Source: Rhodothermales bacterium
Lineage (GTDB): Bacteria > Bacteroidota > Rhodothermia > Rhodothermales > JAHQVL01
Assembly: GCA_965263205.1 (NCBI GenBank)
Contig: CBDHHF010000005.1
Coordinates: 4,673 to 68,672 of the forward strand
Reading direction: 5' to 3'
Length of the DNA stretch: 64,000 bases
The position numbers and the translations under genes are program-made. Positions 1 to 64,000 of this stretch are shown piece after piece. The notes under the pieces are model-generated. The model did not search any database. It saw only the letters and a program-made list of their open reading frames with translations, and was not told where the DNA came from. Within the stretch, counting starts at the first letter, position 1, and every line of letters begins with the position of its first letter.

Positions 1-1514
1 ACAGTGTGTGTACCTACCCGCAGCTCAATGCCCATGGCTTTGTCTGTAAATTCCTGGCCATTCACATAGATCATGCCGGCGGGGTCAGCCCGCAAGTTGG
101 CAATCCCCATCCGTACAGCCGGCGTCTCAGGCACTGTATTTTCCGTTCCTGTATTTTCCGTTCCTGCATTTACCGTTCCTCCATTAGACGCCCCACCTGC
201 AGGCGGCGTAACCGGATTCTCCACAGGCTGTGCAATAAGCGACAGCGGCAATGAAACTGCGTTTGCTATATCGCCGGCAACCGTGATCATCGTGTCGACG
301 GGATGGTATCCATCCAACTGTACAGCGAGGTTAATTTCGCCAACGGGTAGATCAAGTGTTAACCCTGATTCCCCCGTAATACCCGCTACATCCTGCCCTA
401 ACATGACAGTGGCACCAGCAGGAAAACTGGAGATCGTGACGGGTGCTGTTGCGGACGTATTTTGCGGCGTATTTGTAGAAGAGACCGCTGGCTGCGCGGC
501 AAGCGATGGGTCAGGTTCGTCCCCTGTAAACATGCGATAGAGCGGGTAGATGAGCAACAAGCCGGCCACCAACGCGGCTACCAGCATCGGATTACGCTTC
601 GATTTTTTCTCAAGCCGGCTCGGTGTCACAGGAATTTGCGCCGGCTGCTCCGTTGCAATGGTTGCGTTCTGCGGCGTGGTATACGCCTCTTCCACAGCTT
701 CCAGCATTTGCTGGGCCGACTGGAATCGCTTGGCAGGATCTTTCGCGATAGCCCGCTGGATAATGTAAACCAGCTTGGGCGGTATGTTGGGATTGTACTC
801 GAGCGGTGAAGGCAAGTCTTCTTCCACAATCCGCTTGAGAATGGTAAACGTCCCCTCCTCCACACCGAAAGGCAGCACACCAGCCAACATCTCGTACATC
901 GTCATCCCCAACGAGTACAGGTCGCTGCGCTGATCGATGGTGGTACCCAATACCTGTTCGGGCGACATGTACCGCGCGGTACCGGCCATACCCTGCGTAA
1001 CGGTGCTTTTTCCGTCGTCTTGCCGCAGCTTGGCGAGCCCAAAGTCGGTCACTTTCACGCGGCCGGCTTTGGTGATCATAATATTGCGCGGCTTGATATC
1101 GCGGTGGATGACGCCTACGCTATGCGCGCGTGCAAATGCCTGCAACATCTGCTTCAACACCACGCGCGCGCGCGAAAACTCAATAACGCCCTGTTCAATT
1201 TCATCTGCGAGGGTCCAACCATCTACATACTCCATCACTATGAAGAAATTCTCTTCAACCTTTCGCAGGGCATGAACGCCCACAATAAACGGGCTTTCTA
1301 CACGCGCAAGCGCACGCGCCTCGGACTGGAAGCGGCGTAAAAACGTTTCATTGGATACAAGCTCCGGGGCAATCATTTTGATTGCAACGGTTCGCGAAAG
1401 CGCGATATCTTCCGCCTTGTACACGATACCCATCCCCCCTTTCCCGAGGACTTCGAGAATTCGGTAGCCATCTATTACCTGGCCGATGGACGAATCACCT
1501 TGTTGCATGGGCAT
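1..1514 (-). CDS. Hanks-type Ser/Thr protein kinase with a TM segment and a PEGA-like C-terminal region; partial, the 3' end runs off the window
   Basis: Absent from the ORF track because it stays open to position 1. My reverse translation from the ATG at 1514 gives MPMQQGDSSIGQVIDGYRILEVLGKGGMGIVYKAED (Gly-loop). Around 1030-1130 it reads VGVIHRDIKPRNIMITKAGRVKVTDFGLAK (HRD and DFG motifs). A hydrophobic stretch LVAALVAGLLLIY lies near 560. Confidence 0.85.
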   Translation of the reverse strand, partial: MPMQQGDSSIGQVIDGYRILEVLGKGGMGIVYKAEDIALSRTVAIKMIAPELVSNETFLRRFQSEARALARVESPFIVGVHALRKVEENFFIVMEYVDGWTLADEIEQGVIEFSRARVVLKQMLQAFARAHSVGVIHRDIKPRNIMITKAGRVKVTDFGLAKLRQDDGKSTVTQGMAGTARYMSPEQVLGTTIDQRSDLYSLGMTMYEMLAGVLPFGVEEGTFTILKRIVEEDLPSPLEYNPNIPPKLVYIIQRAIAKDPAKRFQSAQQMLEAVEEAYTTPQNATIATEQPAQIPVTPSRLEKKSKRNPMLVAALVAGLLLIYPLYRMFTGDEPDPSLAAQPAVSSTNTPQNTSATAPVTISSFPAGATVMLGQDVAGITGESGLTLDLPVGEINLAVQLDGYHPVDTMITVAGDIANAVSLPLSLIAQPVENPVTPPAGGASNGGTVNAGTENTGTENTVPETPAVRMGIANLRADPAGMIYVNGQEFTDKAMGIELRVGTHT

Positions 1515-1601
1515 TCTGGTGCGCTGAACAGCGCGTTGGAGAATACAACTTCAGGATTAGCAATATGCTGAATATGCTGAACGGCATCGCTCAGCTGCGG
1601 C

Positions 1602-2336
1602 CTAGACGGCGCGCAATACCAGTGCAGTAGCGTTATCATGACCGCCTCGTTCATTGGCCATTTCAACCAGCTTCTCCGTTGCTTCCTGCGGGGTCATTTG
1701 CATTACAATTTGCTGAAATTCTTCAGCGGATACTTCGGACAACCCATCAGAACACAGCAAAAAGCTTTGCTCCGACTTCAGTTCTCCGATATCGTAGACA
1801 TCAATTTCCAGATTTGGCTCAACCCCCATCGCACGCGTGAGCGTGTTACGGCGTGGATGAACGCGGGCTTCTGCTTCAGTCAATACACCTTCGCGGCGCA
1901 TCTCCTCAACCAGGGTATGATCATCCGTAAGCAAATCTATACTGTTTTTCTCAATTCTGTAGGCCCTTGTATCACCTACATGTGCGATACAAATTTGACC
2001 ATTGGACAAGACAAGGGCTGTACAGGTTGTCCCCATCCTATCAAAACCATTTCCCGTTTGCGCCTTGTCATAAATACAATCATTGGCACGCTGGAACGCT
2101 TGCTTAAGCCGTTCCTGAACGGGATGCTCTTTGTCGCTAAAAAACACTTTAGGTACTTCCAGCAACGCAATTCTACTGGCTTCTTTGCCACCGAGGTGCC
2201 CCCCCATCCCATCTGCTACAATAAAAAGCCGTTCCTCAGCAGCTTCCGGGTTATTTTCCGGAAAACTGCCATACGCATCCTGATTTTCAGACCGAACCAG
2301 ACCCACATGGGATGTGGCACCATAAGAAATGTTCAT
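1602..2336 (-). CDS. PP2C-family Ser/Thr protein phosphatase
   Basis: ORF 1602..2363. Motifs seen: GATSHVGLVRSENQDAY, FIVADGMGGH, CSDGLS and GGHDNATALV. The start MNISYG at 2336 is preferred over the upstream M. Confidence 0.9.
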   Translation of the reverse strand: MNISYGATSHVGLVRSENQDAYGSFPENNPEAAEERLFIVADGMGGHLGGKEASRIALLEVPKVFFSDKEHPVQERLKQAFQRANDCIYDKAQTGNGFDRMGTTCTALVLSNGQICIAHVGDTRAYRIEKNSIDLLTDDHTLVEEMRREGVLTEAEARVHPRRNTLTRAMGVEPNLEIDVYDIGELKSEQSFLLCSDGLSEVSAEEFQQIVMQMTPQEATEKLVEMANERGGHDNATALVLRAV

Positions 2337-2407
2337 TGGCCTTTTTACTCTCCACCAGGACATTAAACTAATCTCTTTTTTAAACGGGCGCGGGCCCTGA
2401 CGTTTTT

Positions 2408-3829
2408 TTAAAATGCTTTAAAGTAATTGGATGCCGTCGGCGTATCAACATTCAATTTAAACAGACGCGGATCCTGTCCGATCACCGCGGCAGCAAAGAT
2501 GCGAACCACCATCTCGTACACGTCGTCTGAAATCAGATTCGGATACTGCTCCCGAATATGCCATAACGTGCGTTGATGTACGTCTTTATCAACTGCATCC
2601 AACACTGACTGGAGCTGCACTTCCCTTTTTGTTGAGTCACGTTCGTGCTCTAAAAAAACAGCCAACGTCAGCAGACCAGAAGCGAGTGCTTCCTGCCGAT
2701 AAATATCAAATAATAAATTTGTTGCAGCGTATGTGGATTGCCTGAAATCACTTCGGTCATCAAGTGACCCGATGGCATAGGCTGCCTCGTTGTTTGTGGT
2801 AGACAATCCATACGAACTGGCAGAAGCCTGAGAAAGTTGCCAGACACCCAACGTGGTGTTTGTACTCCCATGCCCCACTGCCATGTTCTCGTCAAACCCG
2901 CTAATACTCAACGGAAGATAGAAAAACTCTACAGGAAGACCGTAATCCTGGAGTGTTTTTACTACAAAAGGAGTATAATCGAACAATTGTGCACGCGTAA
3001 GCGCTTCCTTATACGGCCCTTCGCCCTCGCCTAACCAGTATTGCGTGATGCTTTTCTTGACATCGGCAACAAAGGATTCGGGCATGTTGATCTCGCTTTC
3101 ATTGAAAAAGCGAGCAGCATTGTAAATCTGGCTTTCCGTTTCGTCAAGCGCCTGGTAAAGGCCCATCTGGATGAGGTAACCTTTATAGTCTTCTGCTGCG
3201 GTTTGCCGTTCCTGTTCGAGGTTAATGATTTTCTGGGCAGTCAGCAGCCTGTCCGCCCCCTGCTGATCCGCATACACATTGGCAATGGCGATATCTGCTG
3301 CACGAATTTCGGTGAACAACACTTCTGCCTTTTCCGCAAGGTTGTCATTTTTACTTAGCTGGTGCCGGCCGTAGAAAAAGCCCGCACCGCCCAACAATAA
3401 TGCTGCCAGCGCAAAGGCCACCATCTTCGGCGTACTTGGTAACAGGCGGGGCGCTTCTTCCGAAGCATCAAAACCCGGCATAGCCGCCGCAGATTCTGCC
3501 GTGATGTAGTTAAAAACAATCCGTGGACCATCTTTGCCCAAATGGAGAATATCTTTGTCAATAACCGGTACGTGGTTGACCTTTTTGCCATTTACATAGA
3601 TACCGTTGGTACTTTCCAGATCATGTACCCACCAGCACCGGTCCTTGTAGTCTATTTCGACGTGATTCCGGCTCACATGGCTGTTTTTGATCATCACATC
3701 GCAATCGCTGTCCCGACCAATGCGAAACGGGCTGGTAAACACCCGCTCGATCGGTTCATCATCCTGAATCTCCACAACAAGACGTATGGGAGGATGGGCA
3801 GCCTGCTTTCTCATTTGGTTTTGCGCCAT
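2408..3829 (-). CDS. FHA-domain protein with one TM segment and a C-terminal SLT (lytic transglycosylase)-like domain
   Basis: The FHA core is FRIGRDSDCDVMIKNSHVSRNHVEI...LESTNGIYVNGKKV. A TM segment reads MVAFALAALLLGGAGFFY. The C-terminal stretch LSISGFDENMAVG...LGVWQLSQASASSYGL resembles the SLT signature ES-GFNPNA...GLMQ. Confidence 0.75.
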   Translation of the reverse strand: MAQNQMRKQAAHPPIRLVVEIQDDEPIERVFTSPFRIGRDSDCDVMIKNSHVSRNHVEIDYKDRCWWVHDLESTNGIYVNGKKVNHVPVIDKDILHLGKDGPRIVFNYITAESAAAMPGFDASEEAPRLLPSTPKMVAFALAALLLGGAGFFYGRHQLSKNDNLAEKAEVLFTEIRAADIAIANVYADQQGADRLLTAQKIINLEQERQTAAEDYKGYLIQMGLYQALDETESQIYNAARFFNESEINMPESFVADVKKSITQYWLGEGEGPYKEALTRAQLFDYTPFVVKTLQDYGLPVEFFYLPLSISGFDENMAVGHGSTNTTLGVWQLSQASASSYGLSTTNNEAAYAIGSLDDRSDFRQSTYAATNLLFDIYRQEALASGLLTLAVFLEHERDSTKREVQLQSVLDAVDKDVHQRTLWHIREQYPNLISDDVYEMVVRIFAAAVIGQDPRLFKLNVDTPTASNYFKAF

Positions 3830-3884
3830 GGTGTAGGGCTAGGTTCTGTATTCCCAGTCGTTACAGAAAGTGTATCTGGATAGA

Positions 3885-5135
3885 TCAGGCCGGTGTTTTT
3901 TTAGGGCCGGCAGACATACGCGAAAGATATGCCCGGATAAACGATGGCCGATAGGCGCGACGCTCGGTGATCGACCAGTCTTCCGCGCGCAGCTCTTTGA
4001 ACTTGTCTTGCAAGCTCCAGGATGCTACCATGCGCGCTAGATTTGGCGAAAGTCGGTATAAACCACCTTGCTGTGAAAGGCTTTCTGCGGCAACAACAGG
4101 ATCAATTTCGCGCAATAACATGTGCATCCCCTGCTGCACAACGGCTTTATAGCCATCCAACATGGCCAACTGATGCAAAATAACCTCATCTCCCCCTTCT
4201 TCAAGCAACGCGAGGCGCTGCCCAAGTTCTTCTTCATCCAGATCCGGATCCAGCAGATATTCTTTGAGCCGGCTACCGTTGCCTTCAAACAAAATTTCAG
4301 ACTCCGGTGTCTGGGCGATGGTGTGCCCGACAAATTCGTGGCGGAATTCCCACGGGATGCTCACCAGCATGGATAGCACATTAAATACAACGCTGTGCAC
4401 CTGGTCTAGCTGTTCAGACGTTTCAAGTTTCTTGCCACGCTTGTTCACAGGTGTCAGGGCCTTTTCGACAGGCACAGGCTCCTGAGAAAGCGGCGCTTCG
4501 CTGGCGCTGCCGTTTTTCGAAAGGGCGTGTACTTTGGGATCGGTGGCCTCAGGATCTTCATCGCCGAGCAACAAACCAGCAAGTAGTTGGCGTACTTCGT
4601 CGTTTGCCTCGAAGTCGATTTCGCTAAACGCATCTTTTAAGGCATCGATGCGACGATTGGGCGCCTCTCCTTCAAAGGTTTCGCACAGGCTGGTAAAGGC
4701 GCCGGCAAACCGCTCAGCGTCTTCGAGAAATGGATTTACAAAACTGCTTTCAAATACCGTGCGGTCATAATCAGCCGGACGGACCTTCTCCGTTTCAGGC
4801 TCTTCTTCAGCTTCTACTTCGGGCTTCTCGAGCTGAAACTCTACTTCAAACTCACCAAGCTTAATCACGTCACCATCGCTCAACATATACGTGCGCCCCG
4901 ACTCGAGCCGGGTGCTATTGAGGTAGGTAAAGTTCTTGCTGCCCAAATCTGCAATCTCATAGCCGTCTTCAAGCTGCGTGATTTCAGCATGCTTCTTGCT
5001 TACTACCCTGCTCTTATCCGGAATGTGGAGGTCGTTTTCTTTGTCTCTTCCGAGGGAAATACGCTCTTGCTCGAAAGTGAATTCTTCGACTTCGTCCGAA
5101 TCTACATCCGTCTTTAAAAATAACTTGACCATCAT
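3885..5135 (-). CDS. FHA-domain protein (FhaA/TagH-like architecture)
   Basis: ORF 3885..5210. The likely start is the double ATG at 5135 (MMVKLFLK). The FHA core is ISLGRDKENDLHIPDKSRVVSKKHAEI...DLGSKNFTYLNSTRL, followed by an acidic linker and a conserved-looking C-terminal domain ending in RPSFIRAYLSRM. Confidence 0.75.
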   Translation of the reverse strand: MMVKLFLKTDVDSDEVEEFTFEQERISLGRDKENDLHIPDKSRVVSKKHAEITQLEDGYEIADLGSKNFTYLNSTRLESGRTYMLSDGDVIKLGEFEVEFQLEKPEVEAEEEPETEKVRPADYDRTVFESSFVNPFLEDAERFAGAFTSLCETFEGEAPNRRIDALKDAFSEIDFEANDEVRQLLAGLLLGDEDPEATDPKVHALSKNGSASEAPLSQEPVPVEKALTPVNKRGKKLETSEQLDQVHSVVFNVLSMLVSIPWEFRHEFVGHTIAQTPESEILFEGNGSRLKEYLLDPDLDEEELGQRLALLEEGGDEVILHQLAMLDGYKAVVQQGMHMLLREIDPVVAAESLSQQGGLYRLSPNLARMVASWSLQDKFKELRAEDWSITERRAYRPSFIRAYLSRMSAGPKKTPA

Positions 5136-5727
5136 AAATCGAGGCTCATGATGTACTGAAACTGAGCTTGCGCTGTCATATGGTTTAGGATACCGGGGCG
5201 CAGTACACACCTGCTATCAGGTAACGCCGAGGCTCCTGTAAAAGCAATAACAAGGGATTTTCCAGCCGGGTACGCCATGTGCGGACATGGGTAAGACCAA
5301 AAGAATCCATGTTTGAAGCAGTATCACGTTGATGCTGCATCAAAATGTAGGCTGCGATCGAGGGACAAATCAAGTGTTAACTTGTAGTATATCCCAGATC
5401 CAGGTAAAGCCGGACTAAAGTGGGTTGATGTATCCATTTTCCACGTTGGTTTAATCAACTACAAACCTTGAATGTTCTTTTGCATGGAAATGTTGTATTT
5501 TTCTAGCAACCACTCCCTTGTAATGAGTATTCTTGATACAAGGCCCGACCTATACCTGTGCTGTATTTTCCATTAAGTCGTAACATACGACGGCCAAACG
5601 TACGGCATACCGCATATTTTTGCGCAAGACCTGCTCGAAAGGGACTATTTTTAGCAAAGATCATCCCTGACCCCATCTTAACGCGATCCGTAATTCATTT
5701 GCAGAGGATTTTGCAGAGAAAGCTGTT

Positions 5728-8700
5728 ATGGTACAACCCAATCTCATGATGAGGCGCCTTTTATTCAATGCGGGCTTTTTCCTTGCAAGCTTGCTGGCAT
5801 TAAGCCTTGGAACGGCGTCCCCTGCCCTTGCACAATTTGTTGAATCCAAGATCACAGCCAATGATGGCGACCCTAACGATCGCTTTGGCGAATCAGTAGC
5901 CATCGATGGAAGCACGGCAGTTATTGGTGCCTTTCGAGACGACGACGCAGGCTCGGATGCCGGCGCAGCGTACGTATTTGAATTGTCAAACGGTACCTGG
6001 ACGCAGTCAGCCAAACTCATACCTGACAATGGACTCATACTTCCGGGGCTTTTTGACAATGGACTTTTTGGCGGTGTTGTTGCTATACACAACGATGTAA
6101 TAGTCGTTGGGGCCGTAGACGCCCGCGAAAACGGCATCAGAACAGGTGCCGCCTACGTGTTTGGGCAGGACGAAATGGGCAACTGGGTCCAGCAGGAGCG
6201 CCTGATTGCAGAAGATGGCGCTATCAATGACAAATATGGCGCAGCTGTGGCAACCAACGGGGACTTTGTTATGATCGGCGCCCTGGATGCCGACCATTCC
6301 AATTTCACTAACCCCGGCGCCGTCTACGTGTATGAGCGCAATCCTGAGGGCAGCGACGTTACCTGGAATTTTGTACAAAAGCTTATCCCGGGTGATACAC
6401 AGGAAGGCGACAGCTTTGGCTGGAGCGTCGCTATGTCGGGCAATCGCGCCATCATTGGTGCTCGCGATGTAGATGATCAGGCGGAAAACGCGGGGGCTGC
6501 ATACATCTATGAGCTCAATGGCGGCGAATGGATTGAAGTGGAGAAAATCTTTGCCAGCGATGCCAAGGTTGATGATAGCTTTGGTGAAATTGTGGCGATT
6601 CATGAAGAGCAGGTTATTGTCGGCGCGCGTGATGTGGATATTCAAGGCGAAGAATCAGGCGCTGCCTACATTTTTGAGCGCAACAATGAAGGCGATTGGG
6701 TCGAAACAGCCAAACTACTCGCTTCTGATGGTGAAAGCCTCGACCGATTCGGAAATTCCGTGGCAATCGAAGGCAACTATGCCGTCGTTTCTACACGGAT
6801 CGACAACGACTTTAGCGGCGCGGTGTACGTTTTTCAGCGAATTGGTGACAGTTGGACCGAAATTGCAAAACTAACGCCGGCAAATTTGGAAGCCGGCGAC
6901 CTCTTCGGTCAGGGGGTTGCTATCAGCGAAACACGGATCGTTAGTGGTACCAAGGGGGATGATGACGAAGGCCTCGACGCTGGTGCAGCGCATATTTTTG
7001 AACTCGAAGATGCTGACCGCGCTGCACTGGTAGCGCTCTACAACGCCACCGATGGTCCCAACTGGTCTAGAAGAAACAATTGGCTGTCCAATGCCCCGCT
7101 CTCCAACTGGTACGGGGTAGAAACCAACGATGATGGCCAGGTGACCGAGCTCAACCTGGAAAGCAACAACCTGAAAGGCGATTTCCCCATCGCTGTTGCC
7201 GGGTTGCCGGCACTCAAACGCCTCATCCTCAGAAATAACAATCTGAGCGGGCAGATTCCAGCAGATGTCCAGGCCGCTTCGTTGCTCGAAACGCTGGATG
7301 CCGGCGAAAACATGCTTACGCTCCCCTTGCCAGATAACCTGGGGGATCTGCAAAACCTGCAGACGCTGCTAGTCGACAACAACAACTTCATGGGCCCCGT
7401 CCCCGAAGTCCTCACCCAACTCCAGAGCCTCCAGATCCTCTATTTAAACGACAACGCGTTCAACGGGAGCGTCCCCGAAAAATTTGGTGGGATTAACACA
7501 TTGCGCGTATTGCATCTGCAAAACAATAACATCGTAGATCTCCCACCTTTTGGAAACGACCAGCCTAACCTGGTCGAACTGTACGTTTTCAACAACATCC
7601 TCACGTTTGAAGACCTCGAACCCCAGGTTGCCATCAACGATTTCCAATACGTGCCCCAGCCCAACATCGGAGAAGCGCGCACGTTGTCGGCAACCGAAAA
7701 CAACCCGGTGGTGATTCAGGTGCAGACTGGCGGTAACAGCAACGTCTACCAGTGGAAAAAAGACGGCGAGGTGATTGCTGGCGCAACAGAAGACAGCTAT
7801 GTAATTGCCTCAGCCTCACCGGCGGATGCCGGCGAATACGTGCTGGAAGTGACAAATCTCCTCGCACAGGAGCTGCGCCTCATCAGCGAGCCGATTACGC
7901 TGAATGTAACCCCTGTTGTGAATTATGCCTCCAACTTGTCGAGTCTCCACGTTGTGCCGCCCCTTTTGAGTCCCGCGAATGGACAGGTTACAGCAACACT
8001 GGTTGGCAACACCCTCTCTATTGCGGGTAACTATGACGGCCTCGCCTTCCCGTTTGGTACGGCATCCCTGCATGCCGGCGCCCCCGGTGTTAGCACGGAA
8101 GCCGTCTATGAGCTTGATGTCACAGCAACAAACGAGACCAGCGGTGTTTTTGAAGCCGGTAACAACGCGTTCGATTTGAGCGAAGATGAATTACTGACCC
8201 TGCAGAACGGTCTTTTTTATATCAGTATCGAAACGGAGAGTGGCAGTATTGCTGATCCGTTCTCGCCTGAATTACGTGGCCAGGTGTATATTGCGCCGAA
8301 TGGAGGCCCCAACACGCCTGAGATTGCTGAGCCGGCAAACGGAGCATCCCTTAACCTTGAAGATCCAGGTGATCTCACGATTACATGGAATGCCGTGGCA
8401 GATCCAGATGGGCATCCCGTGCAGTACATTTGGGCCTTCTCTCGAAATCCTGAATTCGAGGGCGACCTGACCTTGATCGAAGGCATTTTCAGAACAGGAG
8501 ACAATACCTTTTTCAGCATCTCAAATGCAGATCTGGATGCGTTTCTTGCTTCACAAGGGATTGCGCAAGGCGCTTCCGTAACTCTGTATCACCTTGTTGG
8601 CGCAACCGATGGCAGCCAGATCGCTCGAAGCGAATCCCGCTCGATCGAGCTTACGCGCAGTACCAACAACCAGCCTCCGCGACTGGAATCACCGGTAGCT

Positions 8701-10539
8701 GACTTTAATTACTTACTGGACGACGGCCCTGGCAGTCTTAACCTGGCTGAGGTGTTTGTCGACCCAGATGGTGATGACCTGACCTTTGAAGCCAACTCGA
8801 GTGAACAGTCTGTTGCAACCGTGGCTATCGACGACGCATCACTGACGATAACGCCACTGGCCATCGGAAACACAACCATTACACTTAGCGCAACGGATGT
8901 ATTTGACGAGAATGTAACCGACGAGTTTATCCTGACCATCAACAGCCGGCCTGTAGTAAGCAACACTGTGGCCGATCAGACGCTGTTCGAATCTGATGAT
9001 CCATTAACGGTATCGGTTACCGGTGTATTTACAGATGCAGACCCGATCGGGCTCTCCGTAAATTCTTCCAACGAAGGGGTGGTTACCGCGATGCTCGTCG
9101 ACGATGATACCGCAGTTATGTTAACCCCTATCGGCGTTGGCTTTGCAGACGTAACACTGGTTGCAGAAGACGACAAAGGCGCATCCGCTTCCACCTCCTT
9201 CCAGGTCCTGGTGCAGGCAGACATGATTATGCCACCGCAAAGCCTGGCAGAAAGCATCAACATCTCTTTTGGAAACCCCGACTTATCAGCGAGCTATCGC
9301 CTTGTTGCCTTACCTGGTACGGTGAACCTCCCGATGGCAACGGCCGTCAATGGCACACCCGAGGTCGACTGGATTGCCTACCGCGACAATGGGATGGATG
9401 TAGATGACCGCGAGGCATATTTTGAGCGCTACGACGGTTCGGCCAACTTCACGTTTCGCCCGGGTGGCGGTTTTTGGCTGCTGTCCAGACAGGTATGGGA
9501 GCGAACCGATTCGCGCCCAACGGTGCAATTGGCGAACGATGGTACCTACAGCATCCCACTCCAGGCAGGATGGAATATCATTTCCAACCCGTTCGACATC
9601 GACATTCCATGGCAGGCCGTTGCGCAAACAAACGAAATTACACAACAGCTCTTCCGCTGGCAGGGGCGGTATATTGCGTCTCCCGTTTTTTCTTCAGCCA
9701 CCACAGGGAATGCGTTTTACTTCTTTAATAGCGAAAATCTGACAACCCTGAAGCTGCCGTACATTCCAGCGACATCAGAAAATGTACGCCGGCCTGCGGT
9801 ACCCGCATTCACGTTGAGCGCTGTGGTTGCAGGCGATACACTAACCAGTATTCGCGCCGGTCGGCACATGGAAGCCGCCGCTGGCACCGACAAATTTGAT
9901 CAGATTGCCCCACCAGGTGCCTTCGAAGCTGCCAGTCTTCGCCTCGTCAGACCGGGTGTATCGCAAACGAGCCGGCAAGGTTATTTAACGGAAGAGTTTT
10001 TGCCAGCAGAAAGCGCGGGTTATCGGTATGAAATTACCCTGCAAGCGCCAACGGACGGCCCGGTCGAGTTACACGCAGACGGGTTTAGCCACTTCCAAAA
10101 TCATGAAGAAATTTTGCTGATTGACAGGAAGCTCGGCAAACGTTACGACTTTCGTAAGAACCCTTCGCTCACTTTTTGGCCCGAATCGAACATACAACAG
10201 TATGTTTTGCTGATTGGAGATGCGGCGTTTGTAGCGGAAGAACAGGCCAACCTGGTGCCAGAATCTCTGGCATTGTTGCCCAACTACCCCAATCCTTTTG
10301 CGCAAACAACAACCATAGCGTTTGCGCTACCGGAACCGGAAAACCTCAGGATCGTCGTCTATAACACGTTAGGCCGCAGGGTTCGCGTACTCGCAGAAGG
10401 GACGTACAACGCAGGGCATCATCAACTATCGTGGGATGGTTTGAGTGATGCCGGTGCTGCTTTGGGCAGTGGTTTGTATTTTTACCAGCTGCAATTGCAA
10501 GACAAACAAATTGTGCGTAGCATGATGTTGCGGCGTTGA
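5728..10539 (+). CDS. Giant secreted multidomain surface protein with a T9SS C-terminal sorting domain: FG-GAP-like propeller repeats, leucine-rich repeats, an Ig-like domain, a CHRD-like domain and cadherin-like repeats
   Basis: The signal-like N-terminus is RRLLFNAGFFLASLLALSLGTASPALAQ. There are about 7 repeats of the form D.FG.SVAI.G..A.IGA..DD....AGAAY.F. An LRR cap reads DRAALVALYNATDGPNWSRRNNW, followed by NL.GxIP-type repeats. The C-terminal tail is LPNYPNPFAQTTTIAFALPEPENLRIVVYNTLGRRV...GLYFYQLQL. Confidence 0.85.
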   Translation: MVQPNLMMRRLLFNAGFFLASLLALSLGTASPALAQFVESKITANDGDPNDRFGESVAIDGSTAVIGAFRDDDAGSDAGAAYVFELSNGTWTQSAKLIPDNGLILPGLFDNGLFGGVVAIHNDVIVVGAVDARENGIRTGAAYVFGQDEMGNWVQQERLIAEDGAINDKYGAAVATNGDFVMIGALDADHSNFTNPGAVYVYERNPEGSDVTWNFVQKLIPGDTQEGDSFGWSVAMSGNRAIIGARDVDDQAENAGAAYIYELNGGEWIEVEKIFASDAKVDDSFGEIVAIHEEQVIVGARDVDIQGEESGAAYIFERNNEGDWVETAKLLASDGESLDRFGNSVAIEGNYAVVSTRIDNDFSGAVYVFQRIGDSWTEIAKLTPANLEAGDLFGQGVAISETRIVSGTKGDDDEGLDAGAAHIFELEDADRAALVALYNATDGPNWSRRNNWLSNAPLSNWYGVETNDDGQVTELNLESNNLKGDFPIAVAGLPALKRLILRNNNLSGQIPADVQAASLLETLDAGENMLTLPLPDNLGDLQNLQTLLVDNNNFMGPVPEVLTQLQSLQILYLNDNAFNGSVPEKFGGINTLRVLHLQNNNIVDLPPFGNDQPNLVELYVFNNILTFEDLEPQVAINDFQYVPQPNIGEARTLSATENNPVVIQVQTGGNSNVYQWKKDGEVIAGATEDSYVIASASPADAGEYVLEVTNLLAQELRLISEPITLNVTPVVNYASNLSSLHVVPPLLSPANGQVTATLVGNTLSIAGNYDGLAFPFGTASLHAGAPGVSTEAVYELDVTATNETSGVFEAGNNAFDLSEDELLTLQNGLFYISIETESGSIADPFSPELRGQVYIAPNGGPNTPEIAEPANGASLNLEDPGDLTITWNAVADPDGHPVQYIWAFSRNPEFEGDLTLIEGIFRTGDNTFFSISNADLDAFLASQGIAQGASVTLYHLVGATDGSQIARSESRSIELTRSTNNQPPRLESPVADFNYLLDDGPGSLNLAEVFVDPDGDDLTFEANSSEQSVATVAIDDASLTITPLAIGNTTITLSATDVFDENVTDEFILTINSRPVVSNTVADQTLFESDDPLTVSVTGVFTDADPIGLSVNSSNEGVVTAMLVDDDTAVMLTPIGVGFADVTLVAEDDKGASASTSFQVLVQADMIMPPQSLAESINISFGNPDLSASYRLVALPGTVNLPMATAVNGTPEVDWIAYRDNGMDVDDREAYFERYDGSANFTFRPGGGFWLLSRQVWERTDSRPTVQLANDGTYSIPLQAGWNIISNPFDIDIPWQAVAQTNEITQQLFRWQGRYIASPVFSSATTGNAFYFFNSENLTTLKLPYIPATSENVRRPAVPAFTLSAVVAGDTLTSIRAGRHMEAAAGTDKFDQIAPPGAFEAASLRLVRPGVSQTSRQGYLTEEFLPAESAGYRYEITLQAPTDGPVELHADGFSHFQNHEEILLIDRKLGKRYDFRKNPSLTFWPESNIQQYVLLIGDAAFVAEEQANLVPESLALLPNYPNPFAQTTTIAFALPEPENLRIVVYNTLGRRVRVLAEGTYNAGHHQLSWDGLSDAGAALGSGLYFYQLQLQDKQIVRSMMLRR

Positions 10540-10616
10540 AAGAGCCGGCTTTTAGACCCTCCCGTTTATCCCATAATTTTTTACAGTACCTTTAGAGGAG
10601 CCTCCTCACTTAAGCA

Positions 10617-12587
10617 ATGTTAACCATGTATCCACGTCCGGAAGAGTTCATCGGCAAAGAGGTCGATGGACACCGTATCGACGATGTCCTCGGGCGTGGT
10701 GGTATGGGCATTGTTTTCAAGGCTGAAAACCTGGAGCTCTCCCGGACTGTAGCACTGAAAATCATCAATCCTGCCCTCGCGCAGGATGAGTCGTTTTTAC
10801 GACGTTTCAGAGCAGAAGCACGTGCCCTCGCACAGATACACCACCCGAACATCGTAATTGTCTATGACTTTCGATCGTTCGATATGGGCTTTTACATTTC
10901 GATGGAATATGTAAAAGGCCCTACCCTGGCAGACTATCTGGAAGATAAAGGCGCCATCCCGTGGAAAGAAGGGCTTTATCTGACCAAACAGATGCTCTCG
11001 GCTTTCCACTATGCCCACAGCTGTGGTGTCATTCATCGGGATATCAAGCCGCGCAACATTCTGCTTGCCAAAAACAATGTTGTAAAGATTACCGACTTTG
11101 GGCTGGCTAAAATTTTACAGGAAGGCAAGCGCACCACGGATACAACGGTTACGATGGCTACGGGGGGCACCATTCATTACATGCCACCTGAGCAAATCCG
11201 GGGTCTGCGCAACGTAGATCATCGCGGAGACATTTTCTCCCTCGGCATGACCATTTACGAAGCCATTGCCGGCGTATTGCCATTTGAGAAAAACGCCAGC
11301 GGATATGCCATCCAGAAAATGATTGTCGAGGAGCCTTTCCCCGACATCCGTAAGCGGGATTCCTCGATTCCAAAGCCGCTTGCGCGCATCATCATGAAAG
11401 CGCTGGAGAAAGAGCCTCACAAGCGATTTCAGAGTGCCGCTGAGATGATCTCAGCGCTGGAAGAATTTGAGATGAGCAATACATCTACCGCGCTCGCGGT
11501 AAACGGCACGGGCGGCAACCCGTACGCCAATGGCTCGTCGTTTAGTCAACGTTGGCGGCTCTATGCCACACTCGTTGGTTTGCTTATTGTGGCGCTTTCC
11601 TTTATTGCAGTGTTTACGCCCGAAGTATTGAGTGCTTTCATCAGTCCAGATACCGAGGAGCCGACACTCGCTGAGCAGTTAAATAATTCCAATGATCCGG
11701 AAACGGCAATCCAGCGGGCCGAAGCTGCACCTTTGTCTGAAATTGAGTTGAATCCGATCAACGTATCCGACGGGCCGGCAAACGATCCAGCCACTGCAGA
11801 TTCGTCCGATGCCGTTGTGACTGAGCCCGATGAAGATCCTTCGTCTGAGGGCGGTGCACCATCAGGTAACGGTACATCGACCACAAACAATACATCGCCG
11901 TCGCAACAAAACAACACAGCCAGCGCCACAGCCGTTGGCTCCATTCGATTCGACTCTTCGCCCAAAGGCGCACAAATTTATCTCGATGGTGTAAACATAG
12001 GCACCACCCCGCTTTTCCTCGACAACGTGAAAGCCGGCCGGGCCAATGTGGAATTGCGTATGGAAAACCACGAGCCCTACAGAGCCCGTATTCAGGTCCA
12101 ACCATACCAGATTAGCCAGGTTAACCGGACCATGGCACCCATTATGGGACTGCTGAAACTCGATATCAACCCACCATCTGAACTGTATATTGATGGGAGC
12201 CTCATCGAGAAAGAAGCCAGCGATATCCGAATGCCGCTGCTCGCTACGCCGCATGAAATCCTTGTTGCACACCCGCAACACGGAGAATGGAAAAAACGCA
12301 TTACGCTAGATGCGTCCGATTCGCTGGCGTACACCATCGATTTTACAGAAACCGTGCGCCTCATTGTAACAGCTTTTGACACGGCTGATAATGGCATGCA
12401 CGTAGAAATCTACCTCGACGGAGAACCTACAGGGCTGTATACGCCCACACCTATCGAGGTCCCCATTGGCCAACACAAAATCGCTGTAAAAGCAGAAGGC
12501 TACGAAATGGTGGAAGAAGCTACAACCACCAACTACGAGTCATCTAAACAACAGCCTTTGCGTTTTGTGTTACGGAAATCGGATTAG
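10617..12587 (+). CDS. Hanks-type Ser/Thr protein kinase with a TM segment and C-terminal PEGA domains
   Basis: Kinase motifs: LGRGGMGIVFKAE, VIHRDIKPRNILL, ITDFGLAK and HYMPPEQ. The TM segment is LYATLVGLLIVALSFIAVF. A PEGA-like stretch reads GSIRFDSSPKGAQIYLDGVNIGTTPL, with a second copy HVEIYLDGEPTGLYTPTPIEV. Confidence 0.9.
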   Translation: MLTMYPRPEEFIGKEVDGHRIDDVLGRGGMGIVFKAENLELSRTVALKIINPALAQDESFLRRFRAEARALAQIHHPNIVIVYDFRSFDMGFYISMEYVKGPTLADYLEDKGAIPWKEGLYLTKQMLSAFHYAHSCGVIHRDIKPRNILLAKNNVVKITDFGLAKILQEGKRTTDTTVTMATGGTIHYMPPEQIRGLRNVDHRGDIFSLGMTIYEAIAGVLPFEKNASGYAIQKMIVEEPFPDIRKRDSSIPKPLARIIMKALEKEPHKRFQSAAEMISALEEFEMSNTSTALAVNGTGGNPYANGSSFSQRWRLYATLVGLLIVALSFIAVFTPEVLSAFISPDTEEPTLAEQLNNSNDPETAIQRAEAAPLSEIELNPINVSDGPANDPATADSSDAVVTEPDEDPSSEGGAPSGNGTSTTNNTSPSQQNNTASATAVGSIRFDSSPKGAQIYLDGVNIGTTPLFLDNVKAGRANVELRMENHEPYRARIQVQPYQISQVNRTMAPIMGLLKLDINPPSELYIDGSLIEKEASDIRMPLLATPHEILVAHPQHGEWKKRITLDASDSLAYTIDFTETVRLIVTAFDTADNGMHVEIYLDGEPTGLYTPTPIEVPIGQHKIAVKAEGYEMVEEATTTNYESSKQQPLRFVLRKSD

Positions 12588-12635
12588 TTGGGTTGATTTG
12601 AACCCGCCAACGTCGCCCTGTACACAAACAGGAGC

Positions 12636-13280
12636 ATGAGAACCATGATCGTCACTCGTCTAAAAAAACGTACCGCCTCCCTGGCGCTCAACCTGTTATT
12701 TCTGTTTGTGCTTCCCGTTGTCGTTGTGGCACAGCAAGCACCCGAGGATTGTGAAGCAGCGCTGACCAACGCTGAAAATGCCTATTTCAGTGGGGATTTT
12801 GAAAACACTATTTCGCTGCTGCAGCCTTGTATCACTTCGGACGGCTTCTCTGGCGATCAGGGGATTCGTGCGTACGCGCTGCTCGGACGTACACATTTTG
12901 TTTTGGGTGATACGCAGGCAGCTCGCTCGGCGATTGAGGGGTTGTACGTTCTCGATCCAGCTTATGCGCCTGATCCGCAGCTCCCACCCAACTTCTCTGC
13001 GTTTATCCTGGAAGTTAAACAGCAGATGATTGCAGCCGGCCAGTTTCCAAGTATTGAGCCTGAAGAAATTACACCAGATCCGCTCCCACCCGTTGCTGTA
13101 GCTGATGACGCTGAAGAAGATAAGGCGGCACCTAAACGAAGAAAGGCCTTGCTGTTTGGCGGGGGCGCTGCCCTTGCCGTGGTTGCCGGCGCAGCCATTC
13201 TACTCAGCGGCGGTGGTGGTGGCGGCGATGAGCCTGCTGACGGCTGGCCGCTTCCTCCGCCCCATCCTTCTTCCCAGTAA
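12636..13280 (+). CDS. Hypothetical protein with a signal peptide, a TPR-like helical region, a C-terminal TM anchor and a Gly-rich tail
   Basis: 214-aa ORF lying 48 nt downstream of the kinase. N-terminal LALNLLFLFVLPVVVVAQQ, C-terminal ALLFGGGAALAVVAGAAILLSGGGGGGD. I did not recognise a catalytic motif. Confidence 0.5.
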   Translation: MRTMIVTRLKKRTASLALNLLFLFVLPVVVVAQQAPEDCEAALTNAENAYFSGDFENTISLLQPCITSDGFSGDQGIRAYALLGRTHFVLGDTQAARSAIEGLYVLDPAYAPDPQLPPNFSAFILEVKQQMIAAGQFPSIEPEEITPDPLPPVAVADDAEEDKAAPKRRKALLFGGGAALAVVAGAAILLSGGGGGGDEPADGWPLPPPHPSSQ

Positions 13281-13430
13281 TTTGGGGGTAATCCAATCTT
13301 TTATAGCCGGCCGGCTTAAGGTCAACGGCAATTTATCCGATAACGAACTTGAGGTCACCTGCTTCGTGCAGGTGTCGAAATAGCATAAGAACACCCCCTC
13401 ATAGGGTGGACCTCTTTCTGTGGTGGGTCG

Positions 13431-13464
13431 AAGCCCGGTCATTTGACCGGGCTTTGTTATTTGG
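13431..13464 (+). terminator. Rho-independent terminator-like hairpin
   Basis: Stem aagcccggt (13431-13439), loop catttg, stem accgggctt (13446-13454), then tgttatttgg. Confidence 0.6.
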
Positions 13465-13537
13465 GGCGTTTTTGCCCAACAATACTGGATTAATAGCCTT
13501 CTTGCACACGCTTACGTGCGCTTTACCGGATACGCAA

Positions 13538-13750
13538 TCAGAGCTTTGCGTAATCGTCAAGCATAACTTTCAAACGGATAAGCAGCCGCATGGCGCGCAT
13601 CGCGCCCTCTGCAAAATCCTCCTGTGATATACTGGGATCTTGCAACCCTTCTTCAAGAAACACCTTGGTGTCTTCGTACAAGCGGTTCAGGGCATCAATT
13701 TCTGCGATCAAACGATCACGATCTTGCTGTGAAACCATGGTGTGAGCCAT
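13538..13750 (-). CDS. Small hypothetical helical protein (70 aa)
   Basis: Supported only by the ORF; it has a charged helical composition (DRDRLIAEIDALNRLYEDTKVFLEEG). No family recognised. Confidence 0.35.
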   Translation of the reverse strand: MAHTMVSQQDRDRLIAEIDALNRLYEDTKVFLEEGLQDPSISQEDFAEGAMRAMRLLIRLKVMLDDYAKL

Positions 13751-14117
13751 ATCGAAAACAATGTGTGAAGGTGTAACCCATCATTATATATGCCCACGCA
13801 GCACATAAAACAATACCTCCACGAATTAACATCAACATCACCAGGAAGGAATTCCCTTCGCTGTATCAACAATCAGCCCCCTAAAGCAGTGACGGGTAAA
13901 CTGAAAGGCCCTATCGCTTCGACGCATCGCGATAGAAAAAGAAACTAGGATAGCGATTTTTTGCCAAACCTGAAAGACTTGTAGCTGGCATCTACCCCAA
14001 AAGATACGAAAACAACTCGATTTTTGCTATTGCGATCAAGCCGCAGGATAAGCGTGCAAGACTCGATGTGACCCGTTATACATGCCGGTGCCCGGAAAAG
14101 CTGCGTGCTGCGCTTGA

Positions 14118-14933
14118 TTAGAATTGTGACCCGGCTCCTATAATCTCCATCGTCTGCGTATTCTGAATCAGAATAGCGATACCCATTCTCTTCGGGTCCA
14201 TCGATGCATCGAGCGCAACATTGAAAGGAATGTGCGTATCGAGCTTTTTCGTTTGTTGCAACTTGGTGATCAGCGCCAGGTTTCGCACAACAAAATCATT
14301 TTGTAGTGTTTTGCCGGCATTTTCGCCGCGGGGGACATCAGTGGAAAGTTCTTTCTGAAAAGCAATAGCAACGAGCCCATACGGTGCCCGCGATCGAGGA
14401 ATCTTGCCCGTCAGGTGCACCTCACCGGCCAGCTTATCAGCATTCCGCTGCAGGGCAGTCACCGCCACCTGGACCTGGTGCCCCGCCCCATCGTGGGCCT
14501 GCGCGTTGATGGCCTGCTCGACCTGACCATACCGCGAACCAACTGCGTCTTTACGGCCATGGATTACCATCTGTGGTGTGTACAGCGTAGCACCACCCAA
14601 CGCAGTGACATAATCCCCCTGGCGCGCCGTCCAGGCAGCATCTGAAAAAGGATCTTTCCAGCCCAGGTAGTTCCAATAATCCACGTGGAATGACAGCGGA
14701 ATGACGTGTTCTTGCCACTCAGGCGATTGGGCGAGGGACTTCAAAAATTTATCAGCCGGCGGACAGCTAGAACATCCCTGTGATGTAAACAACTCAACAA
14801 CCACAGGGCCTTGCACATTTTCTGGTGCGTTAAACGTTCCAGCAAACGGTTTAGCCTCCCATCCCGCGCCTGAAATGACAAGCACCAGTAAAACAACCAC
14901 GACCAATCCTGCCAGTAATATTCCTGTGCGCAC
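14118..14933 (-). CDS. DUF1223 family thioredoxin-fold protein
   Basis: An N-terminal signal anchor is followed by VVELFTSQGCSSCPPADKFL and SFHVDYWNYLGWKDPFS, both typical of DUF1223. Confidence 0.8.
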   Translation of the reverse strand: MRTGILLAGLVVVVLLVLVISGAGWEAKPFAGTFNAPENVQGPVVVELFTSQGCSSCPPADKFLKSLAQSPEWQEHVIPLSFHVDYWNYLGWKDPFSDAAWTARQGDYVTALGGATLYTPQMVIHGRKDAVGSRYGQVEQAINAQAHDGAGHQVQVAVTALQRNADKLAGEVHLTGKIPRSRAPYGLVAIAFQKELSTDVPRGENAGKTLQNDFVVRNLALITKLQQTKKLDTHIPFNVALDASMDPKRMGIAILIQNTQTMEIIGAGSQF

Positions 14934-15320
14934 AGCTGTACCTCACTACGTTTTGCAGACTATGGCACCGGACAAAGTCCCAATGCAACCTGCCAGATAA
15001 AAGAAATAACAATCAGACCAAAAACGACGTAATAAAAACCTTTATGCTTTAAAAAGACATCCATGGCGGTATCGGTAACCAAATAAGTCACGGGGGCTGA
15101 TTTGGAGACTTTTGAAGGTTGATGTTTTTTTCCCTGGCCCTCAGGTATTCCTTTTAAGCTTAGGGCGTGTTACTGCTGAATGTGTTACGATACGTGTGTT
15201 ATCAAAATCAACAAGGTGTTACATGACTCCCCACTCCATGTGGAAGCCTTTGTCGGACGTCCCTCTACAAAACCAGCTGTTCTCGGTACAGTTCAGCGTT
15301 AATCCTACTGATTTACAACT

Positions 15321-15674
15321 ATGGAACAGGCGGTAGATCCCGTGCTCATTGCTGTCATGCGGCTGGCGGAACACGGTGTACATACAACAGCAACCCTGGC
15401 TGTGAACGGCGCTGTGTTGAGTGGCCGCGTCATCGGCAAACAAAACTACCTGATCAAAATAAGAAAACAGTTCAATTCCCACGTACACGAAGAAAACATG
15501 CCGGGCTTACTGGAAATACTGGGCCTGTTCGAAGAGGTCTCTGCTGACACGGAAGACCTGTTTTTGCATCTCGAAGAAGCTGCCATCCTGGATGGCACGC
15601 CGGCCCCACAGCGTACCGAAGGTTTCTGGCGTATTCGACTTTCAGAAATAGACGGATTTAGCTTCGGAAAATAG
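15321..15674 (+). CDS. GvpU-like small protein (gas-vesicle accessory family resemblance)
   Basis: The motifs LAVNGAVLSGRVIG, LFLHLEEA and FWRIRLSEIDGFSFGK match my recollection of Bacillus GvpU (VNGAVISG, FIHLK, FWRGKIAEVDGFFLGK). The match is from memory, not from a search. Confidence 0.4.
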   Translation: MEQAVDPVLIAVMRLAEHGVHTTATLAVNGAVLSGRVIGKQNYLIKIRKQFNSHVHEENMPGLLEILGLFEEVSADTEDLFLHLEEAAILDGTPAPQRTEGFWRIRLSEIDGFSFGK

Positions 15675-15863
15675 TAGCCGATAACGCCTAGTGCACCACA
15701 TGCGAATTAAGGTTTTGATTTAATACCGACGCCCGATTACTTCTACAAAGGTGCATTAAACAGAAGTAAAGCGCGTGCATGAAGAGGTGTCATAGATGGC
15801 ACGTCGGGCCTTGTTCGCATCAGGAGCCATACCGTATTCTCGAGAATCCCAGGTTAATAACGA

Positions 15864-17615
15864 ATGGACGACACTTCCCCACAGGGCAAGCAGCAGTTCA
15901 ACATGCCCGCATCGGCACGTTCGTTATTGAAGGATGAATTTTCTGAGGCATTTGACACCCTTCAGGCGCATTGTGCATTTCTAAATGGCCGCGTGGATGC
16001 ACTATCAGCCAAACTTGAAGTCCTGGAAGATGCCCTGTCCCATGAACGTAGCACCGTAGCAGCACTAGAGGAAGCCCTCGCTGCTGAGCAGGTAAAAACA
16101 CAGGCAGCTGCGGCAGTACGAAGTCAGTTTCTGGATAATATGAGCCATGAACTGCGTACCCCGCTCAATGGTATCCTGGGCATGACCCAGTTGCTCCTTG
16201 ACATGCCGCTGAGTTACGAAATCAAGGATAATGCACAGGCCATCTTCGATTCAGGTCAGCTCCTCGAAAACGTCATTAGCCACCTGCTCGACTACTCGCG
16301 GTTACTACAAGGCGATTTCCCCTTGCAATCTGACGAATTCAATTTGCTAGAGCACCTCGAACGCATCATCCAGCAGCACGCTCCAGCAACGTTCGACAAA
16401 GGGCTCGACGTACAATTAAATGCGGAAAAAGGCCTCTTTTGCACGATTTCAGCCGATGAGAAGCGATTGGCTCAGGTGGTATCACTGCTCCTGCAAAACG
16501 CCATCAAGTTCACAGTAGCCGGCACCATCCAGGTAACAGCAAATGTCGAATCTGACACCCAGAAACCAACCCAATCGAATTATACGCTCCGCATAACAGA
16601 TACGGGTATTGGACTCGAAGCCTCCCAAAAAGCGCTCGCCTTTGAGCCATTTTGGCAGGCAGAGCTGTCGTCGGCTAGAACCCATGGGGGGATGGGACTC
16701 GGGCTCTCGTTGTGCCAGCAGTTAGTGCAACACATGGGCGGCACCATTACACTTGAAAGCGAGCAAAACGTCGGCACTTCGGTGCATGTGTCCATTCCGA
16801 TTTCGCGCGTTGCCTCCGTCCCAATTACGCCGCTAGCTGCGCCACCACGGTGCGTTGGATTGTATAATCTGGACGAGAGCACTGCAGATAGCTTGACCAG
16901 GTACCTGCGCTGGCTTGATATCGACGCAATTAGCCTGGATGCACCGAGCCTGTCCAATGAAAACATAGCACGTTGTGACGTTGTATTGCAGCCTTTCCAA
17001 CCTGCTATAGCCACCAAAGACGACCCGCTGCAGACGTGGTTTAATACTCCTGCGAAGCATCCTCAGCCTTTGCGTGTTGGTATTCTGGCTCCGAATCGCA
17101 CCTACTCCCTGCAAGATAAGAAGGGATTTGACCTTTTTATAGAAAAGCCGCTGTTGTTCACAGCGTTTAAGGATACGCTCAAATACGCCGGCACGCAGCT
17201 CAGCAAACAAAAAGCACCAGCCGAAGAGGTTGCGACCACACCGAATGAGGAGGAAAACCGTCGAATTCTCCTGGTTGAACCCAATAAAATCAATCAGAAA
17301 ATTCTTTCATACATGTTGCAGTCGCTTGGCTTGACAGTCGACGCCATTGATCGATTAGACCAGACGCTCATCCCTGAGCATGAGACCAGCTATAGATCGA
17401 TACTCATCAATACCATGCTTACGCAACCCCCAACACTTGATGCATTACTTGCATTCAGCAAACACTACCTGTTGGAGGACAACCATACCATTATCGGCAT
17501 AAGGAGCAAAAATGCGGGCGCAGATCCAGCCGTCTTTGCTGAAGCCGGCGTCAGCCAATTTCTCACCCTCCCAACCAACCTCGACGACGTGCGCGCCTTG
17601 CTCGCTATCCAATAG
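15864..17615 (+). CDS. Cytoplasmic histidine kinase (HisKA plus HATPase_c) followed by two degenerate receiver-like domains
   Basis: H-box FLDNMSHELRTPLNGILGM. ATPase motifs LLQNAIKFT, DTGIGL and GGMGLGLSLCQQLV. C-terminal receiver-like stretches read RILLVEPNKINQKIL...ILINTMLTQPP and GFDLFIEKPLLFTAF. No TM segment. Confidence 0.85.
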   Translation: MDDTSPQGKQQFNMPASARSLLKDEFSEAFDTLQAHCAFLNGRVDALSAKLEVLEDALSHERSTVAALEEALAAEQVKTQAAAAVRSQFLDNMSHELRTPLNGILGMTQLLLDMPLSYEIKDNAQAIFDSGQLLENVISHLLDYSRLLQGDFPLQSDEFNLLEHLERIIQQHAPATFDKGLDVQLNAEKGLFCTISADEKRLAQVVSLLLQNAIKFTVAGTIQVTANVESDTQKPTQSNYTLRITDTGIGLEASQKALAFEPFWQAELSSARTHGGMGLGLSLCQQLVQHMGGTITLESEQNVGTSVHVSIPISRVASVPITPLAAPPRCVGLYNLDESTADSLTRYLRWLDIDAISLDAPSLSNENIARCDVVLQPFQPAIATKDDPLQTWFNTPAKHPQPLRVGILAPNRTYSLQDKKGFDLFIEKPLLFTAFKDTLKYAGTQLSKQKAPAEEVATTPNEEENRRILLVEPNKINQKILSYMLQSLGLTVDAIDRLDQTLIPEHETSYRSILINTMLTQPPTLDALLAFSKHYLLEDNHTIIGIRSKNAGADPAVFAEAGVSQFLTLPTNLDDVRALLAIQ

Positions 17616-17679
17616 CCCCTGGCAAACACAAGTAGCCCTTCAGCATCGTTTATGTATATTGTTGCACGCTGAAACCAGG

Positions 17680-18915
17680 ATGCAACATCGCATGAACACA
17701 ACAACCGCCCCTCCCCGCAATCCTATCACCCAGTTAATCTCCCGCTACGGCCCCGCACTTTTTATGATTGGCGCCACGATTGGCACGGGTAGCGTCTCCT
17801 CACTCGTAGTAGCTGGTGCAGAGCAGGGCACCTCGCTTTTATGGGCATTGATTCCCTCTTGCTTTTTCTATTGGGCATTACTCAGCGGCATGAGTCGGCT
17901 AACGCTTGCAAGCGGTCAAACGTTTGTTGCGGCGGTTACGGAGCACATCGGCCGGCCGGCAGGACTCTACCTCGTGCTTGCCATCGTTATTGGGCAGTTT
18001 TCCTCTAACATCGGCGTCCTGGGTATCGTAGCTGAAGCCTTTGCCTCGTGGATAGACGGTAGCTTTTTGCTCGCTGCATTGTTTTGGAGCAGTTTGATCT
18101 ATTTGATGATTTTCTTCGGGAAATACAGCGTATTCGAGAAGATTTTGACAGTATTGGTGGCCATACTCGGCTTTAGTTTCATAGCCGATTTGATCATGGT
18201 CAAGCCGAGCCTTTCTTCCATAAGCAGTGGATTGATTCCCTCCATGCCCGAAGGCGGTGCCATGGTTGCCGCAGCCATGGTCGGCACCACCCTTTCAGGG
18301 AGCATCATCATTATGCGGTCCTTTGTGGTGGCCGACAAAGGCTGGACCGTTGCAGATCTCGCACACGAGCGACGCGATGCCCTGATGTCTGCCGTGCTCA
18401 TTTTTGTGCTATCAGGCGTCATCATGGCCTGCGCAGCCGCCACGCTGTATGCGCAGGGCATTCGTGTTGAGAAAGCGATTGACATGGCATATACCCTTGT
18501 GCCTATCGCCGGCTCATTTGCGGCAACCCTGTTTGTGATTGGTATCGTTGCGGCCGGCCTGTCTTCTGCCTTCCCCAACGCTCTTGTGTCCATCTGGACC
18601 ATATCGGATTACTTTAACCTGGACAGAGACCCTTCTCAACTGCATTTCAGGCTGATCGCGTTGTTGTACTGTGGCGCCGGACTCATCGCTCCCCTTGCAG
18701 GTGGCCGCCCCGTGCTCATCCAAATTGCTTCGCTTGCAGTTCAGGCGCTGTTTATGCCGGTTCTCGTGCTCTTTATGTGGGTCCTCCTGAATCGCAAGGC
18801 GCTGGTGGCTGAACATACCAATGCGCCGGTCATGAATGGCATCTTTGGTATAGCCTTTCTCTTCACGAGCTACATGGCCTTCCAGGCCGTTAGAGGCCTG
18901 TTAACGCTTTTATAA
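17680..18915 (+). CDS. NRAMP-family divalent metal transporter
   Basis: ORF 17512..18915. The polytopic membrane protein begins with GPALFMIGATIGTGSV. I prefer the start at ATG 17680 (MQHRMNTT), because the longer start overlaps the kinase gene by about 100 nt. Confidence 0.85.
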   Translation: MQHRMNTTTAPPRNPITQLISRYGPALFMIGATIGTGSVSSLVVAGAEQGTSLLWALIPSCFFYWALLSGMSRLTLASGQTFVAAVTEHIGRPAGLYLVLAIVIGQFSSNIGVLGIVAEAFASWIDGSFLLAALFWSSLIYLMIFFGKYSVFEKILTVLVAILGFSFIADLIMVKPSLSSISSGLIPSMPEGGAMVAAAMVGTTLSGSIIIMRSFVVADKGWTVADLAHERRDALMSAVLIFVLSGVIMACAAATLYAQGIRVEKAIDMAYTLVPIAGSFAATLFVIGIVAAGLSSAFPNALVSIWTISDYFNLDRDPSQLHFRLIALLYCGAGLIAPLAGGRPVLIQIASLAVQALFMPVLVLFMWVLLNRKALVAEHTNAPVMNGIFGIAFLFTSYMAFQAVRGLLTLL

Positions 18916-19029
18916 TCAATGTCCAAGCCGTTTTTTCAAGAAACGGGGCTGATTTAATCGCGGCAATTTGTTAACATGCGGCTAATTGCATTGTGGCTGA
19001 CCCGCTAAACCGTTTGAATACAACCAATT

Positions 19030-21420
19030 ATGGCTAAGCAGATAGAAATCCCCAAAGGCCGGCTTTACATGGGTGGATCGCCCGAAAAAGGCATGGAAGA
19101 GCCCACCTTCATCAAATCAAGCAACCTCACCACGCATGGCGTGATCGTGGGTATGACGGGCTCTGGCAAAACGGGTCTGGGTATCATTTTACTTGAAGAG
19201 CTTTTACTTTCGGGGCGCCCAACGTTGATCCTGGATCCGAAAGGCGATATGGGCAACTTGCTGCTTACGTTCCCTGAACTTTCGGGTGATGATTTCAAGC
19301 CCTGGGTCAGCGCCTCTGAAGCCAAGAAAGAGGGGATGTCCGTAGAAGACCTGGCCGACAAAACCGCCGGCTTCTGGAAAAAGGGACTTTCTGGATGGGG
19401 CATTACAGAAGAGCGCATTGCTGCATTGCGCGAAAAGGCGGAATTCAGCCTGTATACCCCGGGCTCAACGGCCGGCATCCCGCTCAATATCGTGGGCTCT
19501 TTAAAAGCCCCTGAAAAAGCTTCTCATGTAGAGCTGATGCGGGATGAGATCGAAGGGTATGTGACAAGCTTGCTCGCCCTGGTCGGTGTACAAGGTGATG
19601 CCATCAGCAGTCGAGAGCATATTCTGCTTGCAAATCTTATTGAACACGCCTGGAATAAAGGGATAGACCTCGACCTGCCATCGCTTGTCGGCCAAATCCA
19701 GGATCCGCCACTGCGTAAACTTGGGGTGATCGATATCGACTCGTTCTTCCCCGAGAAAGACCGTCGCAAACTTGCCCTAAAAATCAACGGCCTACTCGCC
19801 TCCCCGTCTTTTGCTACGTGGATGGAAGGGCCGGCGCTTGATATCAATAAGCTGCTGTACACGGAAGACGGCAAACCGAAAGCGGCCATTATGTCTATGG
19901 CGCATCTGTCAGATGAAGAGCGGCAATTTGTGGTTACGCTGGTACTCTCGAAGATGATTACCTGGATGCGCACCCAGCCGGGCTCAGACGACCTGAAAGC
20001 ACTCATTTACATGGATGAGGTATTTGGTTTTGTGCCCCCAACCAAAGCACCGCCAAGTAAAAAACCTATCCTGACCATCCTCAAGCAGGCCCGCGCGTTT
20101 GGGTTGGGTATGGTACTGTCTACACAAAACCCGGTAGATATCGATTACAAGGCCCTCTCCAATACCGGCACCTGGATGATTGGCCGGCTCCAAACAGAAC
20201 GCGACAAAGCCCGCCTCATGGATGGCCTCTCTGCTGCTGATGGTGGCACAGACATCAAAGAAATTGAACGCCTGATCAGCGGCCTCGGCAAGCGGCAGTT
20301 TATGCTGCATTCCACCAAAGGCTCAGGTCCAGAGCTCTTTGGTACGCGTTGGGCAATGTCGTACCTTCGCGGCCCCATGACGCGCGAAGAGATCAGCAAA
20401 ATCACGGCGGATGCGCCAGAGCGCAATTACGAAGCGGAAGCATCAACGCTTGCTGCAACGCCGGCGGCTTCCGCATCCAGCAGCGCGACTTCGGTTATGC
20501 CAGATGTGGCCTCAGGCCGTGCAGCGTATTACCTGCACCCTGCTGCCGACTGGCGTGCAATCAAAGCCATCAAACCAGAGAGCCGCACGTTTGCGCCGGC
20601 TGTTGCTGCGCGTGTCAAACTGCTCTTTGACGATACAAAAGCTGACCTGCGGCATACGGAAGAGTGGGAAGCCGTGATCTATCCCCTCTCTGCAAACTCG
20701 TCTGCCGAGGATGCAGTACCCGTCGACTACGACGACCGCGACATGCGTGCAGATGCCCCCGACGGCGCCAGCTATCAAATGCCGGATGCGCCCATTCATA
20801 CCGCAACGTATTTCAAGAGCCTGGAGAAAGACCTCAAAGCATACCTGTACCGTGAGCGCACCGTTACGGTGTACGCCAATAAACAGCTCAAACTCTACTC
20901 CCGTATTGGAGAATCACGCGAAGAGTTCGAATTACGGTGTCATAAAGCCGCAGAGAACCTCGAAGACGAAGCAGCGGCCAAGCTCCGGACGAAGTACGAA
21001 AAGCGCATCAAGCGCACGTCAGACATGCTAGACAAAGCGGAAGACCGCCTTGAAGAACTCCGTGTAGATCATAGTTCGCGTAAAACAGACGAACTGCTCT
21101 CTGGTGTCGGCTCTGTGCTCGGTATGTTTCTCGGAGGTCGCAAAAGCTCACGCAGTATGGCGGCAGACTTACGCAGGGCATCCTCGAAGCGCAAACAGAC
21201 CCGCACGTCAAGTCAGCGCATGCAATCTGCTTCCAACCGGGTGGAAGAAAAGGCAGAAGAGCTGGAAGACCTGGAAAACGAACTGGCGGATGAGTTACTG
21301 GCACTCGACCTGGAGTGGGAAGAGAAAGCACAGGCCATCGAGGACCTTGAAATTGGCCTCGAGAAGACGGACATCACGGTTGACGAGGTTGTGCTGGTCT
21401 GGGTGCCTGTGAAGGGCTAG
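19030..21420 (+). CDS. HerA/FtsK-like P-loop ATPase (DUF87/DUF853-like) with a C-terminal coiled-coil and basic tail
   Basis: Walker A reads VIVGMTGSGKTGLG and Walker B-like reads ALIYMDEVFGFVPP. VLSTQNPVDIDYKALSNTGTWMIGRLQTERD is also present. The C-terminal ~150 aa are rich in E/K/R heptad-like sequence. Confidence 0.8.
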   Translation: MAKQIEIPKGRLYMGGSPEKGMEEPTFIKSSNLTTHGVIVGMTGSGKTGLGIILLEELLLSGRPTLILDPKGDMGNLLLTFPELSGDDFKPWVSASEAKKEGMSVEDLADKTAGFWKKGLSGWGITEERIAALREKAEFSLYTPGSTAGIPLNIVGSLKAPEKASHVELMRDEIEGYVTSLLALVGVQGDAISSREHILLANLIEHAWNKGIDLDLPSLVGQIQDPPLRKLGVIDIDSFFPEKDRRKLALKINGLLASPSFATWMEGPALDINKLLYTEDGKPKAAIMSMAHLSDEERQFVVTLVLSKMITWMRTQPGSDDLKALIYMDEVFGFVPPTKAPPSKKPILTILKQARAFGLGMVLSTQNPVDIDYKALSNTGTWMIGRLQTERDKARLMDGLSAADGGTDIKEIERLISGLGKRQFMLHSTKGSGPELFGTRWAMSYLRGPMTREEISKITADAPERNYEAEASTLAATPAASASSSATSVMPDVASGRAAYYLHPAADWRAIKAIKPESRTFAPAVAARVKLLFDDTKADLRHTEEWEAVIYPLSANSSAEDAVPVDYDDRDMRADAPDGASYQMPDAPIHTATYFKSLEKDLKAYLYRERTVTVYANKQLKLYSRIGESREEFELRCHKAAENLEDEAAAKLRTKYEKRIKRTSDMLDKAEDRLEELRVDHSSRKTDELLSGVGSVLGMFLGGRKSSRSMAADLRRASSKRKQTRTSSQRMQSASNRVEEKAEELEDLENELADELLALDLEWEEKAQAIEDLEIGLEKTDITVDEVVLVWVPVKG

Positions 21421-21457
21421 CCGGCGTCACAATACCGCGTATAACAAATCGACAAAC

Positions 21458-21490
21458 AAAAAGGGCTGCTCGAATGGAGCAGCCCTTTTG
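21458..21490. terminator. Bidirectional terminator hairpin between convergent genes
   Basis: The sequence aaaagggctgctc gaatg gagcagccctttt forms a perfect 10-bp GC-rich stem flanked by an A-tract on one side and a T-tract on the other. Confidence 0.75.
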
Positions 21491-21525
21491 ATATATCTGA
21501 ATCAGCCTGTACTTCGCTTACATCC

Positions 21526-22713
21526 TTAGTGGATGTGCGCAGACTTTAGCTTTGGATCCATCTCCAGAATAAGCGTACAGAGCCGACGCCAGGTTTTGAG
21601 ATCCTGACTAATCTCACGCTTCAGCTGCTTATACGCAGCACGGAGCTCTTTCCATTCGCTACGATTCTTTTTGCGATCAATCGAGCGGTATTTCTCGAGT
21701 GTGCTTTTTGCGTTTGCGATAGAAACTGTGAGTTTGGCTGAGAGCGTGTCAACAACAGAACTGAACGCTTCTACGTCTACTTCGCGCAACATGGAAAGGT
21801 GATGCGTAAGCAGCTTACGGTCAGCCTGAACAAGCTTTTTCTTGATCATCAACGGATCCGTACGCTTCAAACCGGATGCCAGGCCAAGCTTGCTGAGCGT
21901 CCAGATGAGGTATTTTGTAGGATCGTACTGGTACCAGCGGATGCCATTGCGGTAATCGCTGGCAAACGTGTGATGGTAGTTGTGATACCCTTCACCGCTT
22001 GTGAGGAAAGCGAGAATGAAGTTATTCACCGCAGAATGCTCACTGGAGTACGGCTTGGAGCCCCACATGTGGGCCAGTGAGTTGATAAACCACGTGCAAT
22101 GGTGTCCAAGGAACAGGCGAAGCAAGAAGACAAAGACAAACGATCCAATGTAATCGCCTGTCATCCAGCCAACAAAGAGCACAACAAGGACATTCACCAG
22201 TGTGATCAGCCATCCAAAATGTTTGTGCTGAAAAATCAACAGCTTGTCGTTTTTCAGGTCGCCGAGGAAACGGTCATCAAACGGCTCGCCGTGCTTGAAC
22301 ATCCACAGGAGGTGTGATTGCCAGAAGCCCTGCGGCGTACCATACGGGTCACGCTCACCGTCGATGTAGGTGTGATGTAAGCGATGATCAAAACACCAGC
22401 GCAAGACACTCCCCTGTACTGCAAGGGTACCAAAAAACAGCAAACCCCACTCAACAGGCTTTTTAGCTTTGAAGGTGCGATGTGAATAGTACCGGTGGTA
22501 GCCGGCTGTAATACTAATGGTCGTTGCCAAGAAGAAGAAGGCTGTCCAGCCAATCAGTCCCCAGCTTGGCGTGTTGTAAATTAAATAGAGGGGCAGTCCA
22601 ATAAATAAGGCAACGTGGTAGGTAATGATGAAAATCATAGACACCCAATCCCAGGTGCCTTTTTCCGGTTGTTTGCCTAGTACAGGGTGGGTGCGCGCAT
22701 CTGCGTTCGCCAT
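21526..22713 (-). CDS. Membrane acyl-CoA/acyl-lipid (delta-9 type) fatty-acid desaturase
   Basis: The three His boxes are HRYYSHRTF, HRLHHTYIDGERDPY and GEGYHNYHHTFASDYRNG. The start MANADARTHP at 22713 is preferred over the ORF-track start at 22791. Confidence 0.9.
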   Translation of the reverse strand: MANADARTHPVLGKQPEKGTWDWVSMIFIITYHVALFIGLPLYLIYNTPSWGLIGWTAFFFLATTISITAGYHRYYSHRTFKAKKPVEWGLLFFGTLAVQGSVLRWCFDHRLHHTYIDGERDPYGTPQGFWQSHLLWMFKHGEPFDDRFLGDLKNDKLLIFQHKHFGWLITLVNVLVVLFVGWMTGDYIGSFVFVFLLRLFLGHHCTWFINSLAHMWGSKPYSSEHSAVNNFILAFLTSGEGYHNYHHTFASDYRNGIRWYQYDPTKYLIWTLSKLGLASGLKRTDPLMIKKKLVQADRKLLTHHLSMLREVDVEAFSSVVDTLSAKLTVSIANAKSTLEKYRSIDRKKNRSEWKELRAAYKQLKREISQDLKTWRRLCTLILEMDPKLKSAHIH

Positions 22714-22904
22714 TCTTTCACTCCCAAGTTTATGTGATACCAGGTGTATTGAGGGTTTGTGCAATATAAACACATAAGATCGGAAGTTCATTACAGCTCT
22801 ACAAGCTTCAAGATCCTTATTTGGATTAAATCTCGACTAATTACGCCGTTAAGTTGCACGATTTAGGATTGCCGCCACCAATAACAGGCTGCATATACTA
22901 ATAA

Positions 22905-22940
22905 GCAGGATACCATAAGCATTTGCTTACAATATCCTGC
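22905..22940 (-). terminator. Two-tier hairpin downstream of the TPR gene and upstream of the desaturase gene
   Basis: The outer stem pairs gcaggata (22905-22912) with tatcctgc (22933-22940). The inner stem pairs taagca with tgctta. On the minus strand it is followed by ttattag. Confidence 0.45.
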
Positions 22941-22989
22941 ATGTGTAATTCCCTACGTTGCCTCAGCCCAAGAACAGAAATTTCTACGA

Positions 22990-24303
22990 TCAGGGCATGA
23001 GTAACAATTGCGCTTCTTTAGCTGCTGACGGGCTTTCGATATGCAAATTGGCATCAAGTGCTGCGTTCAGATACAGCGCGGCCATTTGCTGATCGCCGGC
23101 ATCTTTGTAGATCTGTGCAGCCCGGTAATGCACCATGGCATCTCCCGTATTTAAACGCATGGCTTGTTCGATGTATGGAATAGCAGCCGGAGAGTCGCCA
23201 TTTTTGTGGAGCGCCCAGGCAAAGGTCTCCAATGCATGCAAATGGTTGGGCCGACGCTCGTATTCTAGCCGAGCCAGATGTAGTACCCGACCCAGCTGTT
23301 GCTCTTGATCAGCCAGGAAATCGGCGTATTCCATGCGCACATTCTCCCCCATGGCGTCTGCGTCCTGGTAACTCTTATCGAGTCTCGCTTCCAATTCTCG
23401 CACTTCATCTTCCTGCCCCAGTGCAAGGTGGACCTCCACCAGGCCTTCGAGGAATTCATCAGCCGGCACAAAAGCATAAGCCTCTTCAAAGCCGCGCTTG
23501 GCCGATGTCAGTTCACCACGCTGCAGTGCTACCTGCGCAAGTCCACCCAAAGCATACGCGTAATACGGGGTTTCGTCTAGAATGCCGTCAAATATCATCT
23601 CCGCGCTTTCAAGGTCGTCATTGCCAAGGTAGAGCAGTCCCAACTGGTACAGTGCCCAGGAGCGGTCCTCTTCGCCGGTTACGCCGGCTTCAGCAGCCAG
23701 CTTCATGGCCTCGATAGCACCATCGGTATCACCGTGCAGCTCGCGCAAATACGCAGCACGTGAGTAGGAAGAAATACCAGGGCGCAACGCGATCATCTCG
23801 TCACAGGCCACAACAGCTTCTTCATAAGCACCAAGCTCGACAAGCGCATCCACAAGAATACCATAGACATAAGCGGTGGCTCTACCGTTTGCAATCAACT
23901 GCCGCGTAATGTCGCGCGCCTGTTCAAACTGGTGTAGCGTGTTGTACAGCGAAGCCTGGAGTGTTAGTGCTGCAGCATTGTCGCTATTGCGGGCAAGTAA
24001 GCCGTCGAGCACGTCCTGGGCTTTGGGCAGGTAATAGGCCTCTTGCAGCGACCGCTGGGCTTCCTGTAGATATAATTCGGCAAGTTGAATGCTGCTTTGC
24101 GTATCTGCCGGCTTTTTGCGCAACCGCATTTCGAGTGCGCTGATGGCATCGGTTCGTTTGGTCGTCCAGGCAACGGACGTCACGGGTGTATCGAATGACT
24201 CTGTGTCACGTTGTTGCATGCGCGTGGCAAAGAAGACACCACCAATCACAACAACAAAGAGCAGAAGCGCAACAGCGCGTTGGGCAAGTGATTTTGCGTT
24301 CAT
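22990..24303 (-). CDS. Tetratricopeptide-repeat protein with an N-terminal signal anchor
   Basis: N-terminal AVALLLFVVVIGGVFFA, followed by many 34-residue A/Y/L-rich repeats such as YYAYALGGLAQVALQRGELTSAKRGFEEA. Confidence 0.75.
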   Translation of the reverse strand: MNAKSLAQRAVALLLFVVVIGGVFFATRMQQRDTESFDTPVTSVAWTTKRTDAISALEMRLRKKPADTQSSIQLAELYLQEAQRSLQEAYYLPKAQDVLDGLLARNSDNAAALTLQASLYNTLHQFEQARDITRQLIANGRATAYVYGILVDALVELGAYEEAVVACDEMIALRPGISSYSRAAYLRELHGDTDGAIEAMKLAAEAGVTGEEDRSWALYQLGLLYLGNDDLESAEMIFDGILDETPYYAYALGGLAQVALQRGELTSAKRGFEEAYAFVPADEFLEGLVEVHLALGQEDEVRELEARLDKSYQDADAMGENVRMEYADFLADQEQQLGRVLHLARLEYERRPNHLHALETFAWALHKNGDSPAAIPYIEQAMRLNTGDAMVHYRAAQIYKDAGDQQMAALYLNAALDANLHIESPSAAKEAQLLLMP

Positions 24304-24402
24304 GGGAAGAATAGAAATGGAATGGAAAGTTAAACGGGTAGCCAGAATTCTAAAAAGTTGAGCATCACATCTCAGAATTCAGCTTAAATCAATATCAAAA
24401 TT

Positions 24403-24592
24403 TTAGTGCGATGGACGTCCACCAAATGCGAGGCGTTGTGCGTAGGAAATTTTTATCGAAGCGATTTCTGAACGAAGTTCAGATGGACTTGTGCGCCTGG
24501 CGATAAAAAGCGCGTTTTATTTGGTGGTGCCCTTTTTGGGGTTCGTTTTTTGGGGGCCCTGTTTGGTTTAGGTGAAAAAAATGAACGAACGG
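24403..24592 (-). repeat. Copy A of a ~190-nt structured repeat (inverted relative to copy B)
   Basis: The reverse complement aligns by hand with 30212-30408 at roughly 80% identity, with a few 1-nt indels. Shared blocks are cgttcattt, acagggcccc, aagggcaccaccaaataaaacgcgc, cgcttcgataaaa and cgcatttggtggacgtcc. Confidence 0.8.
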
Positions 24593-24674
24593 TATAGTAT
24601 TGCACCGAAATAAGACTTTAATGTGATCATCCCCTTGACAATAGCCAACAATCGTCTCTGCAGGCTGCCCGGCA

Positions 24675-24722
24675 CCCCGCCGCGTCACTGATTTGGGGGA
24701 TCAGCAGGCGGACGCGACGGGG
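24675..24722 (-). terminator. Strong stem-loop downstream of the DUF4331 gene
   Basis: ccccgccgcgtc pairs with gacgcgacgggg (one mismatch) and encloses an inner ctgat/atcag hairpin. There is no clear U-tract. Confidence 0.4.
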
Positions 24723-24766
24723 CTGGACAGGTGCTTGCAGAATTATTGCTCGCAGTAGACCGGGGT

Positions 24767-26938
24767 TTATTTCACCAGAATGGCCTTCTTCGTCTGCACG
24801 GATTTGCCGGCAGCTTCGATGCGGTAGAAGTAGGTGCCACTGGCAAGCGACGAGGCATTCCACTGGACGGAATGCAATCCGGTCGCATGATCGCCATCTA
24901 CCAGCGTATCGACCATCCGCCCCTGGATGTCGTAAACCCGAATCGCGACATTACCAGGTCGTGAAACCTGATACTCTATCGTTGTGCTCGGATTGAAAGG
25001 GTTCGGATAGTTCTGATTGAGCATAAACGCATCAGGCACCCCTACCCCGATGTTGATGCCCACCGGCTCCATATTCGGATCAGCCGCCGTTAACTGCTTG
25101 ACGTAGTCGTAGCCGTTATGCGGATCAGCCTGGTATGGGAAGCTGGCGCCCAACGGCAGATCGTTCGCCACGGGGCCGGCATTATAGCCGAGTTCAGCCA
25201 GCAGTGCCGGCGACGCGAGATCCGAGTAATCGCCCGCTGTAGCATCATCAAACGGCAGCCCAACAGCAGCGAGCACGAGCCCGCCTACAGCCTGTAGCTC
25301 GATGGTTGTGACATCGTCCTCAAGCCGGCGACCATTTGGGAAACCATCCATGTGCGGAATGGCTTCGAGATCAGCGGTTGTGTTGAACGGATCAGCCACC
25401 AGACCCAATACCGCAGCACGGATCAAGCCCTGCGACGCATAGGTGATAAATTCCGAGGTACCACGCTCCGTCACCGGCGTTGCCATGTTCAGGCGCAGCA
25501 TGTCGCCACCATACAGCACACCTTCTGCATCCTGCGTGATCGGCAGGAAGTTGTGGATGAACGGCTTGCCAGCGCTCAATGGACCACCCGTTTTGCCTGT
25601 AGCCAGCTGGTAAGGAATGGCATTGGGCACCCCGTAGTAGAAAATCGGGAAGACGTCCGAAAGACGCGGCATGCCCGGTGCGGCCAGACCCGGACTCAAT
25701 GGTACAGCAAATGCTGTCCCTGAGAGATCCACGCCGGCTTCAGCCAACTCATACACACCATCTTTGGTATTCCGGAAGTCAAAGCCGGCCACGCCGTCAC
25801 CGTCAACATCGCCGACTGCCGGATACGACATCGACTGGACGCGCAGCGCGCTCAACGCCGGCACAGCGCCGCCAAACTGGCTGTCATCCATGTACAACGC
25901 GAGTTCCGGGTTGGCGAAGTACGGGTAGAACGACTGCTCTTCCACGCTATACGGCGTGACGGCATTCCAGCGGTCTTTTTCACCGATAGGAATCACAGCT
26001 TCGTTAGTAAGCGGCATACCCAACCGAGATACCTGTACCCATGGGCCAGAATACTCAGGCTTCTCCCCTGTTGTTGACAGGGTGCGGATCTGCGGCCGGC
26101 TGGCTGAGGCCCATACCCCGATCACGAAGTCCGGATCAAGGATGCTTTCCGCTTCGCTGACGCTTTTGCCGTCTTTCTGCAGCATGTCGATCGGGATTTT
26201 GAGGGAGATCGTGTGCGTATTGAAGCCGGCTACCGCATCGCGGGCGTAATCCGAATTGGATGGATCAGCGCCGTACGCACTACGTGTTTGACCGAGGTCA
26301 AAAATACCACCAAGATCCACGAAGAACGCATCATCGCGTGGGCCGGCGAAGACCATTTCGCCAGTCGATGCGGTCATGATGGCATTCTCTACGAGTGTCG
26401 CGTAGTCTGTACCCAGGCCGGCACCACCTTCGATCGAACGGGGACCGATGTTATTTGGCGGTACAATGCCATTGTCCAGAATCACGGCAAAGGTCTCACC
26501 GCCATCTGTGCTTTTTTCGAGCGTGTAGGTCGTTTTCAGGTTTTGTTTGCCCAGGCGGATATTGAAGAACGTTGTAGGATCTTCATTCTCCTGCTCAAAC
26601 GTAAACCGGTACGTGATGTCGTCTTTTGCGCTGCCGAGTGGCCCAACAGACGTCTGGTTTTTGATATGGATCTCATACCGAATATTCTCGCCAAACGTAT
26701 GATAATTGGGTCCCCCTTCAGGGACTTCGAGCGGGATGTAATTGGCGATAATAGTTACTGTATTCGGATCGTCTGGTGATCGAAATGCATACAGGTCGGT
26801 ATTATCCGCCAGGGGATCGTTGCTAATGAGTGGTGCTTCACGGTGACTGGAAGCATCCCCCCACTCCGGTCCCACCAGCATACCAATGCCGACGAATACC
26901 AGCAGCAGACAAAATCCGATAACAGATTTGCGTAACAT
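24767..26938 (-). CDS. DUF4331-family secreted protein with a T9SS C-terminal sorting domain
   Basis: The signal peptide is followed by SSHREAPLISNDPLADNTDLYAFRSPDDPNTVTIIANYIPLE, the DUF4331 N-terminal signature. The C-terminus reads NYPNPFNPSTTIEYQVSRPGNVAIRVYDIQGRMV...GTYFYRIEA. Confidence 0.85.
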   Translation of the reverse strand: MLRKSVIGFCLLLVFVGIGMLVGPEWGDASSHREAPLISNDPLADNTDLYAFRSPDDPNTVTIIANYIPLEVPEGGPNYHTFGENIRYEIHIKNQTSVGPLGSAKDDITYRFTFEQENEDPTTFFNIRLGKQNLKTTYTLEKSTDGGETFAVILDNGIVPPNNIGPRSIEGGAGLGTDYATLVENAIMTASTGEMVFAGPRDDAFFVDLGGIFDLGQTRSAYGADPSNSDYARDAVAGFNTHTISLKIPIDMLQKDGKSVSEAESILDPDFVIGVWASASRPQIRTLSTTGEKPEYSGPWVQVSRLGMPLTNEAVIPIGEKDRWNAVTPYSVEEQSFYPYFANPELALYMDDSQFGGAVPALSALRVQSMSYPAVGDVDGDGVAGFDFRNTKDGVYELAEAGVDLSGTAFAVPLSPGLAAPGMPRLSDVFPIFYYGVPNAIPYQLATGKTGGPLSAGKPFIHNFLPITQDAEGVLYGGDMLRLNMATPVTERGTSEFITYASQGLIRAAVLGLVADPFNTTADLEAIPHMDGFPNGRRLEDDVTTIELQAVGGLVLAAVGLPFDDATAGDYSDLASPALLAELGYNAGPVANDLPLGASFPYQADPHNGYDYVKQLTAADPNMEPVGINIGVGVPDAFMLNQNYPNPFNPSTTIEYQVSRPGNVAIRVYDIQGRMVDTLVDGDHATGLHSVQWNASSLASGTYFYRIEAAGKSVQTKKAILVK

Positions 26939-27091
26939 GTGCTACCTCCTTAAAGGTCGTTTGTTAATTGGAAATTTTAACCGACCTGAGGATAGCCTCC
27001 TGTTTTGCTCACGTACCAGACCATTACCTGCTCACCTTTCTGCTCATTTCAGAAAAAAAGCAGCTTTTAGCAGATTTTTTCGGGACAAAAC

Positions 27092-29227
27092 CTACCGCCC
27101 GAGCTCCTTTTGCCACAAGAATTGCGTGAGCTCTGCAAGGGCTGAAGCGAGGTGCCGGCGGAAGGTACTGTACGGCAAACCGAGCAGTTCAGCAGCTTGT
27201 TCTTGAGATGCGGCCGGCCGCAGGTAGGTACGGTCCAACGCTTTAAACGCCTTTGCCTGTTTAGCATTCTGCTGCAGCAATGCAACCCCTTCATCCACCA
27301 ATTCCATCAGCACTTCCACACGTGTTGCATCATCAGCTTTTTCGGAGACATTGTCTGCCACAATGCGGGAAGACAGCAACGGATTGTTTACGAGGCGATC
27401 ACGGCGCGTGAAATTGCGGAAGACTTCTCGAACCGCATCTCCAAATGCCTCCTCGCTTAACACCAGCACCGTGCGTTGTGGGGTGGTATCTTCGGTGCTG
27501 CTAAAGCCACTGCCTGTTTCCCTCGAGGCGAGTACATCCAGCCAGGCCGCCGGCGGCCGGCTCCGCCAATCGTGCCCAAATACGCCAAACGGAATACCAT
27601 TGCGCTCAAAATCGAGCGTTTCCAAATGGTGTAGATCTGCATACCCAAAAACGGACTTCCAGAAGGTTGGACTGGAGATGGGCAGCATGCTAAACGCCAG
27701 GTTCGGCGTGGTGAGATAGTGCTTCACCATATACACGAAGATATGGCTTTGCACCTGCGTGATATTCTGATATGCATCCCGGTCCATCCAAAACCGAAAC
27801 AGGGTAGCCGCTTCACCCGGGCGCAAAGGGGCATTCGTATCCAGATAATCGACGCAGGCTTTTGCCAGATGATCTTTTTTCAGAAAAGCCGGCGCTGCCT
27901 CGTGTAATGCAAGCAGGAGCAGGAAGCCGGCAACCGCACCTTGCTGATCCCGAAAGAGAATTACACGCTCGGGCTGCTCTTGAATCCACATCCGCGCCAA
28001 TGCTGCTGATTCTTCACCCTCGTGCTTCACCACCATCGCTTCGATCTGTTCAAGATCGCGCTCGTAGTATTGGTCTGTTGATATCGCGGCGGATGCGCCT
28101 TGCCATTGCGACTGTAGCTGCAAGAAAAAGGGCCGCACGATGGCGTTGTCGCGATGCAGAAAAATGTAGTCTTTGAGCACGTTGCCCTGCTCGTCTGAGC
28201 CGGCTTCTTTCAACTGCCCATTGTAATAGGCGCGGGCATGCTGATGCAGCATTTTGTGCTGATCGGGATTGCGCCAGCGCAGTTCTGAGCCCATCACCTC
28301 GCGTGCAATGTCGTGCGGAAAAAGTCCGCGCGCACCTGACTCGATAAACGACAAACTGCGAAGCCACTCAAATAACGCGCGTACATCGGTTCGATCCAGC
28401 ATGGTCGCGAGGAGTGGCTCGGTGAGGTTATTCACCAGCACACAAGCTTCAAGGGCCAACCGATGATCCAAACTGGGCGCTTCGCGAACAAACCGATCGA
28501 GCAATACTTTGATAAAATCGGGCTCCAGTTCGCTTTCAAACGATGTGGCCGTAGCATGGGTAAACGACTCAGCAACCAGCGACAAGGCAAGCGGATGTCC
28601 ATGCGTGTAGCTGATAGCCGGCTCCTGGAAGTCCTCGGGCAAGCCAACACGCGAGAGGTATTGCCGGCTTTCATCGGGAGAAAAATTGCGCAGTGCGATG
28701 GGTTTGATGAGTGATCGCCAGCCCGGGTTATCGGTCCAGGTTGGCGAAGGCGGGTAGCGGCCGGCAACTACAATCAACACCGTATCATTTAGCTCCGGAA
28801 AGAACGATGTATACAGCCATTGCTCAAGCGCCAACATGGATTCATACGTATCTAACATCAATACGTGTTTACCGGTGTCGCCAATCCTGACAGTAGGGTC
28901 CTCGTCGGGCCCTATATCCAATTGCTGCCTGATCGCTGAGAGAAAAACAGCGGGATCCGCTTCGATGGTTCGCGTATCCAGATACAGCACCGGCACCGAC
29001 CCGGCCTCGCATACGTGTCGGTATTCGTAGAGTAAAGAAGTCTTGCCGATACCGCCAGGCCCGTAGATATGCAGCAATGCAACATCCTGATTATCATCTG
29101 CAAGTAATGACGCAAACAGCTTCCGCTGTTCACTTCGGCCAACAAAAAGCCGGCGACTCACTTCACGTAATCGATCTGATAATTTTCCTGCCATGGGGTC
29201 GAAAAAGCGCTCCGAAACAGCTCCCAC
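27092..29227 (-). CDS. STAND (NB-ARC-like) P-loop NTPase with a C-terminal sigma-70 region-4/LuxR-like HTH; putative signal-sensing transcription regulator
   Basis: Walker A LLHIYGPGGIGKTSLL, Walker B HVLMLDTYE and the GxP motif YTHGHPLALSLV. The C-terminal HTH is SQEQAAELLGLPYSTFRRHLASALAELTQFL. Confidence 0.8.
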   Translation of the reverse strand: MGAVSERFFDPMAGKLSDRLREVSRRLFVGRSEQRKLFASLLADDNQDVALLHIYGPGGIGKTSLLYEYRHVCEAGSVPVLYLDTRTIEADPAVFLSAIRQQLDIGPDEDPTVRIGDTGKHVLMLDTYESMLALEQWLYTSFFPELNDTVLIVVAGRYPPSPTWTDNPGWRSLIKPIALRNFSPDESRQYLSRVGLPEDFQEPAISYTHGHPLALSLVAESFTHATATSFESELEPDFIKVLLDRFVREAPSLDHRLALEACVLVNNLTEPLLATMLDRTDVRALFEWLRSLSFIESGARGLFPHDIAREVMGSELRWRNPDQHKMLHQHARAYYNGQLKEAGSDEQGNVLKDYIFLHRDNAIVRPFFLQLQSQWQGASAAISTDQYYERDLEQIEAMVVKHEGEESAALARMWIQEQPERVILFRDQQGAVAGFLLLLALHEAAPAFLKKDHLAKACVDYLDTNAPLRPGEAATLFRFWMDRDAYQNITQVQSHIFVYMVKHYLTTPNLAFSMLPISSPTFWKSVFGYADLHHLETLDFERNGIPFGVFGHDWRSRPPAAWLDVLASRETGSGFSSTEDTTPQRTVLVLSEEAFGDAVREVFRNFTRRDRLVNNPLLSSRIVADNVSEKADDATRVEVLMELVDEGVALLQQNAKQAKAFKALDRTYLRPAASQEQAAELLGLPYSTFRRHLASALAELTQFLWQKELGR

Positions 29228-29417
29228 CTATTGACTTGTGAGGCTGCACACTACGTGCTGCGTGGGATTTGCCCGTTGTACGGTGTTATATTCTTCCTAA
29301 GTTCGGAGTTGACAACACCATATTCAATGGCATTACGCGTCAACAGGGCGAGATTCTCCTTCGATAGCCGACACATTTGAATACGGCAACAAAAGGAATA
29401 AGCATTCTTTATATACA

Positions 29418-30077
29418 ATGGACCAATCCAAAGCACTAGCAACCCTCGCGTTTTTACCCCAGGCAGCAGAGACGTTTCAGGACACTTTTTTTCGGACCGC
29501 CATTCATAAAACGGTGCCGGCAGGCAATTTTATTTGTCTGGAGAATAACCAGTGCGGCTTTCTGCCTCTGGTCCTCGCAGGAGAAGCGCGTGTTTACAAA
29601 ATGAGCGATGAAGGGCGCGAATTAACCCTCTACCCAATTCTGCCGGGAGACAGTTGCATTCTGACGGCCTCGTGCATCATGAACGACATCGTTTTCCCGG
29701 CAAATGCTGTGGCCGTGACGGATGTTGAAGCGTTGCTGGTACCGCCACAATATGTACGTAACTGGTTGGCTACGTATCCAGATTGGAGTGCGTATATTTT
29801 CGGTTTACTATCTCGCCGACTCGTCGACGTAATTTCCCTTGTAGAAGAGGTAGCGTTTCAACGTATGGACGTCCGGCTTGCGCGCTACCTTGCCGATGCA
29901 TCAAGCAGCAATGCAGTGATCAAAAAAACACACGAAGCCATTGCAACAGACCTTGGCACGTCCCGCGAAGTTGTGAGCCGGCTCCTGAAAGAGCTCGAAT
30001 ACAAGTCTGTGCTGTCGCTATCTCGCGGCGCCATTACGGTGCTTCAACCTGAATCACTCACCCAACGAGGTGCCTAG
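29418..30077 (+). CDS. Crp/Fnr-family transcriptional regulator (cNMP-binding domain plus HTH)
   Basis: Cyclic-nucleotide-binding fold (GEARVYKMSDEGRELTLYPILPGDSC) plus the C-terminal HTH THEAIATDLGTSREVVSRLLKELE. Confidence 0.9.
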   Translation: MDQSKALATLAFLPQAAETFQDTFFRTAIHKTVPAGNFICLENNQCGFLPLVLAGEARVYKMSDEGRELTLYPILPGDSCILTASCIMNDIVFPANAVAVTDVEALLVPPQYVRNWLATYPDWSAYIFGLLSRRLVDVISLVEEVAFQRMDVRLARYLADASSSNAVIKKTHEAIATDLGTSREVVSRLLKELEYKSVLSLSRGAITVLQPESLTQRGA

Positions 30078-30211
30078 GTATAGGTTGAACGTTGCATATG
30101 CAAGGTCAGGGGTGTTCAGAAAAAATTCTTTATCCAATGTTGGCGCTCATGGCCATTCCAGCAAGAGATCCGCATCTTGTGCAGCAAGGAACTGCTTCCT
30201 GGTGTAGGTTG

Positions 30212-30408
30212 CGTACGTTCATTTCTTTTACCCGAAAACAAAACAGGGCCCCAAAAGAAACGAACCAAAGAAAAGGGCACCACCAAATAAAACGCGCGTT
30301 TTTATCTCCTTTCGCGCAGATCCTCCTGAATTTTATTCAGGAAAACGCTTCGATAAAAGCACCCACCGCACATCGCCACGCATTTGGTGGACGTCCGCGC
30401 ACTAATTT
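30212..30408 (+). repeat. Copy B of the ~190-nt structured repeat
   Basis: See copy A. It contains ccaccaaat (30280-30288) complementary to atttggtgg (30382-30390), enclosing the hairpin cctgaat ttt attcagg (30325-30341). Confidence 0.8.
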
Positions 30409-30539
30409 GCTTAAAAACGAAAGAATCTTGCTAGCTACTATTTTTCTGAACACTCCTGATGCAAGGTAGAAAGTTCTTTTGCTTTATACTATGTGTTATT
30501 CCGCATGCGCTGAAGACGTAATCTCAACATATTGTTTGT

Positions 30540-30926
30540 ATGAAAATCCGAATTGCCGAGCAGTCCATCCGCATCCGTATCAAGCCGGCTGAATTGGAGG
30601 CGTTACATGCAACCGGCTCGCTGCACCAGTCGCTCGCGATGGGTCCCACGCCAGAGCACGTACTAACATTTCGCGTCTTGCGTGATGTTGCGGGAGATCC
30701 CCTGAATGCGACGTATGCGACCAACGAAGTACTACTCATGGTCTCCCCTTCGCTTATAGCTGAAATGCTTGAAACGGAACGTGTAGGCGCAACCACCGAG
30801 CACAAGCTTCAGCCAAGCAGGCTCCTCACCATCTGTTTTGAGAAAGACTTCAAATGCCTCACCCATCGGGAGGAAGACGGCGATGCGTACCCACACCCAG
30901 CGACTAAACCGACTCAAAAAGCGTAA
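30540..30926 (+). CDS. Hypothetical protein (128 aa)
   Basis: The ORF has coding-like composition (MKIRIAEQSIRIRIKPAELEAL...). I could not assign a family with confidence. Confidence 0.5.
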   Translation: MKIRIAEQSIRIRIKPAELEALHATGSLHQSLAMGPTPEHVLTFRVLRDVAGDPLNATYATNEVLLMVSPSLIAEMLETERVGATTEHKLQPSRLLTICFEKDFKCLTHREEDGDAYPHPATKPTQKA

Positions 30927-30936
30927 AAACGAGCTA

Positions 30937-30952
30937 TGTGATCCAGGTCACA
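30937..30952. promoter_or_regulatory. Perfect CRP-type palindrome TGTGA-N6-TCACA
   Basis: The sequence tgtga tccagg tcaca was read directly at 30937-30952. A further TGTGA half-site lies at 31001-31005. The site is upstream of the small ORF at 31009 and the DUF2892 gene at 31142. Confidence 0.45.
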
Positions 30953-31008
30953 GACGGCAAGCGCAAGGCAGGCTATTTTCTTCCTATCGCCAACCTACCG
31001 TGTGATCC

Positions 31009-31119
31009 ATGTCCAGACGAGAAACTGCAAAAAAACTGGCACTTGTTTGCCTCATTTGTATTGGCTTCTTTGTAGGCATCGGCTTACTGATTGAGTATGG
31101 CGGTACCCTGTTTACCTAA
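31009..31119 (+). CDS. Possible small membrane protein (36 aa)
   Basis: My translation is MSRRETAKKLALVCLICIGFFVGIGLLIEYGGTLFT*, containing a single TM helix. It is too short for the ORF track and no homology was recognised. Confidence 0.3.
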   Translation: MSRRETAKKLALVCLICIGFFVGIGLLIEYGGTLFT

Positions 31120-31141
31120 TTTCAATTGAAGGAGAAATACC

Positions 31142-31351
31142 ATGAACCTGAATATGGGCACCATCGATCGCGTCGTCCGCTTCATTCTGGCTGCTGTTGT
31201 AGGCGCGTTGTACTTCACGGGCCAGATTTCGGGCACGGTGGCAATAGTGCTGGGCATCCTGGCGGCAGTATTTTTGCTTACCAGTTTTGTAGGCACCTGT
31301 CCGTTGTACCTCCCTTTCAAGTTGTCAACGAAGGCAAAAGAGCCGGCCTAA
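31142..31351 (+). CDS. DUF2892 (YgaP-like) small membrane protein
   Basis: MNLNMGTIDRVVRFILAAVVGALYF...LTSFVGTCPLYLPF is the typical DUF2892 pattern. A ggag motif lies 8 nt upstream of the ATG. Confidence 0.8.
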   Translation: MNLNMGTIDRVVRFILAAVVGALYFTGQISGTVAIVLGILAAVFLLTSFVGTCPLYLPFKLSTKAKEPA

Positions 31352-31378
31352 CGGGTTTAAACCTGGGCAAAATTCACA

Positions 31379-31780
31379 ACACACCCCGCTGATTCTTTAA
31401 CGGGTCAGCGCTCCTCTCAAGAGGGGATTTTTGATAGTGAGATTTCTTTGGCAAGCTTCGCATCTGGTAGCCAACCGTGCGACAAGTGTATAGCCTCTAC
31501 CCCAATCGCACGTCACGAATACCCCTCTTGAGCGGAATGGCTATAGCGTCGGGGTGTGTTTGTGTTTTTGGGTTCTGCCCGGACACACCCCGGCCCAGAC
31601 TTCGTCTGGGCCACCCCTCTCGAGAAGGGATTTTTTAGGGATGATTCTATTTTCAGAGTTCAGATCATCACTCTAAACGCGCCCCCCAATTCCCCCTGGT
31701 AACGCCAAAACAACCACCAATCCAACCCATCCCCTCTCGAGAGGGGACAGCCTGACATAGCCAGGCAGGGGTGTGTCTAC
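31379..31780. repeat. Cluster of four ~50-nt modular REP/BIME-like palindromic units in alternating orientation
   Basis: Units lie at 31379-31426 (-), 31522-31563 (+), 31583-31629 (-) and 31731-31780 (+). Each unit has a CCCCTCTCGAGAGGGG-type palindrome, a hairpin whose sequence differs between copies, and a GGGGTGTGT tail. Confidence 0.7.
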
Positions 31781-32668
31781 GCCGCCCCGAACCGGCCGCG
31801 GATGTACGCCGGCACATCACGCAACCGTAAACTCGTCGTCGACGGCCCGGTCCGAATAAAAAACGCGTCCTGGTCGTCATCCAAAAAATACGCCGGCATC
31901 GATGCAGGCGTGCAGTCTACGCGTAACATTTCTTTCCCGTCGATGTCCTCAATCGCAAACTGAATAAACTGCAAGATGCAGGGCACCTATGCGCTCTTTG
32001 ATCATGTTGGTCACGTGGAGCAGCATTTTATCGCTGTTTGTAAACTTGTCGTTATCCAATCCCAGTATTTCGCCATCATCACCCACACCAATCATCAAAA
32101 TGCCGCCTTCAGAGTTGAGAAATGCACAGATGGTTTTCAAGGCGGCTTTTTCTACGGCGCGATCCTTTTTACCCGTATAAAGATTCATCCGAAACGTCGA
32201 CTTAAACTCTACGTTTTCGGTCTCACCAAAGCGAATCAGCTCTGCCGTTGAGATTTGTGTACGCGAACGGAGGTAATTCGTGATGCGTTTGCTGAGTGCG
32301 CGGGTAATCTTAAGCGCAATTTCCGGTGGGACATAGTCTTTATTAAACAGCCGCGTCCCACAAATTTCGATTGCAGAAGCCGGCCCATCCGCAACAACAA
32401 TCCCTGAGCGAAAATCGCCATTAATCACGCCAATCTCGCCCACCAATTGCCCCGGCCCAAGGGTCTTAAATTCGCCGTACGCGAGTTGTAAAGAGAACTG
32501 ACCAGACGCGATCAGATAGAAGAAGCGAGGCTTTCGCTTGTTATCAAAAACCACCTCGCCATCACTAAAAGTCACACGCTCTACGATGGGCGACAACGCC
32601 GCTAATTCCTCTTGAGATAGTACAGCAAATACGTCGTGCTGCGCCAACACCTGCAACGCTTCAGTCAT
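31777..32668 (-). pseudogene. Fusion of a cNMP-binding domain and an AlbA_2 (Schlafen-like) domain, interrupted by a 1-nt frameshift near 31986
   Basis: ORF 31949..32710 carries a cNMP-binding fold (FFYLIASGQFSLQ...GPGQLVGEIGVINGDFRSGIVVA) and then ETENVEFKSTFRMN...ICAFLNSEGGILMIGVGDDGEILG. The domain continues in another frame in ORF 31777..31986 (LQFIQFAIEDIDGKEMLRVDCTPASMPAYF...FFIRTGPSTTSL). Confidence 0.7.
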
Positions 32669-32718
32669 ACAATCGGGGTAAAGATTCCGAATGCAACTGC
32701 AGTGTCGCATCCTTCACC

Positions 32719-33345
32719 TCACATACTACCGATAGCCGCTACAAGGTCCTGGGATAATCCTGTGAGTGTGCTTTCCAGACCTGTCACCAGATTGGGGTAA
32801 TTAAGGAGAACCGGCCCTTCCGTTGTTTGCACCGTGACACCTTGTTTCAGTACCGAATTTGTATCCGGATCCAATACTTTCCAGTAGGCTTCGAGATGCG
32901 CGTGCATGCCGGCTGATCCTGGCTGGGCCAACCGGGTGCCTTCAAACTTGGTGACAGAAATTTCAACGACGTAATCATGCTGAGCTCCCGTCGACCAGGG
33001 CACAACATCCACCTGCTTTACGTCTGCTTCCGCCGTCATCAACCCGGCCAATACACGGTTGATGGCAGGACTCAAGTCTTCCCCCCACCGGTGGGCATCC
33101 AGGAATTCGACTTCGTTTGCGCCGCGCCGGACAACCAGGTGCGGAGAATCCAGGTACGTGGCAAGCTGAAGCCGGCGCAATCCGACAACCGCACCCTCTG
33201 AATCACTTACAGGTGCCTGCAATTGCTGGCCGCCCAAGACGTAAAACCGGGTTTCGTTTTCTCTGGGCTTCAGGTTCACGCAGCCCTGCATCATCAGCAC
33301 GGCGAGCAGAAGAACGAGTAGTTTAGATCCGTTATACATAATCAT
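32719..33345 (-). CDS. PqiC/DUF330-type ABC-transport auxiliary lipoprotein
   Basis: Lipobox LAVLMMQGC, followed by RFYVLG...LATYLDSPHLVVRR...HRWGEDL. The start overlaps the upstream stop as ATGA. Confidence 0.75.
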   Translation of the reverse strand: MIMYNGSKLLVLLLAVLMMQGCVNLKPRENETRFYVLGGQQLQAPVSDSEGAVVGLRRLQLATYLDSPHLVVRRGANEVEFLDAHRWGEDLSPAINRVLAGLMTAEADVKQVDVVPWSTGAQHDYVVEISVTKFEGTRLAQPGSAGMHAHLEAYWKVLDPDTNSVLKQGVTVQTTEGPVLLNYPNLVTGLESTLTGLSQDLVAAIGSM

Positions 33346-34371
33346 TGACCGCTGTTATTATCATCCTTTCCACGGATGAGCATACTGGGATTCTGTTCGA
33401 GCGTGTTAGCAAGGACCTGTAATGCGTCGGCAGCTTTTGCCAGGCTTTCGAGTGTTTCTTGCAGATGGAAGCCCAGGCCACTGTCGGTCGTCATCATCGC
33501 GTTTGCCTGGGTCATCGACTCACGCATCACACGCAGCGTCTGATCCAGTTCAGCACTCGTATTATCAAGGCGCGAGGTAAGTGTTTGGGTTGATGCATTA
33601 AGCTGCTGTACCAGGATGCGGACATCTGCCATCGTCTGGGCAAACTCATCGGAAGCAGCCGGTAATCTGTCGACAGTAGCTTGCAACGAATCAGAACCGA
33701 TGAGCCGGCGAATGGACGCTGCTGTCTGCATCAGCGACCGACTCACGCCTTCCGTATCCAGTTCATCAATTTTCAGGTTAGCTTTCACCAGCAAGCGCCG
33801 TCAGGTTTTCACTGATGGCATTCACATTGAACGACCGCAGGTTCGACACAAGCCCCGAGGCTTCGGAGCTCAGCGAAGCCATCGGTGAGAAGGTCGATGG
33901 AATTTCGTTGGTTGCCAGATCATCCAACACCTCATCTGATAGTGGTGGCGTATCAACGTAGCGCAGTTCAATGTACATCTGCCCCGTCACGATACTCTCC
34001 AACTGCAATTGCGCACGCAACCCTTTTTGGATGTGCTGACGCAACGCCTCGTACTCCGTCCACTTCAGTCCATCCGAAAGGATCAGATCGAGCCGTTCCA
34101 TATCGATTTGATAGGTAACCGGTACCTGGAACGTCTCTTCATCAAGATCGATGAGCAACTGTAAGTCGGTTACTTCGCCGATTGGTACCCCCTGGCACTT
34201 CACTTTGGCACCGACGGCAAGGCCGTTCACAGACTCACGGAACGAACTCTGAAACTCAGCTTGCTCCCTGAACAGGCTGTTCGACGTAAAAGCAACGATA
34301 CCCAGGATCGATAGCATCAATCCTCCCAGCAAAAACATGCCGATCATCGTTGGATTTGCGCGTTTACTCAT
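33342..34371 (-). pseudogene. MlaD/MCE-domain substrate-binding protein split by a 1-nt frameshift near 33790
   Basis: ORF 33778..34371 holds the TM segment and MCE domain (NGLAVGAKVKCQGVPIGEVTDL) and ends ...NLTALAGES*. ORF 33342..33794 continues in another frame as LVKANLKIDELD... with a helical C-terminal region. Removing one base would give NLTALLVKANL. Confidence 0.7.
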
Positions 34372-34425
34372 TGGCTCACTGCGTTTTAATTAAATCGGTT
34401 ATATGCACTGTAGACATGCATAACA

Positions 34426-35202
34426 TTAGTCCATGTCACCACTTCGTGTCAGGAAACGATGTACTTCTTCGTTGGGCGGATTCGCTTTCAAATCAAACGG
34501 ATTACCCAGGCCCGTCATCGTCTTTACCGTGCGATCGAGAAAAACACCGCGGTCCGCTACTTTGAAGATGCTCGACAAATCGTGGCTCACAATAATGATG
34601 GTCGTTCCGAGGCCGTCGCGCAGCCTCAGAATCAGGTCGTCGAGACGGCCGGCAGAAATTGGGTCGAGGCCTGACGAGGGCTCATCGAAAAATAGAATTT
34701 CGGGATCAAGCGCCATCGCCCGTGCTAATGCAGCACGCTTGTTCATGCCGCCGCTGATTTCAGCCGGATAAAACGTCTCAAAGCCTTTTAATCCAACCAG
34801 GGAAAGCTTCAGCGAAACGAGTTCAGCGATTTCCTCGCGCTCCAGGTTGGTGTAGACCTCCAGCGGCAGCGCTATATTTTCAGCCAGCGTAAGTCCACTC
34901 CAGAGCGCACCATTTTGGTACAGAATGCCGATGCGTTTTCTGACGGCGTTTTTCCCCTCCTCTTCCATATCCCAGAAACTCTGACCGTCGTACAGCACTT
35001 GCCCTTCTGCCGGCGCTTTGAGTCCAATCATGTGTTTCAGCAGCGTGCTTTTTCCACTCCCGCTTCCGCCCATGATGACAAAGATCTCCCCTTTCTGGAT
35101 CGTAAAATCCAGTTCGCGCATCACCACGTAGTTGGCATACGCCATCGTGAGATTGCTAATGCGGATGGCAACATCCTGGCTATGTGGGTGATAATCCATC
35201 AT
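34426..35202 (-). CDS. MlaF-like ABC transporter ATP-binding protein
   Basis: Walker A GGSGSGKSTLL, signature ISGGMNKRAALARA and Walker B ILFFDEPSSGLD. The ATG at 35202 sits 1 nt after the permease stop. Confidence 0.9.
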   Translation of the reverse strand: MMDYHPHSQDVAIRISNLTMAYANYVVMRELDFTIQKGEIFVIMGGSGSGKSTLLKHMIGLKAPAEGQVLYDGQSFWDMEEEGKNAVRKRIGILYQNGALWSGLTLAENIALPLEVYTNLEREEIAELVSLKLSLVGLKGFETFYPAEISGGMNKRAALARAMALDPEILFFDEPSSGLDPISAGRLDDLILRLRDGLGTTIIIVSHDLSSIFKVADRGVFLDRTVKTMTGLGNPFDLKANPPNEEVHRFLTRSGDMD

Positions 35203-35203
35203 C

Positions 35204-36325
35204 TCAAATCTCCACCACGGCCGCGAGCCAGTCGATGATGGCATTGGCCAGGATAATATGGGTGATGGCGGTAACTACAGCAGAGGTGGTAGACACACCA
35301 ACGGCACCGGCATCATTTCCGGTCTGCAACCCGCGCATACAACCGGCTAATCCAATAATTGCCCCAAAGATTGTGGCTTTGAACAAGCCCACGAGCACAT
35401 CAAGTATAGAAACAGGCTCCAGAAAACCAGTGATAAACTGCGTCATGCCCACGTCAAGCATGCTGAGCGCAACCAGCACACCGCCTATTACACCGATGAA
35501 GTTTGCATAGATGGTTAGCAGCGGCAGGGTCACAAATATCCCCAAAAACCGGGGCAAAACCAGGAAATCCATGGGTGAAATGCCCAGCGTTTCGAGCGCA
35601 TTGATTTCTTCGGAAATTTTCATGCTCCCGAGTTCAGCCGCAAAGGCAGCACCGGTACGGCCGGCCATGATGATTGCCGTCATCAACGCCCCCAATTCGC
35701 GCAAAATGCCGTAGCTAACGAGGTACGATACGTAATAATCTGCGCCAAATCGCTTGAGTACAACCGCACCGAGGAAAGAAAGAATCAGTCCTACGAGGAA
35801 GCTGATCAACGTCACAATCGGTAACGCCCCCGAGCTATTCGACTGAACAATCACCCAGAAATCGCGCCAGCGCAATTTTACGCGGCCGAACAGAAAACCT
35901 GTAAACGTCTGTGCAAACTCACCCGTGAAGCGCGCAAAAGCAGCCGTCTCCCTGAACAGCTTGATTCCAGCCTTGCCCAAACGGGCCAACAAGCCCGCAT
36001 CTTGTTGTTGGTCAAGCAGTTCAGCCTCAGGTACAGCCTGCGACAATTCAATCAGGCCGGCGATATTTTCTGGCAACGTGTCTGCACGAAACCGAATCCC
36101 GTTCGATGCGCAGAATTGCATGGTGTCCAGTACATACGTGAGCAGGCTGCTATCCCAATGACCAAGTTGGGATGCATCAAATCCAATGGCCCGTACTGGT
36201 CCACGCTCCTCCCACTCAGAAAATGGCGGCACAAACCGCTTCAGCGGCTGATCAATAGACCAGTCCCCTGCCAGGTGCAGCACGAGCGTGTCTCCTTCGT
36301 ATCGGGCGTCAATCTGCATGAGCAC
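35204..36325 (-). CDS. MlaE-like ABC permease with an N-terminal STAS-like domain
   Basis: The N-terminal ~100 aa (DTLVLHLAGDWSID...) look STAS/MlaB-like. The C-terminal polytopic permease carries LGALMTAIIMAGRTGAAFAAELGSMKISEEINALETLG. Confidence 0.85.
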   Translation of the reverse strand: MLMQIDARYEGDTLVLHLAGDWSIDQPLKRFVPPFSEWEERGPVRAIGFDASQLGHWDSSLLTYVLDTMQFCASNGIRFRADTLPENIAGLIELSQAVPEAELLDQQQDAGLLARLGKAGIKLFRETAAFARFTGEFAQTFTGFLFGRVKLRWRDFWVIVQSNSSGALPIVTLISFLVGLILSFLGAVVLKRFGADYYVSYLVSYGILRELGALMTAIIMAGRTGAAFAAELGSMKISEEINALETLGISPMDFLVLPRFLGIFVTLPLLTIYANFIGVIGGVLVALSMLDVGMTQFITGFLEPVSILDVLVGLFKATIFGAIIGLAGCMRGLQTGNDAGAVGVSTTSAVVTAITHIILANAIIDWLAAVVEI

Positions 36326-36499
36326 GGCGGGAATTGCCGCAAATCAGTAAACTATTGGGTGGTCGCGTACGTCGAAATCCGTGGGCTAATCATACAATAA
36401 GACAGAATGGGACCTGATGCACAGCGTTTATGCTTATTCATTCCATCTACATGGAACAGCTAAAAATCGCAGGTTACAGCGTATTGGGCGTAATCAGAA

Positions 36500-37153
36500 T
36501 CAGGCCGGCAGTTGGGCCTCCAGCACCATCGTTTCAAAGGCATTCATTGCCTCGTTTCCCATTCGTTTGCCATGCATTTCCAGTCCAGCAAGATGCGGAT
36601 CACTGCTCTCGCCGACCTTGCATACGTCGACATCCATGAAGCCGGCATTCCGCAACGCTTCCGTCAAAAAGGCTTGATCGTAAATGAACTGATGCCCCCA
36701 ATTGCGAAATGCGTTGTTGATAACCATAACATCGCTGGAAGGACCCGTGTCGGGCAAAAAACGGTTGGTGATCCACGCGATGTATTCCTGCTGCACCTGC
36801 GTCTTTTCTGGGCCATACAACGCAAGCAAAACAGCTAAATCAGGGGTTGCTATCCTGATTTTCCCGCCAGGTTTTAACACGCGAGCACACTCGGCCAACA
36901 TGCCGGCACCTGCCTGGTAGTTCAAATGCTCAATCATATGCTCCGTAAAAACATACTGAAACGCATTGTCTGGCAGAGGAAAAGGCAGCGCTGCATCCAT
37001 AAACACATACGACTGGCCAGCCTCCCCATATCCGTTATGCGGCATGAGGTCAGTATTCAGCCAACCCTTCATGTAATTGGTTGCACACCCAAGTTGCAAT
37101 CCAGGAACGACTGCCTGCTCCAGGTACAACTCGATGATGATGTTGCGATCCAT
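36500..37153 (-). CDS. Class I SAM-dependent methyltransferase
   Basis: Contains MIEHLNYQAG...VLKPGGKIRIATPD, typical of the Methyltransf_11/23-like families. Confidence 0.75.
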   Translation of the reverse strand: MDRNIIIELYLEQAVVPGLQLGCATNYMKGWLNTDLMPHNGYGEAGQSYVFMDAALPFPLPDNAFQYVFTEHMIEHLNYQAGAGMLAECARVLKPGGKIRIATPDLAVLLALYGPEKTQVQQEYIAWITNRFLPDTGPSSDVMVINNAFRNWGHQFIYDQAFLTEALRNAGFMDVDVCKVGESSDPHLAGLEMHGKRMGNEAMNAFETMVLEAQLPA

Positions 37154-37179
37154 CTAAAAAACGCGGCTAAAGCAAAGAG

Positions 37180-38391
37180 TTAGTTGTCATTTCCACCTGG
37201 TGGGCCGCCTGGACCTCCAGGACCACCGGGGCCACTATGATGCTCCTCATAGTGCGTTTGTAGCCAGTCTTCGCCGTAATCGTTTTTCGGGTCGCGCACA
37301 ATGGTGTGCACATGGTTGGCGGCTCCTTCAGCACCACCTACCGCCCGCTCGCGGATATATTCGATGAGGATGGAAGGTCCGTGCACGCGGTAATAATACC
37401 GCTTAGTAATGTCATCGGTGGGTCCGATCCACGAAAAGTAGAGTTGCTCCATACCATCCGCAGCTATGTCAGCCAGTTGCTGCTCCGCTGCATCGTGGTC
37501 GGCATTCCTTACGTACTCTTCGATGAGGTGATTGAGCAGCTTCTGCTGGTGGGCATTCATCGCGCTGCCGGCGAGCCCCTGGTAGGTCTCCAGGCTTTGC
37601 TTTCTGCCAGGCCCTTCCAGCACGTCGCGCGGGATGTCCGTATCCAAGATCACCGTGGCTTGCTGATCAGCAGATAACGCGTGCAGTAATTCAAAACCAC
37701 GTTCTACTTCGTGTGACAATGCGCGCCAACCGGCAAAGGTACCTGTTTCAACTTCGTACGGCTCCGCCCCCAAAAACATCGGCGTGAACGCCACTTTGTT
37801 ATCCACTACGGTAAAGCTAACGGCCAGGTGGTGTCCGGTGATCATCCATCCCCAGCTGGCATCAGTCGCTGGATCGCCGAAAAACGAAGCCCAGTAGTTC
37901 TCAGACCGCCAGCTATCTACGAGCCGCACCATAAAGTCATCTTCGTCTGCTGCCGCCAAACGATCTTTAAACCGCACTTTCGCCTCTTCATGGAGGATGT
38001 CTTCCATCCAAAAGAGCGAAGACATTTTCAGATACCCCTGGCTGCTGGATGATGCCCGCATCAAGTCGTGAAAGAGCCGGCGCTGATCGTCATCCAAATC
38101 GCCGAGCCGGATGCCGACGCGTTCGTACATGGATGCCGGCAGGTTGCTCCACGTTGTGCGCGCATCGCCATCATCCAGCGCAAACATCCCTTCAGCGCGT
38201 AATTCGGGCGACAGGGAAGCAAGGAATGTTGTTGATGCTTGCTTCATTTGCTCGGCGCTACCGGACGGGACGGCTACCGCAGTCTGTGCATTTGCGCCGG
38301 ATGTCAAAGACACTGTGGCTTCTTCATGGGAGGAGGTTTGACATCCTACGAGTGCTGCTACTACGAAGGAAATTGCGAGCCGGCTAATCAT
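37180..38391 (-). CDS. DUF3500-family lipoprotein with a Gly/Pro tail
   Basis: The preferred start is MISRLAISFVVAALVGC (lipobox) at 38391. The core GHHLAVSFTVVDNKVAFTPMFLGAEP is typical of DUF3500. The C-terminus reads HHSGPGGPGGPGGPPGGNDN. Confidence 0.75.
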   Translation of the reverse strand: MISRLAISFVVAALVGCQTSSHEEATVSLTSGANAQTAVAVPSGSAEQMKQASTTFLASLSPELRAEGMFALDDGDARTTWSNLPASMYERVGIRLGDLDDDQRRLFHDLMRASSSSQGYLKMSSLFWMEDILHEEAKVRFKDRLAAADEDDFMVRLVDSWRSENYWASFFGDPATDASWGWMITGHHLAVSFTVVDNKVAFTPMFLGAEPYEVETGTFAGWRALSHEVERGFELLHALSADQQATVILDTDIPRDVLEGPGRKQSLETYQGLAGSAMNAHQQKLLNHLIEEYVRNADHDAAEQQLADIAADGMEQLYFSWIGPTDDITKRYYYRVHGPSILIEYIRERAVGGAEGAANHVHTIVRDPKNDYGEDWLQTHYEEHHSGPGGPGGPGGPPGGNDN

Positions 38392-38638
38392 AGTCGTGCT
38401 GGGAAATATCGAATAAATTTTTTGGTGGATTGCAGAAAATATGCTTTTTGAATCAAATAACACAGGCCGGTAATTCGGTGATACTCCATTTACCAGGACA
38501 GGCACCGTAACGTCCAAGTCTGTGGACGTACCAACCCAGTACATCAATACTATCAAATGATTCCTGTCGCGAGTAACTTGTAGGGAATGCCCGAGAGGCA
38601 ACCCGTTTCTTTTCGACTAGCCGTAACCCACCTTACTA

Positions 38639-39448
38639 ATGATACAGACTGTTACCTCCCTCTTCTTTTGTGTACTGCTACTTTCTGGCTGCCAGCCCAA
38701 CAACGAAACCCCAACCGCTGAAGCAGCGCCAGTTGAAGCTACACCAGGGGAACCCTCAATGGATGCCCTGGATAAAGCCCTCGCTGCACACGGTGGCCTC
38801 GACACCTGGCGTTCGATGGGCACACTCGAGTACAACGTTTTCAAAGGTGACCGAGAGGAGCATCACCTGGTTGATCTGCAGAGCAGAAATATCTTACACG
38901 CCGGCACGAGCTACGCTTTCGGGTATGATGGCGCGGACGTTTGGGTTTCACCCACCCGCGACGCGTACCCCGGCAATCCACGTTTTGCCAATGGCCTGGA
39001 TTTCTATTTCTTCGGTATTCCCTTTGTGCTCGCTGACCCTGGGACCAATCGTGAATACCTTGGACAAACTACGGTTAATGGGGTAGATTATGAGACGGTC
39101 AAAATCAGCTTCGATGCCGGCACAGGTGGTTCACCAGACGATTATTACATCGCGCACTTCGATCCTGAATCGCACCAACTCCACTCCATACTTTATACCG
39201 TCACGTTTAATTCTCAAACCCCTAACGAACAATACTACGCCCGCATGTATGACACCTGGGAAGAAATTGACGGGCTCCTTCTGCCGACGAAGATGACGGC
39301 CTACGCCTGGGATGGCGAGACACGCACGACGGGTGAAATGTATCGTGAGACCACATTCAGCGATATCAAGCTATCCACAGCATCTCCCGACCCTGCCATT
39401 TTTGCTATACCTGAAAACGCTGAACTGGCGTTGCCTGATGAAGAGTAA
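38639..39448 (+). CDS. Hypothetical lipoprotein
   Basis: Lipobox FFCVLLLSGC. The 269-aa ORF has coding-like composition, and I could not name a family with confidence. Confidence 0.6.
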   Translation: MIQTVTSLFFCVLLLSGCQPNNETPTAEAAPVEATPGEPSMDALDKALAAHGGLDTWRSMGTLEYNVFKGDREEHHLVDLQSRNILHAGTSYAFGYDGADVWVSPTRDAYPGNPRFANGLDFYFFGIPFVLADPGTNREYLGQTTVNGVDYETVKISFDAGTGGSPDDYYIAHFDPESHQLHSILYTVTFNSQTPNEQYYARMYDTWEEIDGLLLPTKMTAYAWDGETRTTGEMYRETTFSDIKLSTASPDPAIFAIPENAELALPDEE

Positions 39449-39779
39449 AGGATCGCTGAATGTGGATTCTCCACCACGTCATCCCGGACTTGATGTGGGT
39501 CCATGGCTGCTTGCGCATCGCTTCGGGTAACACAATTGGGCTGCTCGCCCAGATGCTGCTCTGTTAGACTTATCAGCATAACGTGGTTGAGGAGTTGTGC
39601 GAGTCCGGCAAAGATCCTTAGTAGAGCTCAGGATCGTGGGGATAGAGCAGATCAACAATCCGCATTCAGCATTCTCCAATCAATCCTCCTCTCTACACGA
39701 CCTGGACACCATACGTGTTTATTCTCCCGTCGTGGATGCCTATACTTACCCTACTTTCCCACAAGGTAAACAATTGCCC

Positions 39780-41330
39780 ATGCGTCGCTTCCCATTTTCT
39801 TGCGTTATTGCCCTCTTCATTTTCCCCCTCGCTTGTGCCGCTCCTCAGGCAATTGGCCCCGACACGGCCATAACCGTCGAGCAGGGTACGTTAACAGGTA
39901 TTGCCGGCGATAACGCCGCCATCACCGTTTTCAAAGGCATTCCGTTTGCCGCGCCTCCTGTCGACAGCCTCCGCTGGGCGCCACCTCAACCACCCGCTGC
40001 ATTTATAGACGGCATGTACACAGCAGACACCTTCGGCCCAAGTTGCATGCAAAATGCACCGGAGGATCGCCTCCCCTGGACGATGGAATACCTGATTTCC
40101 AACGAAGTCTCAGAGGATTGCCTGACGTTAAACATTTGGACGCCAGCTAAAGATATAGCAGCCGGCCTCCCCGTGTTTGTCTATTTCCATGGCGGCGGAT
40201 TTGTTGAAGGCTCCGGCGAAGTACCCCTCTACAACGGCGAAGCCCTTGCAGCGCAGGGTATCATCGTGGTTACGGTTAATTATCGCCTTGGTATTTTTGG
40301 CTTTCTCGCGCATGCTGAGCTAACCGCAGCGTCTGCCCAAAACGCATCGGGCAATTATGCATTGCTCGACATGGTTGCTTCATTGGAATGGATTCAGCAA
40401 AACATTCAAGCGTTTGGTGGCGATCCAAACCAGGTGACGATAGCTGGCCAGTCTGCCGGCGCTGAATCCGTGCGCGCCCTGATCGCTTCGCCGCTTACTA
40501 AAGGACTTTTTCATGGCGCGATAGAACAAAGTGCAGTTGGCGCCTACACACCACCGCTTGCAGAAGCAGAGCAAATTGGACAATCTTTGCTGGAAGCACT
40601 GGGCGCCAGTTCGATTGCAGAACTGCGAGCGCTATCTGCCGATTCTCTCCACAGACTCCACGCCCAACGAGCCAACGTCCGGGTCGGCCCCATAGTAGAC
40701 GGCTTGCTCTTACAAACATCAGCGCTTGAAGCCTACGAAGCCGGCACCCACAACGATGTGCCAATGCTGAAGGGCTTCACGGCTGATGAGTTTGCCGGCA
40801 TTTTCTTCAATCCCGAAGAATTGACTGCAACAGCTTTTTACGCCATGGCAGAGGAAAACTATGGCGCAGCAGCGCTCGACGAATTCAAAGCCCTTTATCC
40901 AGCCGATTCAGAAGAAGCCTTGCAGCACGCTTTCAGTCTCCAGCAGCAAGATACCTGGGCGCTGCGGATGTATGAACTCGCCCAACTCCGAGCCAACAGC
41001 GGGCAGGGCTTGACCTTCAACTATATCCTTGATCGCGCTACCCCCTGGCCCGAGCATCCCCGCTATAAAGCTTTCCACTCTTCCGAAATCCCGTACGTAT
41101 TCGCCAACCAACACCTGATCGACAGGCCGTGGGAGGAAATTGACCGCACACTCGCTGCCCAGATGTCAGCCTATTGGGTGAACTTTGTTACTTCAGGCGA
41201 TCCAAACGGCGAAGGATTATCAACGTGGCCGGCATCCACAGACCAATACCTCCGCCTCGACGAAAACATCCGCATGGATGAAATCATAAGTGAACGCAAA
41301 CGCGCCTTTTATGCCGCTTATGGTGGCTAG
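39780..41330 (+). CDS. Type-B carboxylesterase/lipase
   Basis: A signal peptide begins at the ATG at 39780 (MRRFPFSCVIALFIFPLACA). Motifs: FKGIPFAAPPVDSLRW, EDCLTLNIWTP, VYFHGGGF and the nucleophile elbow IAGQSAGAES. Confidence 0.9.
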   Translation: MRRFPFSCVIALFIFPLACAAPQAIGPDTAITVEQGTLTGIAGDNAAITVFKGIPFAAPPVDSLRWAPPQPPAAFIDGMYTADTFGPSCMQNAPEDRLPWTMEYLISNEVSEDCLTLNIWTPAKDIAAGLPVFVYFHGGGFVEGSGEVPLYNGEALAAQGIIVVTVNYRLGIFGFLAHAELTAASAQNASGNYALLDMVASLEWIQQNIQAFGGDPNQVTIAGQSAGAESVRALIASPLTKGLFHGAIEQSAVGAYTPPLAEAEQIGQSLLEALGASSIAELRALSADSLHRLHAQRANVRVGPIVDGLLLQTSALEAYEAGTHNDVPMLKGFTADEFAGIFFNPEELTATAFYAMAEENYGAAALDEFKALYPADSEEALQHAFSLQQQDTWALRMYELAQLRANSGQGLTFNYILDRATPWPEHPRYKAFHSSEIPYVFANQHLIDRPWEEIDRTLAAQMSAYWVNFVTSGDPNGEGLSTWPASTDQYLRLDENIRMDEIISERKRAFYAAYGG

Positions 41331-41415
41331 TAAAGCACCGGGGGTTCGTATTTCCGGGTCTTCAAACAGCAATCGAAAACCCGGAAGCACGAAACCCCGA
41401 AAGCACACTATATCA

Positions 41416-44001
41416 TCAATAAAGAAACGTGTAATTCAGCTTGATCAGGAATGCGTTTTCCGGGAAGATATCAAAGGTATTGCTGAACTGGTCGTTGAGC
41501 GACTGCTCGTAGGGAGAACCAACCCATGGTGCAAGCGGATTGAGCTCGTTGTCAGCCCGCCGGCCGTGTGTCCATACAAAAAACAGCGACGAACCCGGGC
41601 GATACTCCCAGCGCAATACCACATTGGATTGCAAACTGCTGAACGAGAACTCATCGCGTTTCGGGAAGGCATCGAAGTCTGCCAGGTTGTCGCGATCCTG
41701 TTGAATCTGAAAATCTTCATACCGCCCCCTTGCTGCGAACAACTGGCTGTATAGCTGAATAGAAAGCTGTGGCGTCAACGTTACGGTACCACGCAAGGTG
41801 AAATCCATAGAGCGCGTGTCCCTCGCCCCAAAAACTGAAGCAAAGTACACATCAGTATCAAACGGTGTCAGTGGCGCAAGAATTTCTTCGAGTGCTTCGC
41901 CATTTTCAATCGGCACATAGTCTGATACCCCCAGTTCATCTGGCGCATCGCTTTCCAGTCCGATCAACCAGCCATCACCGAGCCGGCGGAATGACTCGTT
42001 GCCAGACCATGCAACAACGCTCTGCTCCCACTCCCCTGCAATTTCGCCTTCCAATGAGAACCGTGCACCGGCGTTCCAGCGCCCTTCCATTACCACTTGA
42101 GAAATCGTACCACCATTATCAAGAAAAGACATGGCTACAGCTGGCTCAATCTGCCAGTTACGGCGCGCGTCCGTTTCAAAATCAACTTCAAAGCCTACAC
42201 CTGCGGGTTGCGCCCAGGGCAATAAGCCACGGGTCTCAAACTGGTTGTATCCACCGAAGATGTCATCTAATTCAAAATCTAAACCGATCGTCTGAAAACC
42301 CTTCAGCGTCCAACGTGACCCAAAACTCAATCGCTGACCAAGGCCAATGCCTTCATCATACGTATACCTTTGCGCTCCATAAAGTCGGAACCCTGCACGC
42401 AGGAAGGGTCCAAAAGGCTGTCCACCGTTGATTTCGTGCTCCCAGCGCGAGGTGAACGCGATATAATTATTCTCGCGAAGCTGGCCCAGATCGTTTGGGT
42501 TAAAGCTATCGCTGTAAAGATCTACGCTCGCCGACCCGTTCCAGGCGCCTTGCCTTTTACGGCCTTCGATGCTGGCAGCATATCCATTTTCACTGCCGAT
42601 AAATGCGTTATCCCAGTTTCTTCTCGTCGTCGCCAGAAAACCTTCAATACCATACTGATTGTCTCGCAAGCGAAGATCCCAATCAGCGCCGGCCACAAAT
42701 GTATTCAGGCCCCCATCGTCCAGGTTGGTCCCGTTAAAGAACGTCCCGATGGCCCCAACGCTGGAATAGGTACCTATCTGCTGCCGCAAACGGGCAACGC
42801 CAAATCCGCGAGTAGGGTCAAAGTCGCTGCCCGTTGCAGCGCCAAGCACCCCAAACGACAAACCAGAGCCTGTACGACCGGAAAGTTTCGTGGCACCAAT
42901 AATCGGCGCATCTGCACCGATGCGGCGCGTGTACAGCAAACCACCGCGACCTACATCAAATTCGTAGATATTGATTCCTTCTACAAAGAAAGGCCGGCGC
43001 TCTTCAAAGAAGTTCTCAAAAGCCGTCAGGTTGAGCACAGCCGGATCTGCATCAACCTGACCAAAATCCGGGTTGATGGTCGCGTCCAGCGTAATGTTTG
43101 GTCCGAGTCCAATTTTAAGGTCTCCCCCAACATCAAACGTACTACTGCTTGCGGTTTTACCGCTCACATTTTCGTCTTCTTCCGTGAATACACCGGTTAC
43201 CGTATACGGCGAGACCTGGATATTGCGGCGTGGTTTTACGTTTTGGATTCCTTCGAGGGCGCCAAACTGCGCAATCAGGTTATCGCGTTCGATACGCGGT
43301 ACGTACGGCCACTCGGTCTGCTCACCAAGCCGTGGATTGCGGCGCGTAAAGTGGATGCCCCAGGTTTGGATTGGCGTGTCAGCAAAGCGAAGCATGCTGT
43401 AGGGGATGCGCGCTTCAACGCTCCATCCATCACCCGTTGCCTTCACGTCAGAATACCAGATGGCGTCCCACGAAGGATCCATGCCCCGCGGTGCATTGCT
43501 GCCACCACCGCCTGGTCCCGGACCGCCCCCGGTCGACTGGATGGCATCAAACTGTACGCCGGCTGCATTTACGCCAAATACATACGCTGTGCGTTTTTCG
43601 AAATACGCATCGATCGCTACAAGAAACCAGTCAGCCCGGTTATAGTCATCGCGCCGGCCCAGCGTTTTCTCGATCAGTTGGGGCTCATCATCATAAAGCA
43701 TGGCACCAACGTAGAGGCTGTTTTGCCCGTACAACACGCGGACTTCCGTTTTCTGAGAAGCATCCGCACCATCAACAGGCTCAAATTGCCGAAAACCGCT
43801 GATGGGTATTGCTGACTGCCAGGCTTCTTCATCCAAAAATCCATCGAGCGCAATATCTGCAGAGACCGCCTGCGCCTGCATCCGGTCTTGTATTTCAGGT
43901 AGCGCGTCTTCACGCGACTGTCCTACTACACCGTCCACTGTTGGCAGGACACAAAACAGCAACAACGCAAAGGCAATTAATCGTTTACTACGGGCGAGCA
44001 T
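41416..44001 (-). CDS. CBM9-like/DUF5916 outer-membrane protein
   Basis: The start at 44001 gives a signal peptide (MLARSKRLIAFALLLFCVLPTVDG). The N-terminal DGFLDEEAWQSAIPISGFRQFEPVDGADASQKTEVRVLYGQNSLYVGAMLYDD is typical of the family. The C-terminus has beta-barrel-like alternating residues and ends in an aromatic residue. Confidence 0.8.
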   Translation of the reverse strand: MLARSKRLIAFALLLFCVLPTVDGVVGQSREDALPEIQDRMQAQAVSADIALDGFLDEEAWQSAIPISGFRQFEPVDGADASQKTEVRVLYGQNSLYVGAMLYDDEPQLIEKTLGRRDDYNRADWFLVAIDAYFEKRTAYVFGVNAAGVQFDAIQSTGGGPGPGGGGSNAPRGMDPSWDAIWYSDVKATGDGWSVEARIPYSMLRFADTPIQTWGIHFTRRNPRLGEQTEWPYVPRIERDNLIAQFGALEGIQNVKPRRNIQVSPYTVTGVFTEEDENVSGKTASSSTFDVGGDLKIGLGPNITLDATINPDFGQVDADPAVLNLTAFENFFEERRPFFVEGINIYEFDVGRGGLLYTRRIGADAPIIGATKLSGRTGSGLSFGVLGAATGSDFDPTRGFGVARLRQQIGTYSSVGAIGTFFNGTNLDDGGLNTFVAGADWDLRLRDNQYGIEGFLATTRRNWDNAFIGSENGYAASIEGRKRQGAWNGSASVDLYSDSFNPNDLGQLRENNYIAFTSRWEHEINGGQPFGPFLRAGFRLYGAQRYTYDEGIGLGQRLSFGSRWTLKGFQTIGLDFELDDIFGGYNQFETRGLLPWAQPAGVGFEVDFETDARRNWQIEPAVAMSFLDNGGTISQVVMEGRWNAGARFSLEGEIAGEWEQSVVAWSGNESFRRLGDGWLIGLESDAPDELGVSDYVPIENGEALEEILAPLTPFDTDVYFASVFGARDTRSMDFTLRGTVTLTPQLSIQLYSQLFAARGRYEDFQIQQDRDNLADFDAFPKRDEFSFSSLQSNVVLRWEYRPGSSLFFVWTHGRRADNELNPLAPWVGSPYEQSLNDQFSNTFDIFPENAFLIKLNYTFLY

Positions 44002-44318
44002 AGCCAGCACTTTATCTTTTATTGTTCCATAAGTAGCGGTGCAAACAGGGCATATCAACCTCTTCACATTAACGCTCTGCTGCACCTCGCATCCAATAAC
44101 GATAACGCCTAATCCACGTGTTGTTAAAAATTGTAAATAAAAATTAAATCAGCATTAAAAAATGCGCCTTTAAACCTGTAACAATGTGCATTCCGGGGGG
44201 AATACGGGTAAGTTGTAATGATTACGTTAAATGAGAAACAAATCAATTCGTACCCAATTCTCCATAAGACACGGACTATTGGGTATTGCCAAACACTCCT
44301 CACCTATTTTCCAATTCA

Positions 44319-45260
44319 ATGAAAGCTTTTCGTCTGCCCCTTCAACTGCTGGTTGGTGCCTGTCTCTTCACCGCGTGTACAGGAGAACAACCGGACACCA
44401 CTTCGTCTGCCGTGCCGGCGGTTAACGTTGCATCCAATCCTTCCACAGCTAATGATGAGTTTGGTGATTACTGGTATCAAGGGGAAGCAGAATTAACAAG
44501 CTACAGCCTGGAGCAATCCCGGTACGGCGAAACGCGCGAGGGCACTGCCGTGCTGATTTTTGTGACGGAAGACTTCTCAAAATCGAAACAGGTAAAACTC
44601 GACAACCCATCGCGCGCCGGCGATGACAAAATCAGCGTACTCAAACTCAACGCCACGCGCAATTTCACAACGGGCATCTACCCCTATTCGATGATGTCCT
44701 CTGTATTTACGCCCATTCCAGGGAGCGAATTTCCGCGCACGCTCAAGGTGGCTACTTCGTCGCAGGAATGGTGCGGACACACCTTTACCCAGATTAATCG
44801 AGATGGCAACAAATACCATATTGAAGGCCGGTCATACTTCGAAAGCGAAGGCGACCAGGATGTTAAACTCGATGCGGTTATGCTGGAAGATGAGGTATGG
44901 AATGCCATCCGCCTCGATCCCGACCGCTTGCCAACCGGCAAGTTTAAAATGATTCCCGGCACCATGATTCAGCGGCTCGATCATATGGATTTTGAGATAC
45001 TGGATGCGGAAGCCGCGCTGGAAGAAGCCGGCGACAATATGATGCAGTACGTCATCGAGTATCCCGTCATTCAAAACACGCTGCGCATCACGTTCACCAA
45101 AGATTTCCCGCATGAAATTGAAGGGTGGGAAGAAACCCGCATGGTGCTCTCTGGTCCCCGTACCACAAAAGCAACCCGCAAAGAACGGATGATGCTGGCC
45201 TATTGGAATCACAACAGCAATGCGGATCTTCCGCTGCGCGCCGAACTCGGCCTTGAATAG
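44319..45260 (+). CDS. Hypothetical lipoprotein
   Basis: The start MKAFRLPLQLLVGACLFTAC (lipobox) is at 44319. No function recognised. Confidence 0.6.
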   Translation: MKAFRLPLQLLVGACLFTACTGEQPDTTSSAVPAVNVASNPSTANDEFGDYWYQGEAELTSYSLEQSRYGETREGTAVLIFVTEDFSKSKQVKLDNPSRAGDDKISVLKLNATRNFTTGIYPYSMMSSVFTPIPGSEFPRTLKVATSSQEWCGHTFTQINRDGNKYHIEGRSYFESEGDQDVKLDAVMLEDEVWNAIRLDPDRLPTGKFKMIPGTMIQRLDHMDFEILDAEAALEEAGDNMMQYVIEYPVIQNTLRITFTKDFPHEIEGWEETRMVLSGPRTTKATRKERMMLAYWNHNSNADLPLRAELGLE

Positions 45261-45296
45261 CCGGCACAAGCTCCCCCAACCTCGCCACCTTGAATC

Positions 45297-46187
45297 ATGA
45301 GCAAGATCTCAAAAAACGACATCACCCAGGAAGTCTACGACCTCTTCGACAAGTACGTACACGGCAACATGGACCGCCGGACGTTCCTCGAAAGGGTTTC
45401 ACAGTATGCCGTGGGTGGCCTCACAGCCACTGCTATCCTCGACTTCTTGTCGCCCAAGTATGCCACAGCTCAGCAAGTACGGGCCGGTGATACGCGGCTC
45501 GATGACAGCTATATTGAATACAACTCCCCCAAAGGTGGCGGTACCATTCGCGGGCTGCTTTCTATGCCGGCAGGTAACGAAACGAAGCTACCGGGTGTCG
45601 TGGTTGTGCATGAAAACAGAGGGTTAAACCCACATATTGAGGATGTTTGCCGGCGCGCTGGCCTTGCCAACTTTGTTGCACTCGCTCCTGACGCCCTGTG
45701 GCCCCTTGGCGGCTACCCCGGCACCGACGACGAAGGACGCGTGCTGCAGCGCGAACGGGACCGTGGCGAAATGCTTGAAGACTTTATCGCTGCCTTCGAC
45801 TACCTCAAAAGCCACCCGGTTTGCAGCGGCCAGGTAGGTGTGGTCGGCTTTTGCTTTGGTGGTTGGATTTCCAACATGATGGCAGCGCGCGTGCCAGATT
45901 TGAAAGCAGCGGTGCCGTTTTACGGCGGGCAGGCACCTGCGGAAGAAGTACCCAATATCAACGCCCCCCTCCTCCTCCATTTTGCAGAGAACGATGCACG
46001 GGTGAATGCCGGATGGCCAGCGTACGAAGAAGCCTTAAAAGCGCACAACAAAACGTACACGGCACACATGTACCCCGCCGTGAATCACGGCTTCCACAAC
46101 GATACCACGCCGCGCTACGATGAGCCAGCAGCGAAACTCGCCTGGGAACGCACCATCGCCTTCTTTAATGAGCACCTGAGTGCCTGA
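45297..46187 (+). CDS. Dienelactone hydrolase family protein with a Tat-like RRTFL motif
   Basis: Contains MDRRTFLERVSQYAVGG, VVVVHENRGLNPHIEDVCRR, GVVGFCFGG and HGFHND. Confidence 0.85.
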   Translation: MSKISKNDITQEVYDLFDKYVHGNMDRRTFLERVSQYAVGGLTATAILDFLSPKYATAQQVRAGDTRLDDSYIEYNSPKGGGTIRGLLSMPAGNETKLPGVVVVHENRGLNPHIEDVCRRAGLANFVALAPDALWPLGGYPGTDDEGRVLQRERDRGEMLEDFIAAFDYLKSHPVCSGQVGVVGFCFGGWISNMMAARVPDLKAAVPFYGGQAPAEEVPNINAPLLLHFAENDARVNAGWPAYEEALKAHNKTYTAHMYPAVNHGFHNDTTPRYDEPAAKLAWERTIAFFNEHLSA

Positions 46188-46188
46188 C

Positions 46189-48351
46189 ATGCGGTTGACG
46201 TTACGCTACATATGGCTCCTGCTGGCCTTGATGCCGCTCAGCGCCTTTGCGCAGGAGGAAGAGGATACCAGTCCTTACAGCAGTGCCGTCCTGATTGCTG
46301 AGCAAGATGCCATTCAGCCGGGCGTACCCTTTACGCTCGGCCTGCACATGCGTATGGATCCCGGCTGGCACAGCTACTGGCAAAACCCTGGCGACTCCGG
46401 GGAGGCGACAGAGATTGAATGGGCGCTGCCGGCCGGCTTCACAACTGGTCCGATGCAGTGGCCTTTTCCGGAAAGCATTGACGTCCCGCCTCTGCGATCG
46501 TACGGGTATTCAGATGAAGTCTTGTTGATGACCGAAATCACCCCACCGGCAGACGTGCAACCGGGGACCTCCGTTGAACTCTCCGGCATCGCATACTGGC
46601 TGATTTGTGAAGAGATTTGTTTGCCGGCTGAAGAAGCTATTTCGCTCACATTGCCTGTCCGCGAAGCAGCTGATGACGTTGCAGCTAATGCCAGTCATTT
46701 TGAGGAGGCTCATGCCAACTTGCCAGTAAAAGACTTCAACTGGTTCGTTGCCGCAACACGCAATACGGGCAGCTACGTGCTGCAAATCACACCACCGGGT
46801 ACGTTTACAGACAGTCTCGAAGCACTCTACTTTTTTTCAGCTGAAAATACAGCCATCGAACACGCAGCTCCTCAGCCGCTCACACGAAACGGTGATACGT
46901 ATTTGCTGGCCATGCAGCAGTCGGAATATGCCACGGGACCTGCCAACAGATTGCAAGGTGTTCTCGTTGCAGATGCACAGGCATTTGGTGCAGGCGCTCG
47001 GGCACTTGCTGTAGATGTGCTGGTTCAGGATGCCCGTGACATCGCTGCCGGCATACCTGAAGGTACAACACCCGATGGCTCATCAAACCAATCATTACTC
47101 GGCTGGCTGGCACTTGCTCTGGGTGGTGGCTTGTTACTCAACTTGATGCCGTGTGTCTTCCCCATTCTGTCACTCAAAGTGTTGGGGTTTGCTGAGCAGT
47201 CAGAAGCAGCGGCGTCCAGCATCCGCAAACAAGGCTGGTGGTTTGGCCTCGGTGTACTGGTTTCTTTCTGGATCTTAGCCGGCTTGCTGCTTGGACTCCG
47301 CGCTGCCGGCAGTCAGATTGGCTGGGGCTTCCAGTTGCAATCACCCCTCTTTGTTGCTGCCATGGCCTCGCTGTTTTTTGTGATTGGTCTCAACCTGATG
47401 GGTGTGTTTGAAATTGGCCTGTTTACGTCGCGTATTGGCGCAAAAGCACATGGTGAAAGCGGACAACGGGCCTTTATGGACGGTGTGCTTGCCACATTAG
47501 TCGCCACACCTTGCACCGCACCGTTCATGGGCGCAGCGCTGGGTGCTGCCATTGTGCTCCCCACAGCGCAGGCGCTGTTGATTTTCACTGCGCTGGGCGC
47601 CGGCATGGCTCTGCCCTACGTATTGCTCGCCAATATGCCGGCCCTCGTCCACAAACTCCCCAAACCGGGTGCATGGATGGAGACGCTCAAACAGGTCCTC
47701 GCTTTCCCCATGCTTGCAACAACCATTTGGCTTGTCTGGGTGTTTGGCAATCAGACCAGCGTAGACGGTGCCGCGTTGCTATTGCTTGGTATGTTGCTGA
47801 TTGGCGCGGCCTGCTGGATTCTCGGCCGGTGGCCGGCTATTCAGATTTCTACGGCTACGCGGCTTACTTCCAGAGCCATTGCGATTGCGCTGGCTGTCCT
47901 CGCTTTCACCAGTGTGTATGCCGGCACACAGTTTTTGCCGGCCGCTGGTGCAGCAACGGGTGCTTCATCTAACGCTACATCGGACTCCGTTTGGCAGCCT
48001 TTCTCACAGGCGCGGGTAGACGCCCTGCAAGCTGCCGGCACACCAGTCTTTATCGATTTCACGGCTACCTGGTGCATCACGTGCCAGGTGAACAAACGCA
48101 CTACGTTAAACAATAAGCCGGTACTCGACGCGTTTGCACAAAAAGGGGTGACGCTCTTCCAGGCTGACTGGACAAATGAAGATCCTGAAATCACGGCGGC
48201 ACTGGAAAAACATGGTCGCAGCGGCGTCCCCATGTACGTACTGGACGCAGGTGACGGATCATCCCCGATACTCTTGCCCGAAATTTTAACCGAATCTATT
48301 GTACTCGAGGCACTGGCCAATCTGCCCAATGCTACTAACGAATCTGACTAA
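46189..48351 (+). CDS. dsbD: DsbD-family thiol:disulfide interchange (protein-disulfide reductase) membrane protein
   Basis: The N-terminal periplasmic domain is followed by a TM core with NLMPCVFPILSLK and ATPCTAPFMG. The C-terminal thioredoxin domain carries FTATWCITCQVN. Confidence 0.9.
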   Translation: MRLTLRYIWLLLALMPLSAFAQEEEDTSPYSSAVLIAEQDAIQPGVPFTLGLHMRMDPGWHSYWQNPGDSGEATEIEWALPAGFTTGPMQWPFPESIDVPPLRSYGYSDEVLLMTEITPPADVQPGTSVELSGIAYWLICEEICLPAEEAISLTLPVREAADDVAANASHFEEAHANLPVKDFNWFVAATRNTGSYVLQITPPGTFTDSLEALYFFSAENTAIEHAAPQPLTRNGDTYLLAMQQSEYATGPANRLQGVLVADAQAFGAGARALAVDVLVQDARDIAAGIPEGTTPDGSSNQSLLGWLALALGGGLLLNLMPCVFPILSLKVLGFAEQSEAAASSIRKQGWWFGLGVLVSFWILAGLLLGLRAAGSQIGWGFQLQSPLFVAAMASLFFVIGLNLMGVFEIGLFTSRIGAKAHGESGQRAFMDGVLATLVATPCTAPFMGAALGAAIVLPTAQALLIFTALGAGMALPYVLLANMPALVHKLPKPGAWMETLKQVLAFPMLATTIWLVWVFGNQTSVDGAALLLLGMLLIGAACWILGRWPAIQISTATRLTSRAIAIALAVLAFTSVYAGTQFLPAAGAATGASSNATSDSVWQPFSQARVDALQAAGTPVFIDFTATWCITCQVNKRTTLNNKPVLDAFAQKGVTLFQADWTNEDPEITAALEKHGRSGVPMYVLDAGDGSSPILLPEILTESIVLEALANLPNATNESD

Positions 48352-48353
48352 AT

Positions 48354-48389
48354 GCAAACACATAAATCTTCCAAGATTTATGTGTTTGC
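48354..48389 (+). terminator. Rho-independent terminator
   Basis: gcaaacacataaatctt cc aagatttatgtgtttgc forms a 17-bp perfect stem and is followed by tgtt. Confidence 0.7.
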
Positions 48390-48542
48390 TGTTGCAGGTT
48401 GCAAGTTAAAGGTTGAAAGTTTTTTGCCTCAAGCAACTAATTTGCCTTGTAGACTCAAGCACAACGCTGAAATCTAATTGTTCATACTTCGCTGAAAAGC
48501 TAACACTGCAGACCAACCAATTAATCAACATAAAAGACCAAC

Positions 48543-49193
48543 ATGAAATCCAACGCTCAGATATTACCTATTGCACTGTTTGTCATGGTGGCCGTCCTCT
48601 TTACCGGCTTCATCATGCCCCGCCTCAATGATTCAACGGCATTAGCTGCTGACGACGCAGTTGTTGGCCAGGCTGCCCCAGGCTTTACCCTCCCTGGCAC
48701 CGATACGGAGTCGTACGCGCTTTCAGACTTTGAAGGGAAGTTTGTAGTACTTGAATGGCTGAATTTCGGCTGCCCATACGTGAAGCGCCACTACAACTCA
48801 GGCAATATGCCAGAACTACAGCAAGAACTGATCGATCAAGATGTGGTTTGGCTCTCCATTGTATCCTCTGCCCCGGGTAAGCAGGGCTACTACGAGGCAG
48901 CTGACATGAACATGCAGAACGAAAAATTTGGCGGCCAGCAAACTGCGATCCTGCTCGACCCCGATGGTGACGTAGGTCGCCTGTACGGCGCCAAAACAAC
49001 GCCGCATATGTACATTATCAATCCGGAAGGCACGCTGATTTATAAAGGGGGCATCGACGACAAACCACGCGCACGCGAAAATGAAACCAAAACGGCCAAC
49101 AACTACGTACGCGCGGCACTGGCTGAAGCCATGAGTGGCCAGGAAGTTTCTGTGTCTACCTCGCGTCCCTACGGGTGCTCGGTGAAGTATTAG
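48543..49193 (+). CDS. Thioredoxin-fold redoxin (AhpC/TSA-like) with a signal anchor
   Basis: Contains GQAAPGFTLPGTD...FEGKFVVLEWLNFGCPYVKRHY...TTPHMYIINPEGTLIYKGGIDD. Confidence 0.85.
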   Translation: MKSNAQILPIALFVMVAVLFTGFIMPRLNDSTALAADDAVVGQAAPGFTLPGTDTESYALSDFEGKFVVLEWLNFGCPYVKRHYNSGNMPELQQELIDQDVVWLSIVSSAPGKQGYYEAADMNMQNEKFGGQQTAILLDPDGDVGRLYGAKTTPHMYIINPEGTLIYKGGIDDKPRARENETKTANNYVRAALAEAMSGQEVSVSTSRPYGCSVKY

Positions 49194-49234
49194 GAGTTTG
49201 GAGTGAGGAGAGAAGAGTGAGGAGTGTTGTGGGG
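49193..49234 (+). repeat. Three tandem 14-nt GGAG-initiated units (locus 1)
   Basis: The units are ggagtttggagtga, ggagagaagagtga and ggagtgttgtgggg, starting within the stop codon of the redoxin gene. The first 18 nt are identical to those at locus 2 (62666). Confidence 0.6.
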
Positions 49235-49290
49235 TGATACTGGATCCCGTAAACCCGAGAACACGAAAGAACGCATAAATCGGTATATTA

Positions 49291-49327
49291 AACCGCCGGC
49301 CTCCCCTACAGCCGGCGGTTTTTTTAT
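49291..49327 (+). terminator. Rho-independent terminator
   Basis: aaccgccggc ctcccctaca gccggcggtt followed by ttttttatt. Confidence 0.7.
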
Positions 49328-49350
49328 TAACTCACCAATCCCCTACCACC

Positions 49351-49791
49351 ATGATTTGGGACAACCTCTACAAGTATCGCGACCATGGCCTGCTCATTTT
49401 CAGACTCGGCTTTGGCCTTGGCTTCTTATTCTTCCACGGCTGGGGCAAGCTCATGGGTGGACCTGAAAGCTGGGCTGGATTAGGCAGCACGTTGGAAATG
49501 TTTGGGATCGGCTTCGGCCACACCTTTTTTGGATTTCTAGCAGCCTTTGCAGAATCAGTTGGCGGCGTAATGATTGCAGCCGGCCTGTTCTACCGGCCTA
49601 TCGTAGCCTTGCTGGCCGGCACCATGCTGGTTGCTACGTTACGGCATGCTATTTCGGGAGAAGGTACGCCGGCGCATGCATTCAAAAACATGTTTGTCTT
49701 ATTGGGTCTGCTCCCACTCGGCCCCGGCAAATACAGCCTTGATGCCATGATGGCTAAATCAAAAGCAGAAAAAGAAACAGCTGCGGCGTGA
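49351..49791 (+). CDS. DoxX-family membrane protein
   Basis: Four TM helices, with LLIFRLGFGLGFLFFHGWGKL and ESVGGVMIAAGLFYR typical of DoxX. Confidence 0.85.
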   Translation: MIWDNLYKYRDHGLLIFRLGFGLGFLFFHGWGKLMGGPESWAGLGSTLEMFGIGFGHTFFGFLAAFAESVGGVMIAAGLFYRPIVALLAGTMLVATLRHAISGEGTPAHAFKNMFVLLGLLPLGPGKYSLDAMMAKSKAEKETAAA

Positions 49792-49853
49792 ACCATTCCC
49801 GAGTAAATGCTGTGATTTAACATGTCACACTCCCTTATATCGTATACTAGTCC

Positions 49854-50621
49854 ATGAAAAAGCTAACACGTAGACAAGTTGTACTGGGTATTGGTGCAGC
49901 CGGCGCTGGTGCAGCCCTTGCACCACTCGCCCTGCGAGAAAAACAAGTTGCTGCCATCTCCCCTTCTGCGTTACCCTCCTGCACCGTAACGCCGCAACAA
50001 ACGGAAGGTCCGTTCTACTTCGACACCAAGATGATCCGCCAGGATATCACGGAGGGCCGGCCAGGCACTATCCTGGATCTGAAGCTCAAAGTTGTGGATG
50101 AGGCCTGCGAGCCCGTGCGCGATGCAGTGGTTGATATCTGGAGTTGCGATGCCGGCGGTATTTATTCAGGTTATGAAACCGTCTATACCAAAGACGGCGA
50201 GTTCAAGGAGCAACGCGGACGCCCCATGGATCGCTCAAAACCGGAAAACAAAGACCGCCCGCGTTTCCACCAGGAGCCCAACAACGAAGAAACGTACCTG
50301 CGGGGTGCCCAGGTAACCGACGCGAACGGCGAGGTAGCGTTCAAAACCATCTACCCAGGCTGGTACCCTGGCCGAGCCACGCATATTCATGTCAAGGTGT
50401 ACCTGGATAACAACGACGTGTTTACCAGCCAGATTTACTTCCCTGAAGAGGTAAACGAGGCGGTTTACGCTGCTGATGAGTACAGCGCAAAATCAGGTAA
50501 GCGCACGATGAATGCCAAAGACGGCATTTTCAGGCGTGCTGATAAAGGCCCCATGGCCGAAATCACCGAGGTAGAAGGCGGATATGTTGGGACGCTTACG
50601 TTTGGGATCAAGCCGGCCTGA
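49854..50621 (+). CDS. Intradiol ring-cleavage dioxygenase family protein with a Tat-like signal
   Basis: Signal MKKLTRRQVVLGIGAAGAGAALA, then TEGPFYFD...DIWSCDAGGIYSGY...TIYPGWYPGRATHIHVKV. Confidence 0.8.
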   Translation: MKKLTRRQVVLGIGAAGAGAALAPLALREKQVAAISPSALPSCTVTPQQTEGPFYFDTKMIRQDITEGRPGTILDLKLKVVDEACEPVRDAVVDIWSCDAGGIYSGYETVYTKDGEFKEQRGRPMDRSKPENKDRPRFHQEPNNEETYLRGAQVTDANGEVAFKTIYPGWYPGRATHIHVKVYLDNNDVFTSQIYFPEEVNEAVYAADEYSAKSGKRTMNAKDGIFRRADKGPMAEITEVEGGYVGTLTFGIKPA

Positions 50622-50639
50622 CACGCCCTAATTCCCCAG

Positions 50640-50674
50640 AGCCCCTGTGCGTACTTCGTTCAGGGGCTTTTTTA
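50640..50674 (+). terminator. Rho-independent terminator
   Basis: agcccctg (50640-50647) pairs with caggggct (50661-50668), followed by tttttt. Confidence 0.7.
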
Positions 50675-50854
50675 ATGTTTTAGCTTTTTGAAAATGGTTC
50701 TTAACAAAGCGCTTAAACTGCCTTAACGCTACAGAAGCACTGGCTTTATGCGCAGCCAACCATTTCATAAAGATATGATGACTGCCTCATGCTCCCCCGG
50801 TAACACGCTCGCCATACCATTTAAGGTAACGACAACCCACCTTCCCCCAATGGT

Positions 50855-53554
50855 ATGAAAAAGCTAGACAACATCACCTTCGCCAGCAAATCACTCCTGC
50901 TGAGCTTCTTTTTGGTGCTTATTTCGCTTCCCCAAGCAAACGCCCAAACCTATGACCTCCGAGGCGTTGTGCTTGACGATGCCGGCAGGCCACTCCCCGG
51001 CGCCAATGCCATCATCAACACCCTGAATACCGGCAACGTAACCAACCTCGACGGTGAATTCCGTATTTCGGGACTCGAAGCCGGCACCTACACGCTGCAG
51101 GTATCTTTCATCGGATATGAAAGCAATACGCTCGATGTTCAAGTTCCCCAAAATGAACCGCTCAGTGTAACACTACAACAATTTGCCCTGGAAACCGAAG
51201 GCGTTGTAGTCTACGGCACGTTGACTCGTGGCCAGGCCAAAGCCTTGAATGATCAGCGCAACGCACCAAATTTGCGCAACGTGGTTGCCTCTGAACAATT
51301 TGGTATTTTCCCCGATGTAAGCCTTGCTGAAACGGTTCAGCGTATCCCTGCGATCTCGATTACGCGAGACCAGGGTGAGGGTGAATTTGTCCAGATTCGT
51401 GGCATCCCCGAGCAATACAATGCCCTCACCGTAGATGGCATTCGGATGCCGGCCATGGAGCCCGATGCCGGCCGCTCTGTAGGTCTCGATCTTATCCAAT
51501 CCAACCTCGTGGAACGGGTCGTGGTCACCAAAGCACTCACGCCCGATATGGATGGCGATGCACTGGGCGGCTCGGTTGACTTCCAGATGAAACGCGCTGG
51601 TGAGCGCCCGGAAGCAAGTCTGCTGGTGGGCGCCGGCATCAATGACCAGGCGTCAGAAATCCGCGATATACAGGGACGCGGCATCGAGGCTGTATCTGCA
51701 CTGGCCAGTCGGCGTTTTTCGGGCAACAAGCTCGGTGTATTGCTAGCTGGCTCCTATAACAACACCGACCGCGGCTCCCTCTTCAAATCTTGGCGATATG
51801 AAGACGGAGTAAACTGGCGCCACCGCATCACGGATTACGACGTAAGCCGGATTCGCTATGGCGCCGTCGCTTCGGCTGACTACAAGTTCGACGCGGATAA
51901 CCGTATCGACTTCCTCTTCAACCTGAACAGGTATCGCGACGATGAAATCCGCCGGCAGGCCCGCTACCAGTTCAATAATGGACGTGAAGAACGGCGTACG
52001 CGTAACCGTATTGAAGATCAGGATCAGTTCTTCACACGGCTCAGTGGTACCCATCGATTTGGCAAAGGCATTCAACTGAACTATACCGGCGCCTATGCAC
52101 GCGCTGAAGAAGACCTGCCAGACAGGACAGAATTCAGGTATCGGCGCGACGATGTGCCAGAACTCCTCGGTATTGCAGATACCCAGCGTCTCGTTTTTGC
52201 AGATGGTTTACAAACCACAACTGCACTCAATGCGCCTGATCCCCTTGCGTTTAACCGGGTCGAATTTGATCCGCGTAACGTTCGAGAATTCACATCGCTT
52301 GCCAAATTGGATCTAACCATTCCCCTCGATGCATCGGAGCGTGTGTCGTTCAAAGTTGGTGGTAAATTTTCAAACCAGGATCGCAGGGTTCGGAGCAGCG
52401 AAGCCCGCGGTGGTGTGGTGGACGCCACATCAACGTCGATTGCAACGATTGGCGACGGCTCCTTTGGATTCCCCGATATTCGCTGGACTGATAGTGACTT
52501 CAGGGCGCTTGGGTTTGAACAGCCCATTGAAGACGATGAAGGGTACAATGGTGAAGAGCAGATTGTCGCCGGCTACCTGATGAATACCGCACAACTGACG
52601 CCACAACTCACCTCGCTGATCGGGGTTCGGGTTGAAAACACCAGCCACGAATACGCCGGCCTGGATGTCGATGAACAACTTGATGACGCAGGTGACTACA
52701 CAACCGTGCTACCATCAGCTCACCTGACGTACCGATTCGAAAGTGGTCTCCAATTAAGAGCAGCTTTTTCGACTGGACTTAGCCGGCCTGAATACACAAC
52801 GCTGCTTCCGTTTGAAGATGTCTCCAGCGGCGACGACGACGACATCTTTATCAGAAGAGGCAATCCGGATTTGGACCCAACCCTCGCACGTAGCTTTGAT
52901 TTGATGGGCGAGTGGTATACCAACCGACTCGGCCTCTTCAGCTTCGGCGTGTTTGCCAAACTGCTGGATGATGTCATTGTATCCACGGTCTTCAGCGAGC
53001 CCTTTGAAGGTCAGACGGCGCAGGTACGCCAGCTCCGTAATGCCGGCAAAGCAGACCTATTCGGGATAGAAATTGCGTTCCAGCAAAGCCTTGCAGCGCT
53101 GAATGTCGCCGCCCTTGCACCCTTCCGCGTAAATGCCAACTATACGTTTACCACCTCGGAAGGCGACAACCTGTACGGAGATCTTGGTTTTACGCCTTCC
53201 ACGTTCAACCTCGATGATTTGCCTTTGCTGAACAGCCCAAGACATGTAGGCAACTTGTCTTTGACATACGACAACAGCCGGCTTACCGCCGTACTGGCAG
53301 GTGTTTATCGCTCTTCCATCTTTAACAAGTTTGAAGATGAAATAGACATCTGGCTGGACGAGACCTTCCATCTTGATGCCTCGCTGGCCTACGCCTTTCC
53401 CCGGCAAAACTTGTCCGTCGTACTTGCGCTCAACAACCTGACAAACCAGGCCAACAGCGAATACGAGCACGACCCAAGTGAATCGATCAGCAGATTGCAT
53501 GAAAAAGAATCGTATAGCTTCTGGACCACGCTTGCGATCAAGTACAATTTCTAG
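50855..53554 (+). CDS. TonB-dependent receptor with an N-terminal carboxypeptidase-regulatory-like domain
   Basis: A signal peptide is followed by LRGVVLDDAGRPLPGANAII...GTYTLQVSFIGYES. The plug region includes VASEQFGIFPDVSLAETVQRIPAISITRDQGEG. The C-terminus ends TLAIKYNF. Confidence 0.9.
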   Translation: MKKLDNITFASKSLLLSFFLVLISLPQANAQTYDLRGVVLDDAGRPLPGANAIINTLNTGNVTNLDGEFRISGLEAGTYTLQVSFIGYESNTLDVQVPQNEPLSVTLQQFALETEGVVVYGTLTRGQAKALNDQRNAPNLRNVVASEQFGIFPDVSLAETVQRIPAISITRDQGEGEFVQIRGIPEQYNALTVDGIRMPAMEPDAGRSVGLDLIQSNLVERVVVTKALTPDMDGDALGGSVDFQMKRAGERPEASLLVGAGINDQASEIRDIQGRGIEAVSALASRRFSGNKLGVLLAGSYNNTDRGSLFKSWRYEDGVNWRHRITDYDVSRIRYGAVASADYKFDADNRIDFLFNLNRYRDDEIRRQARYQFNNGREERRTRNRIEDQDQFFTRLSGTHRFGKGIQLNYTGAYARAEEDLPDRTEFRYRRDDVPELLGIADTQRLVFADGLQTTTALNAPDPLAFNRVEFDPRNVREFTSLAKLDLTIPLDASERVSFKVGGKFSNQDRRVRSSEARGGVVDATSTSIATIGDGSFGFPDIRWTDSDFRALGFEQPIEDDEGYNGEEQIVAGYLMNTAQLTPQLTSLIGVRVENTSHEYAGLDVDEQLDDAGDYTTVLPSAHLTYRFESGLQLRAAFSTGLSRPEYTTLLPFEDVSSGDDDDIFIRRGNPDLDPTLARSFDLMGEWYTNRLGLFSFGVFAKLLDDVIVSTVFSEPFEGQTAQVRQLRNAGKADLFGIEIAFQQSLAALNVAALAPFRVNANYTFTTSEGDNLYGDLGFTPSTFNLDDLPLLNSPRHVGNLSLTYDNSRLTAVLAGVYRSSIFNKFEDEIDIWLDETFHLDASLAYAFPRQNLSVVLALNNLTNQANSEYEHDPSESISRLHEKESYSFWTTLAIKYNF

Positions 53555-53569
53555 GATCTGATTGTTATC

Positions 53570-53610
53570 AACAGGCCGGCAGGGACTTGACACCTTGCCG
53601 GCCTGTTTTA
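53570..53610 (+). terminator. Rho-independent terminator-like hairpin
   Basis: aacaggccggca (53570-53581) pairs with tgccggcctgtt (53596-53607), followed by tta. Confidence 0.6.
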
Positions 53611-53633
53611 TGTCTTCCCGAATTCCCCCTGCC

Positions 53634-54425
53634 ATGCGCCAGATTTTCTTTTTGCTTGTCATCTTCCTCATTACCCCTGCCCACGCGCAAGACCATGCAT
53701 TTGAGGAGCTCTATCGATTCCAGTCGCAAGATGCCCGCCAGGCGCCAGCCGTGGACGCGGCGCACGTGTATGTCATCAGTAATTATTCAATCAGCAAACA
53801 CCACAAAACGACTGGCGAATTGGTGATGCGGTGGGAAGGTGAAGAATACAAACCATTCATTCATCTGAACAGCGGTATTGTACTGAATGATACGCTTTTT
53901 GCTGCGCATTCGAATTACCCGGTCATCCCCATGGCCAGCAGCATCGAAATGTTCGATCCGGAAACGTTGCAGCACATTGGTTCGCACAGCTTTGGCATTG
54001 GCTATGGGTCAGCAACCTGGATTGACCGAAAAGACGGCAACTGGTGGGTCGGCTTCGCAAACTATGAAGGCCGCGGTGGTGTACCGGGTAAAGGGCCGGC
54101 ATGGACCAACATTGTAGTATTTGACGCGCAATGGCGCCGCGTTGGTGGCTACACCTTCCCGCAAGCCGTGATTGATCGCTTCCTCGACCGCTCAAACTCG
54201 GGCGCAGCGTTTGGCCCGAAGGGTTACCTGTATGCCACAGGGCATGATGCACCGGAAGTCTATGTCCTGAAGCTTCCCGAAGCCGGCACTATCCTCGAAC
54301 TGGTGGCCATCGTCCCTGTTGCTGCAGAAGGTCAGGGCATAGCCTGGGACCCGAGTGATCCCGAAATCCTCTACACCTTGATCAAAAAGGACCGTAGCGT
54401 CATCGCTTCGCGGTTCAAACAATGA
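53634..54425 (+). CDS. Hypothetical secreted protein
   Basis: The start at 53634 gives a signal peptide (MRQIFFLLVIFLITPAHAQ). The ORF has a beta-rich composition and I could not name a family. Confidence 0.6.
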   Translation: MRQIFFLLVIFLITPAHAQDHAFEELYRFQSQDARQAPAVDAAHVYVISNYSISKHHKTTGELVMRWEGEEYKPFIHLNSGIVLNDTLFAAHSNYPVIPMASSIEMFDPETLQHIGSHSFGIGYGSATWIDRKDGNWWVGFANYEGRGGVPGKGPAWTNIVVFDAQWRRVGGYTFPQAVIDRFLDRSNSGAAFGPKGYLYATGHDAPEVYVLKLPEAGTILELVAIVPVAAEGQGIAWDPSDPEILYTLIKKDRSVIASRFKQ

Positions 54426-54447
54426 TCCCGGCTTTGATAAAGAAAGA

Positions 54448-54484
54448 CCACCGGCAGCACAACTTGCCGGCGGCCTTCTTTTTG
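54448..54484 (+). terminator. Rho-independent terminator-like hairpin
   Basis: ccaccggca pairs with tgccggcgg (one mismatch), followed by ccttcttttt. Confidence 0.5.
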
Positions 54485-54513
54485 AGGCGATGTACATTCA
54501 ATAATTATCACGT

Positions 54514-54563
54514 ACCCTCTCGAGAGGGTCGACCGTGATTCATCACGGTCGGGGTGTGTCTAC
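54514..54563 (+). repeat. Fifth copy of the modular REP-like unit
   Basis: accctctcgagagggt, then gaccgtga ttca tcacggtc, then ggggtgtgtctac. It has the same length and module order as 31731-31780, but the middle hairpin has a different sequence. Confidence 0.7.
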
Positions 54564-54567
54564 CATC

Positions 54568-54771
54568 CTACTTCAACAACACCATTGTCCGCGACACGCG
54601 CACCGGCCCAGCTGTCAGGCGGTACACATACGTACCCGAAGCCACCGACTGACCAGATGCATCGCGGCCATCCCAGGCTGCTTCGTGGAATCCGGCTTCT
54701 CTTGCCCCTGAGACAAGCATTTGCACCCAATTCACCAAAGAGCCTCCAAAAACATAAGACGTGGTTTGTGT
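54568..54771 (-). pseudogene. Orphan remnant of a T9SS C-terminal sorting domain
   Basis: My reverse translation gives ...YVFGGSLVNWVQMLVSGAREAGFHEAAWDGRDASGQSVASGTYVYRLTAGPVRVSRTMVLLK*. The open frame is only 67 codons, bounded by an in-frame TGA at 54772-54774. No upstream cargo domain is present. Confidence 0.5.
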
Positions 54772-54842
54772 TCAGGAATGCTCACCGGGTGCTCACTTCG
54801 AGTAAATAAGCTGTCCGTGTTCTATTTTGCCCATTCCACGAT

Positions 54843-56378
54843 GTGTCGAAAACCAGACTTACCACTGCTATGCACCCCGCCTTTCGATCTGTCTTGTCCT
54901 TGCTGATCCTCTTCCCTCTCCTCTCCCACGCTCAACCTTCGCCGGCTGAAATGATCGACGAATACGATGGCAAGCCGCGCGTGTTTGTGCTCAGCGATAT
55001 CGGCAACGAACCCGATGATCAGATGTCGCTCACGCGCTTCCTCGTGTACGCCAACGAATTTGATATCGAGGGGCTCGTTGCGACCACCTCTACCTGGCAA
55101 CGGGACATCGTCTCGCCGGAGATTATGCATCGTGTCATCAACGGCTATGCTGAAGTACAGGAAAACCTGAACAAACACGCCGCCGGCTTTCCTTCAGCAG
55201 AGGTGTTGCGTGAGATGGTATCATCCGGTCAGTCGGCCTATGGGATGGCAGCCGTAGGTGAAGACAAGCTATCCGAAGGTGCGCGCCGGCTAATCGCGGC
55301 GGCAGACCGGGATGATACCCGTCCGCTTTGGGTAACGGTTTGGGGTGGTGCCAATACCCTGGCCCAGGCGCTCTGGCACGTGCGCGAAACGCGGTCAGCA
55401 GATGAAGTGGAGGAGCTGGTTGCCAAACTTCGGGTGTATTCGATTTCCGACCAGGACGACGCCGGCCCATGGATCCGCAACAACTTCCCTGATCTCTTCT
55501 ACATCGTCTGCCCTTCCTCCCCCGATGGCGCCCAGTACGCCCTGGCAACCTGGACGGGCATCGCCGGCGACGTGTATTATGACAATGCGCCCGGCGCTGA
55601 CTACACCACGGTCACCAACGCGTGGCTCGATGAACACATCCGCAGCAAAGGGCCGTTGGGCAAAGCGTATCCCTGGTACCTGTTTATCATGGAAGGCGAT
55701 ACGCCATCATTCTTGAATCTCATTCCAAACGGGTTAGCCAGCCATCAGCATCCCAATTGGGGCGGCTGGGGTGGCCGGTATGTGTATCGGACGTATTATG
55801 GAGAATCCAGCCCGCTCTGGACGCAAGGGGGCGACTCTTATCCCGGATCTGTAAACTCAAAAGATCGGGTTGTAGGCGTTGATGGAAAAACCTACGCCAC
55901 CGACCACGCAACCATCTGGCGCTGGCGCGAAGCGTTCCAACACGACTTTGCCGCACGCATGGCCTGGACCATCGAGCCGTTTGAAGATGCCAACCACAAT
56001 CCTGTGGTTATCGTAAATGGACAAGCAGGAAAAGCACCCATCCGAATTGACGCAACGGTTGGCGAACCGATAGTTGTTGACGCTGCCGGCACGATGGATC
56101 CGGACGGCGATGCAGTCACGTACCATTGGTTCATGTATGCAGAAGCACAATCGAATATCGCGAACCGTCCTGCAGCGCAGTTTGAAGGGGAAGAAGGGCG
56201 AGAAGAATTTGTTTACTTTGGCCCCCGGGTTTCCGTCACAGAGCCAAACAATGTTCAGGCTACGCTCCTGCCCAATCGCGCCGGCGAGACGCATGTTATT
56301 CTCGCCGTCAAAGATACCGGCACACCCAGTCTGACATCCTACCGGCGCATCATTTTGAATGTCAGTGACACCAACTGA
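54843..56378 (+). CDS. DUF1593 (nucleoside-hydrolase-like) secreted protein with a C-terminal Ig-like domain
   Basis: A signal peptide is followed by PRVFVLSDIGNEPDDQMSLTRFLVYANEFDIEGLVATTSTWQ, typical of DUF1593. An alternative start lies at 54870. Confidence 0.8.
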   Translation: MSKTRLTTAMHPAFRSVLSLLILFPLLSHAQPSPAEMIDEYDGKPRVFVLSDIGNEPDDQMSLTRFLVYANEFDIEGLVATTSTWQRDIVSPEIMHRVINGYAEVQENLNKHAAGFPSAEVLREMVSSGQSAYGMAAVGEDKLSEGARRLIAAADRDDTRPLWVTVWGGANTLAQALWHVRETRSADEVEELVAKLRVYSISDQDDAGPWIRNNFPDLFYIVCPSSPDGAQYALATWTGIAGDVYYDNAPGADYTTVTNAWLDEHIRSKGPLGKAYPWYLFIMEGDTPSFLNLIPNGLASHQHPNWGGWGGRYVYRTYYGESSPLWTQGGDSYPGSVNSKDRVVGVDGKTYATDHATIWRWREAFQHDFAARMAWTIEPFEDANHNPVVIVNGQAGKAPIRIDATVGEPIVVDAAGTMDPDGDAVTYHWFMYAEAQSNIANRPAAQFEGEEGREEFVYFGPRVSVTEPNNVQATLLPNRAGETHVILAVKDTGTPSLTSYRRIILNVSDTN

Positions 56379-56477
56379 CCCAAGAAGTCCTTAGTCGACA
56401 TTTGAAAGCAGAAAGCCCATCCCGGTCGTTGCCAGGACGGGCTTTTCAGCATATTTCTTCCACAAAAACCCTGCTTC

Positions 56478-58178
56478 CTAGAAGCGCGATGCAGTCAGGG
56501 TGACATCAGCTTGCGCCCAGACATTGTCAAAGCGCTGCTGCACGTCGCTGGCGTCTTTGCCCTGTGCTTCAAGCGCCTGAATCAACCCAAACATTGCCCA
56601 GCCATTGCGCGGGTATTGCTCCAGGTCGGCTTCGTATACCTCCTCTGCGCCGGCTGCATCATTTACAGCAAGCAATGCTTTACCAAGCGTGTGCCGCGTT
56701 GGGTAATACCAGAATGGCGGTTCGGTGTAAGGCAGTTCATCCTGCGTTGCAACAGCCGTTCTGAAATGTGTAATGGCTGTGTCCATGTCGTCTTCAGCCA
56801 TCGCAATTTCGCCCTGCACCAATGCGTCAGCAATGGTCAGCAATGAGGTAGCCGGATAGTAAATGGTATCCAGATGTTTGACATCAGCTGCTTCGCGGAG
56901 CGGAGTGAGTTTGGCGTGCTCAGCACGAGCGTTGTCCAGTTCCCCTTTACGCGCATAAGCGGTGGCCCGAACGTAATGCCAGATGGCGGTTGAGAACTCA
57001 AAATGCTCCGGTGGCGCCGGCTCAGCCAGTACATCATCCCATTGCCCAAACTGCGTAAGGGCCAACAACGGGATGGTATGAAAGAACTCAACACCCGGAA
57101 ATTCTTCAATCATTTCAATTTGCACATTGGCCGCCACTTTACGCGCAGCCTCGATGGCAACAGCGCTCCGCCCTTCCATGCTCGACGCCGCCCACAAAAA
57201 ATGGATGTTGTGGGGGTAGTACGCCGCAGGATAGAAGCCTTGCGCGTTACAGGCTTCGATGTAGGCTTCGTCTACGGCAGCAGCCATTTCGTTTACCTTT
57301 GAGGCATCGGCGTAACGCCCTACACGCCAGTAAATATGGGATGGCATATGCACCAGGTGGCCGGCGCCGGGTACAAGATCTACCAACCGATCTGCCGGTG
57401 CTTCAGCGCGTTCCGGCGTAGATGAGGCTTCAACAGCGTGGATGTACAGATGGATTGCCAGCGGGTGATCCGGCGTGCGTTCCAATACCGTCTCTAGCGC
57501 ATCGATTACCTCAACCGTAAGCGGCTTCGGATTATCAGGGTCCACCCAGTAATCCCACGGCATCGTGTTCATCATCGACTCAGCAAACAAGGTTGCCGCT
57601 TCGTCATCATCCGGGTATTTTTCATACAGGGCACGCATCGCATCTACATACGCCAGATCCAGGGCCTCCCGCGGTGATTCAGGATCTCCGTTGTACCTCG
57701 TTGCTAATGCATCAATAAAGTCTCCTTCTTTTTCAGAAGCGTGCTCCTTCAACGCTACAGCCTTCTGTATAGCCGCATACGCTGCAGTACGCGACGCAGG
57801 GGTCATCACCACTTTACCATTGCTGGTTACATTGATGTTGGGCCCCAGCGCAAGGGCTTCGCCCCAGTAGCACATGGCACAGAGCGAGTCGAGGGTTTGC
57901 GCGGCTTTAAACGAACGGACGGACTCAGCGTGGTTAAACGCAAAATCGATAACAAGTCCCTGATCAAAATACCGCTGGGCATCCGGATCGTTTACCGTAA
58001 CGGTGCGATGGTATGTACCCATGCCATCAAAAAGTGGTGCGCCGGCACGCTGCGCCAATTCAGCGCGAGCCGCGTCTGATTCAGCGTTTGCCTGTTCGGG
58101 CGTTTTGTTGCCCGCACACGCCGTGAGCGTAATTGCTACCAGCAGGCAAAGGATGTTGGTTAACGTGTTCCAGTTCAT
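56478..58178 (-). CDS. TPR-like helical-repeat lipoprotein
   Basis: Lipobox LLVAITLTAC, followed by repeated helical pairs such as AIWHYVRATAYARKGELDNARAEHAKL. Confidence 0.7.
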   Translation of the reverse strand: MNWNTLTNILCLLVAITLTACAGNKTPEQANAESDAARAELAQRAGAPLFDGMGTYHRTVTVNDPDAQRYFDQGLVIDFAFNHAESVRSFKAAQTLDSLCAMCYWGEALALGPNINVTSNGKVVMTPASRTAAYAAIQKAVALKEHASEKEGDFIDALATRYNGDPESPREALDLAYVDAMRALYEKYPDDDEAATLFAESMMNTMPWDYWVDPDNPKPLTVEVIDALETVLERTPDHPLAIHLYIHAVEASSTPERAEAPADRLVDLVPGAGHLVHMPSHIYWRVGRYADASKVNEMAAAVDEAYIEACNAQGFYPAAYYPHNIHFLWAASSMEGRSAVAIEAARKVAANVQIEMIEEFPGVEFFHTIPLLALTQFGQWDDVLAEPAPPEHFEFSTAIWHYVRATAYARKGELDNARAEHAKLTPLREAADVKHLDTIYYPATSLLTIADALVQGEIAMAEDDMDTAITHFRTAVATQDELPYTEPPFWYYPTRHTLGKALLAVNDAAGAEEVYEADLEQYPRNGWAMFGLIQALEAQGKDASDVQQRFDNVWAQADVTLTASRF

Positions 58179-58643
58179 GATTCCATTTAACTAATTAAAC
58201 AGTGGGTGGCCCCCGATGTACATAGAGGGCGTTTAAGAAGCGCCAAGAGATGGGAAAAGCGTCTCACATGAGAGCCTTGAAATTATTTAGCACCCCAGGT
58301 TATGCAGACAATTAGCAGGGAAATCAATGTTTTTGAAGCATATAGGATATATCAAGGCGTTTTTTGCAGCGTGATGCAGCGCATTCCTGAATCCAGTTCA
58401 GGACAAGCTGTGTGAGGAAAAGAACGAAGATATATGCAATATGGGCAAAAACAGTCTTCTCAAGTTGATTGTCTACACGACCCAAAATACGTTTAGACTC
58501 CAGTGTCTGATTTAGAATAACTTTATTAAATCAGCAAATCAATAATACGAATACAGGATAAGGTTAAGATTCTTCGCTTCTATGTTAAGATTGCATTGGC
58601 TATTTTCAGCAAACGCCACCCATCAAACTGCCTGTACTGCACC

Positions 58644-59930
58644 ATGAAAAAGTCCCTCCTCTTCTGCATTACCTTGCTATTCACAGTGTTGAGCAGTCCT
58701 GCTTTTGCCTCGATATCTACGGATGGCGAATATGGAATTGTAATCGAGGGCTACGACTGGGGGCCGGCTGTGAGCAAAGTCATGCTATCGCTGGACAAAC
58801 CGGTCACAACAGTAAACTGGCGCAATTACGAGGTCCTGGTACAACGGTCGTCAGATTGCGAAAACATCCCTGCCAGTCAGCGGCTGGGTAGCCGGCGCGT
58901 GATCACCGGGTATGTATCAGATGCAGCCGGCAACCGGTTAACCGAAGGGAATCATGTCACGCTCGTGTTAGCCGTAGCGCCCAATCTACCCATCGGATCA
59001 CCCATGCAGTACTCACAGGCAAAAGGCTGCCCCGGCAATGCCTGGGTCGACTATAAAATGACCATCAGGGATGAAACGAGCGGATCAATCTGGGACAGGG
59101 AAGTTAATCGCATCATGCCCATTATTGATCGTTTTGATCTTTCGGGTGCGTTTTCAGATGATAGCGGTATTGCCCTTACCTACGCCGCATACAGCCCCGA
59201 AACCAACAACGAAAAATCTCCCCTCCTGATTTGGCTGCACGGCGGCGGCGAAGGCGGCACGGATCCGTCCATTCCCCTGGCAGCCAACCGCGCAGCAAAC
59301 TATGCATCCGACGAAATCCAGGCGATTATGGGCGGCGCTTTTGTGCTTGTCCCGCAAACCCCAACCCGCTGGATGGACAGCGGCCAGGGCACAACCTGGG
59401 GCGAGGTTGATGATATGTATTTCGAGGCGCTCCAAAACCTGATTGAAGCGTACATCGCCGAAAACCCGACCATAGATCGAGATCGGATTTATGTAGGCGG
59501 CTGCTCCAATGGCGGCTACATGACCATTAAATTGTTAATCGAGTATCCCGACTTCTATGCAGCTGCATTCCCAAGCGCCCTAGCCTTTTCGAGTGCATAC
59601 CTGACGGATGCACAGCTAGAGCGGATTAAAGACATCCCGATGTGGTTCATCCACTCAAAAGATGACACGGTTACCGATCCAGAGCAAACAGTGGTACCGG
59701 TTTACAAAAGATTGAAAGCCGCCGGCGCATCCGACGTGCACTTCTCCTACTACGACCACGTGGTAGACATCACCGGCTTTTTTGGTGGCGACGACTTCCA
59801 TTACAACGGCCACCTGAGCTGGATCTACGGCCATGCCAACGTCGCGCGGACGGATTATGATGGTAGCCTGGTAAAGGTAGACGGGAGGGCTGTGACGATC
59901 ATGGAGTGGCTGGCTGCGCAGTCGCGGTGA
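58644..59930 (+). CDS. Secreted alpha/beta-hydrolase (prolyl-oligopeptidase/esterase family)
   Basis: The start at 58644 gives a signal peptide (MKKSLLFCITLLFTVLSSPAFA). Motifs: LLIWLHGGGEGG, nucleophile elbow YVGGCSNGGYMT, and WFIHSKDDTV. Confidence 0.8.
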   Translation: MKKSLLFCITLLFTVLSSPAFASISTDGEYGIVIEGYDWGPAVSKVMLSLDKPVTTVNWRNYEVLVQRSSDCENIPASQRLGSRRVITGYVSDAAGNRLTEGNHVTLVLAVAPNLPIGSPMQYSQAKGCPGNAWVDYKMTIRDETSGSIWDREVNRIMPIIDRFDLSGAFSDDSGIALTYAAYSPETNNEKSPLLIWLHGGGEGGTDPSIPLAANRAANYASDEIQAIMGGAFVLVPQTPTRWMDSGQGTTWGEVDDMYFEALQNLIEAYIAENPTIDRDRIYVGGCSNGGYMTIKLLIEYPDFYAAAFPSALAFSSAYLTDAQLERIKDIPMWFIHSKDDTVTDPEQTVVPVYKRLKAAGASDVHFSYYDHVVDITGFFGGDDFHYNGHLSWIYGHANVARTDYDGSLVKVDGRAVTIMEWLAAQSR

Positions 59931-59985
59931 TTGATGAGTAGCTAAAGCTACAAAGCAGCCACCAGCGGCTTCCATGTTAGACCAG

Positions 59986-60031
59986 AGCCAACGACCGGAC
60001 TTGAACCGGTGACCTGCTCATTACGAGATAA
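59986..60031 (-). other. 3' fragment (~45 nt) of a tRNA-Thr(CGU) gene; not a complete tRNA
   Basis: The reverse complement reads CTCGTAA (anticodon loop, 60021-60027), tgagc, aggtc, ACCGG TTCAAGT CCGGT (T-arm), CGTTGGC and T. The expected 5' acceptor strand GCCAACG, the D-arm and the 5' half of the anticodon stem are all missing upstream. Confidence 0.6.
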
Positions 60032-60271
60032 TCGACAAACGAATATCGTTCAGAATGGGAAGGAGACCGCCAACATTTAGGTCAAAATTCAATTGTTGTT
60101 ATGGCCGCCACTCATAATACTAACCGATTGCTCGGTTTTGATCAAAATTATCCAGGCATTGATTGAAATTGTCACTTAATACAGAAAAATTGATATCACA
60201 CTTCTGTCTTTTTGATTGGATATTCCATATACCATGACTCAATAAGCAATCGATTGGGTTTAGCAGCATCG

Positions 60272-61453
60272 ATGAAAACACAAGTCGGCATTATTGGATC
60301 GGGACCAGCCGGCCTTTTGCTTGCACACACGCTGGCAAAAGAAGGGATTGAGTCAATTGTATTGGAGCGTCAAAGCCGCACACATGTAGAAGGCAGGATC
60401 AGGGCCGGTGTGCTAGAACAGGGCACTGTGGATATGCTCCGACAGATTGGTGTCAATGAGGAGATGGATCGCAAAGGGATTGCTCATGCAGGGTTTTCAC
60501 TTGCGTTCGATGGCCGGCAGGAACGCATAGACCTGTCAGAAAATGAAGATGGAAAGTCCGTGATGATCTACGGGCAGACGGAGATGACACGCAACCTCAT
60601 CAAGGCCCATTTGGATGCCGGCAACACCATTCTGTTTGAATCGCCGGCCCTTTACGTGCGCGATTTCGAATCTGGCAATCCCGTGATTGTTTATGAACAG
60701 CACGGCAAACAACACGAACTTCAATGTGATTTTGTAGCCGGCTGCGACGGCTTTCGCGGGATCTCTCGCCGCTGCGTTGATCGTGCCAAGATAAGTAGGC
60801 TCGAAAAAGTATATCCTTTCGGCTGGTTAGGCCTTCTGGCAGAAGTGCCTCCAGCAGACGAGGAGTTGATTTATGTGAATCACGCACGAGGATTTGCACT
60901 ATGTAGCATGCGTTCACACACGCGTAGTAGATACTATATCCAATGTAAACTCGATGATCGCGTAGAAAACTGGACCGACGATGCTTTCTGGGATGAACTG
61001 CGGCGTCGACTTCCAAAAGAAGCGGCAGAACGCGTCACAACAGGATCGAGATTGGAGATGAGCATTGCCATGCTTCGGAGCTTCGTTGCTGAACCTATGC
61101 GCTTTGGCAACCTGTTTCTAGCCGGCGATGCAGCGCATATCGTCCCACCTACAGGAGCAAAAGGTTTAAACCTCGCAGCATCTGATATCTACTATCTATC
61201 CCGCGCGCTCATTGCCTTTTACAAGGAAAAGCGCACAGATCTGATTGACCGATATTCTGAAACTTGCTTACGACGCGTATGGAAAGCCATCCGGTTTTCC
61301 TGGTGGTTTACTTCCATGCTGCACAAGTTCGATGAGGACCCTATCAATCACCGACTGCAACTGGCAGAACTCGACTACTTTACGGGTTCGCCGGCAGGGC
61401 GAGCAACCATTGCAGAGAATTATGTGGGACTGCCTTTTGAGCCATTTGATTAG
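60272..61453 (+). CDS. pobA: 4-hydroxybenzoate 3-monooxygenase
   Basis: The start at 60272 gives MKTQVGIIGSGPAGLLLAHTLAKEGIESIVLERQS (FAD GxGxxG motif). LFLAGDAAHIVPPTGAKGLNLAASD is also present. Confidence 0.9.
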   Translation: MKTQVGIIGSGPAGLLLAHTLAKEGIESIVLERQSRTHVEGRIRAGVLEQGTVDMLRQIGVNEEMDRKGIAHAGFSLAFDGRQERIDLSENEDGKSVMIYGQTEMTRNLIKAHLDAGNTILFESPALYVRDFESGNPVIVYEQHGKQHELQCDFVAGCDGFRGISRRCVDRAKISRLEKVYPFGWLGLLAEVPPADEELIYVNHARGFALCSMRSHTRSRYYIQCKLDDRVENWTDDAFWDELRRRLPKEAAERVTTGSRLEMSIAMLRSFVAEPMRFGNLFLAGDAAHIVPPTGAKGLNLAASDIYYLSRALIAFYKEKRTDLIDRYSETCLRRVWKAIRFSWWFTSMLHKFDEDPINHRLQLAELDYFTGSPAGRATIAENYVGLPFEPFD

Positions 61454-61458
61454 GGCGT

Positions 61459-62316
61459 ATGGACAATCAGGATGCATCTATGAGCGATAACGTATATCTA
61501 CAGATTAATGGCGTCACGTTGAACGGTACGGTAGATGGCGGAACAGTTAATGAAAAAAACTGCACCCCGATTATTTTCATCAACTCACTTGGCTCCGACC
61601 TCCGGATTTGGGATGCTGTAATTAGATCGCTCAACCAAAGCCCAATCGCGGCCTCACACCAACTTTTGCGCTACGATAAGCGCGGCCACGGCTTATCGGA
61701 TTGCCCATCTCCCCCCTACGCATTACGCGATCATACCGATGACCTTGCCGGCCTGATTAAGGCTCTTGGATTTGATGAAGTCATCCTTGCAGGCATTTCC
61801 ATTGGCGGCATGATTGCCATGGATTACACCACACGCCACCCGGAAAAAGTAAAGGCACTGGTGTTATGTGACACCGCCCCAAAGATTGGCTCCGCTGCGG
61901 GCTGGAATGTACGCATCCAAACCCTGCGGGCACACGGGATGCCTTACCTGGTGGATGCTATTTTGAGCCGCTGGTTTGCCCCAGATTTCAAGCAGCAGTT
62001 TCCCGCGGCATTCAACATATTTCGGAATATGCTGGTGAGAACACCACTCGCCGGCTACACGGGATCGTGTGAGGCAATTCGCGACGCCGACCTCACTGGC
62101 GTTGTTGCAGACATCCCCCAACCCACGCTGGTCCTCTGCGGCGAAGATGACCTGGCAACAACGCCAGCCGTATGCGAGGCGCTATCGGATGCCATGCAGC
62201 ACGCACGATTCGAAATCATTCCGGATGCCGGACACCTACCTTGCATCGAACAACCCGCGCGTTTTGCGTCTTTGCTATTAACCTTCCTACAAACGCTAAA
62301 TCAATCGTGCCCATGA
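61459..62316 (+). CDS. pcaD: 3-oxoadipate enol-lactonase (alpha/beta hydrolase)
   Basis: Contains FINSLGSDLRIWD, GISIGGMIAMDY, CGEDDLATTP and DAGHLPCIEQP. It lies between pobA and pcaC. Confidence 0.8.
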   Translation: MDNQDASMSDNVYLQINGVTLNGTVDGGTVNEKNCTPIIFINSLGSDLRIWDAVIRSLNQSPIAASHQLLRYDKRGHGLSDCPSPPYALRDHTDDLAGLIKALGFDEVILAGISIGGMIAMDYTTRHPEKVKALVLCDTAPKIGSAAGWNVRIQTLRAHGMPYLVDAILSRWFAPDFKQQFPAAFNIFRNMLVRTPLAGYTGSCEAIRDADLTGVVADIPQPTLVLCGEDDLATTPAVCEALSDAMQHARFEIIPDAGHLPCIEQPARFASLLLTFLQTLNQSCP

Positions 62317-62693
62317 GTGACTCGAAGTTCAACGACGGAATGAAAGTCCGCCGGCAGGTGCTGGGCAATGATCATGTCGATCGCGCCGAAGCCAACAAAA
62401 CAGACTTTGATGCTGCTTTTCAGCGGTTAATCACGGAGTTTGCGTGGGGAAGCGTGTGGACAGGCGAAACCATTGACCGCAAAACGCGCCACCTGATCAC
62501 AATTGCCCTGCTGGCTGCGCTTGGACAGGAAGAGGAATTGAAAATGCATATACGCGCTACAAAAAACACGGGAGTTACACCAGAAGAGATCAGGGAGGCA
62601 TTGTTGCAGGTTGCGGTTTATGCCGGCGTCCCGGCTGCAAATGCGGGGTTTCGGGCAGCGAAGGAGGAGTTTGGAGTGAGGAGTTTGGAGTGA
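62313..62693 (+). CDS. pcaC: 4-carboxymuconolactone decarboxylase
   Basis: The start at 62313 overlaps the pcaD stop as ATGA. Contains MKVRRQVLGNDHVDRA...FAWGSVWTGETIDRKTRHLITIALLAALG..EL..HIRA. The last ~9 codons and the stop fall inside the 14-nt tandem repeat. Confidence 0.9.
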   Translation: MSDSKFNDGMKVRRQVLGNDHVDRAEANKTDFDAAFQRLITEFAWGSVWTGETIDRKTRHLITIALLAALGQEEELKMHIRATKNTGVTPEEIREALLQVAVYAGVPAANAGFRAAKEEFGVRSLE

Positions 62694-62707
62694 GGAGTTT
62701 GGAGTAT
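62666..62707 (+). repeat. Three tandem 14-nt GGAG-initiated units (locus 2)
   Basis: The units are ggagtttggagtga, ggagtttggagtga and ggagtttggagtat. The repeat ends 26 nt before the pcaH ATG. Confidence 0.7.
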
Positions 62708-62732
62708 TGGGATTAATCTATAGAGAGATATT

Positions 62733-63443
62733 ATGAGTGACAATAAACCTGGGGAAGGCCGGCTGGACTGGGGCGTGCAACCGCCTTACCTTCATCCCCC
62801 TTATAAATCAACCGTGAAGCGCGCACCGGGACAGCCGCTGGTGCCGCTTGTGCATTCGCTTTCCGAATTAACCGGTCCCGTATACGGCGAGACTACAGTA
62901 AAGCCCATCGACAGTGATTTAACGCGCAACGCGGTGGTTAATGGAGAAGCGATTGGGGAGCGCATTATCGTAACCGGGCGGGTGCTCGACGGGCAGGGAC
63001 GCCCTGTTCGGAATGCGTTGCTCGAGGTGTGGCAGGCCAATGCTTGCGGTCGATACATCCACAAACTCGACCTCCACGACGCACCACTGGATCCCAACTT
63101 TACAGGCGCCGGCCGGGTGATGACCAACGAAATGGGTGAATACACCTTTACGTCCATCAGACCGGGCGCTTATCCGTGGAAGAATCATGCAAATGCGTGG
63201 CGGCCGGCACATATTCACTTCTCCGTATTTGGCAACAGCTTTTTGCAGCGTATGGTCACCCAGATGTATTTCCCAGGTGATCCGCTCCTTCCATTAGACC
63301 CGATTTACAACGGCGTGCCCACCGAAAAAGGCCGGCAACGCCTGATTGCAAGCTACGACCACAGCGTCACAAAGCCCCTCTGGGCACTCGGCTACAGATT
63401 CGACATTGTACTGGCCGGCGCATCTCAAACCCCTTTTGAATAG
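62733..63443 (+). CDS. pcaH: Protocatechuate 3,4-dioxygenase beta subunit
   Basis: Contains PPYLHPPYKSTVKRAP...GRVLDGQGRPVRNALLEVWQANACGRY...GAYPWKNHANAWRPAHIHFSVFG. Confidence 0.9.
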   Translation: MSDNKPGEGRLDWGVQPPYLHPPYKSTVKRAPGQPLVPLVHSLSELTGPVYGETTVKPIDSDLTRNAVVNGEAIGERIIVTGRVLDGQGRPVRNALLEVWQANACGRYIHKLDLHDAPLDPNFTGAGRVMTNEMGEYTFTSIRPGAYPWKNHANAWRPAHIHFSVFGNSFLQRMVTQMYFPGDPLLPLDPIYNGVPTEKGRQRLIASYDHSVTKPLWALGYRFDIVLAGASQTPFE

Positions 63444-63451
63444 GCATTCTT

Positions 63452-64000
63452 ATGACACCAGAGCATCACATACAGACCGGCAGCCAAACCGTCGGCCCCT
63501 TCTTCCACTATGCATTGATTGAAGCAGGGCAAAATATCCTGGTCAATGCGCAAACTGCCGGCTCCCGCATTACCCTCACAGGAATCGTTACCGATGGCGA
63601 TGGCGAGCCCGTTCCCGACGCGTTCCTTGAAATCTGGCAAGCCGACAGCCAGGGCGTCTACAACCATCCCTCCGACCCGAAGCGCAACGCCGCTGACCCC
63701 AATTTCAAAGGCTTTGGTCGAGCTGCCACCGACGCGGCCGGGCGCTATCACTTTGAAACCATCAAGCCAGGTGTAAATGAAGCTACGGGGCCGGCGCCCT
63801 ACATCAATGTCAGGGTGTTTGCACGGGGTATGCTGATTCATGCCGTCACGCGCATTTATTTTGATGATGAACCAGCCAATGCAGAAGATGCTGTGCTGTC
63901 ATCGCTGGATCCTGCACGGCGCAATACGCTGCTTGCAACCCTCGCGCAGACAGTAGGCCGGCCCCATTACCAACACAACATCAGACTCCAGGGTACAGAC
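63452..64000 (+). CDS. pcaG: Protocatechuate 3,4-dioxygenase alpha subunit; partial, runs off the window
   Basis: My translation from the ATG at 63452 gives MTPEHHIQTGSQTVGPFFHYALI...GIVTDGDGEPVPDAFLEIWQADSQGVY...YINVRVFARGMLIH. There is no stop before 64000, so the gene is absent from the ORF track. Confidence 0.9.
   Translation, partial: MTPEHHIQTGSQTVGPFFHYALIEAGQNILVNAQTAGSRITLTGIVTDGDGEPVPDAFLEIWQADSQGVYNHPSDPKRNAADPNFKGFGRAATDAAGRYHFETIKPGVNEATGPAPYINVRVFARGMLIHAVTRIYFDDEPANAEDAVLSSLDPARRNTLLATLAQTVGRPHYQHNIRLQGTD

Follow-up and report, generated by a model that had tools for sequence, protein, structure and literature searches.

Two inverted repeats in a Rhodothermales genome as the probable middles of small gene-less mobile insertions

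The features of prokaryotic MITEs have been listed previously, and those of QMITE2 of Coxiella burnetii include direct repeats of 7-9 bp, terminal inverted repeats (TIRs) of 23-29 bp and a core of 113-145 bp (PMC10969869). ERIC and CIR are small, structured intergenic repeats that are conserved in sequence across species and differ in chromosomal position; ERIC/IRU and CIR (Caulobacter, Brucella) are co-transcribed with flanking genes, and ERIC has orientation-dependent effects on mRNA stability via RNase E (PMC2229807). For the insertion sequence ISArsp11, of the ISAs1 family, an inverted repeat CAGGGCTGATGCAAAGTCG and a 10-bp direct repeat have been reported (PMC6305408).

We investigated an element with two copies, A and B, in a 64-kb stretch of Rhodothermales DNA (the window), and a third, C, in the related MAG L003. 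Like the prokaryotic MITEs QMITE2 and BrickBuilt (Porphyromonas gingivalis), the element is shorter than 500 bp, intergenic and AT-richer than the genome, has no transposase gene, carries TIRs flanked by target-site duplications (TSDs) when the copy is younger and by eroded ones when it is older, has spurious ORFs and a predicted transcript that forms a long stable stem-loop, and varies in presence between relatives. In contrast to these families, it has no sequence similarity to those described (no Rfam, plasmid or phage match), its core is far better conserved than its TIRs and arms, and its three known copies lie in one cluster.

The RNA of CIR has two arms joined by a linker, resembling the P1 plus P2 layout of the core presented below (PMC2229807). 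ERIC is unlike the element, being 127 bp long with 7-bp TIRs, a TA duplication and tens to hundreds of copies, whereas the element measures 272-352 bp and has 18-bp CAGGG TIRs, 8-9-bp duplications and three known copies; the element has no sequence homology to ERIC or CIR. With the ISAs1 family, the presumed parent and mobilising element, it shares terminal repeats of similar length that start with CAGGG and duplications of 8-10 bp, and its first ten bases, CAGGGGTGTT, match those of ISArsp11 at 8/10; unlike that family, neither the element nor the window contains a transposase gene, and the assignment is made from the ends only. Finally, the element resembles orphan cis-regulatory RNA motifs and riboswitch candidates in its sharp conservation boundaries, its closing helix round a multi-stem junction, its highly conserved unpaired stretches and its position sense to and upstream of several neighbourhood genes. 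It differs from them in being carried in a TIR- and TSD-bounded insertion, in its absence from the orthologous loci of close relatives, and in having no retained expression platform, no significant covariation and no Rfam family.

Copies of the element and their empty sites

The original prediction described two units of 190 nt with roughly 80% inverted similarity. A BLASTN search of the 64-kb window with the reverse complement of 24380-24620 recovered this pair at 81.0% identity over 195 nt (E = 2.3e-43; reverse complement of 24403-24591 against 30212-30405), and a separate repeat search of the window gave the same arms (I1-I4). The longest exact run common to A and B is 27 nt, and neither BLASTN nor an unfiltered covariance-model scan found a third copy within the window. 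The copies face outward, as had been noted, with copy A 100 nt before the ATG of the TPR gene (24303) and copy B 132 nt before that of the DUF7009 gene (30540), each sense to its own downstream gene. Larger insertions, bounded by TIRs and TSDs, surround the homology unit and had been overlooked. The features are as follows.

24345-24637, minus strand: probable full insertion of putative MITE copy A; ~293 bp, ends eroded, boundaries approximate
24403-24592, minus strand: conserved core of copy A (originally repeat A); R1 215.6 bits; fold z -2.9 sense, -0.4 antisense
30098-30106, plus strand: left TSD of copy B, ATGCAAGGT; 9-bp direct repeat without mismatch, immediately outside the left TIR, in direct-repeat family D6
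30107-30458, plus strand: full-length insertion of putative MITE copy B; 352 bp, bounded by TIRs and TSD
30107-30124, plus strand: left TIR of copy B, CAGGGGTGTTCAGAAAAA; 17/18 match to the reverse complement of 30441-30458
30212-30408, plus strand: conserved core of copy B (originally repeat B); covariance model R1 223 bits; sense-strand fold z = -4.25
30441-30458, minus strand: right TIR of copy B, CAGGAGTGTTCAGAAAAA; pairs with the left TIR
30459-30467, plus strand: right TSD of copy B, ATGCAAGGT; 9-bp direct repeat without mismatch, immediately outside the right TIR

We identified 18-bp TIRs beginning CAGGG at the ends of copy B, with arms that match at 18/19 positions when the flanks are aligned against each other (score 33, vs 14.6 +/- 2.2 in shuffles). 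No other such pair occurs in the window, where chance would give 0.11 matches. The whole of copy B folds at -105.9 kcal/mol, its TIRs closing one stem, and its GC content is 45.5%, compared with 52.3% for the window. Subtracting the insertion and one TSD copy leaves a spacer of 104 nt at this site; the corresponding spacers are 94 nt in L002, 24 nt in L021 and 12 nt in L003.

Copy C is a 272-bp insertion at 6979-6708 of L003, in a third spacer of the same gene cluster, and is flanked on both sides by a perfect 8-bp duplication, CATTTTAC (p ~ 0.003). Its ends are degenerate versions of those of copy B, the left end agreeing with the TIR of B at 13/18 positions (p = 0.0035 across the flank) and the right end, whose place is set by the duplication, at 9/18 (p = 0.019). 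Emptied of the insertion, this spacer measures 156 nt, compared with 153 nt in the window. Copy A (GC 41.3%) has a left end, CAAGGGGATGATCA, that aligns with its counterparts in B and C, and a possible degenerate duplication, TGGCTA(TTGT) at 24647-24638 and TGGCTA(CCCG) at 24344-24335; neither its TIR nor its duplication is statistically supported on its own. We infer that copy A is an older member with eroded ends.

All three known copies lie inside a STAND-DUF4331-TPR/Crp-DUF7009 cluster, sense to the flanking genes, an association that is partly an ascertainment effect and for which the L003 copy is the sole unbiased datum. Elsewhere in the window (~56 kb) and across ~125 kb of related loci, we found no further copies. 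In L003 the five genes keep their order and orientation, and sites A and B lack repeats: the spacer at site A is 463 nt in the window compared with 136 nt in L003 (136-137 nt in L003 and L015), and that at site B is 462 nt compared with 12 nt. Six relatives have the orthologous genes without the element, and orthologous sites in relatives are empty. Gene order and orientation in the window are those of all relatives, whether the repeats are present or not, and no recombinase or transposase genes are encoded in the 64 kb.

Copies A and B had also been considered as the ends of a transposase-less cassette of 5.6 kb. This proposal is refuted on the ground it had named itself, as the L003 genes are in place without the repeats, and also by copy C of L003, whose position falls within the supposed cassette. 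Ends and duplication are separate for each copy (those of copy A not statistically supported). Mobility was nevertheless right in spirit, with the mobile unit being each insertion of ~270-350 bp and not the 5.6-kb segment. Each 190-base repeat is thus probably the conserved middle of its own insertion, the two being separate copies of a small mobile element without genes.

We regard the copies as likely forming a new MITE family, whose termini are ISAs1-like and whose members derive from a DDE-type insertion sequence and carry no genes. They have MITE-like traits (272-352 bp, intergenic, GC 41-46% vs 52%, a stable TIR-closed stem-loop), and no copy encodes a protein. A transposase with its gene at another locus would mobilise these short elements in trans. 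The CAGGG ends and 8-10-bp duplications suggest an ISAs1-like parent, an assignment drawn solely from end features by way of one literature example and the ISfinder family table. Other DDE families also yield 9-bp duplications. Against a MITE identity, the known copies number only three and share a single gene cluster, whereas a typical MITE family is dispersed, and the window yielded neither a cognate transposase nor a full-length IS. MITE TIRs are usually better conserved than the core; the pattern here is the reverse, which suggests that the core is more than passive filler. The finding is fairly ordinary apart from the unusual constancy of the structured middle and the location of all known copies in one cluster.

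Fold and conservation of the core

The core is modelled as a 5' hairpin (P1) followed by a multi-stem domain closed over a long range (P2), placed as follows in copy B.

30217-30265, plus strand: core hairpin P1, GUUCAUUUCUUU ... AAAGAAACGAAC; RNAalifold helix 2, 10 pairs
30275-30396, plus strand: core domain P2, from minimum-free-energy and consensus folds

A 9-nt pairing, originally placed about 95 nt apart in both copies, is present with 91 and 93 nt between its arms. It joins CCACCAAAT and ATTTGGTGG at 30280-30288 and 30382-30390 in B, and at 24527-24519 and 24427-24419 on the minus strand in A, and is the closing helix of the minimum-free-energy folds. The P2 closing helix, GGGC.CCACCAAAU/AUUUGGUGG..GUCC, is kept in 3/3 copies (38/39 cells paired), with an inner stem UUUUAUC/GAUAAAA and an apical hairpin (30324-30342) that differs between copies as had been described (CTGAAC/GTTCAG in A, CTGAAT/ATTCAG in B). 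One P1 pair is U-A in A and C, and C-G in B. The P1 loop of copy C is shortened by a deletion of 17 nt that does not extend beyond it.

The ~190-nt core is 82-85% identical between copies (A-B 82.3%, B-C 84.2%, A-C 85.1%), even across genomes that are only 33-50% identical, and thus saturated, at fourfold-degenerate sites. This conservation equals that of the best-conserved gene of the region, where most spacers fail to align. No alignment between copies can be made of the arms that join TIR to core, and conservation is lower in the TIRs than in the core. Substitutions avoid paired positions: 14/102 paired and 51/97 unpaired columns are variable (Fisher 4e-9), or 29/72 unpaired columns without the P1 loop (8e-5), in a consensus structure derived from the same three sequences as tested. 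Compared with shuffles, the folds of A, B and C have z values of -2.9, -4.25 and -1.75 on the sense strand, and -0.4, -2.3 and -1.7 on the antisense strand. Covariation is not significant with three sequences, its score being reached by 209/500 shuffles.

Each copy lies between co-directional genes, so that it is probably co-transcribed with them. The transcribed core would fold into the 5' hairpin and the multi-stem domain closed by CCACCAAAU/AUUUGGUGG and may therefore, by analogy with ERIC or Correia elements, alter the processing, stability or read-through of the cluster mRNAs.

RNA, DNA and coding alternatives

The core could also be a functional RNA module, a cis-acting leader, intercistronic regulator or sRNA under purifying selection in the host, with the MITE as its vehicle; we consider this doubtful but worth weighing. 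Equally tentative is its corollary, that repeated recruitment places the genes of the cluster under common post-transcriptional control. The constancy of the core beside arms and TIRs that have diverged past alignment, the avoidance of paired positions, two compensatory pairs, the loop-confined deletion, the better folding of the sense strand and the sense placement of all copies in one cluster favour such a module. Against it, the covariation and the origin of the structure are limited as above, the six relatives do without the element, and the cluster association is in part one of ascertainment. The downstream flanks of the copies, 100-200 nt long, are unrelated, indicating that there is no conserved expression platform, and the unit contains no conserved promoter or terminator. 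Alternatively, the constancy could stem from a slowly evolving master copy under constraint, or from a family that has spread horizontally. The leader, cis-regulatory or sRNA reading is not the primary identity of the element; a host-level RNA function is possible, and overlaps with the MITE explanation. The original prediction recognised no RNA family in the element, and our Rfam search agrees, with no family matching.

It is improbable that the core acts at the DNA level, as a promoter or as binding sites for a Crp/Fnr-type or STAND regulator carried to new genes by insertion. A Crp-family regulator gene does adjoin copy B, and the core contains spacer-less palindromes (TGGACGTCCA, AAAACGCGCGTTTT, GGGCCC and CGTACG) that are unable to form RNA hairpins. 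However, GGGCCC is deleted in copy C, and to our knowledge no core palindrome fits, by inspection, a CRP, FNR or NtcA consensus. The main conserved feature, a 9-13-bp complement with arms 91-93 nt apart, fits single-strand folding and not dimer binding. A weak sigma-70-like site, CTGAGA-17-TAGAAT (9/12), faces the TPR gene from the right arm of copy A, but promoter-like sites show no enrichment (2 against an expected 5.8), nor do TAnnTTTG boxes in the non-coding DNA of the genome.

The inverted arrangement of A and B is presumably incidental: both copies run sense to the genes beside them, and those two gene sets are divergently transcribed. Inverted copies of ~190 nt that share a 27-nt exact run make an occasional RecA-mediated inversion physically possible, but it is very improbable that they serve as homologous-recombination substrates for a phase-variation switch of the DUF4331/STAND/Crp segment (24.6-30.2 kb), as had been suggested. 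The orientation in the window is that of every relative, no site-specific recombinase is encoded in the 64 kb, and no two of the three copies differ more than A and B, which thus show no sign of the gene conversion or homogenisation expected from recombining repeats. Inversion would additionally break up two pairs, TPR with DUF4331 and DUF7009 with Crp, whose members are neighbours in the same orientation in relatives.

The original prediction held the element to be non-coding, and codon positions, third-position identity and shuffles now provide stronger evidence for this than it had offered. Of the 1-nt indels to which it had pointed, copy A has two deletions relative to B; B and C are open in the same frame. 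A small protein encoded in this frame (...KGHHQ...LNFIQENASIK...AFGGRP), which runs open across the core within a 125-aa ORF of B (30092-30469) and a 53-aa ORF of C, has next to no chance and is effectively refuted already: the conserved unit has no start codon, its six frames resemble none of 5.8 billion called proteins, with so little T and G on the sense strand an open frame should arise in 12-19% of shuffles, substitutions between B and C fall 10:6:12 over codon positions with third positions ~80% identical (compared with 33-50% at fourfold-degenerate sites of real genes in the same genome pair), and copy A is as conserved as B and C despite its two frameshifts.

The inverted repeat pair and its gene neighbourhood

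The repeats lie in a cluster of five genes, in which the minus strand carries the STAND, DUF4331 and TPR genes in that order and the plus strand carries the Crp gene followed by the DUF7009 gene. Copy A occupies the DUF4331/TPR spacer (site A) and copy B the Crp/DUF7009 spacer (site B), each spacer being of approximately 463 nt and lying between co-directional genes.

22990-24303, minus strand: TPR protein gene
24403-24592, minus strand: repeat copy A
24767-26938, minus strand: DUF4331 gene with a T9SS sorting tail
27092-29227, minus strand: STAND/AAA_16 gene
29418-30077, plus strand: Crp/Fnr-type regulator gene
30212-30408, plus strand: repeat copy B
30540-30926, plus strand: DUF7009 gene

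The original prediction of an inverted repeat of roughly 80% identity was borne out, as the reverse complement of 24403-24591 matches 30212-30405 at 81% over 195 nt (BLASTN, E = 2.3e-43). The 9-nt complement CCACCAAAT/ATTTGGTGG was recovered in both copies, as were the apical hairpin stems (CTGAAC/GTTCAG in A and CTGAAT/ATTCAG in B), and both copies are sense to their downstream genes, at 100 nt (A) and 132 nt (B) from the start codon. No further copies beyond A and B were found within the 64-kb window by repeat search, BLASTN or an unfiltered covariance-model scan.

The 64-kb window encodes no transposase, integrase or reverse transcriptase, and ARAGORN identified no tRNA or tmRNA. The five cluster proteins matched none of the PADLOC defence models, and a literature search for DUF4331 returned no papers. 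A T9SS domain, together with named relatives among Bacteroidota and Rhodothermales MAGs, assigns the organism to the Rhodothermia-like Bacteroidota.

Insertions, empty sites and classification

We identified a third copy of the element (copy C) in a related MAG, L003 (GCA_039111535.1), in which the five cluster genes are found in identical order. The element is absent from sites A and B of this genome, since the spacers there measure only 136 and 12 nt. The core of copy C, that is, the conserved middle of approximately 190 nt found in each insertion, lies at 6939-6762 (minus strand) in the spacer that separates the STAND stop from the DUF4331 start (site C), sense to the genes, and is 85% identical to A and 84% identical to B.

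Among the loci compared, site A is empty in L003, L015, L017, L018, L019 and L020, site B in L002, L003, L004 and L021, and site C in the window, L016, L019 and L020. Searches with BLAST and with R1, a covariance model built from the element, revealed no element at the sites covered by seven further related loci (L002; L015 and L021, which are one sample; and L016 to L020). Six further relatives are without the element at sites A, B or C, and the two genomes that carry it, the window and L003, have no insertion site in common.

Comparison with the empty site of L002 shows that the extra DNA at site B is bounded by an inverted repeat, with a perfect 9-bp target-site duplication abutting both terminal inverted repeats (TIRs).

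30098-30106 and 30459-30467: target-site duplication of copy B, ATGCAAGGT
30107-30124, plus strand: left TIR of copy B, CAGGGGTGTTCAGAAAAA, matching the right arm at 17/18 positions
30441-30458, minus strand: right TIR of copy B, CAGGAGTGTTCAGAAAAA as read on the minus strand, matching the left arm at 17/18 positions

The flank-versus-flank score of these TIRs is 33, against 14.6 +/- 2.2 in shuffles, and 0.11 such matches would be expected by chance in the window. Removal of the 352-bp insertion and one repeat leaves a spacer of 104 nt, compared to 94 nt in L002. Copy C, an insertion of 272 bp, is flanked on each side by a perfect 8-bp duplication (CATTTTAC, p ~ 0.003); its left end, CTGAGGTATTCTGAAAAG, matches the TIR of copy B at 13/18 positions (p = 0.0035 across the flank) and its right end, placed by the duplication, at 9/18 (p = 0.019). 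Emptied of the insertion, the site C spacer of L003 is of 156 nt, compared to 153 nt in the window.

For copy A, neither the TIR nor the target-site duplication reached statistical significance. Its left end, CAAGGGGATGATCA, aligns with the left ends of B and C, and a possible degenerate duplication (TGGCTA..GT, common to both sides) surrounds a block of ~293 bp; neither the end nor the duplication is significant alone. We regard copy A as an older, eroded member of the family. We additionally noted a weak sigma-70-like site (CTGAGA-17-TAGAAT, 9/12) at 24347-24375 on the minus strand, where it occupies the right arm of copy A and points towards the TPR gene. The insertion could thereby have brought in a promoter that reads outward, but the region shows no enrichment of such sites, with 2 found versus 5.8 expected.

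The best explanation for the repeats is that they are two insertions of a hitherto undescribed family of MITEs (small gene-less mobile elements), ordinary in kind. Prokaryotic MITEs are below 500 bp, with TIRs of ~4-30 bp and direct repeats that fade with age, and are intergenic and AT-rich, with transcripts that form stable stem-loops (PMC10969869; PMC2229807). The elements studied here are likewise small gene-less insertions, with TIRs and flanking target-site duplications in B and C and empty orthologous sites in relatives. Their GC content is 41-46%, compared to 52% for the genome, and in the predicted fold of full-length copy B the terminal repeats close one long stem (-105.9 kcal/mol). 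The classification rests on the size, TIRs, duplications, intergenic AT-rich placement and stem-loop that define MITEs. As a MITE, the element would add a family to the Rhodothermia-like Bacteroidota, a lineage that has been little surveyed and is known mainly from MAGs.

Elements of the ISAs1 family typically have ends starting with CAGGG and duplications of 8-10 bp. The ends studied here (CAGGGGTGTTCAGAAAAA), with their 9-bp and 8-bp duplications, resemble this family, as judged by their end features against ISArsp11, an ISAs1-family element with the inverted repeat CAGGGCTGATGCAAAGTCG and a 10-bp direct repeat (PMC6305408). The core interior has no similarity to any transposase (six-frame search, E <= 1).

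Two copies occur in the 64-kb window, and 20 kb of L003 contain one, all in one cluster; outside the cluster, neither the other 56 kb of the window nor ~125 kb of related loci yielded any. The TIR of copy B is absent from the 21 loci compared. It is unusual that all three known copies are in the sense orientation in one cluster. The window pair carries an ascertainment bias, as the closeness of its copies is what drew attention to it. Only the L003 copy is unbiased, with a significance of roughly p = 0.02-0.2 that depends on the copy density assumed.

Wider searches returned the following. A scan of the genome collection with GGGCACCACCAAATAAAACG, a pattern that copy C itself fails, gave one chance hit, in a Gammaproteobacteria MAG, with 21 nt matching. 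A metagenome scan with the two helix arms, which copy C likewise fails, gave four loci (L005-L008) with no further similarity by BLAST or covariance model. Three patterns searched in viral contigs produced chance hits or none, and BLASTN in distant mode produced no match in plasmid and phage DNA.

Conservation and predicted structure of the core

The core of the proposed MITE family is strongly conserved and plausibly structured. Its three copies are 82-85% identical to one another. When the window is compared to L003, fourfold-degenerate sites prove saturated (33-50% identical), genes are 72-76% identical in nucleotide sequence (DUF4331 85%) and most spacers are unalignable; the encoded proteins have amino-acid identities of 97% (DUF4331), 85% (STAND and Crp), 81% (TPR) and 58% (DUF7009). 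By these comparisons, the core is conserved far above neutral expectation. The flanks immediately outside it are unrelated between copies, indicating that the unit of homology has sharp edges, the 5' edge being CGTWCGTTCATTT and the 3' edge GGACGTCC(N)CGCACTRA.

The TIRs are normally the best conserved parts of a MITE. Here, the core is much better kept than the TIRs and arms of its own insertions, and possible reasons for its conservation beyond the termini are host-level selection on the core, a need for the core in propagation of the family, or a mosaic origin of the arms. We consider of interest the pattern of a core retained at 82-85% despite synonymous saturation while termini and arms have decayed, together with three independent sense insertions in one cluster.

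The core was originally predicted to be non-coding, and we concur: the open frame common to B and C is broken twice in A. We reject a small protein because of these two frame breaks, the distribution of B-versus-C substitutions over codon positions (10:6:12) and the T- and G-poor composition of the strand, of which 12-19% of shuffles should contain an open frame. A six-frame translation of the three cores, meant to reveal copies mistaken for ORFs, found no protein similarity at E <= 1 among 5.8 billion sequences; this is a weak negative result, since gene calling had missed even the 125-aa ORF of the window itself.

RNAalifold on the three copies predicted two domains, a 5' hairpin (P1) and a domain P2. 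The predicted P1 stem is GUUCAUUUYUUU/AAARAAACGAAC; P2 is closed by the helix GGGC.CCACCAAAU/AUUUGGUGG..GUCC, and contains an inner stem (UUUUAUCG/CGAUAAAA) plus the apical hairpin. One pair in P1 has changed on both sides (U-A to C-G), one in the apical hairpin is C-G, U-A and C.A across the three copies, and the 17-nt deletion of copy C lies wholly in the P1 loop. Variable columns make up 14/102 of paired and 51/97 of unpaired positions (Fisher 4e-9; 8e-5 without the P1 loop). The sense-strand folds differ more strongly from those of shuffles, with z-scores of -2.9, -4.25 and -1.75, than the antisense folds, with -0.4, -2.3 and -1.7. Covariation, which has no power with three sequences, amounts to two compensatory pairs in 51, with 96% of cells paired, and was equalled in 209/500 shuffles. 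The RNA structure is therefore plausible and not demonstrated, as its covariation is indistinguishable from that of shuffles at n = 3 and the structure was itself derived from these sequences.

The repeats had been proposed to be a shared leader, a cis-regulatory RNA or a small RNA. The position of the element relative to orthologous genes is not conserved, as no site is common to the two genomes. That the repeats belong to no recognised RNA family was upheld: neither copy matched Rfam credibly by gathering score or at permissive E-values (E <= 10), and Rfam 15 gave no gathering-threshold hits in the window, the best scores around both copies being 14-15 bits versus thresholds of 44-91. We looked along the 3' edge of the core for a Bacteroidota-type promoter (TTG...TAnnTTTG), the box of which is missing in copy C, and a scan for sigma-70 promoters and terminators showed no enrichment.

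There are precedents in ERIC and CIR for a structured core conserved between genomes at differing positions, these being small structured repeats conserved across species at shifting positions, with orientation-dependent effects of ERIC on mRNA stability (PMC2229807). We consider it unlikely, and offer it as a tentative reading, that the core of ~190 nt functions as a structured RNA with a MITE as its vehicle, a core which host-level selection has kept near-constant while the termini decayed, and which has been recruited at least three times in the sense orientation into the STAND-DUF4331-TPR and Crp-DUF7009 spacers. If this reading were true, a mobile element would wire the genes of the cluster into a common post-transcriptional control circuit. 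Should the pattern of conservation and insertion hold genome-wide, nature would here offer a clean case in which an RNA or DNA module borne by a transposon has been exapted for regulation, and there would be a handle on the uncharacterised and very widespread cluster of DUF4331 (T9SS-secreted), STAND and TPR proteins.

Recombination readings and other elements of the neighbourhood

The MITE reading explains the striking 190-nt inverted repeat without a special mechanism, and cautions that paired MITE copies should not be read as cassette ends or inversion switches. The repeats had also been suggested to be substrates for inversion of the segment between them. A rare RecA-dependent inversion between A and B may occur, and the longest exact run common to the two is of 27 nt. 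We found a single orientation, identical to that of every relative, and no recombinase in 64 kb; A and B are moreover the most diverged pair of copies and so show no homogenisation. An IS200/IS605-type (PATE) or REP/RAYT origin was considered for the sharp core edges and two hairpins, and rejected because the hairpins are unlike one another, no left-junction tetranucleotide is conserved, and B and C have classical TIRs and duplications. Finally, the suggestion that the repeats are the ends of a 5.6-kb transposase-less cassette is refuted, as L003 has the bracketed genes in place without bracketing repeats and carries its own copy at a third site inside the supposed cassette, and the seven further loci lack the element at the sites they cover.

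Two further genes flank the cluster and are conserved in relatives. The first (19030-21420) encodes a HerA/DUF87-like ATPase of 796 aa, with weak PADLOC hits to HerA and mad8; the second (31949-32710) encodes a cNMP-binding plus Schlafen/AlbA_2 protein, whose cNMP-binding region is hit weakly by PADLOC models that bear the label TIR effector. Where the window has a fatty-acid desaturase gene (21526-22845), L003 has a HEPN/nucleotidyltransferase (MNT) toxin-antitoxin pair (1045-2615); of the desaturase gene, L003 retains a remnant comprising 252 nt of the 5' end and upstream region, at 87% identity.

We additionally identified conserved elements around DUF4331. Eight genomes, with DUF4331 identities as low as 84%, retain a leader of ~110 nt upstream of the DUF4331 start (~26939-27046, minus strand, in the window; 6566-6672 in L003; also in L015-L020). 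The leader has a strong Shine-Dalgarno sequence, AAGGAGG, and a direct repeat, GTGAGCA..(~22 nt)..GTGAGC. It resembles an operator or promoter region, which the adjacent STAND protein may perhaps use. The Bacteroidia-type -7 box TAnnTTTG is not enriched in the non-coding DNA of the genome (5 found versus 4.7 expected, whole window); given this and the strong DUF4331 Shine-Dalgarno sequence, the expression signals of this lineage seem to differ from those of classical Bacteroidia. Approximately 45 nt past the DUF4331 stop lies a GC-rich hairpin (CCCCGYCGCG ... CTGAT..ATCAG ... CGCGGYGGGG; 24675-24722, minus strand), which is kept in the three closest genomes (also L003 ~4320-4366 and L015 ~2340-2390) and whose changes remain pairable on the sense strand through G-U wobble. 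Since no U-tract follows, the hairpin probably serves to stabilise the 3' end of the mRNA or as an attenuator, and not as a canonical terminator.

A 16-nt palindrome, CCCCTCTCGAGAGGGG, is present in four copies in one spacer downstream of a YgaP-like gene (31411-31426, 31522-31536, 31614-31629 and 31731-31746) and in one elsewhere (54514-54529). The pattern search found 4 versus 0.06 expected, the copy at 31522 being seen only by the repeat search. These copies make up a REP-like repeat family that has no relation to the MITE. Finally, a terminator-like hairpin (GCAAACAC...GTGTTTGC, followed by GGTTGCAnGTTAAAGGnTGAAnGTTTT...CTAnTTT) is found after DsbD in the window (48354-48445) and in the MlaE/methyltransferase spacer in L003 (15675-15770), the two being 79% identical. 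As these sites are non-orthologous, it represents a second small element moved or copied between spacers.
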